From the NCBI GenBank assembly GCA_938038205.1, contig CALHSA010000002.1:1-63133 (forward strand): DNA of 63,133 nt, read 5' to 3'. The notes under the pieces are model-generated. The model did no database searches and was not told where the DNA came from. It saw only the letters and a program-made list of their open reading frames with translations. Below, in pieces: positions 1-63,133 of the stretch. Position numbers and translations under genes: made by a program. Numbering within the stretch: position 1 is the first letter of the stretch; every line of letters begins with the position of its first letter. The DNA is from an uncultured bacterium. GTDB taxonomy: Bacteria > Bdellovibrionota_C > UBA2361 > JANWWW01.

Positions 1-75
1 GATTCGTTAAAAGAACTGTTCTCGGATAAAACTGGGACTTATAGAATAGTGGATGGAAAAATTATTGAGGAGTAA
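1..75 (+). CDS. 3' end of a CDS truncated by the window edge (...DSLKELFSDKTGTYRIVDGKIIEE*)
   Basis: Frame 1 is open from base 1 to TAA at 73-75. Too short to identify. Confidence 0.45.
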   Translation, partial: DSLKELFSDKTGTYRIVDGKIIEE

Positions 76-155
76 ATTTAACTAAAAAGTGTTTTAGGCA
101 CTTTACTAAAGATTTTTAATTTTTAAAATATTATTCTGGAAAATAAAATAAGTTT

Positions 156-698
156 ATGCTTGTAAATAGCTTAAATCCTGATAAACATTCACCTGATATC
201 ACAATTAATACTGAGTTTGTTGAGGTAAAAATATTTGAAAGTTTAGATGAATTCTTGATTGGGCTACCATATGCTTTTTTTAACGCAGAGAGACCAATAT
301 TATTAATTTTTAAACATAATAAAGATTTTCAATCAGAGACACTGGAATCAATTTCTCAACAGAGTATAGAAGAATATTTATTTATTGCTTATGAATTTGA
401 GGGAAATATTGTTTTTATTTTAGTAAATCCTAATGTCATTAAATATTATGAGGATATAAATACTCTGGTTTTAGAGACGCTTACGGCATATGGCTTGGGT
501 GAGGATGAAATGCACAACGTAAAAAGCCTTGGAGGAGGGCATGTAACATTAAAGATAGGTGATAAGGGGGCAGAACTATCATTCTTAGAAGAGTATCCTC
601 ATGGAGTAGGCTTAGATTTTCAAACAATTACAGATTATTGGCCCTCATCAATGCAGGTCAATAATTTAAGTAGCTTTAAGTTACTTGCTGACTTTTGA
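156..698 (+). CDS. Hypothetical acidic protein, 180 aa (C-terminal half weakly Janus/Ocnus-like)
   Basis: Clean ATG ORF with protein-like composition; YYEDI...SLGGGHV segment. Confidence 0.7.
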   Translation: MLVNSLNPDKHSPDITINTEFVEVKIFESLDEFLIGLPYAFFNAERPILLIFKHNKDFQSETLESISQQSIEEYLFIAYEFEGNIVFILVNPNVIKYYEDINTLVLETLTAYGLGEDEMHNVKSLGGGHVTLKIGDKGAELSFLEEYPHGVGLDFQTITDYWPSSMQVNNLSSFKLLADF

Positions 699-1160
699 AA
701 AATTTAAATTTTTTCTAACAGTTACATTAGCTGAGACGTTTAATTTATATCTTTGAGAAAACACTAGGCTATTAATCCCGATTAAACATTGAAAATTAGT
801 TTTATAAAAAGTAATTTAATTTTGAGTTTATTGGTGCTTTAAAAATACCTTTTTTGTTGAGTTTGCTTTTTTATTTTACTTACTTGCTGAATCATAAAAT
901 TTTTAAACCTTTACCTCCCACATTCTTAGGTTAGTAGGTATATTTAGGTCGTTTGCTTTTTAGGTTGACAAAAATTTTATCAAGCCTAGGTAAAGAACCT
1001 TTAACTTTTGTTTTCCGGTATAATTTTGTCGGAAGACTGAGCTAGTTGTGTGTAATTTTCTCTCTGTAAGAGGGTTTTTGGGATTTATAAGCATATTAGG
1101 CCACTAAATTCTAAAATTTAAAGAAAAACCTAAACTTTAAACTTAATCATATCATAGCTA

Positions 1161-1196
1161 AAAACTGTACTAGAATTTAAGTTCTAGTACAGTTTT
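1161..1196. repeat. 36-bp palindrome (15-bp perfect arms, 6-bp spacer)
   Basis: aaaactgtactagaa-tttaag-ttctagtacagtttt; the arms are exact reverse complements. Confidence 0.9.
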
Positions 1197-1714
1197 CTAA
1201 AATGGATTTTTGTTTTAAATTAGGTGCCTAATCCTATTTTTTATGAGAATTTCTAGGAAACGATCATAATTTAAAAAAGCTAAATTAAGTACAATGAAAT
1301 CCTTTTACCTTGTTGAACATAAAGAATAACGCACATTCTTACTCTTTTGCCGTTTTAATAGATCTGCAGAATTTATCCTGCCTTAGTTAGTTTACACTGG
1401 TTTAAAATATTTTACATAAATTTAAACAATCTAAACATAGGCTAGAAAACTTTTAACCTTAAAACAGTTAAAATCAAATCTTTTTTATAATTGTAAAAAT
1501 TTATTTAAAAAATCTTACTATTTACAAGGTAAAACACCGATCTTTTTATTTAAACACTCTTAAATGGCAAATTCTAGATACTATAATTATCTAAGAGCCG
1601 ATATTCGGAGATTTACAGATTACTTATAAATTTAGTAGCAAACTTAAAGATTTATAGAAGTTTGGAATCTATTAAAGTTAACCCAAAGCCTGATAGCTCG
1701 ATTACTAAGTCAGT

Positions 1715-2380
1715 ATGAATGAGTTTAAATCTATTCAGAATTGTTGTAATTATTGGTCTACGGGCATACACGAGTTTGATCCTATCTGGGAAAACTCTGC
1801 ACGTAGTCCATTCTCTCAACCGAGGTGGTTTTCGCCACTTCAACCTGATCTTCGATTAAACTTTTATGCAACTAACTTAGGGTTTATACATTCATTATAT
1901 GAGAGGGTAATCACCACTCTAAGTCGAGTTATTGACTCATTGGTTAATTACATTAAGGAGCTTGGATTGGGTAAAAGGTTGGAGATGCCAAGGGTTGAAC
2001 CCAAAGTAATTAACTCACCCTCAATAGATCAAATAGAAAGTGGTGTTAATGAAACTGAGGGTTCTATGCCCGAGCTTGCTCATCAGTGCCCAGCAACACA
2101 ATCTCCAACACCAAGCGTTGAAAAAAAAGTTGAGTCAAAAAGTTTAATCGAAGAGATTCTTCAAGAGTTCTTCTCAGCTATTGAGAAGAAAACAAAAAAA
2201 GGAATAAAAAATAAGCTTAAAAAAATAGCCAAAAACACATTTAAAGGGATAACCAACAATATCTTTAAAACTGCAACAAAATTTCTGTCAAAAATAAAGT
2301 CGTTACTCTCTCCAAGCACTTTTAGCTGGGTAAGAGACGTTTTGTTTGATACCATCTCAAAAAAAGTAGCAAATAAATAA
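1715..2380 (+). CDS. Hypothetical protein, 221 aa, with Pro/Ser/Glu linker and cationic amphipathic C-terminus
   Basis: ATG ORF followed directly by a strong terminator; no recognisable family motif. Confidence 0.75.
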   Translation: MNEFKSIQNCCNYWSTGIHEFDPIWENSARSPFSQPRWFSPLQPDLRLNFYATNLGFIHSLYERVITTLSRVIDSLVNYIKELGLGKRLEMPRVEPKVINSPSIDQIESGVNETEGSMPELAHQCPATQSPTPSVEKKVESKSLIEEILQEFFSAIEKKTKKGIKNKLKKIAKNTFKGITNNIFKTATKFLSKIKSLLSPSTFSWVRDVLFDTISKKVANK

Positions 2381-2401
2381 TACTTATCTATTTGCTACAC
2401 A

Positions 2402-2435
2402 AAAAGCTGGGCTAATTTTAATTAGCCCAGCTTTT
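2402..2435. terminator. Bidirectional intrinsic terminator between convergent ORF1715 and thyX
   Basis: aaaagctgggctaatt-tt-aattagcccagctttt: perfect 16-bp inverted repeat with A/T tails. Confidence 0.9.
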
Positions 2436-3360
2436 ATACTTTTTTAAAATCGGTGGTTAGGGAGTAATGACCATCCTCAAATATTAGGATTCTATAATCT
2501 GAGAAAAAATTTGGTTCTATAGTTTTTAAGCAAGCAAATATTGAGATTGCCAGTCTCCTAATCTCAATATCCGCTGAGGGGTGGGATCTCATCTCTATAA
2601 AGTGTCTCCATGCTCTAAGGTTACCAGTTACAACTATAGGAGCCTCAAGCTCATGAGGCAAACACATTCTAGAGAGCTGATTTATTCTTTTTTTTCTATC
2701 TGTTTTAGCATGAGGCCCCTCCTCCACTTTTAAAAAGCTAAAATCCCCCTCATTGAGGTATTCTTTTAACTCTAAGTAACTCTTATAGGCACGATTTATT
2801 CTCTCAATAAATTTCTGATGCAGAGTATCATCTGTTTGAAATTCATACCTCTCAACAAATCTAAGACTCAGTTCATCAACGTACCTTGTACTTTGCTGAC
2901 TGTAAGCGAATCCAGCCCTATGTCTAATAAATTCATGAGTAGTTGCCCTTGAGATTCCATATAATAGAAAAGAGTAATTTGCATGCTCAAAAACTGAACC
3001 ATGCCCAGATTTTTTTAAGTTTAAAAGGTACTCAGCTACCCTGTTATTGAATGTTCTTTTAGGACCAAAACTGCAATAACAAGTTTGTCCGGCAAACTTA
3101 ACCAAAGCCTCCCCTGAGGTTAAAATTCTTGTATCATCATCTAGGTACCCTAAAAAATCCTCTCCATAACCCTCTAAGTACCCTCTAATATTTTCAATAT
3201 TAGTATTGGGTTTTGAAAGCAAAATTACCCCAGGTGACCTAAGATACCGCACACCTTCATCTGTGAAATAAACAGTCGATTCAATTAATGGCCAACCATT
3301 TAAGTTTGCAACACCTAAATCCTTGCATAGGTTCTCAAACCCTACATCTTTAGTATCCAT
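2434..3360 (-). CDS. thyX: FAD-dependent thymidylate synthase
   Basis: GHGSVFEH, THEFIRHR...SQQSTRY and NLRAWRHFIEMR motifs. Start moved from 3432 to ATG 3360. Confidence 0.95.
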   Translation of the reverse strand: MDTKDVGFENLCKDLGVANLNGWPLIESTVYFTDEGVRYLRSPGVILLSKPNTNIENIRGYLEGYGEDFLGYLDDDTRILTSGEALVKFAGQTCYCSFGPKRTFNNRVAEYLLNLKKSGHGSVFEHANYSFLLYGISRATTHEFIRHRAGFAYSQQSTRYVDELSLRFVERYEFQTDDTLHQKFIERINRAYKSYLELKEYLNEGDFSFLKVEEGPHAKTDRKKRINQLSRMCLPHELEAPIVVTGNLRAWRHFIEMRSHPSADIEIRRLAISIFACLKTIEPNFFSDYRILIFEDGHYSLTTDFKKV

Positions 3361-3383
3361 TGACCTTAAAGTATAAACAAAAT

Positions 3384-3418
3384 TTGTCAAAATTACGTAG
3401 TTTTGACAATTTTTGTCA
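3384..3418. promoter_or_regulatory. Overlapping dyads, probable enhancer for a sigma54 activator (PilR-like) of pilA
   Basis: TTGTCAAAA-ttacgtag-TTTTGACAA (3384-3409) and TGACAA-ttt-TTGTCA (3404-3418), about 90-120 bp upstream of the -24 box. Confidence 0.55.
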
Positions 3419-3504
3419 CTAATTAAAAACAAAAAAACTAAAAAAAGTACTTATATATTAAAAATACGACTAAAAGTACATTATCCAAACACCAATAAGC
3501 TGTA

Positions 3505-3520
3505 TGGCATAATACTTGCT
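3505..3520 (+). promoter_or_regulatory. Sigma54 (-24/-12) promoter of pilA
   Basis: TGGCATAATACTTGCT has exact GG-N10-GC spacing; followed by SD GGAGG at 3533 and ATG 3544. Confidence 0.85.
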
Positions 3521-3543
3521 ATGAATTTTTGCGGAGGTTAAAA

Positions 3544-3951
3544 ATGCCAGTGAAGAAAAAGAAGAAAAAAAATACAAAAAAAGGGTTTACATTAATTGAG
3601 CTACTAGTAGTAGTTGCCATTGTTGGAATTCTAGCAGCAATTGCTATTCCTCAGTTTCAAAGATATAGAGAAAGGGCTTTCGATGCTCGAGCTCAATCTG
3701 ATTTGCGAAATTTAATGACTGCCCAGGAGGCGTACTTTGTTGATAACGAATCCTACACATCGACTTTGAATGACTTAGCAAACTTTGGCTTTAGACCAAG
3801 CAGTGGCGTTACAGTGACCATAACATCTGCAGACGGATCATCCTGGTCGGCTTATGCTGAGCATCCCTCAGGAACAAGACGATTCTGCTACAATTCTGAG
3901 GGTGCATCCAATGGAATTGTCTCCGTTGCACGTGGCACAGATTGCCCTTAA
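3544..3951 (+). CDS. pilA: Type IVa major pilin
   Basis: Basic leader, then G|[24 protein letters not shown] prepilin motif; C-terminal Cys pair. Confidence 0.92.
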
Positions 3952-3958
3952 TGTAGAA

Positions 3959-6586
3959 TTAGGTTTGATATAAGGTTAGTGGTCCCGGGTTTTCCCCGCC
4001 CGGGACTTTTTTTATTTTTAAAACCAAACGGTTTTTACTTTCTTCAAACCAAGCTCTACTAGTAAAAGTAGCGATTTTAGCAATTAATAATCTCTTTAAA
4101 AGGTAATTTCCTGATAACTTTATATTCTTTCTTAAGTTGTATTTTTTATCTCTAAGCTTAATCAGAGCGAGTAACTTCAAAATTTTTAGTTTAAGTTTTA
4201 AGATTTTAGTTTTTATATAACCTTCATCGATGTTGAAGTAGTAACGAAGTTTAAATTTACCCTTTGGTTTTAAAAGAAAATGTATAATTAACCAAATCAT
4301 TACAGCGATATTTCTTACTGTTCGCTGAAACACTAAGTTAAATATCGTAGAATCTTTTCTTCGATATTTAAACTTTTTCACTAAATTAAGGGCTATTTTT
4401 TTTAATCCAATCTTGATAACTTGATTCACTGTTGTTTGATTTCGGAACCAAAAGTTTTTTACTGTACTTAGAGTTTTATTTTTAATCTTTAGTGAATATT
4501 TAATTATAATTCTTGATTTTAATAATTCTCTTATATAGCTAGTAGAGTTTTTTACGATTGATTTTAATGATTCCCTTACATTGTAATACTTACAGTCGCG
4601 TTTATGTTTAGTTAGTCCTTCCCTTTTGTTTAAAAGTAATTTAACTCGCAAATAAAATTTCAGTTGATTCAGTCTAATTGACTTTAATATTATCATCAAT
4701 CTCTTGTGGATGAAGGTCTTAATTGAGTGAGTTCCTCTTATTTGGAGATCTCTTATAAGTGAAAGAGTGTTAAATCTTGTTTTAAGTGTTAATAATTTCA
4801 GTAGCGGATTCCTATTATTTTTTAATCTAGCATAAGATTTGGAGAGTGAACCATTAAATGAGGGTGAAAAAATAACTCTGTGTAACTTTCGTAATATATC
4901 ATGGAGCCTATAAAAAATTTTTGTATCAGAGATAAGCTGTTTTACATAAGTTCCTTTAAAAGCTAAGACTTCATTTAAATTAAATTTCACAAGTGGGGGA
5001 GTTCGATTTGGTATCAGTGATTTAATCACCGGATTTCTCTTTTCGCCATAACTTTTTTTGATTGGTAATTTAAAATTAAATGAAACTGCACTATTTTTGT
5101 GTCTGTCTAACGTACCCTCCCCTTTCTCAAGCTTTAAAGTTTTAAGATTTGTATTGGGTTTATTATGTGCACCTTTGTATTTTTTTAATCTAACTATCGA
5201 TCCCTCGGAAAAAAACTTATTTTTGTTGCTCTTTTCTGAATACTTGTCTAAAGTATTCGGCTTTATCTTTCTTGGTTCCTGATATTTGGAATTGGGAGAG
5301 AATATAACATATAGTTTTTTATTTGAGGGGTTTACAGTAGTAAATAAAGGATTTCCGAGAACCAAATTAGTTCTTTCTGTTAGTTCTTTAACCCTTAACT
5401 TATAAGTTTGGTCTTGAGACCTTACGCTTTTATTTGGAGCTGATTTGCTATGTAAGTTAGGAGTTGAGTTATGATTTTTATGTGCATTTTCAAATCCTTT
5501 TAAACTATATTTTGTAATCACTCCCTGGTTGTCGGAGATATTCAGTGTTTCAGGATTAGAATTTAGTATAAAATTGGAACTTTCAATCCGATTCCTTAGA
5601 GGCTGTAATAAGGTATCTAAAGAGCCTTCCCTAGAGAGAGTCAAAAGATTGTGATCTAGTAAAAGAGAAGATTCGAGTGTTTCAATATCGTTGAATATAT
5701 TGTACCTCTGAGGCTTATTTTTTTGAGACTGAAACAACGTGTTTGAAGGCTTTTCCTTTAAAGGTTTAAGATACTTATTTTTATTTCTATTTGCCGTATG
5801 TATTAAGTGCATGGTTAATTTCGGTGGTTTTTGTGCAGGATCTGATTTTGTGCTAGCAATCTCAGTATAATGTTTATTTTCACTTTTATAAAAAAGCGTG
5901 CTTATTTGATCCCTATCAGTAGAGAAAAGAAATCTCTCAGGGAATGATTTAAAATGTTCCCTTATTAACACGTAAAACCTTAACATGTTCATTAAATATG
6001 TGTAAGCCGAGGGTTTCTCTTCAAAGATTGATGACCAAAACCTTTCCTCGGAGCTTATCTTTTTTTGTAGTTGTTCGCCACTCTCACAGCCTATTAATTT
6101 TCTGAAAAAATTCTGTGGAGTTATTCCGCTTAATTTTAGTATACCATCCTCTGAGGCTTTAAAGTATTTTAAAAACTCCTCTAATCTGACTTTGTTCTTG
6201 ATGTTTATTGGAATACACGTAACATCTACACGATCCCCGTTTCTTTGAAATAAATAAGCAACAAGAATTTTACTATTAGGGGTACGATTACCATCAGGTG
6301 TTGAGATTATACAGCAAACTCCTTCTTCTCCAGCTATTAAAAGTTCTTCTAAGCGAAGATACTTTTTCTGAAGGTTTTCTTCACAATGAGCCACTAAATT
6401 CCTAAATTCAAAACCGTTACACATTAAAGTGGATTTACCATTCTCTTCTGGCACTATCTCATAACTAAAAGTAGTAGGTTTGTTAGACACTTCTCGTAGA
6501 AAACCAACAAAGAAAGCTGCGATAGTTTTGGATCCTAGATGTATATCTTTAGTTGGATTAGTACAATGAGTTATGGAGCTCACCAA
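3959..6586 (-). CDS. Large hypothetical protein, 875 aa, with very basic Lys/Leu/Ile-rich C-terminal half
   Basis: 875 stop-free codons in AT-rich DNA; start overlaps the sppA stop; no family motif. Confidence 0.7.
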   Translation of the reverse strand: MVSSITHCTNPTKDIHLGSKTIAAFFVGFLREVSNKPTTFSYEIVPEENGKSTLMCNGFEFRNLVAHCEENLQKKYLRLEELLIAGEEGVCCIISTPDGNRTPNSKILVAYLFQRNGDRVDVTCIPINIKNKVRLEEFLKYFKASEDGILKLSGITPQNFFRKLIGCESGEQLQKKISSEERFWSSIFEEKPSAYTYLMNMLRFYVLIREHFKSFPERFLFSTDRDQISTLFYKSENKHYTEIASTKSDPAQKPPKLTMHLIHTANRNKNKYLKPLKEKPSNTLFQSQKNKPQRYNIFNDIETLESSLLLDHNLLTLSREGSLDTLLQPLRNRIESSNFILNSNPETLNISDNQGVITKYSLKGFENAHKNHNSTPNLHSKSAPNKSVRSQDQTYKLRVKELTERTNLVLGNPLFTTVNPSNKKLYVIFSPNSKYQEPRKIKPNTLDKYSEKSNKNKFFSEGSIVRLKKYKGAHNKPNTNLKTLKLEKGEGTLDRHKNSAVSFNFKLPIKKSYGEKRNPVIKSLIPNRTPPLVKFNLNEVLAFKGTYVKQLISDTKIFYRLHDILRKLHRVIFSPSFNGSLSKSYARLKNNRNPLLKLLTLKTRFNTLSLIRDLQIRGTHSIKTFIHKRLMIILKSIRLNQLKFYLRVKLLLNKREGLTKHKRDCKYYNVRESLKSIVKNSTSYIRELLKSRIIIKYSLKIKNKTLSTVKNFWFRNQTTVNQVIKIGLKKIALNLVKKFKYRRKDSTIFNLVFQRTVRNIAVMIWLIIHFLLKPKGKFKLRYYFNIDEGYIKTKILKLKLKILKLLALIKLRDKKYNLRKNIKLSGNYLLKRLLIAKIATFTSRAWFEESKNRLVLKIKKVPGGENPGPLTLYQT
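3982..4013 (+). terminator. Intrinsic terminator of pilA
   Basis: gtcccggg-ttttccccg-cccgggac followed by T7. Confidence 0.88.
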
Positions 6587-7443
6587 GCATAATATTGTAA
6601 AAGCCTACTAGATAGAAAATCATTAAAACTTATACCTAAAATCTCTTTAATAAATTCAGTGTAATCTTTCGGAATTACCAACAACGGATCTTTGCCAGTA
6701 ATTCCGGCTAATTCTAGGGATGCTTTTGCTGCCTTAAAAATATCACCAAAATCATCTATAAGCCCATACTCAAGGGCTTCTTGACCAGTTAAAAACCTAC
6801 CATCTGCAAACCTTCCTACTTGATCCTCGGATAAACCTCGAGCAAGCGCGATATCTTGAATAAATTGTTTGTGTATTTTTCCTGTGGCCTCTTTCAAAAA
6901 TTCTCTTTCTTTGTCACTTAGTGGTCTGAAAATATTACCTACATCCTTTAAATCGCCACTTTTTACCGTTTCAAATTTTATTCCAACTTTATTAGTTAAG
7001 TCTGACAAATCAGGTATCTGCATAATAACACCTATGGAACCTGTTATCGTTCCAGGTTGTGCAAATACTTTTTTTCCGGCTACTGCAACGTATAATCCTC
7101 CCGATGCTGCAATCGAACCCATACTTGATACAATAGGTTTTTCCTTAATGGATCTTATGAAAGAGAATAATTCCTGGCTAGGGCCTACGGCACCACCTGG
7201 GGAGTCAATCCTGATTACAATAGATTTTATCGATTCATCTCTTAAAAACTGCCTAATTCTACGAATAGAGTCAAGGGAGTCAATAATTGGCCCTACTATT
7301 CTTACTACACCAACTTTTTGGTAATTAGTAAGCAACTGATCTTCTTTGAATTTTATAAATTTCTCAGCAACTAATCCCAATAAAATCACTAAAACTAAGA
7401 TAGTTAAAATTTTTAATACCCACAGAAAAAATGATTTAATCAT
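6580..7443 (-). CDS. sppA: Signal peptide peptidase SppA (S49, short form)
   Basis: N-terminal TM; RIDSPGG, AASGGLY, TGSIGV, KSG-x-KD motifs. Confidence 0.93.
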   Translation of the reverse strand: MIKSFFLWVLKILTILVLVILLGLVAEKFIKFKEDQLLTNYQKVGVVRIVGPIIDSLDSIRRIRQFLRDESIKSIVIRIDSPGGAVGPSQELFSFIRSIKEKPIVSSMGSIAASGGLYVAVAGKKVFAQPGTITGSIGVIMQIPDLSDLTNKVGIKFETVKSGDLKDVGNIFRPLSDKEREFLKEATGKIHKQFIQDIALARGLSEDQVGRFADGRFLTGQEALEYGLIDDFGDIFKAAKASLELAGITGKDPLLVIPKDYTEFIKEILGISFNDFLSSRLLQYYAW

Positions 7444-7448
7444 GGTAA

Positions 7449-8456
7449 TTAGTTTAACAATTTCAAGTATAAATCGCTAAATGGAAATTTTGAAAGGTTT
7501 CTTAAACCATAAGTCCCATCAGGTGGTGCGTCTTCGGTGTAAGTATATATGTATATCACTTCCAAGTTTCTCAAATTTTCCACTAAAAATGGCCATACTC
7601 TCTCACCATACTCTAGCTGCTTGTTAATACCTCTTGCGCCAGATTCAGTCACTAATATGGGCTTTCTAACTCTTGATAGAACATCCTTTATGCCACCTTT
7701 TACAAAAAATTTTTCAAACTGACTCCCGTAAATATGAACTGCCCATTTGTCAACCAATCGATGAGCACCAAGAGATATTAGATCTTTGTTATATTCCAAA
7801 GCGTTATTGCTGTTTTGATTAATAGCTGTAGTTGCCGCATTCACCAAAGCTTTATTCACTCTTTTTGAGTTAAAAAGGTCTCTTGAATACGCAAGCAACT
7901 CATAGTAGTTGGAAGGAGATTTGAAGCCCATTACTGCATTTTCCGTCAGAGACTTATCGTTTGGCTCATTCCAAACTTGGACTGCCTTTATCAAATGAGC
8001 TTTTTTTACATACTCAAGTAGTGGATCTAACCAATACGTAATAAATGATACCCTTGGATTGTCCTGAATCCAATTTTTCCTGTCACTCATCCATGAAGGT
8101 AACCCCGTTGTAACTAAAATTATGTCCACATTTTCTGGTATCTCACTAAGTATCGAATCTAAAAAAGTGAAATTAGGACTAACCTTTGGACTTGGATGTG
8201 ATTTATCATCCCACCTAAGTAAAACTCTGATCTTTTTAAATTTTAAGTTTTTAGTAACATCATCTGCTTGATTTTTTATTGTTCCAAACCTGCTATCATT
8301 AAAAAACGCATTAATACCAAGCTTACTCCGCGGTAACTCCTTTCTTGGAGGATCTTTAAGTACACTCTCAATTTTTTCTTTATCCAAACACGCCCCAAAA
8401 ACAAGCAGGATCAGAGTAAAAACTAGTAAATGAATACTAGAGCTTAATTTTGTCAT
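7449..8456 (-). CDS. Lipoprotein glycoside hydrolase, clan GH-A (GH5/GH39-like)
   Basis: Lipobox FGAC; WNEP acid/base, VHIY and VTESG nucleophile motifs. Confidence 0.75.
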   Translation of the reverse strand: MTKLSSSIHLLVFTLILLVFGACLDKEKIESVLKDPPRKELPRSKLGINAFFNDSRFGTIKNQADDVTKNLKFKKIRVLLRWDDKSHPSPKVSPNFTFLDSILSEIPENVDIILVTTGLPSWMSDRKNWIQDNPRVSFITYWLDPLLEYVKKAHLIKAVQVWNEPNDKSLTENAVMGFKSPSNYYELLAYSRDLFNSKRVNKALVNAATTAINQNSNNALEYNKDLISLGAHRLVDKWAVHIYGSQFEKFFVKGGIKDVLSRVRKPILVTESGARGINKQLEYGERVWPFLVENLRNLEVIYIYTYTEDAPPDGTYGLRNLSKFPFSDLYLKLLN

Positions 8457-8503
8457 TATTATTACCCCCCCAGAGATTTAGTAATTTACTTTTAGTCTAA
8501 AAA

Positions 8504-9106
8504 TCACTCAACTTGCGTTGAGGGGCTTTCGCCCTCAGATTCTTCTTCGGTTTCTTTGACTACTGATACTAAGGGATCATCCAGATTCTCCCTATGCTCT
8601 ATACCTTCAGGAAGTTTAACATCTCCAACATGTAAAGAGTCTCCTACATCGAGATCTGAAACATCAACCAGAATTTCATCTGGAATGTTTAATGGTGAAC
8701 ATTTAACAAGTAATTCGTGTTTCACTATGCTTAATACCCCCCCAGAGTTTTTAACGCCTATTGCGTCTCCTACGAATCTAAGCGGAACTTCTACCTCAAT
8801 TTTATCAGATTCCAGTACAATTTGTAGATCAAAATGTAGCGGAGTTCGTGTAACGTAGTCCATTTGCACTTCTTTGACTAAGGCTAATTTTCCGTTTAAC
8901 TCTTCAATATCAGTTTCAATTTGAAATATTTGGGCGGTGGTGGTTTTTTTAAAAAGATTAATAATATAGTCATTTTTTGCTTGTATTAACCAATTTTGAC
9001 CATTACGATACGCAATGCCCGGAATGAAATTAGAGCGCCTTAGTCTTCCACAATCTTTGCTACCTGTTAAATTCCTTGCCTGCAGTTTTAACGGAATAAG
9101 CTTCAT
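8504..9106 (-). CDS. rplY: 50S ribosomal protein bL25/Ctc
   Basis: RLRR..IPG..Y, KEVQ.D....PLHFDL, GVKNSGG, DVSDLDVGDSLHV. Confidence 0.95.
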   Translation of the reverse strand: MKLIPLKLQARNLTGSKDCGRLRRSNFIPGIAYRNGQNWLIQAKNDYIINLFKKTTTAQIFQIETDIEELNGKLALVKEVQMDYVTRTPLHFDLQIVLESDKIEVEVPLRFVGDAIGVKNSGGVLSIVKHELLVKCSPLNIPDEILVDVSDLDVGDSLHVGDVKLPEGIEHRENLDDPLVSVVKETEEESEGESPSTQVE

Positions 9107-9138
9107 CCTGGGTATTTTAAACTAACCCTGTTACTTTT

Positions 9139-10557
9139 TTAAATAGTATCTGCTACGGTTTCAGTGTACTCATCACTATGAATTTTTCTTAAGTATATTA
9201 TTTGAGCAAAACCTATGAATTTTTCAAAATTATGAGACACAAAAATAACCTGATTACTCTTAGATAACTCAAGCAGCATCGATTTGAGAGCCTCAAAAGC
9301 ATTCCCCGATAAACCTGAGTCTATCTCATCAAAAATTAAAACCTTATCCTTAAAACCTTTCTGACATGCTACAGTTAAAGCTAACAAAAATCTGTTAAAC
9401 TCTCCACCTGATGCTACCTTTGCTAACGGTTTAGGTTTAATTCCTTTGTTGAAGGTCACATAAATCTGAATATTATCTTTACCATAAATATCAATAGGCT
9501 TGGGTATGATATCAAAATACACTATAAAAAATCCAAATCCAAGCTCAGGTAGAATTTTGTTCAACGTTTGAGTTAAATCGTTTGCAAACTTTAATCTTAG
9601 AGATGAGATGTGTTTAGCTTCCTCTACAATTGAATGCTCTGTTTGAGATAATTCTAACTTTAAATCATCTAGTTCGCTCCTTTTTCTTTTTATTTCATTC
9701 TCTAAATCAGCTTTTAAATTTGAGATATCACTTAAACTAATCTCCTGTCCAAGTATTTTGGTTAAATCTTGTAGCAAGAACCTTAAAGATGCCACATCTT
9801 CAGGATTAAGGTTGAACTCTTGCAATGACTTCCTGTTACGAAATAAGTAATTCTCTAATTCATCAGCTGATATTTTAGGAGCTTCGTTATCTAAAATATA
9901 CAACTTTCTCAAGTGAGTCTTCAGTTCAGCAAGAGAGCTTTCAATCTGATCTAGCAATTCTACTGGAATCATTTTTTTACTAAACTCCAATAATGAATCA
10001 AGAGAGGTGTAACCATGTTCAGACAGTAAGGATGCTAAAGCAAGCAAACTTTTATTTTTCTCCAGCATTTCTACAACCATTGCTTTTTTCTTTATGTCTG
10101 AGTCATACTCATTAGCTCTTTCAATTAATTCACGTTTTTTTTCAATAAGTGATTTAAGTTTGCACAAATCTATCGAACCAAATTCATCTAAAATCCTTCT
10201 TTGCTCTTCTGACTTTACGAGCTTTAGGCCTCCGAATTGTCTTTGATAAACAATGTTCTGATTATACTTATCAAGAATTTCGTTTTTAGTTAGTAATTTA
10301 ATTTTATTTGTTGTAACTTCATATCTTATTGACTGAATCCTGGAATCAAGTTGAAATTCAATATCAATCGCTCCTGGTTGATCAAAGGGTCCTAAAACGT
10401 CTTTTGGTGATTTTGTAAAAGAATTAGTTAAAAAATTAAGAAGTAAAGATTTTCCAGATCCACTCTCCCCGCAAATACATACTAAATTATGCTCTAGCGG
10501 TATTCTTACTGATCTAAAAATTAGAATATTCTGTAAAGAAATAGCACGAATTAGCAT
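9139..10557 (-). CDS. recN: DNA repair protein RecN (shortened coiled coil)
   Basis: Walker A GESGSGKS, PLAKVASGGE signature, IFDEIDSG, VSH; follows nadK as is usual. Confidence 0.88.
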   Translation of the reverse strand: MLIRAISLQNILIFRSVRIPLEHNLVCICGESGSGKSLLLNFLTNSFTKSPKDVLGPFDQPGAIDIEFQLDSRIQSIRYEVTTNKIKLLTKNEILDKYNQNIVYQRQFGGLKLVKSEEQRRILDEFGSIDLCKLKSLIEKKRELIERANEYDSDIKKKAMVVEMLEKNKSLLALASLLSEHGYTSLDSLLEFSKKMIPVELLDQIESSLAELKTHLRKLYILDNEAPKISADELENYLFRNRKSLQEFNLNPEDVASLRFLLQDLTKILGQEISLSDISNLKADLENEIKRKRSELDDLKLELSQTEHSIVEEAKHISSLRLKFANDLTQTLNKILPELGFGFFIVYFDIIPKPIDIYGKDNIQIYVTFNKGIKPKPLAKVASGGEFNRFLLALTVACQKGFKDKVLIFDEIDSGLSGNAFEALKSMLLELSKSNQVIFVSHNFEKFIGFAQIIYLRKIHSDEYTETVADTI

Positions 10558-11376
10558 CTATCGCCAATGTAGCTTCCTACTTAGGTTATTAAAGAAAAAG
10601 TTTCTGTCAAGCAAAATTACTGAGTACTTTTTTGAACTCAATTCAACTCTGACACTGTGTTCAGTTTTTAGTGGAATAACAATATGTCCATCAAGGAATA
10701 AGCTTACTCTTGGGCGATCCTCAGCTGGCTTAATCTCCACAAAAGTGCCTTCAGGCATAACAATAGGTTTGTGCCCTAAAGAGTGTGAATTAATATGCGT
10801 TATTACATATGCGTTTAGCTCAGGATAAATAATTGGACCACCTGCTGCGAGTGAGTATGCTGTACTTCCTGTAGCGGTAGAAACTATGATGCCATCCCCT
10901 CTCGAAAAACTGCTTCCTTCATCATTAATATTAATATAAAGCTGAACCATACCCTTGTTCTGAGATCGAAGTAAATATGCATCATTTACCGCAAAAAACT
11001 GTCTGATCTTTTTTCCACCCTGTAAACTCACACTTAATAGGTTTCTTCTTGATGTTATAAATTCCCCTTTTAAAATTTTTTTTATGTAAGATTTTAATGA
11101 AACAGGAGTAATTTCAGTTAAAAAACCAATCATTCCATCATTCACTCCCATAAACATACTGACTTTGTCATGAAAATTTCTAACTAAACTTACAAAAGTG
11201 CCATCTCCGCCTACCGAAATCCCAATGTCAAATTTTTCTTGGGAAGGTAATTTTGTTTTTTTAATATCCTGTAACTTAATAATAGTAACTTTTTGATTTA
11301 CTAGTAGTTTTTTTAATATATTAATTAGCTCCTCCGCTCGCTTTTTATTTGAGTTGTAGTAGATTAAAAAGTGCAT
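10558..11376 (-). CDS. nadK: NAD kinase
   Basis: GGDGT, GFLT, AVND, DGIIVSTATGSTAYSLAAGGP. Start moved to ATG 11376. Confidence 0.95.
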   Translation of the reverse strand: MHFLIYYNSNKKRAEELINILKKLLVNQKVTIIKLQDIKKTKLPSQEKFDIGISVGGDGTFVSLVRNFHDKVSMFMGVNDGMIGFLTEITPVSLKSYIKKILKGEFITSRRNLLSVSLQGGKKIRQFFAVNDAYLLRSQNKGMVQLYININDEGSSFSRGDGIIVSTATGSTAYSLAAGGPIIYPELNAYVITHINSHSLGHKPIVMPEGTFVEIKPAEDRPRVSLFLDGHIVIPLKTEHSVRVELSSKKYSVILLDRNFFFNNLSRKLHWR

Positions 11377-12095
11377 CGAACGTAACCGAAAAGACCAATT
11401 AAGGCTAGGATCAAAGAGAAAATTTGAGCATCTGTTAAACCTAAAGCAAAAACAGGATTTGGCCGAATGAATTCTATCAAAAATCTTGATAATCCCATCC
11501 AAACAAAAACTTTAGAACAAATTTTTCCTGAGCCCAGATTCTCGTTAGCATATCTAAAGATCATTCCAAAACCCAAAAAACTTAAAAGGCTCTCAAAAAC
11601 TGGTGTTGGATAAACAGGTGTATAAGTTGGTACTGTACCAGAGGGATAAATCATGCCCAGAAAACTGTCAGTAGCAACCCCATAATCTCCATCTCCGGAT
11701 AACTGGCATCCTAATCTACCTACCCCATATGCAAAAAGAACAGCTAAAGCTGCTGCGTCTAAAAGATGAGTAACAGGATATTTTTTTATATATATGAGGA
11801 AAAGAAAAGTTAATGATCCAGTTATAAAACCTCCATGAAAAACTAGGCCAGATATTCCCTCAAATACATTAAAATTACTAAAAGGGGATTCAGAATAAAA
11901 AATCTCGTACCAGATTTTGGAGCCTATTATGCCAACGATAACACTTAGAATGGAAATATTTTCAGCATCTTTAGCTTGTACTACATTTCTAAGTAAACTT
12001 TTAAAAATCTCAATTGAACCAAACAATGCAAGAGCTACACAAACTCCAAAAATTGGGATTCCAAAGTCTTTAAATTCCAGTATGTAAATAAACAT
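11364..12095 (-). CDS. lgt: Prolipoprotein diacylglyceryl transferase
   Basis: Multi-TM; GLVFHGG, GRLGC...GD.YG, YPTPVFE, RFLIEFIR. Confidence 0.92.
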   Translation of the reverse strand: MFIYILEFKDFGIPIFGVCVALALFGSIEIFKSLLRNVVQAKDAENISILSVIVGIIGSKIWYEIFYSESPFSNFNVFEGISGLVFHGGFITGSLTFLFLIYIKKYPVTHLLDAAALAVLFAYGVGRLGCQLSGDGDYGVATDSFLGMIYPSGTVPTYTPVYPTPVFESLLSFLGFGMIFRYANENLGSGKICSKVFVWMGLSRFLIEFIRPNPVFALGLTDAQIFSLILALIGLFGYVRCTF

Positions 12096-12098
12096 TTT

Positions 12099-12899
12099 CT
12101 AGGCTACAGAGTAATAAATATCATTAAGTGATAATCTAACGTCAGATACCTTAATAAGATTGGAGTGCCCTGCTTGATAATCCTCTAATTCACACAGCCT
12201 TAAAAAATATTCCGTAAATTCTTTCTCAATCTGCTTAGTCTCCCAAGCTCTACAGATAAATAATGCTGAATCGGCTTGGATTAAATACATTATTGCTCTC
12301 ATATTGTTGGAAATGTATATAACCGTTTCTATAAACTTATTTTTTAAAGCATCAAAAAGTAATATATCGTCTAAATCATCAAACCCCGGTTTATAGGTTA
12401 TCTCGATTTTCTTGAGGGCCGTTAAGTTTATGCCATTTTGTTGTATGAATAATGCTGCCTTTTGCAAGAAATTTTTCCAGGAAAAATACTCATTTAAATT
12501 AGCTGTAGTAAAATTTGCATTGAGTATTTCAAATAGGGATTCGTATATTAAGTCGAATTTTGATTTTGCAATAGATTCTTTAACCACTACAACAAATAAA
12601 ATTTCTCTTGCAGGATTGGGTTTTAAATTAATCACCCAAGTAACACCATCACCAGGTTGAAAGGGAAACAAGAACCCAGAGTTTGAACTAAAATAATGAG
12701 CACCTTCAGTCAAATTAAACAGAATACACTTAACAAGATATTGAGCATCTTTCCCCTCGATAACCCTAGAGCCATCTAAACTAAATTCCTCAATATAACT
12801 AAAGCTACCATCAGTATTTTTGTGAACCAGAAATACAAAATATGATACGGGTTTGATATCACTTAGTTTAAGTAATCGATCTAAAAGATCTAAATACAT
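12099..12899 (-). CDS. Hypothetical protein, 266 aa (possibly an eroded GAF/GGDEF-fold protein)
   Basis: ATG ORF 3 nt from lgt; no intact motif, so the fold guess is weak. Confidence 0.65.
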   Translation of the reverse strand: MYLDLLDRLLKLSDIKPVSYFVFLVHKNTDGSFSYIEEFSLDGSRVIEGKDAQYLVKCILFNLTEGAHYFSSNSGFLFPFQPGDGVTWVINLKPNPAREILFVVVVKESIAKSKFDLIYESLFEILNANFTTANLNEYFSWKNFLQKAALFIQQNGINLTALKKIEITYKPGFDDLDDILLFDALKNKFIETVIYISNNMRAIMYLIQADSALFICRAWETKQIEKEFTEYFLRLCELEDYQAGHSNLIKVSDVRLSLNDIYYSVA

Positions 12900-12901
12900 G
12901 T

Positions 12902-12930
12902 TTGTAACTGAATGTATTATAAGTTAGAAT
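12902..12930 (+). promoter_or_regulatory. Sigma70-type promoter of the HiPIP gene, 8 nt from ATG
   Basis: TTGTAA-17 nt-TAGAAT-8 nt-ATG(12939). Confidence 0.7.
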
Positions 12931-12938
12931 CAAAAAGT

Positions 12939-13280
12939 ATGAACAGAAGAAACTTTGTTTCATTATTAGGTTTTTCAGGTCTGGTATATTCCGGTTTAAA
13001 TCTTCGATCTGAACCTAAAGTTGCTCTTGATGAGAATGATCCAACGGCAAAGGCTCTAGGCTATCATGAGGATCATTTAAAGGTAGATAAAAGCAAGTGG
13101 CCAAAAAAAGCGGAAGATAAAGAGGGAAAACAAATTTGTAAAACCTGTATTCTTTGGGTTAAAGGTAACTTAAAAGCCGAAGGCAAAGATGGTGAGTGGG
13201 GAGTTTGCAGTATTTTTCCTAAGGGCTTGGTAGCTGCAAACGGTTGGTGTAACTCTTGGGCACCAAAACAACCTGCTTAA
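12939..13280 (+). CDS. Tat-exported high-potential iron-sulfur protein (HiPIP)
   Basis: MNRRNF Tat motif; DPTAKALGY, CKTC...C.IFP...V...GWC.SW four-Cys pattern. Confidence 0.92.
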   Translation: MNRRNFVSLLGFSGLVYSGLNLRSEPKVALDENDPTAKALGYHEDHLKVDKSKWPKKAEDKEGKQICKTCILWVKGNLKAEGKDGEWGVCSIFPKGLVAANGWCNSWAPKQPA

Positions 13281-14216
13281 TAAGACACCGGGCTTGTTTT
13301 AGACAAAAATAGCGTCTTTTAACAGATGAGCTTTGCTCTCAAATTCATTACAGTATTCCATAGATTTAATTAACTAACTCTGAATATGACATATTTAATA
13401 TCCTGGCTTTTCCTAAATAAACATTTTTAAATTTAAGGTATGATTAAAAAGTTATCGTCCTATGTAAAAAACTAGGTATAACTTTTTTATTTAAGTATGA
13501 TCTTGCCAAAATTAGGAGTAAAATATAGGCCTCGAGTATCAGCTTTATAAAAATTCAGAATCTCTAAGGAATAGATTTAATCGAGGAATAGATTATCTAG
13601 GATTACTGGTAAAGGGCTAACAACGAAAGCACAATTAAAAGCCAAATAAAGAACATAGTAAAAGCTTATTATTTTTTAATTTAATCCTTGGTTTAAACGA
13701 ACTTTAAGCAAAAACTCTTTAAACCAAAAGTCTAAATTTGATGGTTTTTTAAAACAAATTAAGTGAATACCAATAGAATCATGATATAAATATTGACCAA
13801 ACAAACTCATAAAAATTACTCACAGTTTTCTTTTATCCAAGGATCGGTTGTACAACTTTAAAAGTGAGTGAATTTAACATCATCTTAAATAATAGTTTTA
13901 CAAATCTCAAAAGTGAAATATAAATTTTAAAACTCCCTAAATGGATGTTAATAAAATTACGGCCTTATTTATAAAATCAAAAGTTTTGCACGGATGCAAA
14001 TATCTTTTTTTTATAACATTAGAGAATTCATTTTATAAAAGATACAGATATCATTTTAATTAAAAGTGTAAAAAAAGAATTATCTAGTAAAAATACAAAT
14101 GTTCAATTTACAGTGATAGGAGGACTCCTGATAAAAAAACCGTAACAAATTTTTAAGCTAGTTTTTAAAGAAAAAATCCGTGCACAACCAACCGTTTGAG
14201 CTTTAATTTTACAAAG

Positions 14217-14289
14217 CTCCCCGGGACGGATTCGAACCGCCGACCAAGTGGTTAACAGCCACCCGCTCTACCTGCTGAGCTACCGGGGA
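14217..14289 (-). tRNA. tRNA-Asn(GTT)
   Basis: Cloverleaf TCCCCGG...GTGG-CT-GTT-AA-CCAC...GGTTCGAATCC; CCA not encoded. Confidence 0.97.
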
Positions 14290-14310
14290 ATTTAAGTAGC
14301 CTTGGCTTCT

Positions 14311-14339
14311 ATTATATAAATATAAATAAATCACAGCAA
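14311..14339 (-). promoter_or_regulatory. Sigma70 promoter of tRNA-Asn
   Basis: Minus strand TTGCTG-17 nt-TATAAT. Confidence 0.75.
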
Positions 14340-14802
14340 CTTACAGATGTAATTGAGGAAGCACAGATTAAGAGTTTATAAAAAAAAGATAACTGAAATT
14401 TTTAGGAGAAATTTTGGTACAAGATCCTGAAATTAACAAGCCTAATGAGAGAAAAAATTATTTTAATGACGAATTATAATTATCCTTTAATTGCAATTTA
14501 GTGAAAATTAAACTCAGGATTGGTTAATTATTTAAACTATAATCTCTGCCTGAAGGCTAACCATAAATTACAAATAAAAATACAAATTAAATTTTGATCT
14601 GAAACTTACGTGTATTTCATGGTAATTCTAAATCTAAAGGAATATCTTTAAAAAGTATCGTTAAAATTTTTTAATGTCTTTTTATGAGAGTACAAAAAGC
14701 TTTTTAAGATAGGCGTATAGCTAAGAAGAAAACTAAAGCTTTGTTAACCATTTAACTAAAATTACTCAATAGTTTAGCAAATCTAAAAGCCAAAAATTAA
14801 AG

Positions 14803-17800
14803 TTAAGCAGACATGTAGTCCTCTAAATCTGAGGTAGGGACAACAGTTTCAATATAATCATCTTTTATAGATATCGATACGTCCCTATACTCCCTTAGAC
14901 CAGTACCTGCTGGTATAGGTCTTCCCAGGATAACATTCTCTTTAAGTCCTTCCAAATAATCTATTTTTCCATTACAAGCTGCATCTGTTAAAACTCTTGG
15001 AGTTTCTTGGAAGCTAGCAGCTGAGATGAATGAGGTATCGAAAGCCAATGCTGCTCGAGTGATACCCATCAATACCTGTTTATAAACTATTGGTTTTTTC
15101 TTCTGTGCTATTAATTTTTGATTTAAGTCCTCTACGGTAGTTAACAGAACAACATCACCAGCGATGAGATTAGAATCACCTGGATCCTCGATTCTAACTC
15201 TCCTTAACATCTGTCGAACGATTATTTCAAAGTGCTTATCATTTATAGAAACTCCTTGTAGTCTATAGACCTCCTTAATTTTTTCAACTAAATATGAGGC
15301 TACAGCTTTAAGTCCTAGAATATCCAAGATATCGTGAGGATTTGGAACACCATCTGTAAGTTGCTCACCTGCAACAACTCTATCGCCTTTTTGAACAATA
15401 ACTTGCTTTCCTTTCTGAACAAGATACTCTCGCTTAGTATTCTCATCCTTGGTAACAACAATAAATCTTCTACCTCTAGCATCTTCATACGTATCAACAA
15501 CTCCGTCAATATCACTAAGAATTGCTGTTTCCTTTGGTTTTCTAGCCTCAAACAATTCAACAACTCTTGGCAAACCTCCAGTAATATCCCCGGACTTCAT
15601 AACCTTCTTTGGTCTTTTAGCAAGCATATCTCCCGCATCTACTCTTGTACCATTCTCCGCAACTAAAATTGAGCCAAATGGTAAATTATAGATTCTAATT
15701 TCTCCCTGATCGCTCCTCACCATAATTCGAGGCCTTAAATCCTGAGCTTTTGATTTAGATGGAACTACTTCTTTCTCAACCAAACCGGTTCTCTCATCAG
15801 TTCTCTCTTGTATAGTTAATTCATTTAGATCGACCCACTCTACGACTCCCTCAAGTTCACATAAAATTGGATTTATAAATGGATCCCATTCAGCCAACAA
15901 GGTTCCCGGCTTGACTCTTTCACCCTCTGAAACTTTTAATATTGCTCCATATACTATCTGAAACTTTTCTCTATCAACACCATCTTTTGGATCATGAATA
16001 ATTAAGCTTCCCTTCCTGCTCATTACAACCATACTCCCATCTTTCTTCTTAACAAATCGAATCCCGTCAAATTTCACTATTCCAGCAAATTTACACACAT
16101 GACTTGATTGCTCAACTTTACCAACCGCAGCACCGCCAATATGAAATGTTCTCATTGTTAGCTGTGTACCAGGCTCGCCTATCGATTGAGCAGCTATTAC
16201 ACCTACAGCTTCACCAATATTAACAAGGTGTCCCCTTGCCAAATCCCTACCATAGCACATTGCACAGACACCTTTCCGACTCTCACAAACCAAAACCGAT
16301 CTAATTCTGACAGAATCGATTCCCGAATCAGATATTTTTTGCGCAATATCTTCCGTTATCTCCTGATTTTTTGATACTAATTTTTCGCCAGTTACTGGAT
16401 CAAAAATGTCCTCAGCTGATACCCTTCCAATAATACGATCGTAAAGAGGCTCTATCTCCTCCCCAGCATCAACTATTGCACTAACGGTAATGTAATCTGA
16501 TGTACCACAGTCATGTTCGGTTACCATCACATCATGCGAAACATCAACCAATCTTCTGGTTAAATATCCTGCGTTAGCAGTTTTTAGTGCTGTGTCAGCT
16601 AATCCTTTTCGAGCACCATGAGTTGATAAGAAATACTCTAAATTGTTTAGTCCTTCTCTAAAATTAGATAATATAGGCTGCTCAATGATACTACCATCAG
16701 GTTTTGCCATCAAGCCTCTCATTCCTGAAAGTTGTTTTAATTGTTGTACACTTCCTCTAGCACCAGAATCCGCCATTATGTAAACTGGATTAAATGAGGA
16801 CCCCATTACCCTCTCACCTGTTTTTTCATTTTGAAATTCCTGAGTAGATACCGCCTGCATTAATACCTCTGCAACTCTCTCACTGACATCAGACCATACA
16901 TCTAAAATTTTGCTGTATCTTTCTCCCGCAGTTATTAAACCCTCCTGATACTGAAGCTCAATGTTCTTAACTTTCTGAGATGCCTCATCTATTAGCTCTT
17001 GTTTATTTTCCGGAATTACAAGATCTTTAACCCCCATAGATATTGCTCCAATCGTGGAGAAATAGAATCCTAAATCCTTTAGCCTATCAGCTAAAATGAC
17101 ACATGCTTTGGCGCCAAAATTTAAAAAGCAATAGTCAAGAAGTTTTGCAAGATCTTTCTTCTTTAAAACTGAATTAAACTTAGAAAAGGGTAGAATTTTT
17201 GGTAAAAATGAGTACAAAACAGCCCTTCCAACCGTGGTGTTGTAAATTTTTCCATCAATGCTACAACTAATTGGAGCTTGAAGGTGTACTTCACCTAACT
17301 CCCATGCAAGTCGAACCTCATCTTCACTCGAAAATAATCTACCATGACCTTTAGCAAAAGGCCTTTCTCGAGTAACATAATATAAACCTAAAACAATATC
17401 CTGAGTTGGAGTGATTATACTTTTTCCATGAGCAGGAGATAGAATATTATTGGTGGACATTATAAGAGTTCTGTTTTCAACTATCGATTCAATTGAGATT
17501 GGAACGTGAACAGCCATTTGATCTCCATCAAAATCCGCATTGTAAGCGAAGCAGACGAGTGGGTGTAATCTGATAGCTTTACTTTCAGTTAACAAAGGTT
17601 CAAAAGCTTGAATACCAAGTCTATGTAATGTCGGAGCTCGATTTAACATAACTGGATGCTCTTTTATTACCTCATCCAAAATATCCCAAACTATTGGCTT
17701 TTCCTTTTCAACTAACCTCTTTGCACTTTTTATAGTTGTTACAAAACCTTTTTGTTCAAGTTTCTGATAAATAAAAGGTTTAAAAAGCTCAAGAGCCATC

Positions 17801-18912
17801 TGTTTCGGTATACCACACTGATGCATTCTTAATTCAGGACCAACAACGATAACCGAACGACCAGAGTAGTCTACTCTTTTTCCTAAAAGATTCTGTCTGA
17901 ATCTACCAGTTTTTCCTTTTAACATATCACTGAGGCTTTTAAGGGGTCTCTTGTTAGTGCCAGTAACCGGCTTAGCTCTCTTGGAGTTATCAAATAACGC
18001 ATCGACCGCTTCCTGCAACATTCTTTTTTCATTACGAAGTATTATCTCTGGAGCATTTAGCTCAATAAGCCTCTTTAATCTGTTGTTTCTATTAAGAATT
18101 CTTCTGTACAAATCATTTAAATCACTTGTAGCAAATCTACCCCCTTCAAGAGGAACTAAAGGACGAAGATCAGGAGGTAAAACTGGTATTCTTGTTAAAA
18201 TCATCCATTCTGGCTTATTACCACTCTCAAGTAACCCTGTTAAAATTTTTAGCCGCTTCGCTAATCTTTTCTTCTTTCCATCAGAAGTGGTTGAGTTGTA
18301 CTCTTTCTTTAGTCTTTTTACTAGAGCTTCAAAATCAATAAGCTTAAGCGCCTCTAATATCCCCTCGGCACCAGTAGCAACCTTAAATTGGTTACCATAT
18401 TCGTTCAAAGCATCCAAATACTCTTTTTCGCCTAAAATTTCACAGAAAGTTAAATCTGTCTTTCCTGGATCAATTACAATGTATGACTCATAATAAATTA
18501 CTTTCTCTAGATCTTTTACCGACATATCAAGAACAGCACCCAAACGACTCGGAAGCACTCGAAACATCCAAATATGTGCAACCGGTGCGGCTAATTCAAT
18601 GTGCCCTAACCTTTCTCTTCTAACTTTTGATTGTGTAACTTCTACACCACATTTTTCACAAACAACTCCTCTATGTCGAAGTCGCTTATATTTTCCACAC
18701 AAGCACTCGTAATCCTTAACTGGTCCAAATATTTTTGCGCAAAACAAACCGTCTTTCTCAGGTTTCAATGTTCTATAGTTTATAGTCTCAGGTTTTAAAA
18801 CCTCCCCATGAGACCACTCTAGTATTTTATCCGGGCTGGCAAGGCCAAGTTTTACAGCCGAAAAACTTGCAAAGCTTTTAGGCTTCTCAAATACACCAAA
18901 AAGTTCTTCCAT
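14803..18912 (-). CDS. rpoC: RNA polymerase beta' subunit
   Basis: KPETINYRT, zinc-finger Cys residues, NADFDGD, GEPGTQLTMRTFH. Confidence 0.99.
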   Translation of the reverse strand: MEELFGVFEKPKSFASFSAVKLGLASPDKILEWSHGEVLKPETINYRTLKPEKDGLFCAKIFGPVKDYECLCGKYKRLRHRGVVCEKCGVEVTQSKVRRERLGHIELAAPVAHIWMFRVLPSRLGAVLDMSVKDLEKVIYYESYIVIDPGKTDLTFCEILGEKEYLDALNEYGNQFKVATGAEGILEALKLIDFEALVKRLKKEYNSTTSDGKKKRLAKRLKILTGLLESGNKPEWMILTRIPVLPPDLRPLVPLEGGRFATSDLNDLYRRILNRNNRLKRLIELNAPEIILRNEKRMLQEAVDALFDNSKRAKPVTGTNKRPLKSLSDMLKGKTGRFRQNLLGKRVDYSGRSVIVVGPELRMHQCGIPKQMALELFKPFIYQKLEQKGFVTTIKSAKRLVEKEKPIVWDILDEVIKEHPVMLNRAPTLHRLGIQAFEPLLTESKAIRLHPLVCFAYNADFDGDQMAVHVPISIESIVENRTLIMSTNNILSPAHGKSIITPTQDIVLGLYYVTRERPFAKGHGRLFSSEDEVRLAWELGEVHLQAPISCSIDGKIYNTTVGRAVLYSFLPKILPFSKFNSVLKKKDLAKLLDYCFLNFGAKACVILADRLKDLGFYFSTIGAISMGVKDLVIPENKQELIDEASQKVKNIELQYQEGLITAGERYSKILDVWSDVSERVAEVLMQAVSTQEFQNEKTGERVMGSSFNPVYIMADSGARGSVQQLKQLSGMRGLMAKPDGSIIEQPILSNFREGLNNLEYFLSTHGARKGLADTALKTANAGYLTRRLVDVSHDVMVTEHDCGTSDYITVSAIVDAGEEIEPLYDRIIGRVSAEDIFDPVTGEKLVSKNQEITEDIAQKISDSGIDSVRIRSVLVCESRKGVCAMCYGRDLARGHLVNIGEAVGVIAAQSIGEPGTQLTMRTFHIGGAAVGKVEQSSHVCKFAGIVKFDGIRFVKKKDGSMVVMSRKGSLIIHDPKDGVDREKFQIVYGAILKVSEGERVKPGTLLAEWDPFINPILCELEGVVEWVDLNELTIQERTDERTGLVEKEVVPSKSKAQDLRPRIMVRSDQGEIRIYNLPFGSILVAENGTRVDAGDMLAKRPKKVMKSGDITGGLPRVVELFEARKPKETAILSDIDGVVDTYEDARGRRFIVVTKDENTKREYLVQKGKQVIVQKGDRVVAGEQLTDGVPNPHDILDILGLKAVASYLVEKIKEVYRLQGVSINDKHFEIIVRQMLRRVRIEDPGDSNLIAGDVVLLTTVEDLNQKLIAQKKKPIVYKQVLMGITRAALAFDTSFISAASFQETPRVLTDAACNGKIDYLEGLKENVILGRPIPAGTGLREYRDVSISIKDDYIETVVPTSDLEDYMSA

Positions 18913-18921
18913 AACTAAAAT

Positions 18922-21900
18922 TTATTGATCAGCAATAAGCTGAACATCTAAAGCTAAGCTTTGGAGCTCTTTTATTGTAACATTAAAAGATTCTGGTGTA
19001 CCAGGTTCGAGAACATTAACACCTTTTACGATATTTTCATACATCCTGGTTCTACCTGTCACATCGTCACTCTTGACAGTTAAAAACTCTTGAAGTGTAA
19101 ACGCCGCTCCATATGCTTCTAAAGCCCATACTTCCATCTCACCTAACCTTTGTCCTCCCATTTGGCTCTTTCCACCAAGAGGTTGCTGCGTAACCAAACT
19201 ATACGGACCAATACTTCTAGCATGAATCTTATCCTCAACCATATGATGTAGTTTTAATACATACATCACCCCAACAGTCACTTGCTCCTCAAATTTTTGC
19301 CCGGTTCTCCCGTCATATAAATCTACTTTACCACCCGGTTGTAATTTCAACCATTTAAAGATTTTATCAATCTCAGCTTCTTTAGCAGGATCAAAACTGG
19401 CTGTAATGAATTTAGGACCAGAGCTTTCTTTAAGCGCAAGTTTTAACAAATCTGAATTGTTTAATTTTTCAATCAACCGTTTACTTTCTTCGTCGTCATA
19501 AATGAACATTAGAATGTTTCTAAGCTTTGAAATAACCTCATCCTTTGTATTTTGGTTAGTAGGTATTTCTTTACCAGTAGATAGGTCAATAACTTTACTG
19601 AGCTCGCTTTTGATTAATTCGGCTAATTTAAAACTAGCTAGTCCTAAATATGCCTCAAGAAGCTGCCCAATATTCATTCTTGATGGTACTCCAAGCGGAT
19701 TTAATACCATATCAACTGGGGTTCCATCTTCAAGAAAAGGCATATCTTCTTCTGGAACAATCTTAGATACAACACCTTTATTTCCATGCCTGCCAGCGAA
19801 CTTATCACCTGGCTGAATTTTTCTCTTCGAGGCAACATAAACTTTAACCATTTTTACTATTCCTGCAGGTAATTCATCTCCTTCTTTGACCCTTTTTATC
19901 TTCTCATTGTAAACAGCTTTTCTAGCAGAAACTAATTTACTCGCTCCAGTTACTAAATCAAAAACTCTTCTGTTAATATTCTCATCCCCAAAGTTCAAAT
20001 CCGCTATTGATTCAAATGGAATTGATTTTAGTTCTTTTTCACTCAAACACTGACCTTTCTGAAAAACTACCTTACCTTTCGTAAACTGAGAACTAATTGG
20101 CTTGTTTGAAATTAAACTGGCTATTTCTTTGATGGCACCATCCCTTATACTTTCAATCTCCTCTTTGAGGTCATTCTCCAACCTTTCAATCTCCCTTTTC
20201 TCTATTAATTTCGCTCTCTCATCCTTTGCAACACCTCTTCTGGTATAAATTTGAGTATCAATAACAACCCCATGAACACCAGGTGGAACTCTTAATGATG
20301 AATCCTTAAATTCTCCCGCTTTTTCACCAAAAATCGCTCTTAAGAGTTTTTCCTCCGGAGTAAGCTGACTTTCACCTTTTGGGGTTACTTTTCCTACCAA
20401 AATATCCCCAGGTTTTACAAAAGTACCAATCGAGATTATCCCTGTCTCATCAAGGTTAGCTAGAGCTTCTTCCCCAATGTTCGGTATATCCCTAGTTATC
20501 TCCTCTCTACCAAGCTTGGTGTCACGAGCAAGGCACTCAAACTCTTCAATGTGAATTGATGTAAAAATATCATGTTTAAGGAGTCTCTCTGAGACCAAGA
20601 TGGAGTCTTCAAAATTGTAACCATGCCAGGGCATGAATGCTATTAAAATATTCTGACCTAAAGCTAACTCTCCATTATCTGAATTAAAGCTATCAGCTAT
20701 AACCTGCCCAGCTTTTACAACTTCACCCTGACTAACCCTTGGTCTAAAATTTATACAAGTATCCTGATTTGTTCTTTTAAATTTTTTCAAATGATAAATG
20801 TCAATCCCTACATCATCATCTCGACCTGATTTTTTATCAGCTCTAATTGTTATCCTGCTTGAATCAACATAAATTACTTTACCTCCACGTTTGGCAACTA
20901 AACAGCTCCTCGATTGTTTGCCAATCTCTAATTCGATACCAGTGCCTACGATAGGAGCTTGCGGCTTAATACACGGCACACCTTGTCTTTGCATGTTAGA
21001 ACCCATCAGAGCCCTATTAGCATCATCATGCTCAAGAAATGGTATTAATCCTGCCGATATTGAAATAATCTGTTTAGGACTTACATCAATTTTAGTAATC
21101 TCCATAGGTGATACCATTTTATACTCTCCCCCACTTCGAACTTGTATCAATGACCCGATAAAAGAATTTTTGTTAGGATCATAACTGCTCGCCGGCGCTA
21201 TAATCTCTGAGTACTCCTCTAAAGCTGTTAGGTAAACAACTTTGTCAGTTACCTTACCTTTTTCAACAACACGGTATGGGGTTTGAATAAAACCAAGTTC
21301 ATTCACCGTTGCGTACATACTTGGAGACACTATCAACCCAATATTTTGACCTTCTGGAGTTTCAATAGGACAAATTCTTCCATAATGGCTCGGATGAACA
21401 TCTCTGACCTCAAATCCAGCTCTATCTCTTGTCAAACCTCCCGGTCCTAAAGCTGATAATCTCCTTTTGTGTGTAATCTCTGTTAAAGTATTAGTTTGAT
21501 CTAGAAATTGACATAACTGACCAGTCGCAAAGAACTCTTTTAGAACGTTAGATACCGGCTTGAAATTCACCAATTCTTGCGGGACCGCAACCTCTAAGTC
21601 CTGCGATGTCATTTTTTCCCTAATTGCTCTCTCCAATCTTACTACAGCTATCCTGAAATGGTTCTCTACAAGCTCTCCAACAGACCTAACCCTTCTGTTG
21701 CCTAGATGATCAATATCATCTACGGTGTAGGTTACAGTATCAACAGCAGCCTTTAAGTGTAGTAAATAATTAAAAGTTTCAATGATATCTTCAGGCAACA
21801 AACATCCATCCTTTCTAGTAGGAGAAACCAGATTTCTGGATATATACAACTTGTGATTCAATTTAAAAATTCCTATGTCTGATAAATCGTACCTTTCTGG

Positions 21901-23298
21901 CGAGAAAAATAAATTCTTGAAAGTATTAACAGCTGTCTCTAACCTAGCTGGATCGCCAGGCCTGATTTTTTTATATATTTCGATATACGATTCTTCCTGA
22001 GCTTTGTTGGTAACCCAAGCCCAAATATTATCTGGGTCCGGATCCATTCGATCAGTTAGTAGGGTCTTTATTAAACCCTCTCCTAAATATAAATCATCTG
22101 TATAAAGAACCCTAACAGTTTTAACGTTTAAGTTTGCTAGTTTCGAAATTAAGCCCTCCGTTACAATCTCACCTTTTGAATTCGTTTCATCAACAGTTAT
22201 TTGAGTCCCTGCCCAACAAATCACAGTAAGTGAATTGAAAATTTCAGCACACTGAGATTCTGTTAAACCTTTTGCTAGTAAATTCTTCGATATTTCTCTT
22301 AAATTTGATAAACCAACAATTACTTGATTCTTTTCGAATATAACCTCTTTTGTCTTTGGATTTATGATATTCTCTTTAGCATAAAAATAACTATCAGCTA
22401 TGTAACAAGATTTAAGATAAGAGGGATCTAAACTAACCTCCTTGATTTTATACTCAGCTAATCGACGTAAAATTGCCCTTGTAAAACGTTGACCCTTTTT
22501 TACAAACACTTTGTCATCAATCTTAACGTCTGAAAAAGCTCTCTGACCCTCTAGCTGAGATAAATTAAAATCTCTAAAATACTGACCCTTTTCATATCTA
22601 ACAGAGAAAGTAGGGTAAAAACGATTAATGATTTGCTCACGATCTAAACCTAAAGCTCTTAAAATAAGGGTTGCATTAAATTTTCTTTTCTTATCAATTC
22701 TTGCATAAAGTATGTCCTTGTAGTCAAATTCTAAATCTAGCCAACTACCTCTATAAGGTATTATTCTGGCTGAAAATAAAAGTTTACCAGAGCTATGAGT
22801 CTTACCAGAATCATGACCAAAAAACACCCCAGGAGATCTGTGCAACTGACTAACAACAACTTTCTCAGTTCCATTAATAATAAATGTTCCTTCTTCCGTC
22901 ATTAATGGTATTTCACCGAAATAAACCTTATCCTCCTTTAATGCAGTAAGAGTTCTCTTCCCAGTCTCTGGATCAATATCCCACAGGATTAGATTTAATA
23001 TCACCCTTAATGATGCAACATAACTCATTCCCCTTGATTTGCACTCTTGAACATCATATTTAGGAGGCTCAATTTCATAAGACACAAACTCTAAGATAGC
23101 CTGATTATTTGGATCCTTGATTGGAAATACGCTCTTAAGAACTCTTTGAAGGCCAATATCCTGCCGTTCCGAAGGAGGTACATTGGCTTGCAAAAATTCT
23201 TGATAGCTCCTTTTCTGTACCTCCATTAAATCAGGTAGGGATAAATAATCTGTTCCCTTACCGAAAGTCTTTCTCAAAACAAGATTATCTACTCGCAT
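18922..23298 (-). CDS. rpoB: RNA polymerase beta subunit (1458 aa, with lineage-specific inserts)
   Basis: QLHRSPG, DVHPSHYGRICPIETPEG, GDKFAGRHGNKG, GGQRLGEMEVWA. Confidence 0.99.
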   Translation of the reverse strand: MRVDNLVLRKTFGKGTDYLSLPDLMEVQKRSYQEFLQANVPPSERQDIGLQRVLKSVFPIKDPNNQAILEFVSYEIEPPKYDVQECKSRGMSYVASLRVILNLILWDIDPETGKRTLTALKEDKVYFGEIPLMTEEGTFIINGTEKVVVSQLHRSPGVFFGHDSGKTHSSGKLLFSARIIPYRGSWLDLEFDYKDILYARIDKKRKFNATLILRALGLDREQIINRFYPTFSVRYEKGQYFRDFNLSQLEGQRAFSDVKIDDKVFVKKGQRFTRAILRRLAEYKIKEVSLDPSYLKSCYIADSYFYAKENIINPKTKEVIFEKNQVIVGLSNLREISKNLLAKGLTESQCAEIFNSLTVICWAGTQITVDETNSKGEIVTEGLISKLANLNVKTVRVLYTDDLYLGEGLIKTLLTDRMDPDPDNIWAWVTNKAQEESYIEIYKKIRPGDPARLETAVNTFKNLFFSPERYDLSDIGIFKLNHKLYISRNLVSPTRKDGCLLPEDIIETFNYLLHLKAAVDTVTYTVDDIDHLGNRRVRSVGELVENHFRIAVVRLERAIREKMTSQDLEVAVPQELVNFKPVSNVLKEFFATGQLCQFLDQTNTLTEITHKRRLSALGPGGLTRDRAGFEVRDVHPSHYGRICPIETPEGQNIGLIVSPSMYATVNELGFIQTPYRVVEKGKVTDKVVYLTALEEYSEIIAPASSYDPNKNSFIGSLIQVRSGGEYKMVSPMEITKIDVSPKQIISISAGLIPFLEHDDANRALMGSNMQRQGVPCIKPQAPIVGTGIELEIGKQSRSCLVAKRGGKVIYVDSSRITIRADKKSGRDDDVGIDIYHLKKFKRTNQDTCINFRPRVSQGEVVKAGQVIADSFNSDNGELALGQNILIAFMPWHGYNFEDSILVSERLLKHDIFTSIHIEEFECLARDTKLGREEITRDIPNIGEEALANLDETGIISIGTFVKPGDILVGKVTPKGESQLTPEEKLLRAIFGEKAGEFKDSSLRVPPGVHGVVIDTQIYTRRGVAKDERAKLIEKREIERLENDLKEEIESIRDGAIKEIASLISNKPISSQFTKGKVVFQKGQCLSEKELKSIPFESIADLNFGDENINRRVFDLVTGASKLVSARKAVYNEKIKRVKEGDELPAGIVKMVKVYVASKRKIQPGDKFAGRHGNKGVVSKIVPEEDMPFLEDGTPVDMVLNPLGVPSRMNIGQLLEAYLGLASFKLAELIKSELSKVIDLSTGKEIPTNQNTKDEVISKLRNILMFIYDDEESKRLIEKLNNSDLLKLALKESSGPKFITASFDPAKEAEIDKIFKWLKLQPGGKVDLYDGRTGQKFEEQVTVGVMYVLKLHHMVEDKIHARSIGPYSLVTQQPLGGKSQMGGQRLGEMEVWALEAYGAAFTLQEFLTVKSDDVTGRTRMYENIVKGVNVLEPGTPESFNVTIKELQSLALDVQLIADQ

Positions 23299-23299
23299 A

Positions 23300-23551
23300 C
23301 TAATTAAAATCTCTAAATATAAAATTAGTATGTTCTGAAACAGATTTGGTTTTTAAAAATCCAACGCCTAAACTACTAGAATGTATATTTTGTTGCAAAC
23401 AACCTTCAAAAATCACCGAAAGTGTAAAAATGAATATAACTAAAATCGCAAACTCAGAAGATACTCCAGAAGTAGCTTTTAAAAAATATGTTGATCTGAT
23501 TGCTGAGTCAATAAACCAGCCTAAATCCAGCGATTCAATTACATGAAACAT
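23300..23551 (-). CDS. Small hypothetical protein, 83 aa, one hydrophobic segment
   Basis: GGAGGAG upstream of ATG; stop ends 1 nt before the rpoB ATG. Confidence 0.4.
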   Translation of the reverse strand: MFHVIESLDLGWFIDSAIRSTYFLKATSGVSSEFAILVIFIFTLSVIFEGCLQQNIHSSSLGVGFLKTKSVSEHTNFIFRDFN

Positions 23552-23773
23552 TTTTTGATAACTCCTCCCAATCTAAATTCACATTCGCTCTTTTTCGAAG
23601 CATAGAAACGAGACAAATTAAATACCGCTAACACATCCAACTTTTTTTTTGTAGAGTAGAAAAAATTATCTCTCAAATATGGTGAGTGCATTTTATAATA
23701 AGTTCAAAATAATTTCAATAACGAAATAGTACGTTTGCTCCAAAAATCTTAAAATTGCATTTAAAAATTTCTG

Positions 23774-24160
23774 CTACTTTATTGATACCTTAGCACCGGC
23801 TTCTTCAAATTTCTTTTTTATTTCTTCTGCTTCCTGTTTCGAAATACCTTCCTTAATCGGCTTTGGTGTGGATTCCACTAAATCTTTAGCTTCTTTCAAA
23901 CCTAAAGTTGTGACCTCTCTCAGGACTTTAATTACCTTGATTTTTTCAGCTCCAGGATCTTCTAAAATAACATCAAATTCAGTTTTCTCTTCTGCTTGCG
24001 AGCTTGCTGGTTGCCCAACTGGCATTGCTGGCATCATACCCATAACAGGTGCAGCTTGAATTCCTAACTCTTCCTCCAGTCTTTTTACTAGAGCTGCCGC
24101 TTGGGCTAAGGTTAAATTCTTGATAGTATTAACTAATTGCTCTTCGTTATAAGATTCCAT
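23774..24160 (-). CDS. rplL: 50S ribosomal protein bL12
   Basis: [10 protein letters not shown]...[22 protein letters not shown]. Confidence 0.98.
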
Positions 24161-24168
24161 ACCTTGGT

Positions 24169-24197
24169 ATTATATAAGTTTGATTTATCCCTGTAAA
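24169..24197 (-). promoter_or_regulatory. Dedicated sigma70 promoter of rplL, 8 nt from ATG
   Basis: Minus strand TTTACA-17 nt-TATAAT-8 nt-ATG. Confidence 0.8.
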
Positions 24198-24204
24198 GCA
24201 CAAC

Positions 24205-25311
24205 CTAAGAGATTTTAAGTGAAAAAACAACCTTTGACCCTGAGTATCTCCAAGAGGGTTTTAACCTATTTGTCACAAGTCTATTGATGTCATCTTCTAG
24301 CGCCTGCAAAAATCTATCAATTACATCCGAAATTGCCTTAAAATACGTCGTTTCACTTAATTCCATCTGAAAATCCATTTTTTTGTAACCTGAAAAAATT
24401 AATACTGAGGTGTTATCGTCAACTCTGGAAAAACACTCAATTTCAACCTTACTTATAGCACCTAGAATTGTACAAAGCTTTAATAATGCCAGGAAACATA
24501 TAGCAGGCAAATCCTTACTTTCATAAGTAAGCTCTACATCGTTAAACTCTCCAAAAATTATCTCAGTTTCTCTGGGTAAAAGTTTGTCTAGTTCAAAAAT
24601 GATATGATCCAAGGCAGCTCTAATGCTTTTAAATATTAAAGTGCCAGCTTCAATCCTCGTTTTAATATACGAAATAGCACAGTTTACTACACTCTCAAAA
24701 TGAGATACCTGCTCGGTTGCTGTTCCAAGATTAGATAGGAAGAATAAAAGATAATTATTATTTAAAAAAGATAGTTTCTTAAGCACCCCAAACCCAACAA
24801 AATTTAAAAAATCAATCATATTAACTTTATCAATCTCATATTTGGCGACTAGATTTTGAATAATTAGGGTAAAATTTGGCACATCAATCTTACTGTACTT
24901 TAAAAGGAGCTTATTGATATATAGGGGTTTATAGTCCTCCGAGAGAACTAATGATGCGACCGGTATAATATCGACTAAGGATTTTATCGATTTTAAGATT
25001 ATTTCTTTGGAAACAGTAAGGACGTTAAAATCCGAGTCGTAAAAAATTTGCTGAGCCCCAATTTTTGAAGCTAAATTTGAAATGAAAGGATCATTTGAAG
25101 GTACTACAAAAAAAACACTCATTCCCTCTACTTCAGTTGCTTTCTTAAATTCCTCTAATGAATCAACTCCCGAGGCTAATAGATGGGGTATTAAAGTTAA
25201 GTTCTGACCTAACTGTTCAAAATGAAATCTTCTCTCAACTTTTGCTTCCTTAGGAAACCTTATACTCAGTTGATTCCAAGTTTTATCTGGTTCAAGTAAA
25301 AGTATGAGCAT
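24205..25311 (-). CDS. Hypothetical protein, 368 aa (possibly an eroded receiver/PAS/kinase-like signalling protein)
   Basis: ILLLEPD receiver-like start and a PAS-like LVDIIPVASLVL...YINK segment; no intact H/N/G boxes. Confidence 0.65.
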   Translation of the reverse strand: MLILLLEPDKTWNQLSIRFPKEAKVERRFHFEQLGQNLTLIPHLLASGVDSLEEFKKATEVEGMSVFFVVPSNDPFISNLASKIGAQQIFYDSDFNVLTVSKEIILKSIKSLVDIIPVASLVLSEDYKPLYINKLLLKYSKIDVPNFTLIIQNLVAKYEIDKVNMIDFLNFVGFGVLKKLSFLNNNYLLFFLSNLGTATEQVSHFESVVNCAISYIKTRIEAGTLIFKSIRAALDHIIFELDKLLPRETEIIFGEFNDVELTYESKDLPAICFLALLKLCTILGAISKVEIECFSRVDDNTSVLIFSGYKKMDFQMELSETTYFKAISDVIDRFLQALEDDINRLVTNRLKPSWRYSGSKVVFSLKIS

Positions 25312-25334
25312 GATATACTTAGTCTAATTTTTAA

Positions 25335-25904
25335 ATGTGTTTCTCGAAACCCTTTTTAGTTTTTGTGTTAACTGGACCCTCCGGAGCTGGTAAAACAACC
25401 ATACTTAATGAAATTTTGTCAAATTATCCCCATGTGTTTAAAAGAATAGTTACATATACAACAAGACCTCCGAGAGATGGAGAAGTAAATGGAAAGGACT
25501 ATCATTTTGTATCATTTGAAGAATTTAAAAATCTTAACGAACAAAACTTTTTTATAGAGGTAGATTTTTACTCTGGTAATTACTACGGTATCCCACGCAT
25601 TAGATTTGAACCTAGTTCATACAACATAATTGCAATCAATTTTAATGGAGTGAAAAATCTTAAAAGATGTTACGGAAAGTCGGTAATATCGATTGCTTTG
25701 CTAGCTGATAAAGGTGAATTAGCCCAAAGACTTATGGCACGGAAAGGAGAAGATGTTGAAAAGAGATTAAAAAACTTAGAAAAAGAATTTGAAAAATTAC
25801 TAAAATTCGGAGATAAGTATATTGATTATTTTGTTAACAATGAAACAATTGAAACTTGCACAAAAAAAATTGAGAAAATATTAGATATTCATTTACGATT
25901 ATGA
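25335..25904 (+). CDS. gmk: Guanylate kinase
   Basis: GPSGAGKTT, TTRPPRDGEVNGKDYHFV, GNYYG. Confidence 0.95.
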   Translation: MCFSKPFLVFVLTGPSGAGKTTILNEILSNYPHVFKRIVTYTTRPPRDGEVNGKDYHFVSFEEFKNLNEQNFFIEVDFYSGNYYGIPRIRFEPSSYNIIAINFNGVKNLKRCYGKSVISIALLADKGELAQRLMARKGEDVEKRLKNLEKEFEKLLKFGDKYIDYFVNNETIETCTKKIEKILDIHLRL

Positions 25905-26383
25905 ACTTTAACTTAATATTTTTAGTCATACTATCAACGGTAATACTAGGATGCAGCACAAAGGTTGTTGGTTCTAGTAAAACTCAAAAAGAGAAAAAAT
26001 TGGTAACTGTAGCTGAAGTGTTGGGAGGTGAGTCTAAAAATATAATTGTCATTGAAAGAAACTTATCATCAAAAGAGCTACAGAGTATAGTTTCTCATCC
26101 GGAAATCACTAGTATTCGACTAATTCGGTTAACTAGGCCAGCTGGTATTGAGCTTTTACCAGAGTACAGGCTTTTAGATATTACTAAAGACGGACCTTAT
26201 GCCAAACTAGGCTTTGAACCAGGAGACATAATAATAGGGTGTCATGGATTTATCCTTGATTCACCTATTCAGTTTTTTAGGTACGTAAAGAGTCTTCACC
26301 TGCTAGATAACCCTTCTTTTGACCTGATTCGAAGAAATAAACACCTTAAAATTCAAATTGTTAAATTACCTGACGATACCTAA
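25901..26383 (+). CDS. Lipoprotein with GspC-like C-terminal PDZ domain
   Basis: Lipobox ILGC; YRLLDI...GPYAKLGFEPGDII...G and LIRRNK resemble GspC PDZ domains. Confidence 0.65.
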   Translation: MNFNLIFLVILSTVILGCSTKVVGSSKTQKEKKLVTVAEVLGGESKNIIVIERNLSSKELQSIVSHPEITSIRLIRLTRPAGIELLPEYRLLDITKDGPYAKLGFEPGDIIIGCHGFILDSPIQFFRYVKSLHLLDNPSFDLIRRNKHLKIQIVKLPDDT

Positions 26384-26897
26384 CCTCTTGAAATGGTTTA
26401 TCGTTTAAAACGCTCTCAATCTCTTCAGTCATACTTTTAAAACCAAAAACCCAAATATATTGCCCTTTATTGGATCCTGAGAGAACTTGAGCCACCAGTC
26501 CATCTAAATTGTTAATCTTCCTTAAATAAACACTTTCACCATCGGTGGCTAAAACTAAAGATAATAAATCAGAGTGTTTTTTGATTCTTTTTTGTATCAA
26601 ATCACACGCTTCTTTAAACCTTTTAATCTGTAAACCCTCTTTTTTAAGTTTTATTAACCAATACAATAATACGAGATCTTTGAAGCTAAATTTTTTCCTA
26701 CCTCTATACATGCCGCGACCTGAGGGTGTGATAATTCTGTTTTTTACATAATAATTCAGTAAAGGGAGATTAATTTTCGAACTCGAGCCCAAAAGTTTAG
26801 TTAATAAATTACAAACTTCTACTGCTGTAAATTCTTGAAATATTTTATCTTTATGATCTGCAATCGGCTCACGGCTCACTGTTAAAAAGTGTAGCAC
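26361..26897 (-). CDS. MerR-family HTH regulator (Rv1830-like subfamily)
   Basis: FTAVEVC...LNYY...IITPS...KFSFKDLV HTH; LVLATDGESVY...GQ..VFG C-domain. Confidence 0.8.
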   Translation of the reverse strand: MLHFLTVSREPIADHKDKIFQEFTAVEVCNLLTKLLGSSSKINLPLLNYYVKNRIITPSGRGMYRGRKKFSFKDLVLLYWLIKLKKEGLQIKRFKEACDLIQKRIKKHSDLLSLVLATDGESVYLRKINNLDGLVAQVLSGSNKGQYIWVFGFKSMTEEIESVLNDKPFQEVRYRQVI

Positions 26898-27651
26898 TTG
26901 GCTCTATTTTTGGCAACAGACATAAAAGAATAGGTACATAAGCATTAGATCTAACTCCATAAACCGCCTCCTTTCCTTTGTACCACAATGAAACCGAATC
27001 TCCACCATCCAAAAGTGCACTAAACTCGCATGTTTTTTTCTCAAAAATTTTCTCCAAATTCGAACGGGCAAATGATGAAAAAAAACTAATTAAGCTGAAT
27101 TTTTTCTTGGTTTCTGCACAGATAAATGACATGGAATTCACAAACCAGTTGAGTCTAAGCTCTCTTGGTGTTTGAAACACTATACTAGTTTGAATAGCCT
27201 CTAAGACATTTGGAGGGAGTTTGTCTCCAACCTTGAAATTCTCGAACCCATTCTGGGTTACACAAACAATATTGGTTATGCTTCCTCTGGAATAATGAAT
27301 AGGGTTCGAAATTTTTCCTCTCGTAATGATTAGACCAAGAGGTTCACTATCCGATGTATAAAAAGATCCATTAATACAGCCATAAACAGGATAATTTTGT
27401 ACGTATTTTTTGACATTCAGCATCTCTCTTCTTTGATTTCTTGAATCAATAATTCGTACCAACACCTCTTCAAGATCAGATTTAAGCGCAGAATACTTCA
27501 GGAAAGAAACCGGAGCTACAAAAAAGGTGAATGTTTCCCCGATATACTGAGTTGAATAGAACACTTGAAAGGAGCTAAAACTAACAAGCCCAGAAGATAT
27601 TAAACCGATAACAATCCCTAAAATGGCCAGTAGCCCTGATCTAAAAAACAC
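26869..27651 (-). CDS. Exported phosphodiester glycosidase (NAGPA/DUF2233) family protein
   Basis: Signal/TM segment; INGSFY, PLGLII..G, ALLDGGDS, VP..L motifs; GTG start. Confidence 0.75.
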   Translation of the reverse strand: MFFRSGLLAILGIVIGLISSGLVSFSSFQVFYSTQYIGETFTFFVAPVSFLKYSALKSDLEEVLVRIIDSRNQRREMLNVKKYVQNYPVYGCINGSFYTSDSEPLGLIITRGKISNPIHYSRGSITNIVCVTQNGFENFKVGDKLPPNVLEAIQTSIVFQTPRELRLNWFVNSMSFICAETKKKFSLISFFSSFARSNLEKIFEKKTCEFSALLDGGDSVSLWYKGKEAVYGVRSNAYVPILLCLLPKIEPSATLFNSEP

Positions 27652-27664
27652 CAGTAATTTATTG

Positions 27665-27693
27665 AATATATTTTAAAAAAAGCTGACCGTCAA
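27665..27693 (-). promoter_or_regulatory. Sigma70 promoter for the NAGPA-merR operon, with its -35 inside the hairpin
   Basis: Minus strand TTGACG (27693-27688), 17 nt, TATATT (27670-27665). Confidence 0.65.
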
Positions 27694-27708
27694 ATCAGAC
27701 GGTCAGCT
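27675..27708 (-). terminator. GC-rich hairpin with U7 tail (intrinsic terminator and/or operator dyad)
   Basis: Plus strand agctgaccgtc-aaatca-gacggtcagct, 11-bp perfect stem, preceded by an A run. Confidence 0.8.
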
Positions 27709-27801
27709 ATGGCGCTGTGGTATGTTATTTAGATTTTTTGCTTCAAATTTAGGATGCTAAAAACTGAGACTTTATTGAGTCTGAAGTTATCAAAAGAATA
27801 A

Positions 27802-28029
27802 ATGACTAATTTTTCTTCGATTAAAGAGCTGGTCGATATTGAAAGTAGGATTGAGCATATCGAAAATCTAGCGCTCTGGATTGCAAGAGAAACATCTCAT
27901 TTAGATCAGCCTGTAAGTCAAACAAGTGCACTTATATCTGTCGTTTGTGAGGATTTAAGGGAGAAAATAATCGAACTGGTTAAACGCCTTGAAAATCAGA
28001 TAAAGGAATTCGAAAAAATTATTCAATAA
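27802..28029 (+). CDS. Small helical/coiled-coil hypothetical protein, 75 aa
   Basis: ATG ORF with heptad pattern; stop overlaps the TolC-family stop. Confidence 0.75.
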   Translation: MTNFSSIKELVDIESRIEHIENLALWIARETSHLDQPVSQTSALISVVCEDLREKIIELVKRLENQIKEFEKIIQ

Positions 28030-29302
28030 TGATAGCTGGTGAGGATTTAATAAGATTAACAAGTGAGACTGCTAGTGCTAAATCATTTAAAGTTTTCTGT
28101 GTTTTAAGCCGAGTTAGTCTTTCATGTTGTAAAAGTACTGTTTGAAGGTCAGAAAGTCCCTCCTCATATCTTTTGAGAGAAACTTCAAACATTTCTTCAG
28201 CTAAATTAATCGCATTTTTTAAAAGATCTTTCCTGAGCTTAGCTAATTCAAAAACTTGAAAAGCCCAAATAATCTCCGCAAGAGCCTCCTTGATGTTATG
28301 TTGTAATTGATGTAATTCTGCATTCTTCAACTTATCCAGGCTTCTAGCCTTAAATATGATTGAAGGTAAATCAAGTACTGGCTGGGATAATGCAAAAGAG
28401 ATAACTCCGGGGGCACTTATAGGAAATAATCCAGCGAAAGACCCTCCAATTTTTAAAAAAGATCCACTAATTGAAATTCTCGGCATAAACTCTGCTAAAG
28501 AAGAATCATAAGCTTTTAAAGCAGCTTTAAATCGATTCCACGCTGAGATTATATCTGGCCTACTTTTAATGGCATCAACAAAATTACAACTAATTTTCAC
28601 TTGATCATTTACTATTACCTCATCGTACAAATCAAAATGAACCTGGTTCCCAAAAAATGAATGAATAGTTCTTAAGGAATTTAAGATCTCCAAATTTACT
28701 TTTCCAAGATTATCAAGGCATAAAAGGTAATCTATTCTTGCGCTAAAATTTTGATCTTTTGTCTCTAAGCCAGCTTCAAACCGTTTATTTGCGATTTCTG
28801 CAATTTTCTGTAGTGAATTACAACCTTGGTGGAGAATTTTTACTTGTTCACTCGAATAATAATAACTCAAATAGGATACGGCTAAGATTGATTTAATACT
28901 TCTATTTAAATACTCCAAATCACTTTTCGCCGATTCAAACTTAAAGTATGAACTAGCATAGATATTCCTTATAACTCCAAAAACGTCTAAATTCCAAACA
29001 AACGATTTTGACAAATTAAACGATTTATCAAAATTTTGTACGCTAAAATCAATTTCACTTTTAGGGAATAAATTCAAAACAGTTTGATTAACTTCAGAAA
29101 GTAAGGCTTCTACTTTTAACTTTAATGAATTAAACAGATCTGTATCATTTGATTTCTCAAGTAAAAATCTCAAATTATTTGATTGTATTAAGGCACTTAA
29201 CTTAACCTCAAAATCGTTACTCAAGTTATAAACTGGTTTACTCTGCTTGACGGAACAGGATGAGAGAAAAAAAAGAGATATGATGATACTTATCCAAGTC
29301 AT
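28019..29302 (-). CDS. TolC/NodT-family outer membrane efflux lipoprotein
   Basis: Lipobox LSSC; W.LDVFG, RFEAG, RPDI..A, P.ISISG, RYEEG repeats. Confidence 0.88.
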   Translation of the reverse strand: MTWISIIISLFFLSSCSVKQSKPVYNLSNDFEVKLSALIQSNNLRFLLEKSNDTDLFNSLKLKVEALLSEVNQTVLNLFPKSEIDFSVQNFDKSFNLSKSFVWNLDVFGVIRNIYASSYFKFESAKSDLEYLNRSIKSILAVSYLSYYYSSEQVKILHQGCNSLQKIAEIANKRFEAGLETKDQNFSARIDYLLCLDNLGKVNLEILNSLRTIHSFFGNQVHFDLYDEVIVNDQVKISCNFVDAIKSRPDIISAWNRFKAALKAYDSSLAEFMPRISISGSFLKIGGSFAGLFPISAPGVISFALSQPVLDLPSIIFKARSLDKLKNAELHQLQHNIKEALAEIIWAFQVFELAKLRKDLLKNAINLAEEMFEVSLKRYEEGLSDLQTVLLQHERLTRLKTQKTLNDLALAVSLVNLIKSSPAIIIE

Positions 29303-29333
29303 GCTAGATTAAAAGATTCACAAACTAATTCTT

Positions 29334-29407
29334 TGGGTGTTGCAGGATTCGAACCTACGACCTCCAGCTTGTAAGGCTGGCGCTCTAACCAACTGAGCTA
29401 AACACCC
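29334..29407 (-). tRNA. tRNA-Val(TAC)
   Basis: GGGTGTT acceptor; CCAGC-CT-TAC-AA-GCTGG anticodon arm. Confidence 0.97.
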
Positions 29408-29461
29408 TTTTTATTAAAAAATCTAGCTAAAATGATAGCAGAAAAAATAACATCGAAAAAA

Positions 29462-30097
29462 CTATCTTAGCAGTATAGATTTAGATAATCTCAATTTTTC
29501 ACCTGAAATAAAGCTCCATTTTTTTAACACTGAAGCTTTTTGGAAGCAACTGAGAAAGATTCGTTTCCTGGTTCTCGGATGTAATATCGAAATCATGACT
29601 GAGCTTAAAAATACTCCGCTTGAATCCTTTAAAAGTGGATACCCTGCTTTCGATAAATGTCGTTTAATTTGATGAAATCTCCCTGATGAAATTACAATTT
29701 TTATTAAAGACAAATTGTTTAACCTACGAAGGGGCCAAACATAGGTTTCTGCTTTTTTTAAAATTTGCCCAGATTTTAAAGGAGTTGCAATTCTTAGTGG
29801 CTTTACTATCTTTCCGTTAACTACCCCAACATAAAATTTTTCGACCTTTCCTTCTTTAAAATTATTTACAAGTTTATTAGCTGTGTAATTATCTAACGCA
29901 AAGATTACAACTCCATCAACATCCTTATCAAGGCGATGAACAGGAAAAACCCTTTGATTTACTAACTTTGAGACTCCAGACACTAAATTAATATTCTCTG
30001 TATGAAAATCTAAACCTTTAGGCTTGTAAACCGCTAAAATGTAATTATCCTTATAAATTAAGTTAATTTTTTTATATGTATCGTTACTTTCTTGCAT
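29462..30097 (-). CDS. RluA-family pseudouridine synthase (compact)
   Basis: KPKGL, VHRLDKD, SGRFHQIKRHL..G.P. Start placed at ATG 30097. Confidence 0.88.
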   Translation of the reverse strand: MQESNDTYKKINLIYKDNYILAVYKPKGLDFHTENINLVSGVSKLVNQRVFPVHRLDKDVDGVVIFALDNYTANKLVNNFKEGKVEKFYVGVVNGKIVKPLRIATPLKSGQILKKAETYVWPLRRLNNLSLIKIVISSGRFHQIKRHLSKAGYPLLKDSSGVFLSSVMISILHPRTRKRIFLSCFQKASVLKKWSFISGEKLRLSKSILLR

Positions 30098-30588
30098 TAG
30101 AATTTGACAATAATACACAAACAAAGCTAAGTGAAATATCAAATAAGATATTTGAACAATTTCTCCCAGTTACCAACATAAAGCCAGTAAAAAAAAACAA
30201 CTTTCATATTACTGTAAAATATTACGGCTTTTTAAATGCAATTAACCCGGTACTCGAAAGCATTCAACGGTTAATACCCGCTGATATTAACCACTATAAG
30301 TTTATTATCTCGTCTGTTAAATGCTTTTTGAAAAAAAGAGAGAGTGTAATTTGGCTTGATGGAGATTACTCAACACTTAAAACAGATTTTTACGTTATAA
30401 ATCCCGATTTAATCCCTCATATCACTATAGCTCGAGTTAAACAGTTGATACCTTTAAACATATCACTGGATATCCCACTTGAAATCTCACCATCGTCATT
30501 AAGCCTTTTACGAAGTAAACTAACCCCAGCAGGACCTGTTTATGAACAAGTTACCTTACTAAAAACTTTTTTATCTACTCAAAAGTAA
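30076..30588 (+). CDS. thpR: RNA 2',3'-cyclic phosphodiesterase (2H family)
   Basis: R.FLAL, two HxT motifs (FHITV, PHITIAR), S.LTP.GPVY. Confidence 0.88.
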   Translation: MYRYFLALEFDNNTQTKLSEISNKIFEQFLPVTNIKPVKKNNFHITVKYYGFLNAINPVLESIQRLIPADINHYKFIISSVKCFLKKRESVIWLDGDYSTLKTDFYVINPDLIPHITIARVKQLIPLNISLDIPLEISPSSLSLLRSKLTPAGPVYEQVTLLKTFLSTQK

Positions 30589-30973
30589 AATTGGTCTCTA
30601 TCTCAATGTAAGATTTAACAGTCCTTTTCAAAGGACACATCTCAGCAGCTCGTAAAATATCTTCCTTACGAGATTCAAATCTTTTTGGAAGATAAAAATT
30701 AATGTACACTTTTTTTACAGTTTCATCTCCAGCTTTCTCATACCACGTCTCAAATCTTATACCTTCAGCTGAGTCTTCTAATTTACCCTCAATAAACATT
30801 GCTATTACAGAGGCTTTGCAAACACCAATGGAGAACGCGAATAAATCTCTTGGTGAGGGATACTCTTCTAACCCTCCATACGCTTTATCCAAATCACAGT
30901 AACTTAATACTTGCCCATTACATTTATACAAAGATCTTTTATTCTTACCTACTTCTCCTGTTAACTTTTTCAT
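30575..30973 (-). CDS. OsmC/Ohr-family protein
   Basis: D....GG....PSP.DLF...IG.C...CP...T two-Cys pattern. Confidence 0.85.
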   Translation of the reverse strand: MKKLTGEVGKNKRSLYKCNGQVLSYCDLDKAYGGLEEYPSPRDLFAFSIGVCKASVIAMFIEGKLEDSAEGIRFETWYEKAGDETVKKVYINFYLPKRFESRKEDILRAAEMCPLKRTVKSYIEIETNFTFE

Positions 30974-30988
30974 AAATGTGAATTATAC

Positions 30989-33751
30989 CTAAGTCACCTC
31001 AAACTTTACAACATAGCCTACTTTACTCAAATCGAGTTTTCCAACTACAACCTTAGCAGTGCTAATAGGTGCAGTCATATTTCTAATTAAATTTAAAATC
31101 TCTTTTGCATTTAAAGAGAATAAAAACTCCTTATGCTTGGTTCTAATTTCTTCGGAGATGCAACTTAGATGATAGTTTATTGCTCTCTTAAGATTAACAT
31201 TAGGGTTTACTGGGGCTTCATATTCACCTAACGTTGTTACACATAACTTTTCACACTCCGAATCGTTGAACCAATCTGTAAAATACTTATCTGATACACC
31301 TAAAAATACCTCTAAAGATCTCTCTGGTGTTGGATCGTCCCAAGATAGGAAGCACGCTACCCTTCCATAATCACTAAAAACTAAATTACTTCCATAGGCA
31401 CCACCTTTTACCCTTATTTCATTCCAAAGATAGGTTTCAGACAAAAGCTTCTCAAGCACTCTGCCTGAGGCATCAAAAGGTTGTTCGTAAAAGTAGGCAC
31501 AAGAGGCTGCAGCAACATTTAAATCAAGTGGCACATGTACTAGGTCGGAAAAGGTTTCTCGAGGTGGTTTATGTAACTTAGCGCTCTTAACTGAACCCTC
31601 TAAAGATTTGAAATTTGCATAACTGTTACCAGAGATAAAAACTAGAGGGGATTGGCAAAGAATAAGTTTTTCCCAAACACTCTGTAGCAAATCAACTAAT
31701 TCTTCTAAACTTGCTTTGTTTAAATACTTTATGTAACGAACGCCTGCTATTTCATCCTCAAAAAAACCAGTATCACTAATGAATGATTTAGATAAACTTC
31801 GAGCATATCTAGCCGGTTGCTCTTTTAAGCTATTTGTTAAATCGGTAATTAGCTCTTTAATGTTTGTTATAACTAAATCCCTCCTGGTTCTAAAGTCAAG
31901 GTCGGAAAGAAAATTCTTTAAGAACTCAACCGCGTTGTAAGATTTGTCATCTAAACACGAAAAATCAAACCTTAGAAAAGCTTTAACTACGTCATCGAGG
32001 TAACCTAAGGAAAAAAAAGGATAAACTGTAAACGAAGCAAAGTTATTTAGTATTTCTAGTGATAGGGAGAGGGGGTCCTTATTTTTGGTACCTGATTTGT
32101 AACATATTCCCCCTAGAAGAGAGACTAAACTTAAATTCACAGTCTCATCTATGGGATAAAGCAATGAAACATATGTTAGTCCATGAGTTTTTTGAGCGTA
32201 AAAATAGATATTTTCACCGACTTGCTCAAGCCTGTATTCTTTTATACCTCTGCTAAAAACAGAACGATTTAAACTTGGTACAACACTGCTATCTTCCGAT
32301 AAAACCTGTTGATAATCTTTGATTCTTTTTTCAATTAACTCTAACTGATCAATTGAAAGTTTGGAAACAATATTTTTTGCTGCTTCCCGCTCTGCCTCGA
32401 TAAAAGTTTGATTAAAAGTTGATAACGGAACTAGGGTGATCTTCGATGTATACCTTGAGTCTAAAACCTTTTCTCTTACTGAATTTAAATTTTGTAAAGT
32501 GTCTAAAAGTCCCTCATCTAGAAAATTAAAAATCTGTTGTAAAACAATACTTGGATTTAAACCAAAAGGTAAAATTGAACAACATTTTAAAAGAATCTGA
32601 ATTCCCCTATCTGGATTATTTCTAAATCTTTCAATGAAGCTTGCTTTAAAGTTTTTTGATATATTCTCAACAATATTCTTATCTAAAGATTTCTCCAAAA
32701 CATCTTCAACCGCGTTTTCAATTTGAGCTTTACACTTAGGTTGAAATTCATAGATATCCTGCAATCCAACAGATAGGATATTACCAAAGGGAATATCCAG
32801 TAATCCTATTCTTAATACCTTATCAGCCATTTTTAGATCTTGCAATTTTGTATAAAGAGGGGCTCCCTGAAACCCAAGGTAGTACATATTAAAAAGATCA
32901 CTAGTGACGAAATTAAACTCCATTGGAACAAATTTATTAATTGCGAACCATTCTCGGTCAGAGATTGAGTTTTTAGAGTAAAACTCCTCCCGATCATTTG
33001 CACTTACCTTTATTTGAAGATCATCAAAATATTTCTGTCCTACACTATGGGTACCAGATATTTTCTGATCCAGCACTGACAAAAAATCGTCTGGTATGTT
33101 TCCATAAACACAGACTCTAAGATTAGGGAGCGAATAAAATTTTTTATGAAAGTTAACCAATTCTTCATAACTTAAATACAGAATCTCTCTTGGATCTCCT
33201 CCCGAATCATAAGACCAATGAGTTTCGGGGAATAATGACTTAAAAAGCGCTCTCCAAAAAATAGTGAAGGGTTCGCTATAATACCCTTTCATCTCATTGT
33301 AAACAACCCCTTGAAAACCAATACTTTCATTCATTCTGGGATGAATACCTTGAATCCAAAAAACTTCTTCAAGAAGTAGCGGATTAAAAACTGCATCCCA
33401 ATAAACATCGAATAGATTGTAAAAGTCTTCTTTTATATAACTTGCAGCTGGATATGCGGTAAAGTTATGAAATGTTATTGCGTTTAAAAAAGTTTGCACA
33501 GAGCTCCTTAAAAGTACAGCAAATGGATCTTTAAGAGGATATTTTTTTGATCCACAAAGGACACTATGCTCAAGGATATGCGGAATGCCTTTGGAATCAC
33601 TTGGAATAGTTACAAAACCAAGTAAAAATGTAATGTTTTCACAATTCGAGTCATTGAAAAGGTGCACCTCAGCAGTAGTTTGTTTGTGAACATATTTTTT
33701 GTACAAGATATCTGCTCCTAAAGCAGATTCAGTTTCTACGTCGAAATTCAT
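30989..33751 (-). CDS. M16C presequence-protease-like metallopeptidase
   Basis: HILEHSVLCGSKKYP.KDPF, FLNA.T, GVVYNEMKG, SGGDP, IRVKGGAYG. Confidence 0.93.
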   Translation of the reverse strand: MNFDVETESALGADILYKKYVHKQTTAEVHLFNDSNCENITFLLGFVTIPSDSKGIPHILEHSVLCGSKKYPLKDPFAVLLRSSVQTFLNAITFHNFTAYPAASYIKEDFYNLFDVYWDAVFNPLLLEEVFWIQGIHPRMNESIGFQGVVYNEMKGYYSEPFTIFWRALFKSLFPETHWSYDSGGDPREILYLSYEELVNFHKKFYSLPNLRVCVYGNIPDDFLSVLDQKISGTHSVGQKYFDDLQIKVSANDREEFYSKNSISDREWFAINKFVPMEFNFVTSDLFNMYYLGFQGAPLYTKLQDLKMADKVLRIGLLDIPFGNILSVGLQDIYEFQPKCKAQIENAVEDVLEKSLDKNIVENISKNFKASFIERFRNNPDRGIQILLKCCSILPFGLNPSIVLQQIFNFLDEGLLDTLQNLNSVREKVLDSRYTSKITLVPLSTFNQTFIEAEREAAKNIVSKLSIDQLELIEKRIKDYQQVLSEDSSVVPSLNRSVFSRGIKEYRLEQVGENIYFYAQKTHGLTYVSLLYPIDETVNLSLVSLLGGICYKSGTKNKDPLSLSLEILNNFASFTVYPFFSLGYLDDVVKAFLRFDFSCLDDKSYNAVEFLKNFLSDLDFRTRRDLVITNIKELITDLTNSLKEQPARYARSLSKSFISDTGFFEDEIAGVRYIKYLNKASLEELVDLLQSVWEKLILCQSPLVFISGNSYANFKSLEGSVKSAKLHKPPRETFSDLVHVPLDLNVAAASCAYFYEQPFDASGRVLEKLLSETYLWNEIRVKGGAYGSNLVFSDYGRVACFLSWDDPTPERSLEVFLGVSDKYFTDWFNDSECEKLCVTTLGEYEAPVNPNVNLKRAINYHLSCISEEIRTKHKEFLFSLNAKEILNLIRNMTAPISTAKVVVGKLDLSKVGYVVKFEVT

Positions 33752-33770
33752 ACTTACAAAGTTATCTTAA

Positions 33771-35564
33771 CTAATCGGACGAGTAAATTGGAAACTTAAT
33801 TTGGAAAGTCGTCAAACCATTCTCTGAGCGTAAAAGTTTAACCTCCCCACCTATCGAGTTTAAAACTGTCCTAGAGAGATACAAACCTAATCCGCTTCCA
33901 GATTTCGAAGTCGTGAAATACGGTTCAAATATCCTCTCAACTATATCAGAAGGGATAGTTGGCCCTTCATTAGTTACGCTTACAGTTATAATGCTATTTT
34001 CTTTTTCAATTGTAACATCAACTGTACTCCCTGGATTCGCAAAATTAAAGGCATTTTCAATTACATTCTTTAATGCCAGCGATAAAATCACTCTATCAGT
34101 GGACACAGTATCAACGCCAGATGGATTCATAACTAAAAAATTTACATCTTTACTGGGCGAGTTAAAGGTCTTGATGATTTCAAAGATTAATTCAGGTAAG
34201 CTAAAGTCTGATATTTTTACATTCTGTAGTTTCAGGGACGATACCAGTTCAAGAAGCAATCTTTTAAAATTAACAAATCTATCATAAACTTCCTCTAAAT
34301 CAGAGGATGGTGATATCTCTAATAATTTTTTTAATTTTGACTCAATTGGCATAAGAGGATTTTTTACTTCATGTGAGATTTTAGAGAGTAAATCTCTGAG
34401 AAGAATTCCCCTCTCAGCCTCCACCAAATCTGTAACATCCCTTACAGACACTACGAATCTTCTGTTTTTAAGGTCTAAGACAGTAAAAAAAACTGAAAAA
34501 ATAGTACTATTACAACTAACAATTCTCGAGATAGTCGTAGGGGCACGATTATCGGCCTCTAATAAATACTGAGTTACTTCGGTTACTAATTTTTCAATTT
34601 TATCAAGAGGTAATTTTGTAAATATAGACTTTAAAAAAATGTTCGCGAAAGTGAAACCATTTTTTTCGTATATTCCTATGCCAATACCACAGTTATTCAC
34701 TATTGCTTCTAACTCTTTTTTATTCTCCTCCAAGATCGCCTGAAATTTTTTTAACTCAGATAACATGTAATTAAATTTCCTACTAATAAAATCAAGTTCT
34801 AACGATTCAACTTTTTGAATTCTAAAGTTTAGATTCCCTTTGCTAACCTCATCTAAGGCACTTATTAAGTTGTTAAGAAAAGCCGTAAAGTTCCTTCCAA
34901 GAAAAGTGGCCAACCACAAAGACCCAAAAACTGAGAGGGTAATCCAAAAAATTAGATTGAGAATATAATTTTTAAGAAAAAAATTCTGGTTTTGAAGTAA
35001 ATTCAAGGATTTGTCTAAAATCTCTCTTAATTCGATAAAATGTTTACCCTCAGACTCAGTTATCGGTAAAAATACTGCGGTGCTTTTGTATTTCCAGGTG
35101 TAAAAAATATCTTTTTTTATAATTATAAAACTCTCATTTCTGTTCTCTAGAAATACAAGTAAATTATTTCTGCAATCTCCAAATGATTTGCCAGTTTTAT
35201 ACTTGATACAAACTGACTTGTATTTTTTTAACAATGAAAGATTAGGTGGTTTTTTTAATTTTCGAACTTTTAAAATCAACTTTCTTTCAAAGTATCTGTA
35301 AATACTATTAAAATTTGTTATATCTCTGGCACGAAGACTCTCCTTAAAAAACTGCTTTAGTACAAAATAGCTAAAAAAAGAGATCGCAGAAACAGGGATG
35401 ATAATAGCAACAAATAGGATTATGAAAAGTTTGAAATTGATTTTTTGAGCAAACCAAAGCCTTTGTTTAAGAACGTACTTAACAAAATTTCTTATTAGAA
35501 GTAAGACAAAGAGTGATGTAAAAATAATCCACAAAAAAATGACAGTAAAAGGATTAATCTCCAT
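33771..35564 (-). CDS. NtrY-like membrane sensor histidine kinase (HAMP, PAS-like, HisKA, HATPase)
   Basis: TMs; HAMP; H-box SHEVKNPL; NVIENA; IFEPYFTT; GSGLGL. Confidence 0.88.
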   Translation of the reverse strand: MEINPFTVIFLWIIFTSLFVLLLIRNFVKYVLKQRLWFAQKINFKLFIILFVAIIIPVSAISFFSYFVLKQFFKESLRARDITNFNSIYRYFERKLILKVRKLKKPPNLSLLKKYKSVCIKYKTGKSFGDCRNNLLVFLENRNESFIIIKKDIFYTWKYKSTAVFLPITESEGKHFIELREILDKSLNLLQNQNFFLKNYILNLIFWITLSVFGSLWLATFLGRNFTAFLNNLISALDEVSKGNLNFRIQKVESLELDFISRKFNYMLSELKKFQAILEENKKELEAIVNNCGIGIGIYEKNGFTFANIFLKSIFTKLPLDKIEKLVTEVTQYLLEADNRAPTTISRIVSCNSTIFSVFFTVLDLKNRRFVVSVRDVTDLVEAERGILLRDLLSKISHEVKNPLMPIESKLKKLLEISPSSDLEEVYDRFVNFKRLLLELVSSLKLQNVKISDFSLPELIFEIIKTFNSPSKDVNFLVMNPSGVDTVSTDRVILSLALKNVIENAFNFANPGSTVDVTIEKENSIITVSVTNEGPTIPSDIVERIFEPYFTTSKSGSGLGLYLSRTVLNSIGGEVKLLRSENGLTTFQIKFPIYSSD

Positions 35565-36084
35565 TTATTAAAAAATTAACCCAGCTGGTCTCAATAAATT
35601 TTGTCTCCATCCTTAGAAGAGGAAGTAACAAAGAACCAAGGGTGAATTTACTATGAGTAGCACATTTCAGAGATAATTTTAAAATTAAAAACTTTCTATC
35701 AGGTTTCAAGCGGACTTCGAAAGGCGAAATAAACTCACTTATACCCGAATTAATATCGGACAAAATCCAAGTGATTCCAGGAAGTTTATCTCCGAGTATG
35801 TCTTGAGAAAAAGCTAGTTTAGTGAATGCTGGATCTATTTTTAATTCGCGCTTTAAAGTTTTCATGGAACATGATTTATGAGGTTTAGCACAAAGCCCGT
35901 AATCAACTTGTAATTTGAGAGTATGTTTTCTTTCCAAACAGTTCAAAAGTGGATAATTTGAAAAATTAAAGGTTACTAAAACAGCCGAGTGGTCTTTTTT
36001 TGTTACCTCTAATGGCTCAGTTAAAGCGAAAATAAAGAGTAAGATTGTCCACTTAATACTCTGCGTCCTCTTTCTGTTATGCAT
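35554..36084 (-). CDS. Exported hypothetical protein (DUF4390-like by position upstream of NtrY)
   Basis: Hydrophobic N-terminal segment, beta-rich body, C-terminal ETSW..F; start uncertain. Confidence 0.55.
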   Translation of the reverse strand: MHNRKRTQSIKWTILLFIFALTEPLEVTKKDHSAVLVTFNFSNYPLLNCLERKHTLKLQVDYGLCAKPHKSCSMKTLKRELKIDPAFTKLAFSQDILGDKLPGITWILSDINSGISEFISPFEVRLKPDRKFLILKLSLKCATHSKFTLGSLLLPLLRMETKFIETSWVNFLINGD

Positions 36085-37016
36085 CTACCCTTCTTTGTCC
36101 TAATTATCAAACCAATTTGCAATAGATAAGGCTCAACAACATCCTCAATTGAATCTTCTGGCTCTCCACTAGTAGCTGCTAAAGATGATAATCCCACTGG
36201 ACCACCTTTAAATGGGCCATTTATTATGCTCAGAATCTTTTTATCCAGGTAATCCAAACCAAACTCTCCTATATCTAACATTCGACATACCTCCTGCGCA
36301 ACATTTAAATCTATTGAGCTTGAGCCGCGTATTAAAGCAAGATCTGAAGCTCTTTTTAAAATCCTATTTGCAACGCGCGGAGTACCCCTGCTTCTCGAGG
36401 CTAAAAATTCAGCTGCTTCATTAGTAAGATTTACCTGAAGTTTTGAAGCAGATTGCATAATAATCTTCGTTAAATCCTCTACAGAGTAAAAATCCAAACG
36501 TAAAATAATTCCAAATCTATCTCTTAATGGAGAGGATAATAAACCCGTACGAGTGGTGGCACCTATTAGGGTAAACGGTTTAAGTTTTATTTCTGACGTT
36601 CTTGCAAAAATGCCTTGCCCGGAAATTAAGTTTAATTTGTAGTCTTCCATGGCCGAGTATAGGATTTCTTCTACGGGTTTGGGTGTTCGATGAATTTCAT
36701 CAATAAACAGGATATCATTCTCCTCCAAACTACTTAAAATAGCTGCAAGATCGAATGGTTTTTCAAGAGCGGGTCCTGTGGTAGTAATTAGTTTTCTGCC
36801 AAGCTCAAGCGCAACAATATTCGCTAATGAGGTTTTACCCAGTCCCGGAGGACCAAATAGTAAAATATGATCAAGTGCTGTCCCTCTAATCGCAGCTGCT
36901 TTCGTAGCTGTTATCAAATTTTCTTTGACCGCCTCTTGCCCGATGAATTCTTCAAAGCCACGTGGTCGAAGAATGTTAGTTGTTTCAGTCTCTAAATCAT
37001 CACAAGTTGTTACCAT
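36021..37016 (-). CDS. ruvB: Holliday junction branch-migration helicase RuvB
   Basis: LRP..F.EFIGQ, GPPGLGKT, FIDEIHR, GATTR, RGTPRVANR. Start moved to ATG 37016 because the upstream part of the ORF is tRNA. Confidence 0.97.
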   Translation of the reverse strand: MVTTCDDLETETTNILRPRGFEEFIGQEAVKENLITATKAAAIRGTALDHILLFGPPGLGKTSLANIVALELGRKLITTTGPALEKPFDLAAILSSLEENDILFIDEIHRTPKPVEEILYSAMEDYKLNLISGQGIFARTSEIKLKPFTLIGATTRTGLLSSPLRDRFGIILRLDFYSVEDLTKIIMQSASKLQVNLTNEAAEFLASRSRGTPRVANRILKRASDLALIRGSSSIDLNVAQEVCRMLDIGEFGLDYLDKKILSIINGPFKGGPVGLSSLAATSGEPEDSIEDVVEPYLLQIGLIIRTKKGRCITERGRRVLSGQSYSLFSL

Positions 37017-37025
37017 ACAGCCAAA

Positions 37026-37098
37026 AGCTGGCAGAGGGACTCGAACCCACAACCTGCTGATTACAAATCAGCTGCTCTGCCAATTGAGCTATGCCAGC
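37026..37098 (-). tRNA. tRNA-Thr(TGT)
   Basis: GCTGGCA acceptor; GCTGA-TT-TGT-AA-TCAGC anticodon arm. Confidence 0.97.
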
Positions 37099-37158
37099 GC
37101 AAAAATAATTCTAACAAACTGCAATAAACATCCCAAGATTTTTGTATAATCCAACTAG

Positions 37159-37893
37159 ATGAAAGGAATTATTTTAGCTGGTGGACTTGGTACTAGACTT
37201 TACCCCTGTACTAGAGTGACAAATAAGCATCTTCTGCCAGTTTACAACAAACCGATGATTTATTACCCACTGGAAGCATTAATAAAACTTGGAATCACAG
37301 ACCTGATGATTGTTACAGGTGGCCATTACGCAGGTGACTTTCTTAAACTATTAGGCAATGGAAAGGAGTTTGGATTAAAACACCTAAATTACACTTTCCA
37401 AGAGAGAGAAGGAGGCATAGCTGAAGCACTGAGTCTGTGTGAGCATTTTGTTGGAGAAGATAGCATGGTGGTAATTTTAGGTGACAATATATTTGAAAAA
37501 ACCCTTGTGAGAGCATATCAAAAATTTCTCAACAAAGGAGCAAAAGGTGCCTTAATTTGTTTAAAGGAAGTTGAAGATGCTCAAAGATTTGGTGTAGCAG
37601 AGTTTGACGGCAACAACAAACTATTACGAATAATAGAAAAGCCTACAACTCCTCCAACAAACTTTGCTGTCACTGGTGCTTACATGTATGATAAAACTGT
37701 TTTTCACTATATTAAAAAATGTAAACCCAGTGAAAGGGGAGAGCTAGAAATAACTGACGTTAACAACTTCTATATTCAAGATGGATTAATGGATTACCAT
37801 ATAATAGATGGTTGGTGGAGTGATGCTGGTACATTTGATTCTTTGCTTAGAGCCTCGACCTTAGTTCAACAAACTGGAGCAAATAATGACTAG
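37159..37893 (+). CDS. rfbA: Glucose-1-phosphate thymidylyltransferase (short SpsI/RfbA type)
   Basis: GIILAGGLGTRL, KHLLPVYNKPMI, LGDN, EKP, RGELEITD. Confidence 0.92.
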   Translation: MKGIILAGGLGTRLYPCTRVTNKHLLPVYNKPMIYYPLEALIKLGITDLMIVTGGHYAGDFLKLLGNGKEFGLKHLNYTFQEREGGIAEALSLCEHFVGEDSMVVILGDNIFEKTLVRAYQKFLNKGAKGALICLKEVEDAQRFGVAEFDGNNKLLRIIEKPTTPPTNFAVTGAYMYDKTVFHYIKKCKPSERGELEITDVNNFYIQDGLMDYHIIDGWWSDAGTFDSLLRASTLVQQTGANND

Positions 37894-38896
37894 ATGTATC
37901 GTAACAGGTGGAGCCGGGTTCATAGGATCTAATTTTGTAAGACTGATTGTAAAAAAACAGGTATTTGACAAAGTTGTTGTTATTGACAAATTAGGATTTG
38001 GTGGCTTTTTAGAAAATCTCTCTGATGTTCTCGGAAAAATAACTTTTATCAAGGAAGACCTGTGTAATTTTTCTAGTGTTTTAAGAATTTTTGAAGAATT
38101 TAAACCAACTCACGTTTTTCATTTTGCAGCAGAAACTCATGTCGATAGATCAATTATAGATCCCTCTTCCTTTATAAAAAGTAATATATTGGGAACTTAC
38201 TCTATTCTTGAAGGAGCAAAAAAGAATAGCGCGGAAAGATTAATACATGTTTCTACTGATGAAGTTTATGGTTCAGCTGATTCTGGAGAAATTTTCACGG
38301 AGCAAAGCTCATTAAATCCCAGTAGTCCATACTCAGCCTCAAAAGCATCAAGCGATCTTTTATGTTTAAGCTACTACAAAACTTTTAACCTCCCTGTTAT
38401 CATCACAAGATCCTCAAACAATTTTGGGCCGTATCAACTCCCTGAAAAATTCATACCTGTAGTGATTACAAATTTACTCGAAGATAAAGAAATTCCTATA
38501 TACGGCACTGGTAAGAATATAAGAAACTGGATATATGTAGATGATAACTGTGAAGCAATTCTGCAGTGCGGTCTGTTTGGTAAAATTGGCCAAGTTTATA
38601 ACATAAGCGCTGATAATTCAAATGAAATTGAGAACGTTAATCTAGCAAAAAAAATTTGTAAGATTTTAAAAAAACCAGAGAGTTTAATTAAGTTTGTTCA
38701 AGATCGGCCAGGACACGACTTCTGTTATAGAATAGATAACTCCAAAATTAAAAATGAACTTAACTGGCGCCCGAAAGTAGACCTTGATACTGGTTTACAA
38801 ATGACAATAAATTGGTATCTTGAAAATGAAAATTGGTGGCGTAAAAGGAAAAAGGAGTTAGAAGAATATTACCAGCAGAATTATGGAGGTCGATAA
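37886..38896 (+). CDS. rfbB: dTDP-glucose 4,6-dehydratase
   Basis: TGGAGFIGSNF, AAETHVDRSI, STDEVYG, YSASK, DRPGHD. Confidence 0.96.
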   Translation: MTRCIVTGGAGFIGSNFVRLIVKKQVFDKVVVIDKLGFGGFLENLSDVLGKITFIKEDLCNFSSVLRIFEEFKPTHVFHFAAETHVDRSIIDPSSFIKSNILGTYSILEGAKKNSAERLIHVSTDEVYGSADSGEIFTEQSSLNPSSPYSASKASSDLLCLSYYKTFNLPVIITRSSNNFGPYQLPEKFIPVVITNLLEDKEIPIYGTGKNIRNWIYVDDNCEAILQCGLFGKIGQVYNISADNSNEIENVNLAKKICKILKKPESLIKFVQDRPGHDFCYRIDNSKIKNELNWRPKVDLDTGLQMTINWYLENENWWRKRKKELEEYYQQNYGGR

Positions 38897-39716
38897 AGTA
38901 GTTGTTTTTGGAAGCTCAGGTCAGCTTGGTCAAACTTTAAGAAGAAAATTTAATTGGTCAGGTCCAACATCAAAAGAATTAGATATAACTGATTCCGCTA
39001 AGGTTACTCGATTTCTTAAAGGAACCAGGCCAACAGTAGTTATAAACTGCGCTGCATTTACGAATGTTGATGAAGCTGAAATAAAAACTCAATCATGCTA
39101 CAGTACAAATCTCAAATCAGTAAAAATACTCTCTGAATTAGCTATCGACTTAAACTTTTATTTTATACAAATCTCAACAGATTATGTTTTTGATGGTGTA
39201 AAAGGAGATTATTCTGAAACAGATCATGTTAATCCAATTAATTTTTACGGTTTAACGAAAGCTTGGTCCGAAAAATTTGTTCCTAGAGGCAGCCTTATTA
39301 TAAGAACTGCTCATCTTTTTTCTGATTTCAAGCCTAATATTATATCTTTTTTCTTAAAAAAGATTACTGAGGGATCTCAAATTCAGGTCGTTGTTGATCA
39401 GGTGGTTTCAATAACTTATGCTGAGCATTTAGCTGATTTTATTCATTGGTGTGTAAATAATCGACCAGATGGAATATACCATTTTGTAAACGAGGGATCG
39501 GTAACATGGCTCAATGTTGTACAACTAATTGCAGAGTTAAAAGGTTTAGATATCAAAGTATCTGAGATCTCGTTTCAAGAATTAGGAAGAATTGCAGCTA
39601 GACCTTTAAGGTCAAATCTCCAAGTTTGTAGAGTGAATAAAATTTTTAATGTAAAAAATTGGGAAATTGCGCTAAAAGAATACTTATGTAAAAATATTCC
39701 AGAAAAATGGACGTAG
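38883..39716 (+). CDS. rfbD: dTDP-4-dehydrorhamnose reductase
   Basis: GSSGQLG, NCAAFTNVD.AE, STDYVFDG, YGLTK, DQ. Confidence 0.92.
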   Translation: MEVDKVVVFGSSGQLGQTLRRKFNWSGPTSKELDITDSAKVTRFLKGTRPTVVINCAAFTNVDEAEIKTQSCYSTNLKSVKILSELAIDLNFYFIQISTDYVFDGVKGDYSETDHVNPINFYGLTKAWSEKFVPRGSLIIRTAHLFSDFKPNIISFFLKKITEGSQIQVVVDQVVSITYAEHLADFIHWCVNNRPDGIYHFVNEGSVTWLNVVQLIAELKGLDIKVSEISFQELGRIAARPLRSNLQVCRVNKIFNVKNWEIALKEYLCKNIPEKWT

Positions 39717-40768
39717 GGGTTCTACTCGCGGGAGGAGTTGGATCAAGGTTTTGGCCTTTAAGTAAAAAACATAAACCAAAGCAGTTTTTAATGAATTTAA
39801 ATGGAAAAAGTTTTCTAAAGACCGCTTCAGAAAGATTAGATTTAATTTTTGATGGCATTGAATTTAAAAAGATCGTGGTAACTCAGGCATCATATCAGAA
39901 ACTTGTAGAAGCTGATGTTCCTGATGCTTTGATATTATCAGAGCATGAACCAAGAAACACTGCACCAGCGGTAGCTTTTGCAGTCGCGAAAAGTTTATCA
40001 CTTGGTGCTAAACGCATGGTTATAATGCCTGCAGATCATTGGTTCAATAAAGAGAGCGAGATTGTTAGATCAATAAAACTTGCTTTAGATTTTGTAAACG
40101 AATCTCCTCTTTTAGTGTTGTTTGGAACCCAGCCTTTGTTTCCGCACACTGGGTATGGGTATATAAAAATTGGGGAAAGTGTTAATCGTGGCAGATTTGA
40201 ATCAATTAAATATGTAAGAAGATTTTTTGAAAAACCTAATCTTGAAAGAGCAAAACAATACGTTGAAAGTGGGAATTTTCTTTGGAATATGGGAATATTT
40301 GTTTGGACGGTAAACTCAATTTTAAAAGCCTTCGAGGATGAATTACCAGAGTATTATGACGCTATCCTTGAAATGGCTGATATGTTTAAGTTAGGTGAAC
40401 CGATACCTGAAATAGCAAAAAAATTATTAAAGCTTGAGCCGGTCTCCATAGATATCGGTTTAGTTGAAAGAGTTCGTAACATTGCTGTTTGCATCGTTAG
40501 TGATTCAGGATGGAATGATATTGGTAGCCTTAGGGTATGGATTGATTTGATAGAATCTCATGGAGCACAAAGCAATAAGCACATCTCGGTTGATTCCGAA
40601 GATGTTAAAGTGTTCTCAGAGGATGGTTTGATAGTAACAATTGGAATTAAGGATGTGATAATAGTGAAAAAGGATGATATAGTGCTAATCTGTTCTGAGG
40701 ATAAGATTCAAGAAGTTGGGAAAATTCCCAGAATACTGGCCGAAAAGGGATTAGACGAATATATCTAA
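39707..40768 (+). CDS. manC: Mannose-1-phosphate guanylyltransferase
   Basis: LAGG.GSRFWPLS...PKQF, RNTAPA, PADH, TGYGYI, F.EKP, W.DIGS. Confidence 0.93.
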   Translation: MDVGVLLAGGVGSRFWPLSKKHKPKQFLMNLNGKSFLKTASERLDLIFDGIEFKKIVVTQASYQKLVEADVPDALILSEHEPRNTAPAVAFAVAKSLSLGAKRMVIMPADHWFNKESEIVRSIKLALDFVNESPLLVLFGTQPLFPHTGYGYIKIGESVNRGRFESIKYVRRFFEKPNLERAKQYVESGNFLWNMGIFVWTVNSILKAFEDELPEYYDAILEMADMFKLGEPIPEIAKKLLKLEPVSIDIGLVERVRNIAVCIVSDSGWNDIGSLRVWIDLIESHGAQSNKHISVDSEDVKVFSEDGLIVTIGIKDVIIVKKDDIVLICSEDKIQEVGKIPRILAEKGLDEYI

Positions 40769-40781
40769 AGGAGGTGAGCTT

Positions 40782-43505
40782 TTAACCCAAGCCTTTTAGG
40801 AAAACATCTTTAGAAGTTGATCTCTCGGTGTTTGAGTCGTTTACTCTATCTGCCTCTACTAAATTTGCTCTAACTCCAGGATTAACTCCAAAAGGAGCTA
40901 TTTGAGATAAAATTTGTATTGTCTTCTTGATGTCCTTAGTTTGTGAAAAAACCTCAAAAAATAACTGATTATCATCACCATTGTTAGTTGAAATCCAGTA
41001 CAGTGTTGGTTCTAATGGTATGGCGAAAGCAGAGCTACCTAGATCAGAAGTAATGAAAAACTGAGATTCAACTCCCTTAATCGTTCTTAACTGATTTATA
41101 ACCTCAACTTGTTGGGGTAATAAGTTATATAGCTTTGCAGTTTGATGAAACTTAGCTGGATCTTGACGCAAGAAAATTTTGTAAGCACTATTTTGAATTA
41201 AAGCTTGCCCTCCTGAGCCCTCATAAAAATCATCTCCGCTTTGACTAGCAGCAATAACTATACCTTTTCTCTTTCTGTACAATCTAAATGCTGTTTCAAC
41301 AGTTTGAGAGCTAGTTTTTCCTATTAAATCATGAGCTTCATCAAAAACAAGGATCTTTCTAGTATCTAACTCTTTTGGATCATTCATGACTGTATCGGCC
41401 CATAACATGGCCACTTTCAAAAAAACCTTCTGAAGATTTTGATTCCTACTTAATGCTTTTAAATCAAAAACAATAAACCTCTCCTTTAACTCAAGTTTTC
41501 CAGGCCTATCAAAAAAACGAGAGTAAGTACCTTCGCCGTAATAATCATACAATAGGTTGGCTACTCTCTGGCGAATTGCAGCCATTTCCGGCGTTTCTTC
41601 AATTTTTCTAGGAGCTCTTAAAACATTTACAACGTCAGATAAAATAAACTCCCTTCTCCTGGGCCCTTCAAAATATATCCTATGCGCTTCTATCAGAGAT
41701 TCCAAAACAGCTACTCTCTCAAGTCTATCAGCATTCTCCAAACCAGCCATGTCAAGAATAATATCTGCACACAAATCCAGTAAATCCTTATAATCCTCAT
41801 GATTAGGATCTGGTGGTGTATTTCCAAGCCGTGCTAAAAAGTTCATGGAGGGAGCTTTTGCAGGTGAAGCTTCATAGACTCTTCCTCCAAAGATTTCAGC
41901 TACTTTTACAAAACCACAAGGTTGTCCTTGCATTCCCTTATCAAATATGAAAGTTATAGCAGGTTTCTCAATTATGCCGGAGATAGTTTTAGAAAAATGT
42001 CCTCGGTTTAAATGAATAATCAAAAAATTTAGAAGATAGCTTTTCCCAGCACCCGATACACCGGAAATTAACACATTTGGCGCCACTTGAGAGTCATACA
42101 AATCAAATCCAACTAATTCTCTACACCATAAGCTAGGAAGTATTAAGAGTTTATTTTCAGAACCTTTCCAGTTACCAAATGCTGGAACTAAATTTGGAGC
42201 TAAAGAACTCCGAATATAATTAGTCCACCCCGGACCATCAGTTATTGGATCATAAGCACCAGGAAGGCAGTGTATCATAGCTCCTAGATCTGAAATATCA
42301 TGCACCATACCCCTTGCTCCATTCATCTGGCTTATGTTAGAAATAGCAGCTTCCGCAGCTTTTTGTACCTCCTCTTTAGTTTTGCCAATCAAAAGTTGAT
42401 GAACTCCTATTTTTACTAGCTGACATTTCTTTTCATACATATCCTGAAGGATTTCTTTTATCCCTTTATACTGAGTCCCAAGTTTTTGGTTGTACCCAAA
42501 AGGAGTGTACAATCGCAAAGCTAGCAGATTATTTAGTGTTTCAAGCCTTTTTACTTGATCCTCAAAAGGCTCTTTGGAAAAGGTTACTGTTAAGATATTC
42601 TCGCAGGGTATAAAAAGAAGTTGCATAATTTGAAAAGGGGTCAACTCTCTTGGAATCTTGGTCATTGAAACAACCTTATAGTAAAACCCATCTTTTTTAA
42701 TTAATCCGTTCTCTGGGTGCTCTAGTGGTGTTTCAGAAATTTGATTTGATAACCAATCTAAAGGGTCCCAATTTGGTGTAGGATTAGAAACTGTTCTCCC
42801 CTTTTTTATTGAGTTTCTTTTGACACTTCTTTTATTTAAGATTGGATAAAGAATATCAATTAAATTCTGTGCATTAATACGTTTTAGATAAAGTTTCATG
42901 CTGTTTAACTGATGAACCTTGCCGGCAATTATGTTATTAAATTTTTCAGAGTAAATTTTATACTGAGCCTCTATTCCTAATGATTCTTTTTCGGATGAGA
43001 AAAGTTTAAGAGACTGCTTTATATTTTCTATGAATGTTGAAAAAAAACCTTTTACTCGCCAAGGGGGATCATATCTAAAGGCTATAATATATCTCATCTT
43101 ACGTGGACGAAGCGCATACTCACCTTGCTCTGCAGTTCTTAACAACATATGCGCCCATTTTTTACTTATCCAACCTGCTGTATTATTTAATGGATACTGA
43201 ATTAAATTTTTATAAATTAAATCATGAACATCAAATGTTGTTATAACCGAGATTTGAACCGAAATATCATCAGGAAGTGAGTCTAAAAACCCATGAAAAG
43301 ATTTATTAAATTCTAGTGCATCAGAATCAGAGACATTAACTATTGAAATCGGCTCAAATTCAAAAATTGACCATAAGCTAGCATCATGATGAATAAAGAG
43401 CCCATTCTTTTCATCATAACTGGCATATGGGAGTAAACTTGCAAAACTCTCTTCGTGTTCATATATCCTTTTTTTTTGAATATAACTAAGCGATACCATT
43501 CCCAA
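40782..43505 (-). CDS. TraC/VirB4-family type IV secretion ATPase (F/G-type-like), standalone
   Basis: N-terminal SFASLLPY..YD...GLF; Walker A GVSGAGKS; IFDKG; Walker B VFDEAH; RLYRK; ASQS; YWIST. Alternative start ATG 43499. Confidence 0.88.
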   Translation of the reverse strand: MGMVSLSYIQKKRIYEHEESFASLLPYASYDEKNGLFIHHDASLWSIFEFEPISIVNVSDSDALEFNKSFHGFLDSLPDDISVQISVITTFDVHDLIYKNLIQYPLNNTAGWISKKWAHMLLRTAEQGEYALRPRKMRYIIAFRYDPPWRVKGFFSTFIENIKQSLKLFSSEKESLGIEAQYKIYSEKFNNIIAGKVHQLNSMKLYLKRINAQNLIDILYPILNKRSVKRNSIKKGRTVSNPTPNWDPLDWLSNQISETPLEHPENGLIKKDGFYYKVVSMTKIPRELTPFQIMQLLFIPCENILTVTFSKEPFEDQVKRLETLNNLLALRLYTPFGYNQKLGTQYKGIKEILQDMYEKKCQLVKIGVHQLLIGKTKEEVQKAAEAAISNISQMNGARGMVHDISDLGAMIHCLPGAYDPITDGPGWTNYIRSSLAPNLVPAFGNWKGSENKLLILPSLWCRELVGFDLYDSQVAPNVLISGVSGAGKSYLLNFLIIHLNRGHFSKTISGIIEKPAITFIFDKGMQGQPCGFVKVAEIFGGRVYEASPAKAPSMNFLARLGNTPPDPNHEDYKDLLDLCADIILDMAGLENADRLERVAVLESLIEAHRIYFEGPRRREFILSDVVNVLRAPRKIEETPEMAAIRQRVANLLYDYYGEGTYSRFFDRPGKLELKERFIVFDLKALSRNQNLQKVFLKVAMLWADTVMNDPKELDTRKILVFDEAHDLIGKTSSQTVETAFRLYRKRKGIVIAASQSGDDFYEGSGGQALIQNSAYKIFLRQDPAKFHQTAKLYNLLPQQVEVINQLRTIKGVESQFFITSDLGSSAFAIPLEPTLYWISTNNGDDNQLFFEVFSQTKDIKKTIQILSQIAPFGVNPGVRANLVEADRVNDSNTERSTSKDVFLKGLG

Positions 43506-43550
43506 CTATAAAATCAAAAAATTTCTTACTTTGATTCATGCTTTCAGAGG

Positions 43551-44762
43551 TTACTTTTTTTTTATGATTGGGTCAATTATAGGCACTAAACAGGCTAATT
43601 TTGAGAGTTTATTGATTAACTCATCGTTTAGAACTGTTTGCTCTTCAACAAGTTTGCGCCCGTAGAAATCTACTATCGCTCTTGAAACCACTTGACCTGA
43701 CTCAAGTTGATTTAAGCCCACTACAACCTCATCTTGAGATATTGAGCTATCAATAGAGTTCAAAATCTTCATCATCTGATCTCTACTAATTTTTCTTGGC
43801 ATCGTTAAAATTTTAGCAGTTGGCAACGTCATTAAATCCCGAACAAAAGTACTTAAACTATTTTTAATTTTTTCATCAGCTGGTAGATTATTAATTCCCG
43901 AAATAAAAATATATGCTCCATTTGGCCTAAATATACCTCGAGGAAAAGAAATTGCTTGGAATTCTTTTGCAACCAAAAATACCTGCTCTATTAAGCTTAG
44001 TTCAACACTATGACCCTCATAATAGTTTGCTAGCCTATGAAAAATCTCTGTTATTTCTTTATCTTTAAGCTTGATCGAGGTCATTATTGCTAAATCTTTA
44101 AGACGCGATGAAATAGAGTGGTATGGTAGTCTATCAAAGATAAAATCCTGAATTTGCTGTTTAAAGGCTACTCCTGCTAAGGTTGCAACTAATCCGGCTC
44201 TTAAAGTATAGGAATCATCCATATTAGACATGATGCCTGCACTCAATAATGAAAATTTTTTCAGATTATTCAAGGGTTTCCCGGTTAAATCTTTGAGGTG
44301 TTCCTCATAAAAAGTTAACTCCTCTTTAGTAGTTACAAAAGCTTTAAGATCGAACTGAGAAAACGAACTGTTTTTGAGAATTATTTTTGCAAAGTTTTTC
44401 TTGTCTGGCTTGTTAACTGATTTAAACCAGTAAAAGTAATCTATTATTTTATCTACGAACGCCTGAATGGACGTCTCTTCAGGAACATATTTTAACTTTA
44501 TTCCCTCTGAGTTTGCGAGCTTAACTAGATCCTGACTTGTTGTTACGATTGGAAGATTTGATTTGCTTAAAAGATTTAATTCAGAAAGATCTAGGTCAGA
44601 GGATTCAAGTATTACAACACCAGAATTAGGATCATTAACAACTTCTCCCAAATTATTACCATTAATGCACTCAGTTTTTAATCCTCGATTGTAAAATCTC
44701 TCCAGTAATCCTTCAAGATTCGTGCCCCCTCCAAGGATATAAACGGAGAATTTTTCTATCAC
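43551..44762 (-). CDS. Degenerate receiver/HD-GYP-like protein with DUF3391-like C-terminal module
   Basis: C-terminal LNQLESGQVVSRAIVDFYGRKLV...TVLNDELINKL resembles the module seen on HD-GYP proteins; no HD or GYP residues found. Confidence 0.55.
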   Translation of the reverse strand: MIEKFSVYILGGGTNLEGLLERFYNRGLKTECINGNNLGEVVNDPNSGVVILESSDLDLSELNLLSKSNLPIVTTSQDLVKLANSEGIKLKYVPEETSIQAFVDKIIDYFYWFKSVNKPDKKNFAKIILKNSSFSQFDLKAFVTTKEELTFYEEHLKDLTGKPLNNLKKFSLLSAGIMSNMDDSYTLRAGLVATLAGVAFKQQIQDFIFDRLPYHSISSRLKDLAIMTSIKLKDKEITEIFHRLANYYEGHSVELSLIEQVFLVAKEFQAISFPRGIFRPNGAYIFISGINNLPADEKIKNSLSTFVRDLMTLPTAKILTMPRKISRDQMMKILNSIDSSISQDEVVVGLNQLESGQVVSRAIVDFYGRKLVEEQTVLNDELINKLSKLACLVPIIDPIIKKK

Positions 44763-44812
44763 GATAGAGATTTATCGTCAAAAACTGTAAAATATTGAGA
44801 CCTTTATACGGA

Positions 44813-46195
44813 ATGATAAACATCTCTATTAAATCGGTAAAAGAAAAAAAGGATTTGAACGGTAACATTTTTGTAATTGAAGAATCAGAGGCCGGAATTT
44901 TTGAAACTATTAAAAAGTATTTACCCTCCTATAAAATTTTTAAAGAAAACGATCAGACCCCTAGAATAGCATACTTAGACTCTGAACGTCTAATAATCAC
45001 AGCTATTTTGCCTAAAAATGTCAGGGACCAGCTTGAGCTTGGAGCTAAGTTATATAATGTTACCCAAAAATTTAAGTTTAAAAATTTTGTGTTCCTTAGT
45101 ACATATAAGCAGCTTGACAATATAATACACGGTTTCTGTTATGGAGCTTACACCTTTCATTTATCATTCAATCAAACCCTAAAAAACCTAAATGGAATTA
45201 CGATTTTTTCTGATAATTTAGATTTATCATCATTAAATGATTTTGTTTATTGGAATTATTACTACAGATGGTTGGTTGATTTACCCTCAAATATTTGTAC
45301 TCCGAGGTTTTTAGTAAATGAATTTTTAAAGCAAGCAAAAAAGTTTGGCTTAAAAGCGAGTCTTCTTGATAAGAATAAAATAAAAAAAATGAATTTAAAT
45401 GGACACATAGCTGTGTCTGGGGATCAGGATGCGTACATTCTGAAGGTGTCAAACTCTGATTCTCGAATCTCAGATTTTGCTTTACTTGGAAAAGGAATAA
45501 CTTTTGATACCGGTGGGATTTGCTTAAAACAACCACCAGGGATGTATGCCATGAAAGCAGATATGGCAGGTGCCGCTTTGGCTTTCAGTTTGTTAGGTTT
45601 AATCAAGGCTTTAAATATTCCTACTAAGTTATCTGCGTTTATTGGTATTACAAAAAACAGTATCTCAGAAAATTCGTACAATCCAGGAGATATAATAAAA
45701 ATGTCGAATGGTACCCTCGTTCAAGTTGAGAACACTGATGCGGAGGGGAGGTTACTTTTGGCTGACTTAGTTAATCTTGCTACCTCTCAAGGGTATAAAA
45801 ATATAATCACCCTTGCTACATTAACTGGCGGTGTTAGAGTTGGGCTTGGTTTATATCATGCAGGATTTTTTTGTACCGACTCTGATTTAGCAAAAAAAAT
45901 TCATCTGGCATCAGAAAAGGCGGGCGAACCAACCTGTGAATTACCTCTTGAGGAAAAATACGCCGATGAGTTAAAGATATCTGATGGACTAATCAATAAT
46001 ATTGGGACAAGTGGTTCAGGCCAACCTATTATAGGTGCAATGTTTATTAAACATTTTATCCCAAAAGACTGTTCTTTTACCCATTTTGATCTTGCTGGAG
46101 TATGTTTTCATCCTTCAAAATATTTAGAACACTGGGGTAAAGGTGCCACAGGATATGGTTTAAGGCTTTTTTATGAGTTATTTAAATTAAGATGA
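44813..46195 (+). CDS. pepA: Leucyl aminopeptidase (M17)
   Basis: [30 protein letters not shown]. Confidence 0.93.
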
Positions 46196-48606
46196 GTGAA
46201 ACCAAAGTAGTTGAAATATCAGAAGAAATGAAAAGAGCCTACCTTGATTACGCCATGAGCGTAATTGTAGGAAGGGCATTACCAGATGTTAGAGATGGAT
46301 TAAAGCCTGTTCAAAGAAGAATTCTATATGCTATGTATGAGGAAGGGCTTCTGCACAACAAGAAGCACTCAAAATGCGCAGGCGTAGTAGGCACTGTCTT
46401 AAAGTTTTACCATCCGCACGGTGATTCTTCGGTGTATGACGCGTTGGTTAGATTAGCCCAAGATTGGAATATGAGATATCCACTCGTAGATGGTCAAGGT
46501 AATTTTGGATCAATTGACGGTGATCCACCTGCTGCCTATCGATACACTGAAGCAAGATTATCAAGGATTGGTGAGGAATTACTAAGAGATATTGATAAAG
46601 ATACTGTAGATTTTAATCCAAACTTTGATGAGTCGAAAAAAGAGCCGAGCGTTTTGCCCTCAAGGATACCAAATCTTCTCGTCAATGGTGCTGACGGTAT
46701 AGCAGTAGGGATGGCGACTCATTTTCCCCCTCATAATCTCTCGGAGGTTATTGATGCAGTTATTTATGTATTAGATAATCCTGAAGCCACTTTAGAGGAA
46801 ATCATGAAAATTATAAAAGGGCCCGATTTTCCAACTGGTGGAATAATATTAGGTAAGAAAGGGTTATATGATTGTTATGCGAGCGGAAAAGGGGTAATTA
46901 AAATTCGTGCCAAAGCTGAGATCGTTGAGAACAAAAACCAAACGCTAATAATAATTAAAGAAATTCCCTATCAGGAAAATAAAGCAAGAATACTTGAGAA
47001 AATTGCTGACCTAGTCAATGAAAAGGTAATTGAAGGTATATCAAAAATAAAGGATGAGAGTAACAGACATGGTATAAGGGTAGTTATTGAATTAAAAAAG
47101 GATGCAACTCCTCAAGTTGTTCTAAATCAATTGTATAAACACACCCCTTTACAAACCAGTTATGGCACTATAATGCTTGCCCTTCTAAATAATAAACCAA
47201 CTACGTTTACCCTTATGCAGTATTTACAAACGTTTATTGATTTTAGATTAGAAACTCTTACAAGAAAAACCCTATATGAACTGAGTGTAGCTAAGAACCG
47301 ATTACATATACTGGAAGGGTTACTGATTCTTACCTTAAATTTAGATAAGGCAATAAACATAATTAAAAATAGCGCTGATCCAGAAGAAGCAAGAAATAAG
47401 TTATGTGCTGATTTCAATATAGATGATATTCAAGCTCGAGCTATACTTGAGCTCAGATTACAAAAATTAACTAAACTTGAGAGAGACTCAATTTTAGCCG
47501 AAAAGAATAAATTTGAAGAGAGAGTTCGAGAGCTTACGTCAATACTCTCGGATAGAACTAAATTGAAATCAATATTGAAAGAAGATCTCTTAGAGCTAAA
47601 AGCTAAGTTCGGAGACGAAAGAAGAACCGAGATTCAAGAGTTTGATGAAACAATTGATTCAGTTGGGCTGATTGAGGACGAAGAAGTTGTGATAGTTCTG
47701 ACTAATCAAGGGTACGTTAAGAGGATAGCTTTGAATGAGTTTAAATTGCAAAAGCGTGGTGGAAAAGGAGTTTTTGGTGGAAGTGTGATTGAGGAAGATT
47801 TTGTCTCCACTTTGATTTATGCAACGAATCTTACAACAATACTAGCAATTTCATCTTTTGGTAGGGTTTTCTCTTTCCCTGCTTATCAAGTTCCAATAGT
47901 CTCGAGAACAGCCAGAGGTAGAGCTATTCAAAATTTTCTGGATCTTAAACCAGATGAGACTGTTTCAGTTCTTCTGCCAATTAAAACGATAAGTGAAGAT
48001 ATCTCTTTAGTTCTTGCAACTAAATCAGGCTTGGTTAAAAGAATGTTAACTACGGAATTTAAAAAAATTAGAAAAACTGGTATCACAGGTATAACCCTTA
48101 GAGATAATGATAAAGTGATTGGGGGAGTTCTGACTTCAAATAAAAGTCAGATAATACTGACTACTCGCCAAGGTATGAGTATTAGGTTTCCCGTAGAGCA
48201 GATACGATTAACAGGCAGATCGTCGATAGGAATTAAAGGAATTGATTTAAGGGAATCAGATCATGTTGTAGGACTTGTATCTTGCGATAATCCTGAGAAA
48301 GTAAGTCTTCTCACAATTTGCGAGAATGGATTTGGAAAGAGGACACCTTTATCAGAATATAGGTTACAAAATCGTGGAGGATCCGGTGTTATCGATATTA
48401 AAACTTCAGGTAGAAATGGGTATGCAATAGCCTCCTTTCCAGTAGAAGACGACTCAGAACTGATTTTGATTACATCTTCTGGAAAAGCAACGAGAATAGA
48501 AGTTAAAGGTATTAGGCTATCTGGAAGAAACACTCAAGGCGTTAAACTTATAGATTTACTTGAAGGGGAGAAAGTGGTTGCAGCTAGCCTTGTTTATACT
48601 TTTTAA
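46192..48606 (+). CDS. gyrA: DNA gyrase subunit A
   Basis: YHPHGD, catalytic RYTE, GyrA-box QKRGGKG, beta-pinwheel CTD. Confidence 0.97.
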
Positions 48607-49568
48607 TGAAAGTTGGAATCATTGGTGCTGGTTCATTTGGAACAGCTTTACTTCAAATTTACAGTAAAGTATTTACCTGCATCATTTGGGATAGGGATCC
48701 AAATATTATTGAAAACCTTAATTCGGTCACTAGGAATCCAAGATATTTCCCAGAGATTCAACTAGAAGGTAATTTTTCTGCAACCAACAGCTTGGATGAT
48801 TTAAACGAAACAGACTATTTGTTCGTTGCAATTCCTTCTTCAGTTATTACTGAAATAGGTCTTGAAAAAATTTTAAAAGATAAAATTGTTTTATCTACAT
48901 GTAAAGGATTAACTAAAGAGGGTAACTTAGTTTCAGATTATTTAAAAAAATTTTCCAAAGAAGTGTACGTATTATCTGGACCAACTTTTGCCATTGATCT
49001 AATAAAACTTTCACCGGTAGCAGCAGTTTTGGCCTCTGAGGATTTACTCAAAGCTTACAAAGTGGCAGAAATTTTCTCTAATAAATTTATCAAACTCTAT
49101 CCATCAAAAGATTTAATTGGTACACAACTAGCAGGTATTTTAAAGAACATCTATGCCATAGCTAGCGGTTACGCATATGGGGCTGGTTTTGGAGTTTCAT
49201 CGATATTTTCATTATTAACTCGGGCTGTTGCAGAACTTTCATCTTTGATTGAACTTTTTGGTGGTGATAGATTAACTGCATTTGGTTTGGCCGGAGCAGG
49301 TGATCTATTTATGACTGGTTCCTCTGAAAAAAGTCGTAATTTTAGATTTGGTGTTTTACTAGGAAAAGGTATGAAAGCATCAATTGCGGTCAATAGCATA
49401 AATCAAACAATTGAGGGTTATACATCGTTACAAACTATTGAAAGCTTTTTAAAAGATTTATCAAAAGCTCCAATTTTAATTGCAATAAAAGATTTAATTA
49501 ATGATTCATTCTCTGGAGAGAAAATTTCTGGACTAATCCAACGCCCCATTAAAGAGGAGTTTAAATGA
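48606..49568 (+). CDS. gpsA: NAD(P)H-dependent glycerol-3-phosphate dehydrogenase
   Basis: GAGSFGTAL, KG, LSGPTFA, LKNIYAI, GLAG.GDL, SRN. Confidence 0.95.
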   Translation: MKVGIIGAGSFGTALLQIYSKVFTCIIWDRDPNIIENLNSVTRNPRYFPEIQLEGNFSATNSLDDLNETDYLFVAIPSSVITEIGLEKILKDKIVLSTCKGLTKEGNLVSDYLKKFSKEVYVLSGPTFAIDLIKLSPVAAVLASEDLLKAYKVAEIFSNKFIKLYPSKDLIGTQLAGILKNIYAIASGYAYGAGFGVSSIFSLLTRAVAELSSLIELFGGDRLTAFGLAGAGDLFMTGSSEKSRNFRFGVLLGKGMKASIAVNSINQTIEGYTSLQTIESFLKDLSKAPILIAIKDLINDSFSGEKISGLIQRPIKEEFK

Positions 49569-50449
49569 TCTCAATACTTTTTTTTGGAAATACTGACTTT
49601 TCATTTGAAGTATTAAAAACATTAACTAATGAATTTAATGTTTTTGTGTTAACAAAAAAAAATTCAAAACTTCAATCATTTCTCCAAAATTTATCCATCC
49701 CATATAGAACTTTTGATAAATCATTAAAAAAAGAGTTAGATTGTATACCTGAACTTAATCAAAGGAAGTTTGATTTTATATGCTCCTGTGATTTTGGCTC
49801 ATATATTCCATCAGAAGTGGTAGGTTTGGCAAAATTTAGTGTAAATGTCCATCCGAGCATACTACCAAAATACAGAGGTGCAGCTCCAATTCAAAGAGCA
49901 ATTATGAATTTAGAAACAGAAACTGGCGTATCATTCATTGAAATCTCTGATAAAGTTGATGCGGGTGGAGTTTACTACTGTGAAAAAATTGAAATATCTG
50001 ACTCTCAAGTATACTCTGAATTAAGAGAAAAGCTTGCAAAGCTGTCCGCTGATCTGCTCCCTGGAGTAATTAAAGATATTTTTAATGGTTTTTTAACTCC
50101 AAAACCTCAGGATGAATCTCAGGTAAGTTTCGCACCAAAAATTCAACCCGAAGAGGAAAAAATCAAAATATCCGATTGTTTCCGTACGTTAAGGTACATC
50201 CATGCTTTAAGTTTTACACCAGGGGGGTATATACTAACGAACATAGGACGTATTAAAATCCTAAGAGTAAAAATTTCAGATGAAAAAGTAGATTATGGAT
50301 TTTTATCATCGGTTCAAAGTAAGCTTTTAATCGGCTGTTCTGATGGCAGCTTAGAGGTGCTAGAGTGTCAAATAGAGGGAAAAAGAAAGGTGTCGGCAAA
50401 GGAATTCTTAAACGGGTATTTTAGATATCTACCTCTTATGTTGTTATGA
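49565..50449 (+). CDS. fmt: Methionyl-tRNA formyltransferase
   Basis: FFG...F, NVHPSILPKYRGAAPIQ, DAG, FAPKI, Q.EGKR. Confidence 0.95.
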   Translation: MISILFFGNTDFSFEVLKTLTNEFNVFVLTKKNSKLQSFLQNLSIPYRTFDKSLKKELDCIPELNQRKFDFICSCDFGSYIPSEVVGLAKFSVNVHPSILPKYRGAAPIQRAIMNLETETGVSFIEISDKVDAGGVYYCEKIEISDSQVYSELREKLAKLSADLLPGVIKDIFNGFLTPKPQDESQVSFAPKIQPEEEKIKISDCFRTLRYIHALSFTPGGYILTNIGRIKILRVKISDEKVDYGFLSSVQSKLLIGCSDGSLEVLECQIEGKRKVSAKEFLNGYFRYLPLMLL

Positions 50450-51048
50450 AAATTATACCAAGTATACTAGCTGCAAAACTCTCAAACTTGGCAAATCAAA
50501 TTAAACAAAGAAAAATAACTTACGTACATTTTGATGTTATGGATGGACACTTTGTGCCAGAGATATCTTTTGGTTCATTTCTTGCAAGAGAGTTTGAGAT
50601 AGAACTACCAGAGGTAAAACTAGATGTTCATCTAATGGTTACTAACACTCAGGATCAGATTCCATTCTTTCTTGGTTTAAAAAACGTATCTAGAATCCTT
50701 ATACATTTTGAGGGGAATTTTCATCACCTTAGATTACTAAGACAAATACGGAATGGAGGAAAACAAGCTGGAATAGCTATCAATCCAGAAACAAATCCTG
50801 AGAGTATACAGAGTATTTTAGATTACGTTGATGCAGTTTGTGTTATGTCCGTTACACCAGGTTACTCAGGCCAAAGTTTTATTCCTGGCACTAAAAGTAA
50901 GATCAAAAAATTAGCAGAGTACCGGACAACTTTTGGTTTTAAATACTCAATAATAGTTGACGGAGGGATTACTAATCAGCTTATAGGGGATTTAAGCAAA
51001 ATCGGAGCAGATGAATTCATTATGGGATCCCAGTTTTTTAATGATTAA
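50446..51048 (+). CDS. rpe: Ribulose-phosphate 3-epimerase
   Basis: PSILAA, HFDVMDGHFVP, DVHLMV, MSV.PG..GQ, VDGG. Confidence 0.96.
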   Translation: MKIIPSILAAKLSNLANQIKQRKITYVHFDVMDGHFVPEISFGSFLAREFEIELPEVKLDVHLMVTNTQDQIPFFLGLKNVSRILIHFEGNFHHLRLLRQIRNGGKQAGIAINPETNPESIQSILDYVDAVCVMSVTPGYSGQSFIPGTKSKIKKLAEYRTTFGFKYSIIVDGGITNQLIGDLSKIGADEFIMGSQFFND

Positions 51049-51595
51049 CTTTGGATACATTGTACCATACCTACTTGGCGTTTTTCCAACAGGCATACTA
51101 ATTTCAAAAATTAGAAATCAAGATATTACTAAACTTGGAAGCGGAAATGTTGGGGCCACAAACGTTGCAAGGAATTTTGGTGTTGTATACGGATTGATTA
51201 CGTTATTTATTGATGTTCTAAAAGGTGCTCTTGCAGTGATCATAGGAACAAAGACTTTAAACCTAGATCCGTACACAACTGGTGTTTTTGTTACATTAGG
51301 CCACATTGTTTCCCTTCCTTTTATTCTAAAGGGTGGAAAGGGGGTAGCAACATTCATTGGGACTTTAATAGTGCTCAATCATTATGCTTTAGTAATATTT
51401 TTAATAAGTTTTATTCTCGTTTTTATTTTCTCTCGGTATGTATCACTTAGCTCTTTGGTAGCTGTTTGGTTGAGTGTTTCATTCATTGGTAACCTGCATT
51501 ATATTTTGTTGGCTATGATAATAACTTTAGCTCACCAAAAAAACATTATTCGTTTAATAAAAAAGGAAGAAAGTAAGTTTTATTTTAAACGTTAA
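51041..51595 (+). CDS. plsY: Glycerol-3-phosphate acyltransferase PlsY
   Basis: GSGNVGATN, DVLKG, GH, GGKGVAT, H..NI.RL..E. Start moved to ATG 51041. Confidence 0.95.
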   Translation: MINFGYIVPYLLGVFPTGILISKIRNQDITKLGSGNVGATNVARNFGVVYGLITLFIDVLKGALAVIIGTKTLNLDPYTTGVFVTLGHIVSLPFILKGGKGVATFIGTLIVLNHYALVIFLISFILVFIFSRYVSLSSLVAVWLSVSFIGNLHYILLAMIITLAHQKNIIRLIKKEESKFYFKR

Positions 51596-51615
51596 ATAGT
51601 GTATCTTTTTTCTAG

Positions 51616-51689
51616 GTCCCCGTAGCTCAGTAGGATAGAGCGCAAGTTTCCTAAACTTGAGGTCGCACGTTCGAATCGTGCCGGGGACG
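51616..51689 (+). tRNA. tRNA-Arg(CCT)
   Basis: GTCCCCG acceptor; CAAGT-TT-CCT-AA-ACTTG anticodon arm. Confidence 0.97.
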
Positions 51690-51709
51690 AATTTCTATAT
51701 CATTTGATC

Positions 51710-51791
51710 TGCCCTAGGGGAGATTCGAACTCCCACGCCTTTCGGCACATGAACCTGAATCATGCCTGTCTACCAATTCCAGCACTAGGGC
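51710..51791 (-). tRNA. tRNA-Leu(CAG)
   Basis: GCCCTAG acceptor; CATGA-TT-CAG-GT-TCATG; variable arm GCCGAAAGGC. Confidence 0.97.
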
Positions 51792-51865
51792 TTTGCAGCT
51801 ATTATTCTAATAAAATACAGTTTTTATCATCCATATAATTTAGTGTATCATCTAAAGTAGTAAAG

Positions 51866-52102
51866 ATGAGCAAACAATCAAGAAAAAAGGATAGAGATTC
51901 TACCCAAACTAATGAGATTGTAAATATGATTAACCATCCTGATCTGCCTTTAATACATAAGCTTGTACTGTTTAATCTTCTATTTAAAAACAAAGAATTA
52001 AACTCTTTCTATTATGAGAACACCCAAGCACTCGAGGAAATTCGCAAGAACTGTGAATTATTAGGCTATAAAGGATGGGTTGGTAAAGAATCTAATAATT
52101 GA
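51866..52102 (+). CDS. Small hypothetical protein, 78 aa, upstream of sctV/flhA
   Basis: ATG ORF, co-oriented, 26 nt before the sctV-like gene. Confidence 0.65.
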   Translation: MSKQSRKKDRDSTQTNEIVNMINHPDLPLIHKLVLFNLLFKNKELNSFYYENTQALEEIRKNCELLGYKGWVGKESNN

Positions 52103-52128
52103 TTTGAGTAAATTATAAGAATTAGAGG

Positions 52129-53997
52129 GTGAGGTATTATGAAGTTTTAGCAGTTATATTAATATTAGGTTTAGGATTTCTTTTAGTCTTACCAATCCCC
52201 CCAATTATATTAGACTTTGTCATTACCCTAAATATCGCCTTATCAATTCTAATGCTTGCCTCCTGTTTATTTACAATTAGAATTAGTAATCTTTTGATTT
52301 TTCCAACTATCCTTTTAATACTAACTCTTCTTCGAATTGCAACTAACGTGGCAACAACTAGGATGATTTTAACTCAAGCTTACGCTGGAGAAATCATAAA
52401 TACATTTGGCAAGGTTTTAATTCAAGGAGAGGTATTAGTTGGATTGATTATTTTCTCATTAATCTCATTAGTGTCGTTAATTATTATATCAAGAGGAGCG
52501 TTAAGAATATCAGAGGTAGCCGCAAGATTCACCTTAGATGCTATGCCAACGAGGCAAATCGCTATAGAACAAGAATTTAAAGAGGGGGAGATAAGTTTTC
52601 GAGAAGCACAGAGGAAACGAGATGAATTAAGAAAGGAGAGCATGCTTTATGGATCCATGGAAGGAGCAATGAAATTTATCCAGGGAGACGCAATTATTAG
52701 TGTTATTACAGTTTTAATAAACTTGGGTGGAGGAATCTTTATAGGTATGAAAAATAAATTAACCTTTCAACAAGCTCTTGAAAAATATAGTGTTCTTACC
52801 GTAGGAGATGGTTTAGTAGCACAAATCCCTGCTCTATTCTTAGCGATCTCTGCAGGTATTATTGTTTCCCGTGTAAGCTCTCTCGCCAATGAGAGTATTC
52901 TAAAGGAAACATTACAGAATATTTTTTCACGAAAAGATACCCTACTTATTACCGGTTTGGTTTTACTCGGAATCAGCCTAATACCTGGAGTTCCCTCAAT
53001 ATCGTTTTTTGTAATTGGATTTGGATTTATAGTTGCTGGATTTTTAATTCCATCTAAACAAACGTTTTATGAAAAACTTGATCCCTCACAGATTTTTCTT
53101 CTTGAAATTCCTGAAGTAAAGTTACAACATTTTTCACTGGATACATTACAAGAATTTTCAGACAGAATATGTAACATCCTCTCAGAGGTACTAAACCTCC
53201 CTATTCCCAAAATCATTTTATCATCTAGTAAAAGCACTGAAATTTATCTAAAAATTAAAAATCGCAAGTATACGATCTCTGATTTAGGTTCAGATAAAAT
53301 GCTTATTAATGCTCCTATTTTTTACGCGCAACTCTTTAAAGATAAAGATATTTCAGAGATACGGATTCCACTTAGTGACATGATTGGACTTGTTGCATCT
53401 GCTTCAACCAAAACTAAGACCTTTGTATCAACTCTTAAAATAAGCTTTTTCTCCAACTTGGAATACGTATTATTAAAGGCTTATGAAACAATTTTAACCT
53501 CCCCAGAGACTTTTATAGATGTAACGGCAGTTTTAAATTTATTAAGAGATTTATCAAAAAGCTTCCCAGATCTTGAGAATATTATTAACTCCGATAAGTT
53601 TTTACCAGTTACAAAAATCTCAAGTCTTATTAGATGCTTGCTAAAGAATAATCTTTCTATTAACAGCTATCCGCTTTTTGTTGAATTAATAAATAATCTT
53701 TGTTTGAGGTATAATCAAACAAGATATGATGATACCCTTACAGTAGAAGATGTTTATACTTTGTTGATTGAAGAAGATTCGGGGGTTTTGGATCTTAGGG
53801 AAGAGGTGCTTTTTGATTTAGTTAGGTTTGGATGCGCTAAGCAGGAGTCAGGTATTGCAAGTGTGCTTGATAGGAATAGAAAATATGGAACGGTTCCTTT
53901 GGTGATTATAGAAGAAAATTCTGATTCTCTTAATAACTTAAGAGTTATTAATCAGTCGAAAAGCTTAAGAATAGATCCTTTTATGTTTAATTTTTGA
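52129..53997 (+). CDS. FHIPEP-family type III export gate protein (SctV/FlhA), divergent, shortened cytoplasmic domain
   Basis: FPTILL..TL.R...NVATTR.IL, EVAARFTLDAMP, LYGSMEGAMKFIQGDA, LTVGDGLVAQIPAL. Confidence 0.92.
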   Translation: MRYYEVLAVILILGLGFLLVLPIPPIILDFVITLNIALSILMLASCLFTIRISNLLIFPTILLILTLLRIATNVATTRMILTQAYAGEIINTFGKVLIQGEVLVGLIIFSLISLVSLIIISRGALRISEVAARFTLDAMPTRQIAIEQEFKEGEISFREAQRKRDELRKESMLYGSMEGAMKFIQGDAIISVITVLINLGGGIFIGMKNKLTFQQALEKYSVLTVGDGLVAQIPALFLAISAGIIVSRVSSLANESILKETLQNIFSRKDTLLITGLVLLGISLIPGVPSISFFVIGFGFIVAGFLIPSKQTFYEKLDPSQIFLLEIPEVKLQHFSLDTLQEFSDRICNILSEVLNLPIPKIILSSSKSTEIYLKIKNRKYTISDLGSDKMLINAPIFYAQLFKDKDISEIRIPLSDMIGLVASASTKTKTFVSTLKISFFSNLEYVLLKAYETILTSPETFIDVTAVLNLLRDLSKSFPDLENIINSDKFLPVTKISSLIRCLLKNNLSINSYPLFVELINNLCLRYNQTRYDDTLTVEDVYTLLIEEDSGVLDLREEVLFDLVRFGCAKQESGIASVLDRNRKYGTVPLVIIEENSDSLNNLRVINQSKSLRIDPFMFNF

Positions 53998-54003
53998 TTT
54001 AAC

Positions 54004-56247
54004 ATGGTAAAGTTTGAAAAAAAAATTTTTGGTAAACAATTTGAGATTGATAGTCATGCAATTGATTTAGTATTTCATAGTGTTTTTAGGGCTACAGATG
54101 TAACTACTGGTAAATCAGTAGCCATAGTTGTTTCTTTATCTCCACTAAAAAATGATCCTTCTGTTCAAGATTCATACATAGAAAGAATGAATCTTGTAGC
54201 GACACTAAATCATCAATTGTACCCAGTTATCAAATTTGGAATCGATTCAAATCTGCATTGTTTCTCTGTTATTAAGGCCCTAGATGGCATAAATATTTTT
54301 ACCAAGGTTCGTGATTTTGCAGAAGCTGAGAGAAGATTTGTTTTAATCCTTAAGGCACTTCTATTTTTTTATAGAAATGGGGTAGCCTTTGGGGACTTAT
54401 CAGACGGATCTTTTATGTTAGAAAGGAGTGGTAACATTAGGTTTATTTGCGGAGTTGGTGATATAAGTAACTTACTTCAAGACTCCTCCACTTACAACAA
54501 AAAGATTGCTAGCATTTACATTCATCCCAATCAAGATCCCTTTAAACGAGATGTATATAGCCTTGGAGTAATTGCAAGTAAACTTTTCACTGGCGAATAC
54601 CCACAGCCTGAATTAAAACTCGAACACTTAAGATTTCCGCCACCTAGTTGGTTTTTAGGACTTGTACCTAAAATGTTGGAGCTCCAACTAACTTCTGTTG
54701 AACAGGTTGCTGAAGAGTATGAAAAATTAAAAACATCAGTAACTGCACTTCAAAAAGTAAACGATATTAAAGCCCCCAAAATTCAAGCTGCTCAGCAAAC
54801 GGTAGTTACGATTGGCCCTCAACTCGCTACTTCAAGTGGAACTATTACTAAAAAAATTAGACATCCTAGCATTAGTAAACCAATAGTTTTCATCGGTGTT
54901 GGAATTGGTGTATTTTTAATTTCACTTATTGTTCTTTACATTCTAAGTTCACTAAAAGGTCCTGTTATCCAAGTTGCATCTCAAAGTCATAAAGATCAAG
55001 GCATTGATTTGCAAACGCTAAAATCACTCTCAAATTCAGATGACCCTGTTTCGCTTAAAACTTTAGTCTCATTATTGGAGGATGCTTCTAATCTTCAAGA
55101 GTATCAACAAATTCATCAAGCAATACTACTTAGGGCAATAAGACAAGGAATGAGTATTTCAGCAGAGTTAGTAAGAAGGTGGGCGCTGAAATTCTTTGAT
55201 CAAGGGCAAAAGTTACCAATCTCACAAATTTACGCTGTTTTTGATGTAATTTTACCAGTTGAGTCTTTTTTGGAAATTTTAAACAATCTCAAATCATTAG
55301 ATGAAACTGCCGCGAAGCTCCTTGCAGTTGGCTATTGTCTTGATCGAAAAGATGACAATTTTACCAAAATAGTTATTTCTGAGTTTTTTAAAAAAGATTT
55401 AAGTATTCAGGAGTTAGTAATATCAGATTCGGATCTTTTAATGGAATTTGGTGATCTTGCTATTAAATATACAGATATTCCTACTGAGAAACTTTTCCTA
55501 ATCCACCATAATCTTATCTCATGGGGCTTTGATCAAAAAGCGCAGCAGGTCAAAGAAGAGCTTGAAGAAAGAGAGTTAAATTATAAGCAAAAAATAATTT
55601 TGAAACTTTTAGATAATCCACTTCCGACTCAGGCAAAACTATTTCTGAGCAGAGTATTAATCAATCAACAGTCATTAGATCTTTTAACTGGCTGGAGAGA
55701 CCCATTACTAGTTGATTTTGCTTTAGCCTCTTCACTCTTTTTTAATGATTCAGCCTCTCTTGAAATAATTTGGAGCTTAATTAATCAAGCTCCAATTCAG
55801 GATCCACTTTTAATGGAAGCTATACAGTTAGTTAAATCAAAATACTCTAATCAAAAACATGAATTTATAGAATTGCTCTCTCTTATACGATTTAATGAAC
55901 ATATTCCACCAATTGAAGGTATTGCTGTGTTGAAAAAATTTCTTCCACAGATAAAAAAAGATAAAAACTTCATTAATCTTATTTTTAATCTGAAAAATCC
56001 AGAACTAATCACTCTGGCTTTTAATCATTTCAAGGATTATTTATCCATAGATATGTTACTCATGTTTCTTACACATCCAGTTCCCGATATAAAAGCAATG
56101 GCAATTGTTTCACTTAAAAATGTAAAAGATATTGGAGCGTTGAAATTAATAATTAACAATTACGAAAAAGAGAAAGACCCTAAAATACGACAACTGTATG
56201 AGGCTAATTTTTGGGTTATTCAAGAGAGAATTAATAAACAAAATTAA
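54004..56247 (+). CDS. Membrane-anchored Ser/Thr pseudokinase with helical (HEAT-like) C-terminal domain
   Basis: VFRATD...GKSVAIVV, FGDLS, RDVYSLGV...LFTGEYP kinase scaffold; TM near aa 294-315; helical repeats after it. Confidence 0.7.
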   Translation: MVKFEKKIFGKQFEIDSHAIDLVFHSVFRATDVTTGKSVAIVVSLSPLKNDPSVQDSYIERMNLVATLNHQLYPVIKFGIDSNLHCFSVIKALDGINIFTKVRDFAEAERRFVLILKALLFFYRNGVAFGDLSDGSFMLERSGNIRFICGVGDISNLLQDSSTYNKKIASIYIHPNQDPFKRDVYSLGVIASKLFTGEYPQPELKLEHLRFPPPSWFLGLVPKMLELQLTSVEQVAEEYEKLKTSVTALQKVNDIKAPKIQAAQQTVVTIGPQLATSSGTITKKIRHPSISKPIVFIGVGIGVFLISLIVLYILSSLKGPVIQVASQSHKDQGIDLQTLKSLSNSDDPVSLKTLVSLLEDASNLQEYQQIHQAILLRAIRQGMSISAELVRRWALKFFDQGQKLPISQIYAVFDVILPVESFLEILNNLKSLDETAAKLLAVGYCLDRKDDNFTKIVISEFFKKDLSIQELVISDSDLLMEFGDLAIKYTDIPTEKLFLIHHNLISWGFDQKAQQVKEELEERELNYKQKIILKLLDNPLPTQAKLFLSRVLINQQSLDLLTGWRDPLLVDFALASSLFFNDSASLEIIWSLINQAPIQDPLLMEAIQLVKSKYSNQKHEFIELLSLIRFNEHIPPIEGIAVLKKFLPQIKKDKNFINLIFNLKNPELITLAFNHFKDYLSIDMLLMFLTHPVPDIKAMAIVSLKNVKDIGALKLIINNYEKEKDPKIRQLYEANFWVIQERINKQN

Positions 56248-56662
56248 CTCACTATTTTTACTAGGTAGCCTGGTAGTGTTATCTTGCTCAAAGGTAGGTA
56301 TACCTCCAAGAAGTAAGTTAGAGCTAATTCCACTGTATCACCTTGAGAATGGCAAGGTAGATTTACTTGAAGATTACCCAGGGTATAAACAGATCATCTT
56401 TTGGAAGACCTCTTGTTTTTACTCCGTCAGAAAATTAAGAGAGTTCTCTAGAGAGAGTAGAAATGGAATTAAACTTGCTGTTTCATTAGATGAATTGGAA
56501 AAAAAGAACAAGGTTATTGAAATAACTAAACCAATACAAAATGTTAAACATTTTTTTTCGGGGAATGGTACTCTTGATGCTGCATGGATTAAAGTAGATG
56601 GTTACGCTGTACCCGTTATTCTTCACATTTCTCCAGAAAATATTCTAATAAAAGTAGAGTGA
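56198..56662 (+). CDS. TlpA-like thioredoxin-fold lipoprotein (CxxS)
   Basis: Lipobox VLSC; IIFWKTSCFYS, AVSLD, cis-Pro AVP. Confidence 0.7.
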   Translation: MRLIFGLFKRELINKINSLFLLGSLVVLSCSKVGIPPRSKLELIPLYHLENGKVDLLEDYPGYKQIIFWKTSCFYSVRKLREFSRESRNGIKLAVSLDELEKKNKVIEITKPIQNVKHFFSGNGTLDAAWIKVDGYAVPVILHISPENILIKVE

Positions 56663-57315
56663 ATTTTCTGGTTCTTCCAAAAGAGAGTTTAAAAGACAAT
56701 GTAGTAATTTTCAAAAACTGCAATATAGACTCGCAAGAGATTAGAGTGGTTGTAGAGAATTGCGGTAGTTTTTTAGTTAAAAATAACAATGGCGTTTGGG
56801 AAATAAATAAAAAGATATTGGTTGTCCCGGTTCAGATCTCATTTGGGATAGGATTTTGTCGACCCCAAACAACGAAAAAAATTCTTTATACAGCTGGATT
56901 TTTTGGGATAAAAATGATTAGTTTTCTAAAAACGCTTAAGTCAAACCACGATTATTCATTGAGTTCGGTTTATAAAAATCCAAAGAAATTTATTACTCCC
57001 GGTATGGAGCAATCCGGTAACTTTTTAGTCACAGATATTGGATTTGATAATTTTTTCAATTACATTCAAATAATAGAACCATCTAAAGCAATTATCTTTG
57101 ATTCTATGGGTAGTTACCCTAACGAGTTTTTCAACCTTATACGTGAAAAAGAGATTTTTATCATTGGGCCAGAACAAGGTTTCTCCTCTTCAGAGCTTGA
57201 TTTCGCAAAAAAAAGGGGAATTCAAGTTGTATCGCTTGGGACTTTCATTTTTCGACCTTTTCAGATAGTTGAATCAGTTTGCTTTTTGAAATATTTAAGT
57301 TGTGTTAACTTTTGA
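56659..57315 (+). CDS. rsmE: 16S rRNA m3U1498 methyltransferase RsmE (divergent)
   Basis: EQSG, IIGPEQGFS..E, VSLG..I.R SPOUT motifs. Confidence 0.8.
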   Translation: MNFLVLPKESLKDNVVIFKNCNIDSQEIRVVVENCGSFLVKNNNGVWEINKKILVVPVQISFGIGFCRPQTTKKILYTAGFFGIKMISFLKTLKSNHDYSLSSVYKNPKKFITPGMEQSGNFLVTDIGFDNFFNYIQIIEPSKAIIFDSMGSYPNEFFNLIREKEIFIIGPEQGFSSSELDFAKKRGIQVVSLGTFIFRPFQIVESVCFLKYLSCVNF

Positions 57316-57344
57316 GTAAAAAATTGCTATTATACTAACTACAA

Positions 57345-57421
57345 GGACCGGTAGTTCAGTCGGTTAGAACGCTGGCCTGTCACGCCAGAGGCCGCGGGTT
57401 CGAGTCCCGTCCGGTCCGCCA
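57345..57421 (+). tRNA. tRNA-Asp(GTC), CCA encoded
   Basis: GGACCGG acceptor; CTGGC-CT-GTC-AC-GCCAG; ends GCCA. Confidence 0.97.
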
Positions 57422-57425
57422 AAAT

Positions 57426-60338
57426 TTAAATCTCCTCCAATTTTTCAACTTTCACGTACGGTAAAAAATCTCCAAGGTAATTCTGTATTATCCCCTCCGC
57501 AACTAAATATTCTCCATTTAAAATAACTTTAGAGTATTTTGCAAAACAGCTTGGAGGAATAACCAAATTAATAAAACCAAAATCGTCCTCTAAACAAATA
57601 AATGCAAAACCCTTTGCAGTTACCGGCTTCTGTTTAATTGACGCAAGGCCAGCAACACAAACTTTACTACCAACTTTCGGTTTAACTTTCATTAAACTTG
57701 AGTAACTTAATGCTTTAACTCCACTTTTTTCTAAGTACAAAGATATGTAATTACCATCACTCGAGAACTCTCTTATAATGCTATCATAAAAATATCTATC
57801 CATCTTGGAGAAAGATAAATGGTCCTTCTCATACAATCCTGTAAGCGCTTGAAAAATTAATGCCCTTCTATTAGTACAGAGCGAATCAAAACAACCCCCT
57901 TTAATTAAATTTATAGTAGTTTGAATATCTGATTCAGAGCGATCAATAAAATCCTTAAAATTCTCATACTTTTTATACTTTCGATTCTCAATAATTTTTT
58001 CGAGACTATTGTATTTAACGTTTTTTATTAAATTAAACCCAAGAATTATGGCCCCATCTTTAACTATTGTATCTATATAAGACAGGTTAATATCCTGGCT
58101 TATTACTTTTACACCATTTTTTCTAGCATCAGTTATTAATTGACGAGGATTATAGAATCCCATTGGTTGACTGTTTAGTAATCCTGCATAAAAGTAAGGA
58201 GCAAAATACGTTTTTAAGAAAGCAGAAAAGTAAACCAATTTTGCAAAAGCAGCAGCGTGACTCTCAGGAAAACCATATAAACTGAATCCTTTTATGTGAT
58301 TCATGCATTTTTCTGCGAAATCTAAAGAATAACCTGCCTCTATGAGGCGTTTTTTAATCAAGCCTGTATAATATTCAAAGGATCTTGAATCAGGTTTATA
58401 ATTCTTTAAAGCTCGTCTAAAATCCTCTAATTCATAATCATTAAGCTTAGCTAGATCCTTAGCTAGCCGTAAAGCCTGCTCTTGAAATAAAGGGACTCCG
58501 AGAGTTTTACCCAAGATTTTTTTTACAGTTTCATCTGGGAAATTAACTTCTTCTATCCCCATTCTTCGTCTCAAATAAGGATGAACCATATCTCCATGAA
58601 TCGGGCCTGGTCTCACTATTGCCACTTCAATCACTAAATCATAGAAATTGTTTGGTTTAAGCTTAGTTACCATAGCTTGTTGTGCTCTACTCTCTACCTG
58701 AAAAATACCAATAGTGTTACCTGAGGAGATTAAGTTATAAACCTTCGTATCATCCGCTTTTAGGCTTGATGGAGAGAGGTTAAGGCCACTCTCCTTAAGT
58801 AAATTTAAGGTTTGTTTTATTGCCGTAAGCATTCCAAGACCTAAAATATCAACCTTAACAAATTTAAGTGAGTCAATTTCGTAATTAGTAAGGTAAATCA
58901 TCCTTCTAGTTCCATCCTTACTTAAATAGGTCGGTGCAATATCACTGATATCATTTTCATGAAACATAACACCTCCGACATGCTGAGAAAAGTGTCGAGG
59001 TATTGATAAAAATCTTTGACTTAATTTTAGCCATAAATTACAAATGTTTTTATCTAAACCAGAGAAATCCTTTAAGGCATCAACGCTAGAGATATTATTT
59101 ATCCACTCATGGGTTAGTTTAGTAATCTTATTAATGATAGAAAGAGGAATTCCTAAGGCTCTACCAACATCCCGAAACGCACTCCTTGGTTGGTATGTTA
59201 TTAGTGATGATATTAAAGCTGAGTGACTTTTATAATTCGAGAAAACGTAATCAAAAATACACTGTCTCTTTTCATTCTCAAAATCAATATCTATATCGGG
59301 AGGCTCATTTCTAGCGGTATTAACAAATCTTTCAAAAAGAAAATCAAATTCATCTGGATGAACGGGTGTAATATCTAATAAATAGCAAATAATTGAGTTT
59401 GCTGCTGCACCCCTACCCTGGTACAAAATTCCTTGTTTTTTAGCAAAATTAACTATTTCGTAGCAAATTAAAAAAAAACGCTCATAGCCAAGAGTGGTTA
59501 CAATTTTAAGTTCTTTTTCTAAAAGCCGTATATATTTTGTTTTATTTAGTGATTTCTCTGATAATTTTGATTCACATATAGCTCTTAAATCTGTCGAGTG
59601 GTAAACCTTACTCTCCGGAAATTTTTGATTGATTTTTTTAAACAGTTTTTTGGGTAACAATTCTCCTAAATTATTTGTCTCTTCTATCATTCTTTTTGAG
59701 AAAAAATTCGAGTAATTTTTTGGTTTAACAAAATCTCCAAAATTTTGATTTCTTTCTAAAAAACTTAAATCACTCAACCTCTTTTTTAGCCTAGTAGCAG
59801 CTAAACAATCTGCTACCATCCTAGATTCATCATCCACAAAAGCCGGATCAAGAGTACATATAACTCCCAAATCATACCTTAATGAAATGGATTCAATAAG
59901 ATCGAGGTTCCCATAAAAGGGAAAATAAGCGATTTTTACCAGACAAAAATGTTGAATTATATATTCTAGAAGTTCCTCAGGCGGAGCTTCTCTAATTTTT
60001 AAAACCGCAACAGCATCTAAGCTATCTGGGATATTGAAAATACTAACGTTGTTTGATAGGTAACTGCAAACTCTTTGATATGCCCCTAAGTTCAACGGAA
60101 AAACAACTAGATCAAGCGTATTTTTATACGAGAATCGTAGAGATAAAAATACCTCTAAACCAAGTTTCTCTGCATAAATGCATCCTCTTAAACTACCTAA
60201 GAAAGAATTATAGTCATTAATTCCTAGACCGCGAAAACCATACCTAGAAGCAAGCTCAACAATTTCTTCGGGTGATTCAACCCCAAGTAGCAACGATAAA
60301 TTTGATATACTCAATAACTCAAAATTTATTGATTCCAA
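57426..60338 (-). CDS. dnaE2: Error-prone DNA polymerase III alpha-like DnaE2 (ImuC)
   Basis: QGRG.AANS, EPPDIDIDF, PRH.SQHVGG, FQVESRAQ, YGFPESHAAAFA, LLNSQPMGFY (DnaE2-type signatures); TTG start. Confidence 0.88.
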   Translation of the reverse strand: MESINFELLSISNLSLLLGVESPEEIVELASRYGFRGLGINDYNSFLGSLRGCIYAEKLGLEVFLSLRFSYKNTLDLVVFPLNLGAYQRVCSYLSNNVSIFNIPDSLDAVAVLKIREAPPEELLEYIIQHFCLVKIAYFPFYGNLDLIESISLRYDLGVICTLDPAFVDDESRMVADCLAATRLKKRLSDLSFLERNQNFGDFVKPKNYSNFFSKRMIEETNNLGELLPKKLFKKINQKFPESKVYHSTDLRAICESKLSEKSLNKTKYIRLLEKELKIVTTLGYERFFLICYEIVNFAKKQGILYQGRGAAANSIICYLLDITPVHPDEFDFLFERFVNTARNEPPDIDIDFENEKRQCIFDYVFSNYKSHSALISSLITYQPRSAFRDVGRALGIPLSIINKITKLTHEWINNISSVDALKDFSGLDKNICNLWLKLSQRFLSIPRHFSQHVGGVMFHENDISDIAPTYLSKDGTRRMIYLTNYEIDSLKFVKVDILGLGMLTAIKQTLNLLKESGLNLSPSSLKADDTKVYNLISSGNTIGIFQVESRAQQAMVTKLKPNNFYDLVIEVAIVRPGPIHGDMVHPYLRRRMGIEEVNFPDETVKKILGKTLGVPLFQEQALRLAKDLAKLNDYELEDFRRALKNYKPDSRSFEYYTGLIKKRLIEAGYSLDFAEKCMNHIKGFSLYGFPESHAAAFAKLVYFSAFLKTYFAPYFYAGLLNSQPMGFYNPRQLITDARKNGVKVISQDINLSYIDTIVKDGAIILGFNLIKNVKYNSLEKIIENRKYKKYENFKDFIDRSESDIQTTINLIKGGCFDSLCTNRRALIFQALTGLYEKDHLSFSKMDRYFYDSIIREFSSDGNYISLYLEKSGVKALSYSSLMKVKPKVGSKVCVAGLASIKQKPVTAKGFAFICLEDDFGFINLVIPPSCFAKYSKVILNGEYLVAEGIIQNYLGDFLPYVKVEKLEEI

Positions 60339-60377
60339 AGTCTCTTATTACAAATACAAAAAGAGTCCAAAAATTAG

Positions 60378-60770
60378 CTAGCCAAAAATATAAACGATGA
60401 TAAAAACAAACAGCAATATTAAGATGGATAATACTAACTGAGTTTTTAGGCTAAGCGTTTGAACCTTAATGGGTTTCGCTTCACGCCTTTTAAAAATTGG
60501 TTTAACATCAGTTTTCTCAAATTCCTCCAAGCGATTTTGAGCCAAACCTCCAAGGCTTACTTCAGATTTTAGCTCTGGATTAATAAATACAACTTTGTTA
60601 GAACTTAAGTTACTGTGAACCTCAAGAGCAGATCTTAAAAGGTTGTAAATGGTTTTTGAATCACACCTATTTACAATTATAGGCTCAAACGAATCTAAGT
60701 TTAGCTGCTTAAGCGCAACTCCAAGGTTATAGGATATCCTCGATGATGGGGAAATGTTAATAATAACTAT
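60378..60770 (-). CDS. Uncalled ~130-aa tail-anchored membrane protein, non-canonical (ATA/ATT) start
   Basis: Stop-free frame IVIINISPSSRISYNLG...LVLSILILLFVFIIVYIFG* fills the htpX-dnaE2 gap; absent from the ORF track because it has no early ATG/GTG/TTG. Confidence 0.6.
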   Translation of the reverse strand: MVIINISPSSRISYNLGVALKQLNLDSFEPIIVNRCDSKTIYNLLRSALEVHSNLSSNKVVFINPELKSEVSLGGLAQNRLEEFEKTDVKPIFKRREAKPIKVQTLSLKTQLVLSILILLFVFIIVYIFG

Positions 60771-61644
60771 TTCTTAGTTTATTTATCCTATCCTCAAGAC
60801 GCGGGTGTGTTGAGAATAATGTTGCAAGCAGTGATCTTCGATTAGCTCCAGATATCTTTAAAGTCTGAAGCGCAGGTTGATCGTCATAAGGTTCATAATA
60901 CTTCCTTAAATGCTCAAGTGCAGCAATCATCTTTTCTTTACCAACTGTGCGTGCTGAGTCTCTATCCGCTCTATACTCCCTAACCCTAGAGAAATAAAAC
61001 ACCACAATCGAGGCTAAAATCATGAAAAATATCTCTAGCACTAGAGCTACTACATTGTAAACTAATGCCCTTTTTCCTTCATCAACCCTGGAAGCTAAAA
61101 CCGAAGCAGCTAATCTACTTAAAACTATTACGAAAGCATTAGCAACACCCTGAAGAAGTGTCATTGTAACCATATCACCATTAGCAATATGGGCAACTTC
61201 ATGTCCAATTACACCTTCTATCTCATCCTGATTCATTGAATTGAGAAGACCTGTTGAAAATGCAACTAAGGAGTTATTTTTTGAAGGTCCTGTAGCAAAA
61301 GCATTTATTTCAGGGCTGTGATATATCCCCACCTCTGGCATTTTTCTCAAACCCTGCTTTTTTGAACATTCATAAACCTTTTGCACCAACCATGCGTAAG
61401 GACCAGGGTTACTTGGGTCTATTATTTTTACATTTAATAAACTCTTTGCAAAATATTTACTAAGTAAAAGGTTTATTATTGCTCCTGTAAAGCCCCATGC
61501 AAATGCAAAAATTAAAAGTGATGTAAACTCTCCGTAGCTTTCTACCCCAAAAATACTGCCCAAAATAGACACAACAAAACTAACACAGACAATAACCGCA
61601 AAATTAACACCTAGTAAAAGTAATAAACGCTTGATAAAATTCAT
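60757..61644 (-). CDS. htpX: Membrane zinc metalloprotease HtpX
   Basis: NAFATG, HEVAH, NGDMVTMTL, SR.REY.AD, FSTHP.LE.RI. Confidence 0.97.
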   Translation of the reverse strand: MNFIKRLLLLLGVNFAVIVCVSFVVSILGSIFGVESYGEFTSLLIFAFAWGFTGAIINLLLSKYFAKSLLNVKIIDPSNPGPYAWLVQKVYECSKKQGLRKMPEVGIYHSPEINAFATGPSKNNSLVAFSTGLLNSMNQDEIEGVIGHEVAHIANGDMVTMTLLQGVANAFVIVLSRLAASVLASRVDEGKRALVYNVVALVLEIFFMILASIVVFYFSRVREYRADRDSARTVGKEKMIAALEHLRKYYEPYDDQPALQTLKISGANRRSLLATLFSTHPRLEDRINKLRNSYY

Positions 61645-61699
61645 GCTAAAGTAAAATTATAGTAATTGGTTTTTAACATTTCAATTACAATCATCTTCG

Positions 61700-62461
61700 A
61701 TGCAGCTTAACCTCACAAGAAGAGAGTTCATCACCTCAACAGTATTCATAGGGCTTAAAAACGATAACTTTGTTGAGATAGTTAAATTGCAAAACGATGC
61801 TCTCCGTGGCTTAAAAATACTTTTTATAACAGATATTCATATTTCTTGGTACTTTATGCCCGATTGGAGTCAATATGACTTCAATCTTGGACAAGACATT
61901 ACACTGCTTGGTGGAGATTATTTTTACATTCAAGATGGGCAGCAAAAGAAAAAGAATTTGGTGGATAAACTAATTATTAATTTTGAACTGTTTCTAACAG
62001 CAATTCCTCGTCCAGCAGCAGCTGTTCTGGGAAATCATGACAGAAAACACCACTATATATCTTTTGAGGAGCTTTTTTCTAAACACAGTGTAAGCCTTTT
62101 GGTTAATAAAAACATGCACATTAAAGGTATCAATCTGTTTGGCTCAGATGATTTTTTAACAGGCTTTCCCCAACCTCCAACAAAAGAAACTGATTTAGTT
62201 GTTTCACACAGCCCAGACTATTTTGAGTATTTTCTCAAAAATTTTCCTAGAAAAATACTCACACTCTCAGGCCATACTCATGGAGGCCAGATAATCTTTA
62301 TGGGATGCCCATTTTTTTTGAATATAAAAAATCCCAAATACCTATCTGGTTTTTTTAACGAACCCTGGGGTGAGTTGTATGTTTCCCGAGGTCTTGGAAC
62401 CGTTCTATTACCCATAAGGGTTGGAGCACCTGCAGAGATAACCCTGCTAGAATTTATTTAG
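61700..62461 (+). CDS. YkuE-like calcineurin-family metallophosphoesterase
   Basis: TRREF Tat-like start; DIH, GGD, GNHD, SH.PD, SGHTHGGQ, VSRGLG. Confidence 0.9.
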   Translation: MQLNLTRREFITSTVFIGLKNDNFVEIVKLQNDALRGLKILFITDIHISWYFMPDWSQYDFNLGQDITLLGGDYFYIQDGQQKKKNLVDKLIINFELFLTAIPRPAAAVLGNHDRKHHYISFEELFSKHSVSLLVNKNMHIKGINLFGSDDFLTGFPQPPTKETDLVVSHSPDYFEYFLKNFPRKILTLSGHTHGGQIIFMGCPFFLNIKNPKYLSGFFNEPWGELYVSRGLGTVLLPIRVGAPAEITLLEFI

Positions 62462-62468
62462 CTAAATT

Positions 62469-62651
62469 TTATTCGTTTGAGCAAGTTATAGAATTCTGTT
62501 GAGTAATACACGGCTGGGCAGTGCCAAATATCCAACTGTCAAAATCAAAATGGCGTGCAGCAAACTCACCAACCCCAAAAATCAACCCGAACGATAGCAA
62601 AATAAGTAAAATCCAATAAATAAAACTCTCAATTAAAGAACCACCAATCAT
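62469..62651 (-). CDS. Small Flp/TadE-like pilin
   Basis: MIGG|SLIE prepilin-type motif plus hydrophobic helix; ATG overlaps the upstream stop (TAATG). Confidence 0.55.
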   Translation of the reverse strand: MIGGSLIESFIYWILLILLSFGLIFGVGEFAARHFDFDSWIFGTAQPCITQQNSITCSNE

Positions 62652-63133
62652 TACAACAACCAACCAAATGTGATTAACTTCTGTCTATAAAAAGCTAAGG
62701 CATATCTAAAAACTAAGCTTTCATCATCACCCGTCGAGGAAAAAATACTACTAATGCTGGTGTCTTGCATATATCTCGGGGAGTTAAATGCACATGCAAT
62801 CCTACTAGTTTGGTTATTACACAACTCACTACCAACTATAATATTCATCCAAAGCAAGGCATTAAAATAATTATCAGCATGGCTGAAATTTTGTCCTGCA
62901 TTAGGGTTTTGTTGATCTGTTCCTCCCCTACAAAAATACTGTGGACTTCTTGAGTTAATAACCTCTGGAATATCTTTGTTATCTCCCGAAGACCAAATAG
63001 AGCAAGGATCAAAAATAGTTATTGAAAATTCAGGCCCAGGAGAACCAATCCGACCTTTTAAACTGAAGTTTTCTCCTCCCAAACCCGAAATATCGCTCGT
63101 TTCTAGGTTAGAGGTTAATGAATTTAAATGATT
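62651..63133 (-). CDS. Hypothetical exported protein, 5' end beyond the window (possibly Tad-associated)
   Basis: Frame stays open to base 63133; Cys-containing, Ser/Asn-rich; coupled to the Flp-like ORF. Confidence 0.6.
   Translation of the reverse strand, partial: NHLNSLTSNLETSDISGLGGENFSLKGRIGSPGPEFSITIFDPCSIWSSGDNKDIPEVINSRSPQYFCRGGTDQQNPNAGQNFSHADNYFNALLWMNIIVGSELCNNQTSRIACAFNSPRYMQDTSISSIFSSTGDDESLVFRYALAFYRQKLITFGWLL

Follow-up and report, generated by a model that had tools for sequence, protein, structure and literature searches.

A FHIPEP gene found among housekeeping genes in the window (the whole stretch of 63,133 nucleotides analysed here) probably encodes an SctV-type protein, the gate subunit of a third type III-like export apparatus that is non-flagellar, needle-less and coupled to a Tad pilus machine. 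The gene is preceded by a small open reading frame and followed by genes for a membrane pseudokinase and a thioredoxin-like lipoprotein, the four being arranged as follows:

51866-52102, + strand: orf78, 78 aa, directly 5' of the FHIPEP gene, no assigned function
52129-53997, + strand: FHIPEP (SctV-type) export-gate paralogue, GTG start, 622 aa, Pfam FHIPEP
54004-56247, + strand: membrane pseudokinase, 747 aa, 6-nt spacer after the FHIPEP gene
56198-56662, + strand: CxxS thioredoxin-fold lipoprotein (TlpA/AhpC-TSA-like), 154 aa

The gate gene and its paralogues

The lipoprotein gene overlaps the pseudokinase gene by 50 nt and rsmE (56659-57315) by 4 nt. The flanks are all housekeeping (gyrA, gpsA, fmt, rpe and plsY on the 5' side, rsmE and the gene of a DnaE-type polymerase on the 3' side), and neither the ORF list nor Pfam revealed flagellar or injectisome genes beside the FHIPEP gene within the window, as stated in a first-pass annotation of this DNA, whose ORF positions and 6-nt spacing to the pseudokinase gene were also reproduced exactly. 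The small orf78 had no Pfam or NCBIfam match, and its only homologue was an equally placed 80-aa ORF of the sister genome (31% identity, E 2e-7; 1/26 relatives' loci); by this comparison, orf78 is specific to this family of genomes.

Three FHIPEP genes were found in the window genome: a flagellar flhA, which lies on contig C16 in a fliLMNPQR-flhBA-flhG-fliA operon, a second copy that belongs to what is called here the A-type set and adjoins genes for a sigma factor, SctJ and TPR proteins, and the window copy; FliP, YscJ/FliF and the type III ATPase have just two genes each. The window protein matched PF00771 over residues 17-525 with 376 bits (E 5e-112; cut-off 29.1) and is thus a member of the superfamily. 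Its identity as a flagellar FlhA was rejected, as it scored 327.7 bits against NCBIfam TIGR01398, under the equivalog cut-off of 772.1, the true flhA is on contig C16 and the tree separates the two. Its identity as an injectisome SctV equivalog was rejected also, with 371.8 bits against hrcV (TIGR01399; equivalog cut-off 692.25) and a position outside the clade of the four injectisome references. In the tree, the window FHIPEP was placed in a 21-row pseudokinase-linked clade (SH-aLRT 99), as sister to that of the sister genome (100) and apart from the flagellar (100), A-type (100) and injectisome (99; four references) clades; the monophyly of all pseudokinase-linked rows had a support of only 14, and the deep order of the FHIPEP clades is unsettled. 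Both the paralogue count and the tree agree with the earlier proposal that the gene is an additional FHIPEP paralogue of non-flagellar type.

In an alignment of 49 FHIPEP sequences, the window protein retained 70 of the 84 columns that are at least 85% conserved among the 44 comparison rows. The motifs of the charged cytoplasmic loop (RFxLD, MPGKQ, IDxD, MDGA and KFxKGD) are all present, with substitutions. The changes detected were G141T (MPGKQ to MPTRQ), D147E and D149E (IDAD to IEQE), D178E (MDGA to MEGA) and R547I, the positions G141, D178 and R547 being invariant elsewhere; most of the motif substitutions are also present in the sister genome. The altered motifs pointed out in the first-pass annotation are therefore real in this alignment; KFIQGD (Q for K), however, is typical of the whole pseudokinase-linked clade and not peculiar to the window copy. 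The reading of ESMLYGSM as nearer to the injectisome references (ESQLYGS) than to the flagellar rows (EAEFYGA) was likewise supported.

The protein consists of an eight-helix membrane domain with the conserved cytoplasmic loop, followed by a shortened cytoplasmic domain. The sequence match to solved SctV/FlhA chains is confined to residues 5-315 (YscV, E 5e-77), in agreement with the short and divergent cytoplasmic domain described earlier. In the predicted model (pLDDT 75.2), residues ~333-565 superpose on SctV_C/FlhA_C (Z 9.0-13.0, 198-240 residues aligned, 22 solved entries), and the last ~57 residues (566-622), which are degenerate, have a pLDDT below 50. The loss of a confident last subdomain, the alteration of otherwise invariant residues and the stem branch shared by the FHIPEP proteins of the window and sister genomes, which at 1.23 changes per column is that of fast-evolving sequences, count against an export role. 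As judged from alignment and model, the gate looks functional, since it keeps 70 of the 84 conserved columns, its acidic changes are D to E, its cytoplasmic domain is predicted to adopt the SctV_C fold and its ORF is intact in both genomes (48% identity).

Tad and type III-like genes in the relatives and in the window genome

The pseudokinase gene was located immediately 3' of the FHIPEP gene in 25 of the 26 relatives' loci, which come from many families (the exception is G007), and in 25 of them as well (all but the sister genome, G001) tadC ended -13 to 571 nt ahead of the FHIPEP gene. The genes upstream of the pair form a Kil-like Tad operon with the order FHA, Ser/Thr kinase, tadZ, flp, rcpC, tadA, tadB and tadC; in G003, G019 and G039 the Pfam order was FHA, Pkinase, TadZ-like, Flp, RcpC, T2SSE, T2SSF, T2SSF, FHIPEP, pseudokinase and thioredoxin-like. 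No description of a tadC-sctV-pseudokinase linkage was found in the published literature. The window gene is not the sole flhA of a scattered flagellar set, and its linkage to the pseudokinase gene is conserved. The term orphan, given to the gate at first, found no support in that form, because in the relatives the pair is the tail of a Tad operon and the gate is solitary only in the window genome and its sister.

In G018 and G004, tadA, tadB, tadC and the FHIPEP and pseudokinase genes are followed by genes for a tandem-FHA protein, an FHA protein, YscJ_FliF, a 75-77-aa protein, a ~165-aa coiled coil, FliMN_C, FliP, Bac_export_3, (SctT) and the membrane part of Bac_export_2, and the same order was detected through homologues in G002, G006, G034 and G038. 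The tandem-FHA protein bears a GR..SxxH..NG signature. Since the pair is contiguous with the FHA protein genes, sctJ, sctQ and sctRSTU in six relatives (6/26 loci), gene order indicates that the FHIPEP-pseudokinase family belongs to a type III-like export apparatus. The proposal of a gate repurposed for ion conduction or signalling is not supported for the family, given this contiguity and the Tad operon, and it survives as a live rival for the copy of the window genome. In G003, G019 and G039 the core cluster stands apart, without FHIPEP, and each of these genomes has one leftover FHIPEP gene.

Neither a secretin, needle, translocon nor FliI/SctN-type ATPase was recognised by Pfam (E ≤ 0.001) in the clusters of G018, G004, G039, G019 and G003, where small unannotated ORFs remain, and the SctU of the relatives' clusters matches the membrane part of the profile only. 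In addition, the type III ATPase genes number one fewer than the FHIPEP genes in the window genome, G003 and G039. As a consequence of these absences and of the ATPase deficit, protein export remains a prediction for every member.

The window genome is a MAG, 81% complete and with 1.22 Mb assembled, in which the ancestral operon is broken over at least four contigs. Genes for PP2C, FHA, an active kinase (with ALK, HRD, DFG and SPE motifs and a C-terminal TM) and TadZ were found on contig C7, those for RcpC, TadA, TadB and TadC on C13, and those for a tandem-FHA homologue, a second FHA protein, a 76-aa protein and an SctQ-like protein on C31, sctV, the pseudokinase and the lipoprotein genes being now between plsY and rsmE. 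Conservation of the Tad genes is good, TadA being 71% identical to that of G003. Dedicated sctJ, sctR, sctS and sctU genes were not found in this 81% complete assembly with profiles made from the relatives, only the flagellar and A-type copies scoring (the sctRSTU genes of contig C24 were called A-type by synteny with a conserved histidine kinase); given this degree of completeness, genes counted as missing might sit in the unassembled part. Within contigs of both the window and the sister genome, the ancestral core locus has undergone clean deletions, and in the latter the cluster is likewise dispersed, without an sctJ or sctRSTU of its own. The solitary state of the gate is a derived state of the reduced window genome and its sister. 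To our knowledge, there is no precedent for an export gate that lacks an SctRSTU core of its own.

The pseudokinase and the lipoprotein

The membrane protein encoded after the gate comprises a cytoplasmic kinase fold (residues ~10-245), a disordered Ser/Thr-rich linker, a single-pass TM helix (294-316) and a periplasmic part of ~410 residues (336-746) folded as an all-alpha HEAT-like solenoid (model pLDDT 82.5). A Pfam scan (E ≤ 0.01) returned only Pkinase (21.7 bits versus a cut-off of 31.7) and HEAT_2, both weak and under cut-off, without any match to the YukC (EssB) profile. The best Foldseek matches to the model were the kinases PknB, MARK (MARK3) and NEK7 with probability 1.0, indicating a bilobal kinase fold. 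The catalytic motifs are gone: there is no beta-3 Lys (VAIVV), FGD (FGDLSDGSF) stands for HRD and GVG for DFG, and the consensus of 18 aligned orthologues is equally devoid of them (L-W, CGDLxxxSFW and MGS). Because the beta-3 Lys, HRD..N and DFG are missing, the protein is, by its motifs, a catalytically dead pseudokinase, as the first-pass annotation had proposed.

The family is widespread, with members in 116 of the 124 genomes of the phylum (E ≤ 1e-40) and in 69 of the 73 that are at least 90% complete, and with 658 representatives at 50% identity among 1.84 billion public proteins (E ≤ 1e-30). In the sister genome the protein is intact at 43% identity. Two NCBI-named members were seen, both labelled 'hypothetical protein'.

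The window lipoprotein shows a lipobox-like VLSC and the motif WKTSCFYS, of the monothiol WCxxS type. It had no Pfam match itself; orthologues in G003, G019 and G039 match AhpC-TSA (E 6e-12), Thioredoxin_8 (2.7e-13) and Redoxin (1.2e-9), and the family HMM matched the window ORF with E 1.8e-35, the thioredoxin-like assignment being thus indirect, through the orthologues. The Cys and Ser of CxxS are invariant in all 13 orthologues, without a CxxC redox pair, and the lipobox Cys and an HxFSGN motif vary little or not at all, in support of the CxxS thioredoxin lipoprotein predicted earlier. Its gene follows that of the pseudokinase in 14 of the 20 clade-I loci and in none of the 6 clade-II loci, and it is missing in the sister genome.

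The proposed apparatus, its alternatives and known systems

Across this Bdellovibrionota-like phylum, the apparatus occupies the end of a Kil-like Tad (Flp) pilus operon. Genes for a (PP2C phosphatase), a small FHA protein and an active Ser/Thr kinase come first, then tadZ, flp, rcpC, tadA, tadB, tadC, sctV and the pseudokinase gene, closed in one clade by that of the CxxS lipoprotein. The genes for the tandem-FHA protein and a further FHA protein, sctJ, those for two small proteins, sctQ and sctR/S/T/U (membrane part only) adjoin the operon or sit elsewhere in the genome. How the parts act together, including the physical coupling, the scaffold role, the phospho-switch and export itself, we infer from gene linkage and analogy with described machines. 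The SctV ring, together with SctRSTU and SctJ, would constitute a proton-driven gate, its output linked to the Tad pilus machine in the way suggested for the Kil pilus and T3SS* of Myxococcus. The pseudokinase may act as a structural scaffold across the membrane, on the plan of EssB/YukC in type VIIb secretion: FHA-domain proteins and the gate would dock on its cytoplasmic domain, and its periplasmic solenoid would extend to the lipoprotein and the Tad alignment complex. Assembly may be switched by the neighbouring active kinase, phosphatase and phosphothreonine-competent FHA protein. In the window genome, the gate would either rely on the SctRSTU and SctJ of the second non-flagellar set or do without them, on the Tad platform.

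A more specific version is put forward tentatively. It is possible that the phylum has a hybrid machine in which the SctV ring and the EssB-like pseudokinase sit inside the Tad basal body, where a single complex spanning the envelope and controlled by Thr phosphorylation would pass cargo from the gate to the pilus or piston, and that the family of the window genome keeps a minimal version of it, an SctV-pseudokinase-FHA-SctQ subset without dedicated SctRSTU. If this hybrid reading is true, the subset is a minimal FHIPEP device not seen before.

It is rather doubtful that the FHIPEP ring has ceased to gate export in the reduced lineage and works as a stand-alone ion-conducting or signalling module with the pseudokinase and the lipoprotein, for example in envelope or pilus sensing, with no SctRSTU core. 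Such a module would fit the absence of dedicated sctJ and sctRSTU from the window and sister genomes with retention of FHIPEP, pseudokinase, FHA proteins and the SctQ-like gene, and also the conservation of the membrane domain and charged loop of a protein that has lost its last cytoplasmic subdomain. Nevertheless, the contiguity of the pair with a full sctJ/Q/RSTU set in six loci implies an ancestral role in an export apparatus, the A-type sctRSTU and sctJ are still in the window genome and could be shared, and the incompleteness of the MAG weakens the absences. We know of no FHIPEP protein that works alone.

That the pair is a decaying relic, the leftover of a Tad-linked system in a shrinking genome with an ORF still open yet functionless, is unlikely. 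The small genome, the split operon with its lost partner genes, the long FHIPEP branch with altered residues and a degenerate C-terminus, and the loss of the lipoprotein gene in the sister genome could all be expected of a relic; on the contrary, the four window ORFs are intact, with the 6-nt spacing and the overlaps kept, FHIPEP and the pseudokinase have been kept open over a long divergence between the two genomes, the acidic changes are conservative and the Tad genes are well conserved. It is very unlikely that the third FHIPEP swaps with that of the A-type set or with FlhA to alter substrate choice, with the pseudokinase as selector, as the surplus of FHIPEP over FliP, YscJ/FliF and ATPase genes might suggest, since every FHIPEP of the relatives is matched by a separate sctRSTU set, the three old FHIPEP clades are distinct, and no linkage to A-type or flagellar genes was found in any of the 26 loci.

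The view of how the Kil pilus and T3SS* cooperate in contact killing rests so far on a single model organism, which encodes the two systems apart. The present phylum-level lineage joins Tad and type III in one operon, with tadC, sctV and the pseudokinase gene, and adds a conserved, unannotated pseudokinase family as candidate physical coupler and the kinase, phosphatase and FHA protein as candidate switch. The gate and pseudokinase of the window genome would be a displaced piece of a pilus-plus-secretion cluster common to the Bdellovibrio-like group, which may show how Tad is coupled to a needle-less type III exporter, and this genome serves as a natural deletion experiment on the type III parts that can go while the gate stays. 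A pseudokinase-FHA pairing is also formed by mycobacterial MviN and FhaA; the present family would extend such scaffold pairing in secretion machines beyond type VII.

Compared to canonical SctV/FlhA proteins (YscV, CdsV, InvA, MxiA and FlhA), the window protein is alike in its FHIPEP membrane domain and in the predicted fold of its cytoplasmic domain, but it is shorter, with a degenerate last subdomain, scores under both equivalog cut-offs and falls in its own clade, and its family is linked to tad and pseudokinase genes instead of sctU, sctN or gatekeeper genes. The lipoprotein resembles periplasmic TlpA/AhpC-TSA lipoproteins in its family matches, lipobox Cys and FWATWC context, although its invariant CxxS sets it apart from a classical CxxC reductase and its gene is fixed 3' of the pseudokinase gene in one clade only. 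With PpkA-PppA-Fha1 of T6SS the system shares an active Hanks kinase, a PP2C phosphatase and a predicted phosphothreonine-competent FHA protein encoded with the machine; it differs in having no T6SS genes and an extra dead kinase beside the gate.

EssB is described as a pseudokinase with a TM helix and a helical ectodomain that binds the FHA domains of EssC (PMC3694306; PMC10765036). The present pseudokinase resembles EssB/YukC of T7SSb in its N-terminal cytoplasmic pseudokinase fold without catalytic residues, its one TM helix and its helical outer domain, and also in being encoded with FHA domains, the tandem-FHA and FHA genes being the next ones in clade II; binding to FHA is predicted here. 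The resemblance is architectural only, with no sequence relation detected in the Pfam scan, and here a ~410-residue HEAT-like outer solenoid belongs to a type III/Tad machine of a diderm versus a type VII system of Firmicutes.

A close parallel is Myxococcus, to whose Tad and needle-less T3SS the first-pass annotation had aptly pointed. According to the relevant part of PMC12075869, the Kil Tad pilus and T3SS* of M. xanthus co-localise and act together; Kil loci are rich in FHA proteins, and a T6SS parallel is drawn in the passage cited from the Kil paper (PMC8460266), while a passage of a review restricts T3SS*-Tad co-occurrence to Cystobacterineae (PMC10849154). Going by its published description, T3SS* (mxan_2434-2464) and the relatives' clusters have in common type III-like basal and export parts in which no secretin, needle or translocon is recognised, and a tie to an FHA-rich Tad pilus in predatory delta-proteobacteria-like lineages, which is functional there and known here from genes alone. 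This combination, a core in which no secretin or needle was recognised plus a Kil-like Tad operon, was present in the relatives, and in the window genome by orthology of scattered genes only. In contrast to T3SS*, sctV is always accompanied by a membrane pseudokinase, SctU seems to lack its cytoplasmic domain and no ATPase gene was recognised in the cluster, and whereas the two Myxococcus systems lie at separate loci, the tie is here a genetic one, with sctV after tadC in one operon in 25 of the 26 loci.

FHIPEP genes of the window and of its genome

Four tightly packed plus-strand ORFs, set between plsY (51011-51595) and rsmE (56659-57315), make up the group under study:

51866-52102, plus strand, orf78, no Pfam match
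52129-53997, plus strand, FHIPEP protein of 622 aa, Pfam FHIPEP at 376 bits over residues 17-525
54004-56247, plus strand, kinase-like protein of 747 aa, 6-nt spacer after the FHIPEP gene, Pkinase and HEAT_2 matches only sub-threshold in Pfam
56198-56662, plus strand, lipoprotein of 154 aa, overlapping both neighbours, no Pfam match

ORF calls and alignments bore out the first-pass description of these genes, including every motif change reported in the FHIPEP protein. The remaining window is core chromosome (rpoB, rpoC, L7/L12, ruvB, rml genes, gyrA, gpsA, fmt and rpe). The window is contig C2 of G000, an assembly of 1.22 Mb in 46 contigs, 81% complete and with a G+C content of about 34-35%. 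The window DNA occurs in four DNA sequencing runs from a single study labelled marine metagenome, the same search listing no RNA runs that contain it, and a promoter and terminator scan detected no excess of promoters around the operon over shuffled sequences.

Two further loci of the window were recorded. A solitary 907-aa TraC/VirB4-like ATPase (TraC_F_IV, P-loop_TraG; 40782-43505, minus strand) is accompanied by a 403-aa protein of no known family (43551-44762, minus strand), both set among housekeeping genes with rml upstream and a leucyl-aminopeptidase-like gene plus gyrA downstream; apart from the ATPase, no conjugation genes were seen within the window. Elsewhere, a protein of 140 aa (3529-3951, plus strand) carries the N-methylation motif of type IV pilins and adjoins an 875-aa protein without a Pfam family (3959-6586, minus strand).

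When the FHIPEP paralogues of G000 were counted, three genes were found. Copy (i) is flhA (710 aa), located on contig C16 within fliL-fliM-fliN-fliP-fliQ-fliR / motA / flhB-flhA-flhG-fliA; copy (ii), of 589 aa, is on contig C1; and copy (iii) is that of the window. Therefore, the window copy is not the sole flhA of a scattered flagellar system, which the first-pass annotation had named, together with an unconserved link to the pseudokinase, as refuting its own reading. A chlamydial-type flagellar remnant is likewise ruled out, as the NF004571 score was 175.6 bits against a cut-off of 670 and G000 carries full flagellar operons. The window protein also fell below both NCBIfam equivalog cut-offs, that of the injectisome hrcV (371.8 vs. 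692) and that of flagellar FlhA (327.7 vs. 772).

A second sctR-S-T-U (membrane part) set is on contig C24. By synteny, seen in an 80-aa ORF, sctRSTU and a conserved histidine kinase, it is orthologous to the sets that accompany copy (ii) in the relatives G003, G019, G039 and G018; these sctRSTU sets are named here A-type. The A-type set of G000, conserved in relatives, lies at three sites:

C1 (L027 4232-8456), FHIPEP part: sigma factor, SctJ (a 278-aa YscJ/FliF-family protein), three unknown ORFs, the 589-aa FHIPEP and a TPR protein; adjoins pilMNOQ
C24 (L064 13041-19310), site of sctRSTU
C41 (L104 4317-7003), further part of the set

Outside the FHIPEP part, the set comprises ORFs of 156, 80 and 202 aa, sctRSTU, the histidine kinase and a second FliI/SctN-like ATPase. 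Both non-flagellar SctU proteins are without the cytoplasmic autocleavage domain, and stand-alone small ORFs (open frames of 87-127 aa) matching only this domain were seen near A-type sets:

G003, C2:198352-198564
G039, C9:131570-131782
G019, C50:8804-9016

A tree of 49 FHIPEP rows was built from 30 pseudokinase-linked, three flagellar-operon and four A-type sequences, eight other paralogues and four injectisome references, the non-linked paralogues coming from eight relatives only. Supported clades were the flagellar and the A-type rows (100 each), the injectisome references and two pseudokinase-linked groups, referred to as clades I and II (99 for each of these three), with no resolved order among the clades. 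A third pseudokinase-linked group, from family f8 of the relatives, had very long branches; at L084 of G008, L090 of G010 and L091 of G026, the pseudokinase is accompanied by an FHIPEP of extreme divergence, with eroded loop motifs and end branches of 1.5-3.5 changes per column. The window protein was sister to that of the sister genome G001 (100), then to that of G003 (98), on a long stem (1.23), and retained 70 of 84 conserved columns compared to 83 of 84 in G003. In its structural model (pLDDT 75.2) the membrane domain and a cytoplasmic domain (336-565) were confident and the tail (566-622) was of low confidence. The best 22 structural matches were all SctV/FlhA cytoplasmic domains (Z of 13.0 for CdsV, 11.8-12.2 for YscV, about 12 for FlhA and 11.7 for InvA, with the first unrelated row at 8.3).

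Linkage to a pseudokinase, a Tad operon and type III-like core genes

Conservation of the neighbourhood was analysed in 26 loci, namely the best FHIPEP match of 20 relatives plus six further loci with a FliP gene nearby. A full-length orthologue of the kinase-like protein lay directly 3' of the FHIPEP gene in 25 of the 26, so the linkage noticed in the window is conserved; the exception was G007, where opposite-strand ORFs come next and the orthologue is on a different contig. The FHIPEP gene is preceded by tadC, also in 25 of 26 loci, at a distance of -13 to 571 nt from the end of tadC, the exception here being G001. Clade-I loci had the lipoprotein gene 3' of the pseudokinase in 14 cases out of 20, the six clade-II loci in no case, and an orf78 homologue occurred in a single locus, that of G001. 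The complete order, as assigned with Pfam in G003, G019 and G039, is small FHA protein, active Pkinase, TadZ-like ATPase, Flp pilin, RcpC, TadA (T2SSE), TadB, TadC, FHIPEP, kinase-like protein and thioredoxin-like lipoprotein. In G039 the lipoprotein adjoins, at the end of this operon, a protein of 230 aa (L044 4660-5352, plus strand) that carries a pesticin/phage-lysozyme-like domain (PF16754, E 9e-9) and is possibly a cell-wall-degrading cargo.

Of the 124 genomes representing the phylum (species genomes, all of one class), 116 contain the kinase-like protein at E<=1e-40, as do 69 of the 73 with a completeness of at least 90%; weaker matches were still obtained in four of the other eight genomes. 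Its family has 658 representatives (E<=1e-30), and among the 150 matches listed most span nearly the whole profile and a few are fragments. A profile search that scored the 7999 candidates with most words in common gave four close relatives, both NCBI-named ones being "hypothetical protein". A 6-row alignment matched 16 loci, all in records of Bdellovibrionota, Oligoflexia, delta-proteobacterial MAGs or similar.

In the relatives G018 and G004, the kinase-like gene is followed by a type III-like core cluster that begins with genes for two FHA proteins, of which the first is a tandem-FHA protein, and goes on to encode, in order, a YscJ/FliF-family lipoprotein, a 75-77-aa protein, a coiled-coil protein of about 165 aa, a FliMN_C (SctQ) protein, FliP, a FliQ-family protein, an unrecognised membrane protein of SctT size and an FlhB-family protein. 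The second FHA protein has its YscD-cytoplasmic-like FHA domain C-terminal, so that its orientation differs from that of SctD, and of its profile the FlhB-family protein matches the membrane part alone. G002, G006, G034 and G038 carry homologues in an unchanged order, and the same cluster is present at a separate site, without an FHIPEP gene, in G039, G019 and G003. No secretin, needle, translocon or FliI/SctN-type ATPase families were recognised with Pfam (E<=0.001) in the core clusters of G018, G004, G039, G019 and G003; per genome, type III ATPase genes numbered three in G018, two each in G004, G003 and G000 and one in G039.

Hand counts of FHIPEP and FliP genes gave 3/3 in G003 and G019 and 2/2 in G039, whereas G000 and G001 had three FHIPEP genes and only two FliP and two YscJ/FliF genes. 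In a sample of 41 genomes, FliP matches were three in 29, two in 10 and four in two.

These loci show an FHIPEP lineage of its own, firmly tied to a pseudokinase and a Tad operon and accompanied by type III-like core genes, with active-kinase, phosphatase and FHA genes nearby. The first-pass annotation had proposed an orphan export gate repurposed with the pseudokinase, perhaps an undescribed system, and is partly supported: the additional non-flagellar FHIPEP with its conserved linkage stands, and the orphan picture is not supported for the family, since relatives carry the Tad operon and the type III-like core. In G000 and G001 the orphan state is derived, and for the window copy a stand-alone role is still a rival reading. 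The family-level reading as a Tad-linked type III-like system is well supported by gene linkage.

Scattering and losses in the reduced genome

Orthologues of the partner genes are kept in G000, but dispersed over contigs. Contig C7 carries a PP2C phosphatase, FHA protein, active kinase and TadZ, with prs after them; C13 carries RcpC, TadA (71% identical to that of G003), TadB, TadC and a 211-aa ORF; and C31 carries the tandem-FHA homologue, the second FHA protein, a 76-aa protein and the SctQ-like protein. On C7 the phosphatase gene (L102 5028-5933, minus strand) comes immediately before those for FHA, kinase and TadZ, so that a complete Thr-phosphorylation module heads the former Tad operon. 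Beside the FHA/SctQ-like remnant of C31, FliG is present as two ORFs about 220 nt apart (L069 6913-7317 and 7540-7911, both minus strand; FliG_N of 123 aa and FliG_C of 134 aa), with gene splitting, a frameshift or an error of sequencing as possible causes.

With profiles made from the core proteins of relatives, a third SctJ, SctR, SctS or SctU was not found in the G000 assembly. The C31 locus lacks SctJ exactly between the two genes that would flank it, and sctRSTU after the SctQ-like gene, both gaps falling inside the contig, and contig C70 of G001 has an identical layout. Therefore, the loss at this locus is common to the family and not an assembly gap. A relocated third copy of sctJ and sctRSTU in the unassembled parts of both MAGs is possible.

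The role of the window copy in this reduced genome is uncertain. Its gate, without SctRSTU and SctJ of its own, may use the A-type set or may work without such a core; that the window copy is a relic is a third option.

Pseudokinase, signalling partners and a possible mode of action

In the model of the kinase-like protein (pLDDT 82.5), residues 10-245 adopt a kinase fold and residues 294-316 form a TM helix, with 247-292 as a disordered linker between the two; after the helix, an all-alpha solenoid spans 336-746. Throughout the aligned family, APE and DVFSLG are retained, while there is no catalytic Lys, no His or Arg of HRD, no Asn and no DFG; the protein is therefore a pseudokinase. The solenoid would be placed in the periplasm because basic residues precede the TM helix. 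The Foldseek match list of the whole model was filled by kinases, and the solenoid (333-747) matched only generic HEAT-repeat clusters in the ESM Atlas, at 0.89-0.91, a range that shuffled proteins also reach. When the FHIPEP cytoplasmic domain (318-622) and the pseudokinase domain (1-250) were modelled as a complex, without controls, the score was 0.00, which speaks neither for nor against binding.

Regarding the other partners, the lipobox Cys and WCxxS are invariant in the lipoprotein family, whose orthologues match thioredoxin-fold Pfam families. Of the three FHA proteins, only the tandem-FHA protein has the GR..SxxH..NG signature. The C7 kinase of G000 has ALK, HRD, DFG and SPE, and a C-terminal TM helix.

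A mode of action can be proposed in which the SctV ring would gate a minimal type III-like exporter, whose action might be coupled to the Tad pilus on the model of Myxococcus. There, the Kil (Tad-like) pilus and the needle-less type III system T3SS* are co-localised and both required for prey lysis, and their coupling has been proposed (PMC12075869). The pseudokinase resembles EssB/YukC of type VIIb secretion, both being built of a pseudokinase, a TM helix and a helical ectodomain, and the EssB pseudokinase domain binds FHA domains of EssC (PMC3694306; PMC10765036). By this analogy, the pseudokinase could be read as a trans-membrane scaffold that connects the gate and the FHA proteins with the lipoprotein and with the Tad components of the periplasm. 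Switching would fall to the active kinase and the phosphatase; a parallel with T6SS is drawn by the Kil authors too, whose paper refers to type III once and to FlhA not at all (PMC8460266).

Co-occurrence of T3SS* and Tad is confined to Cystobacterineae according to a review (PMC10849154). A full-text literature search, which excluded the gene table of the 2022 T3SS* paper, found no published account of a Tad locus containing an FHIPEP/SctV gene or of SctV with a neighbouring pseudokinase; that table may include a kinase-like gene among those of the Myxococcus cluster. The system is of a known kind, needle-less, Tad-associated and type III-like; what is new is the genetic fusion of its layout, together with one core component.
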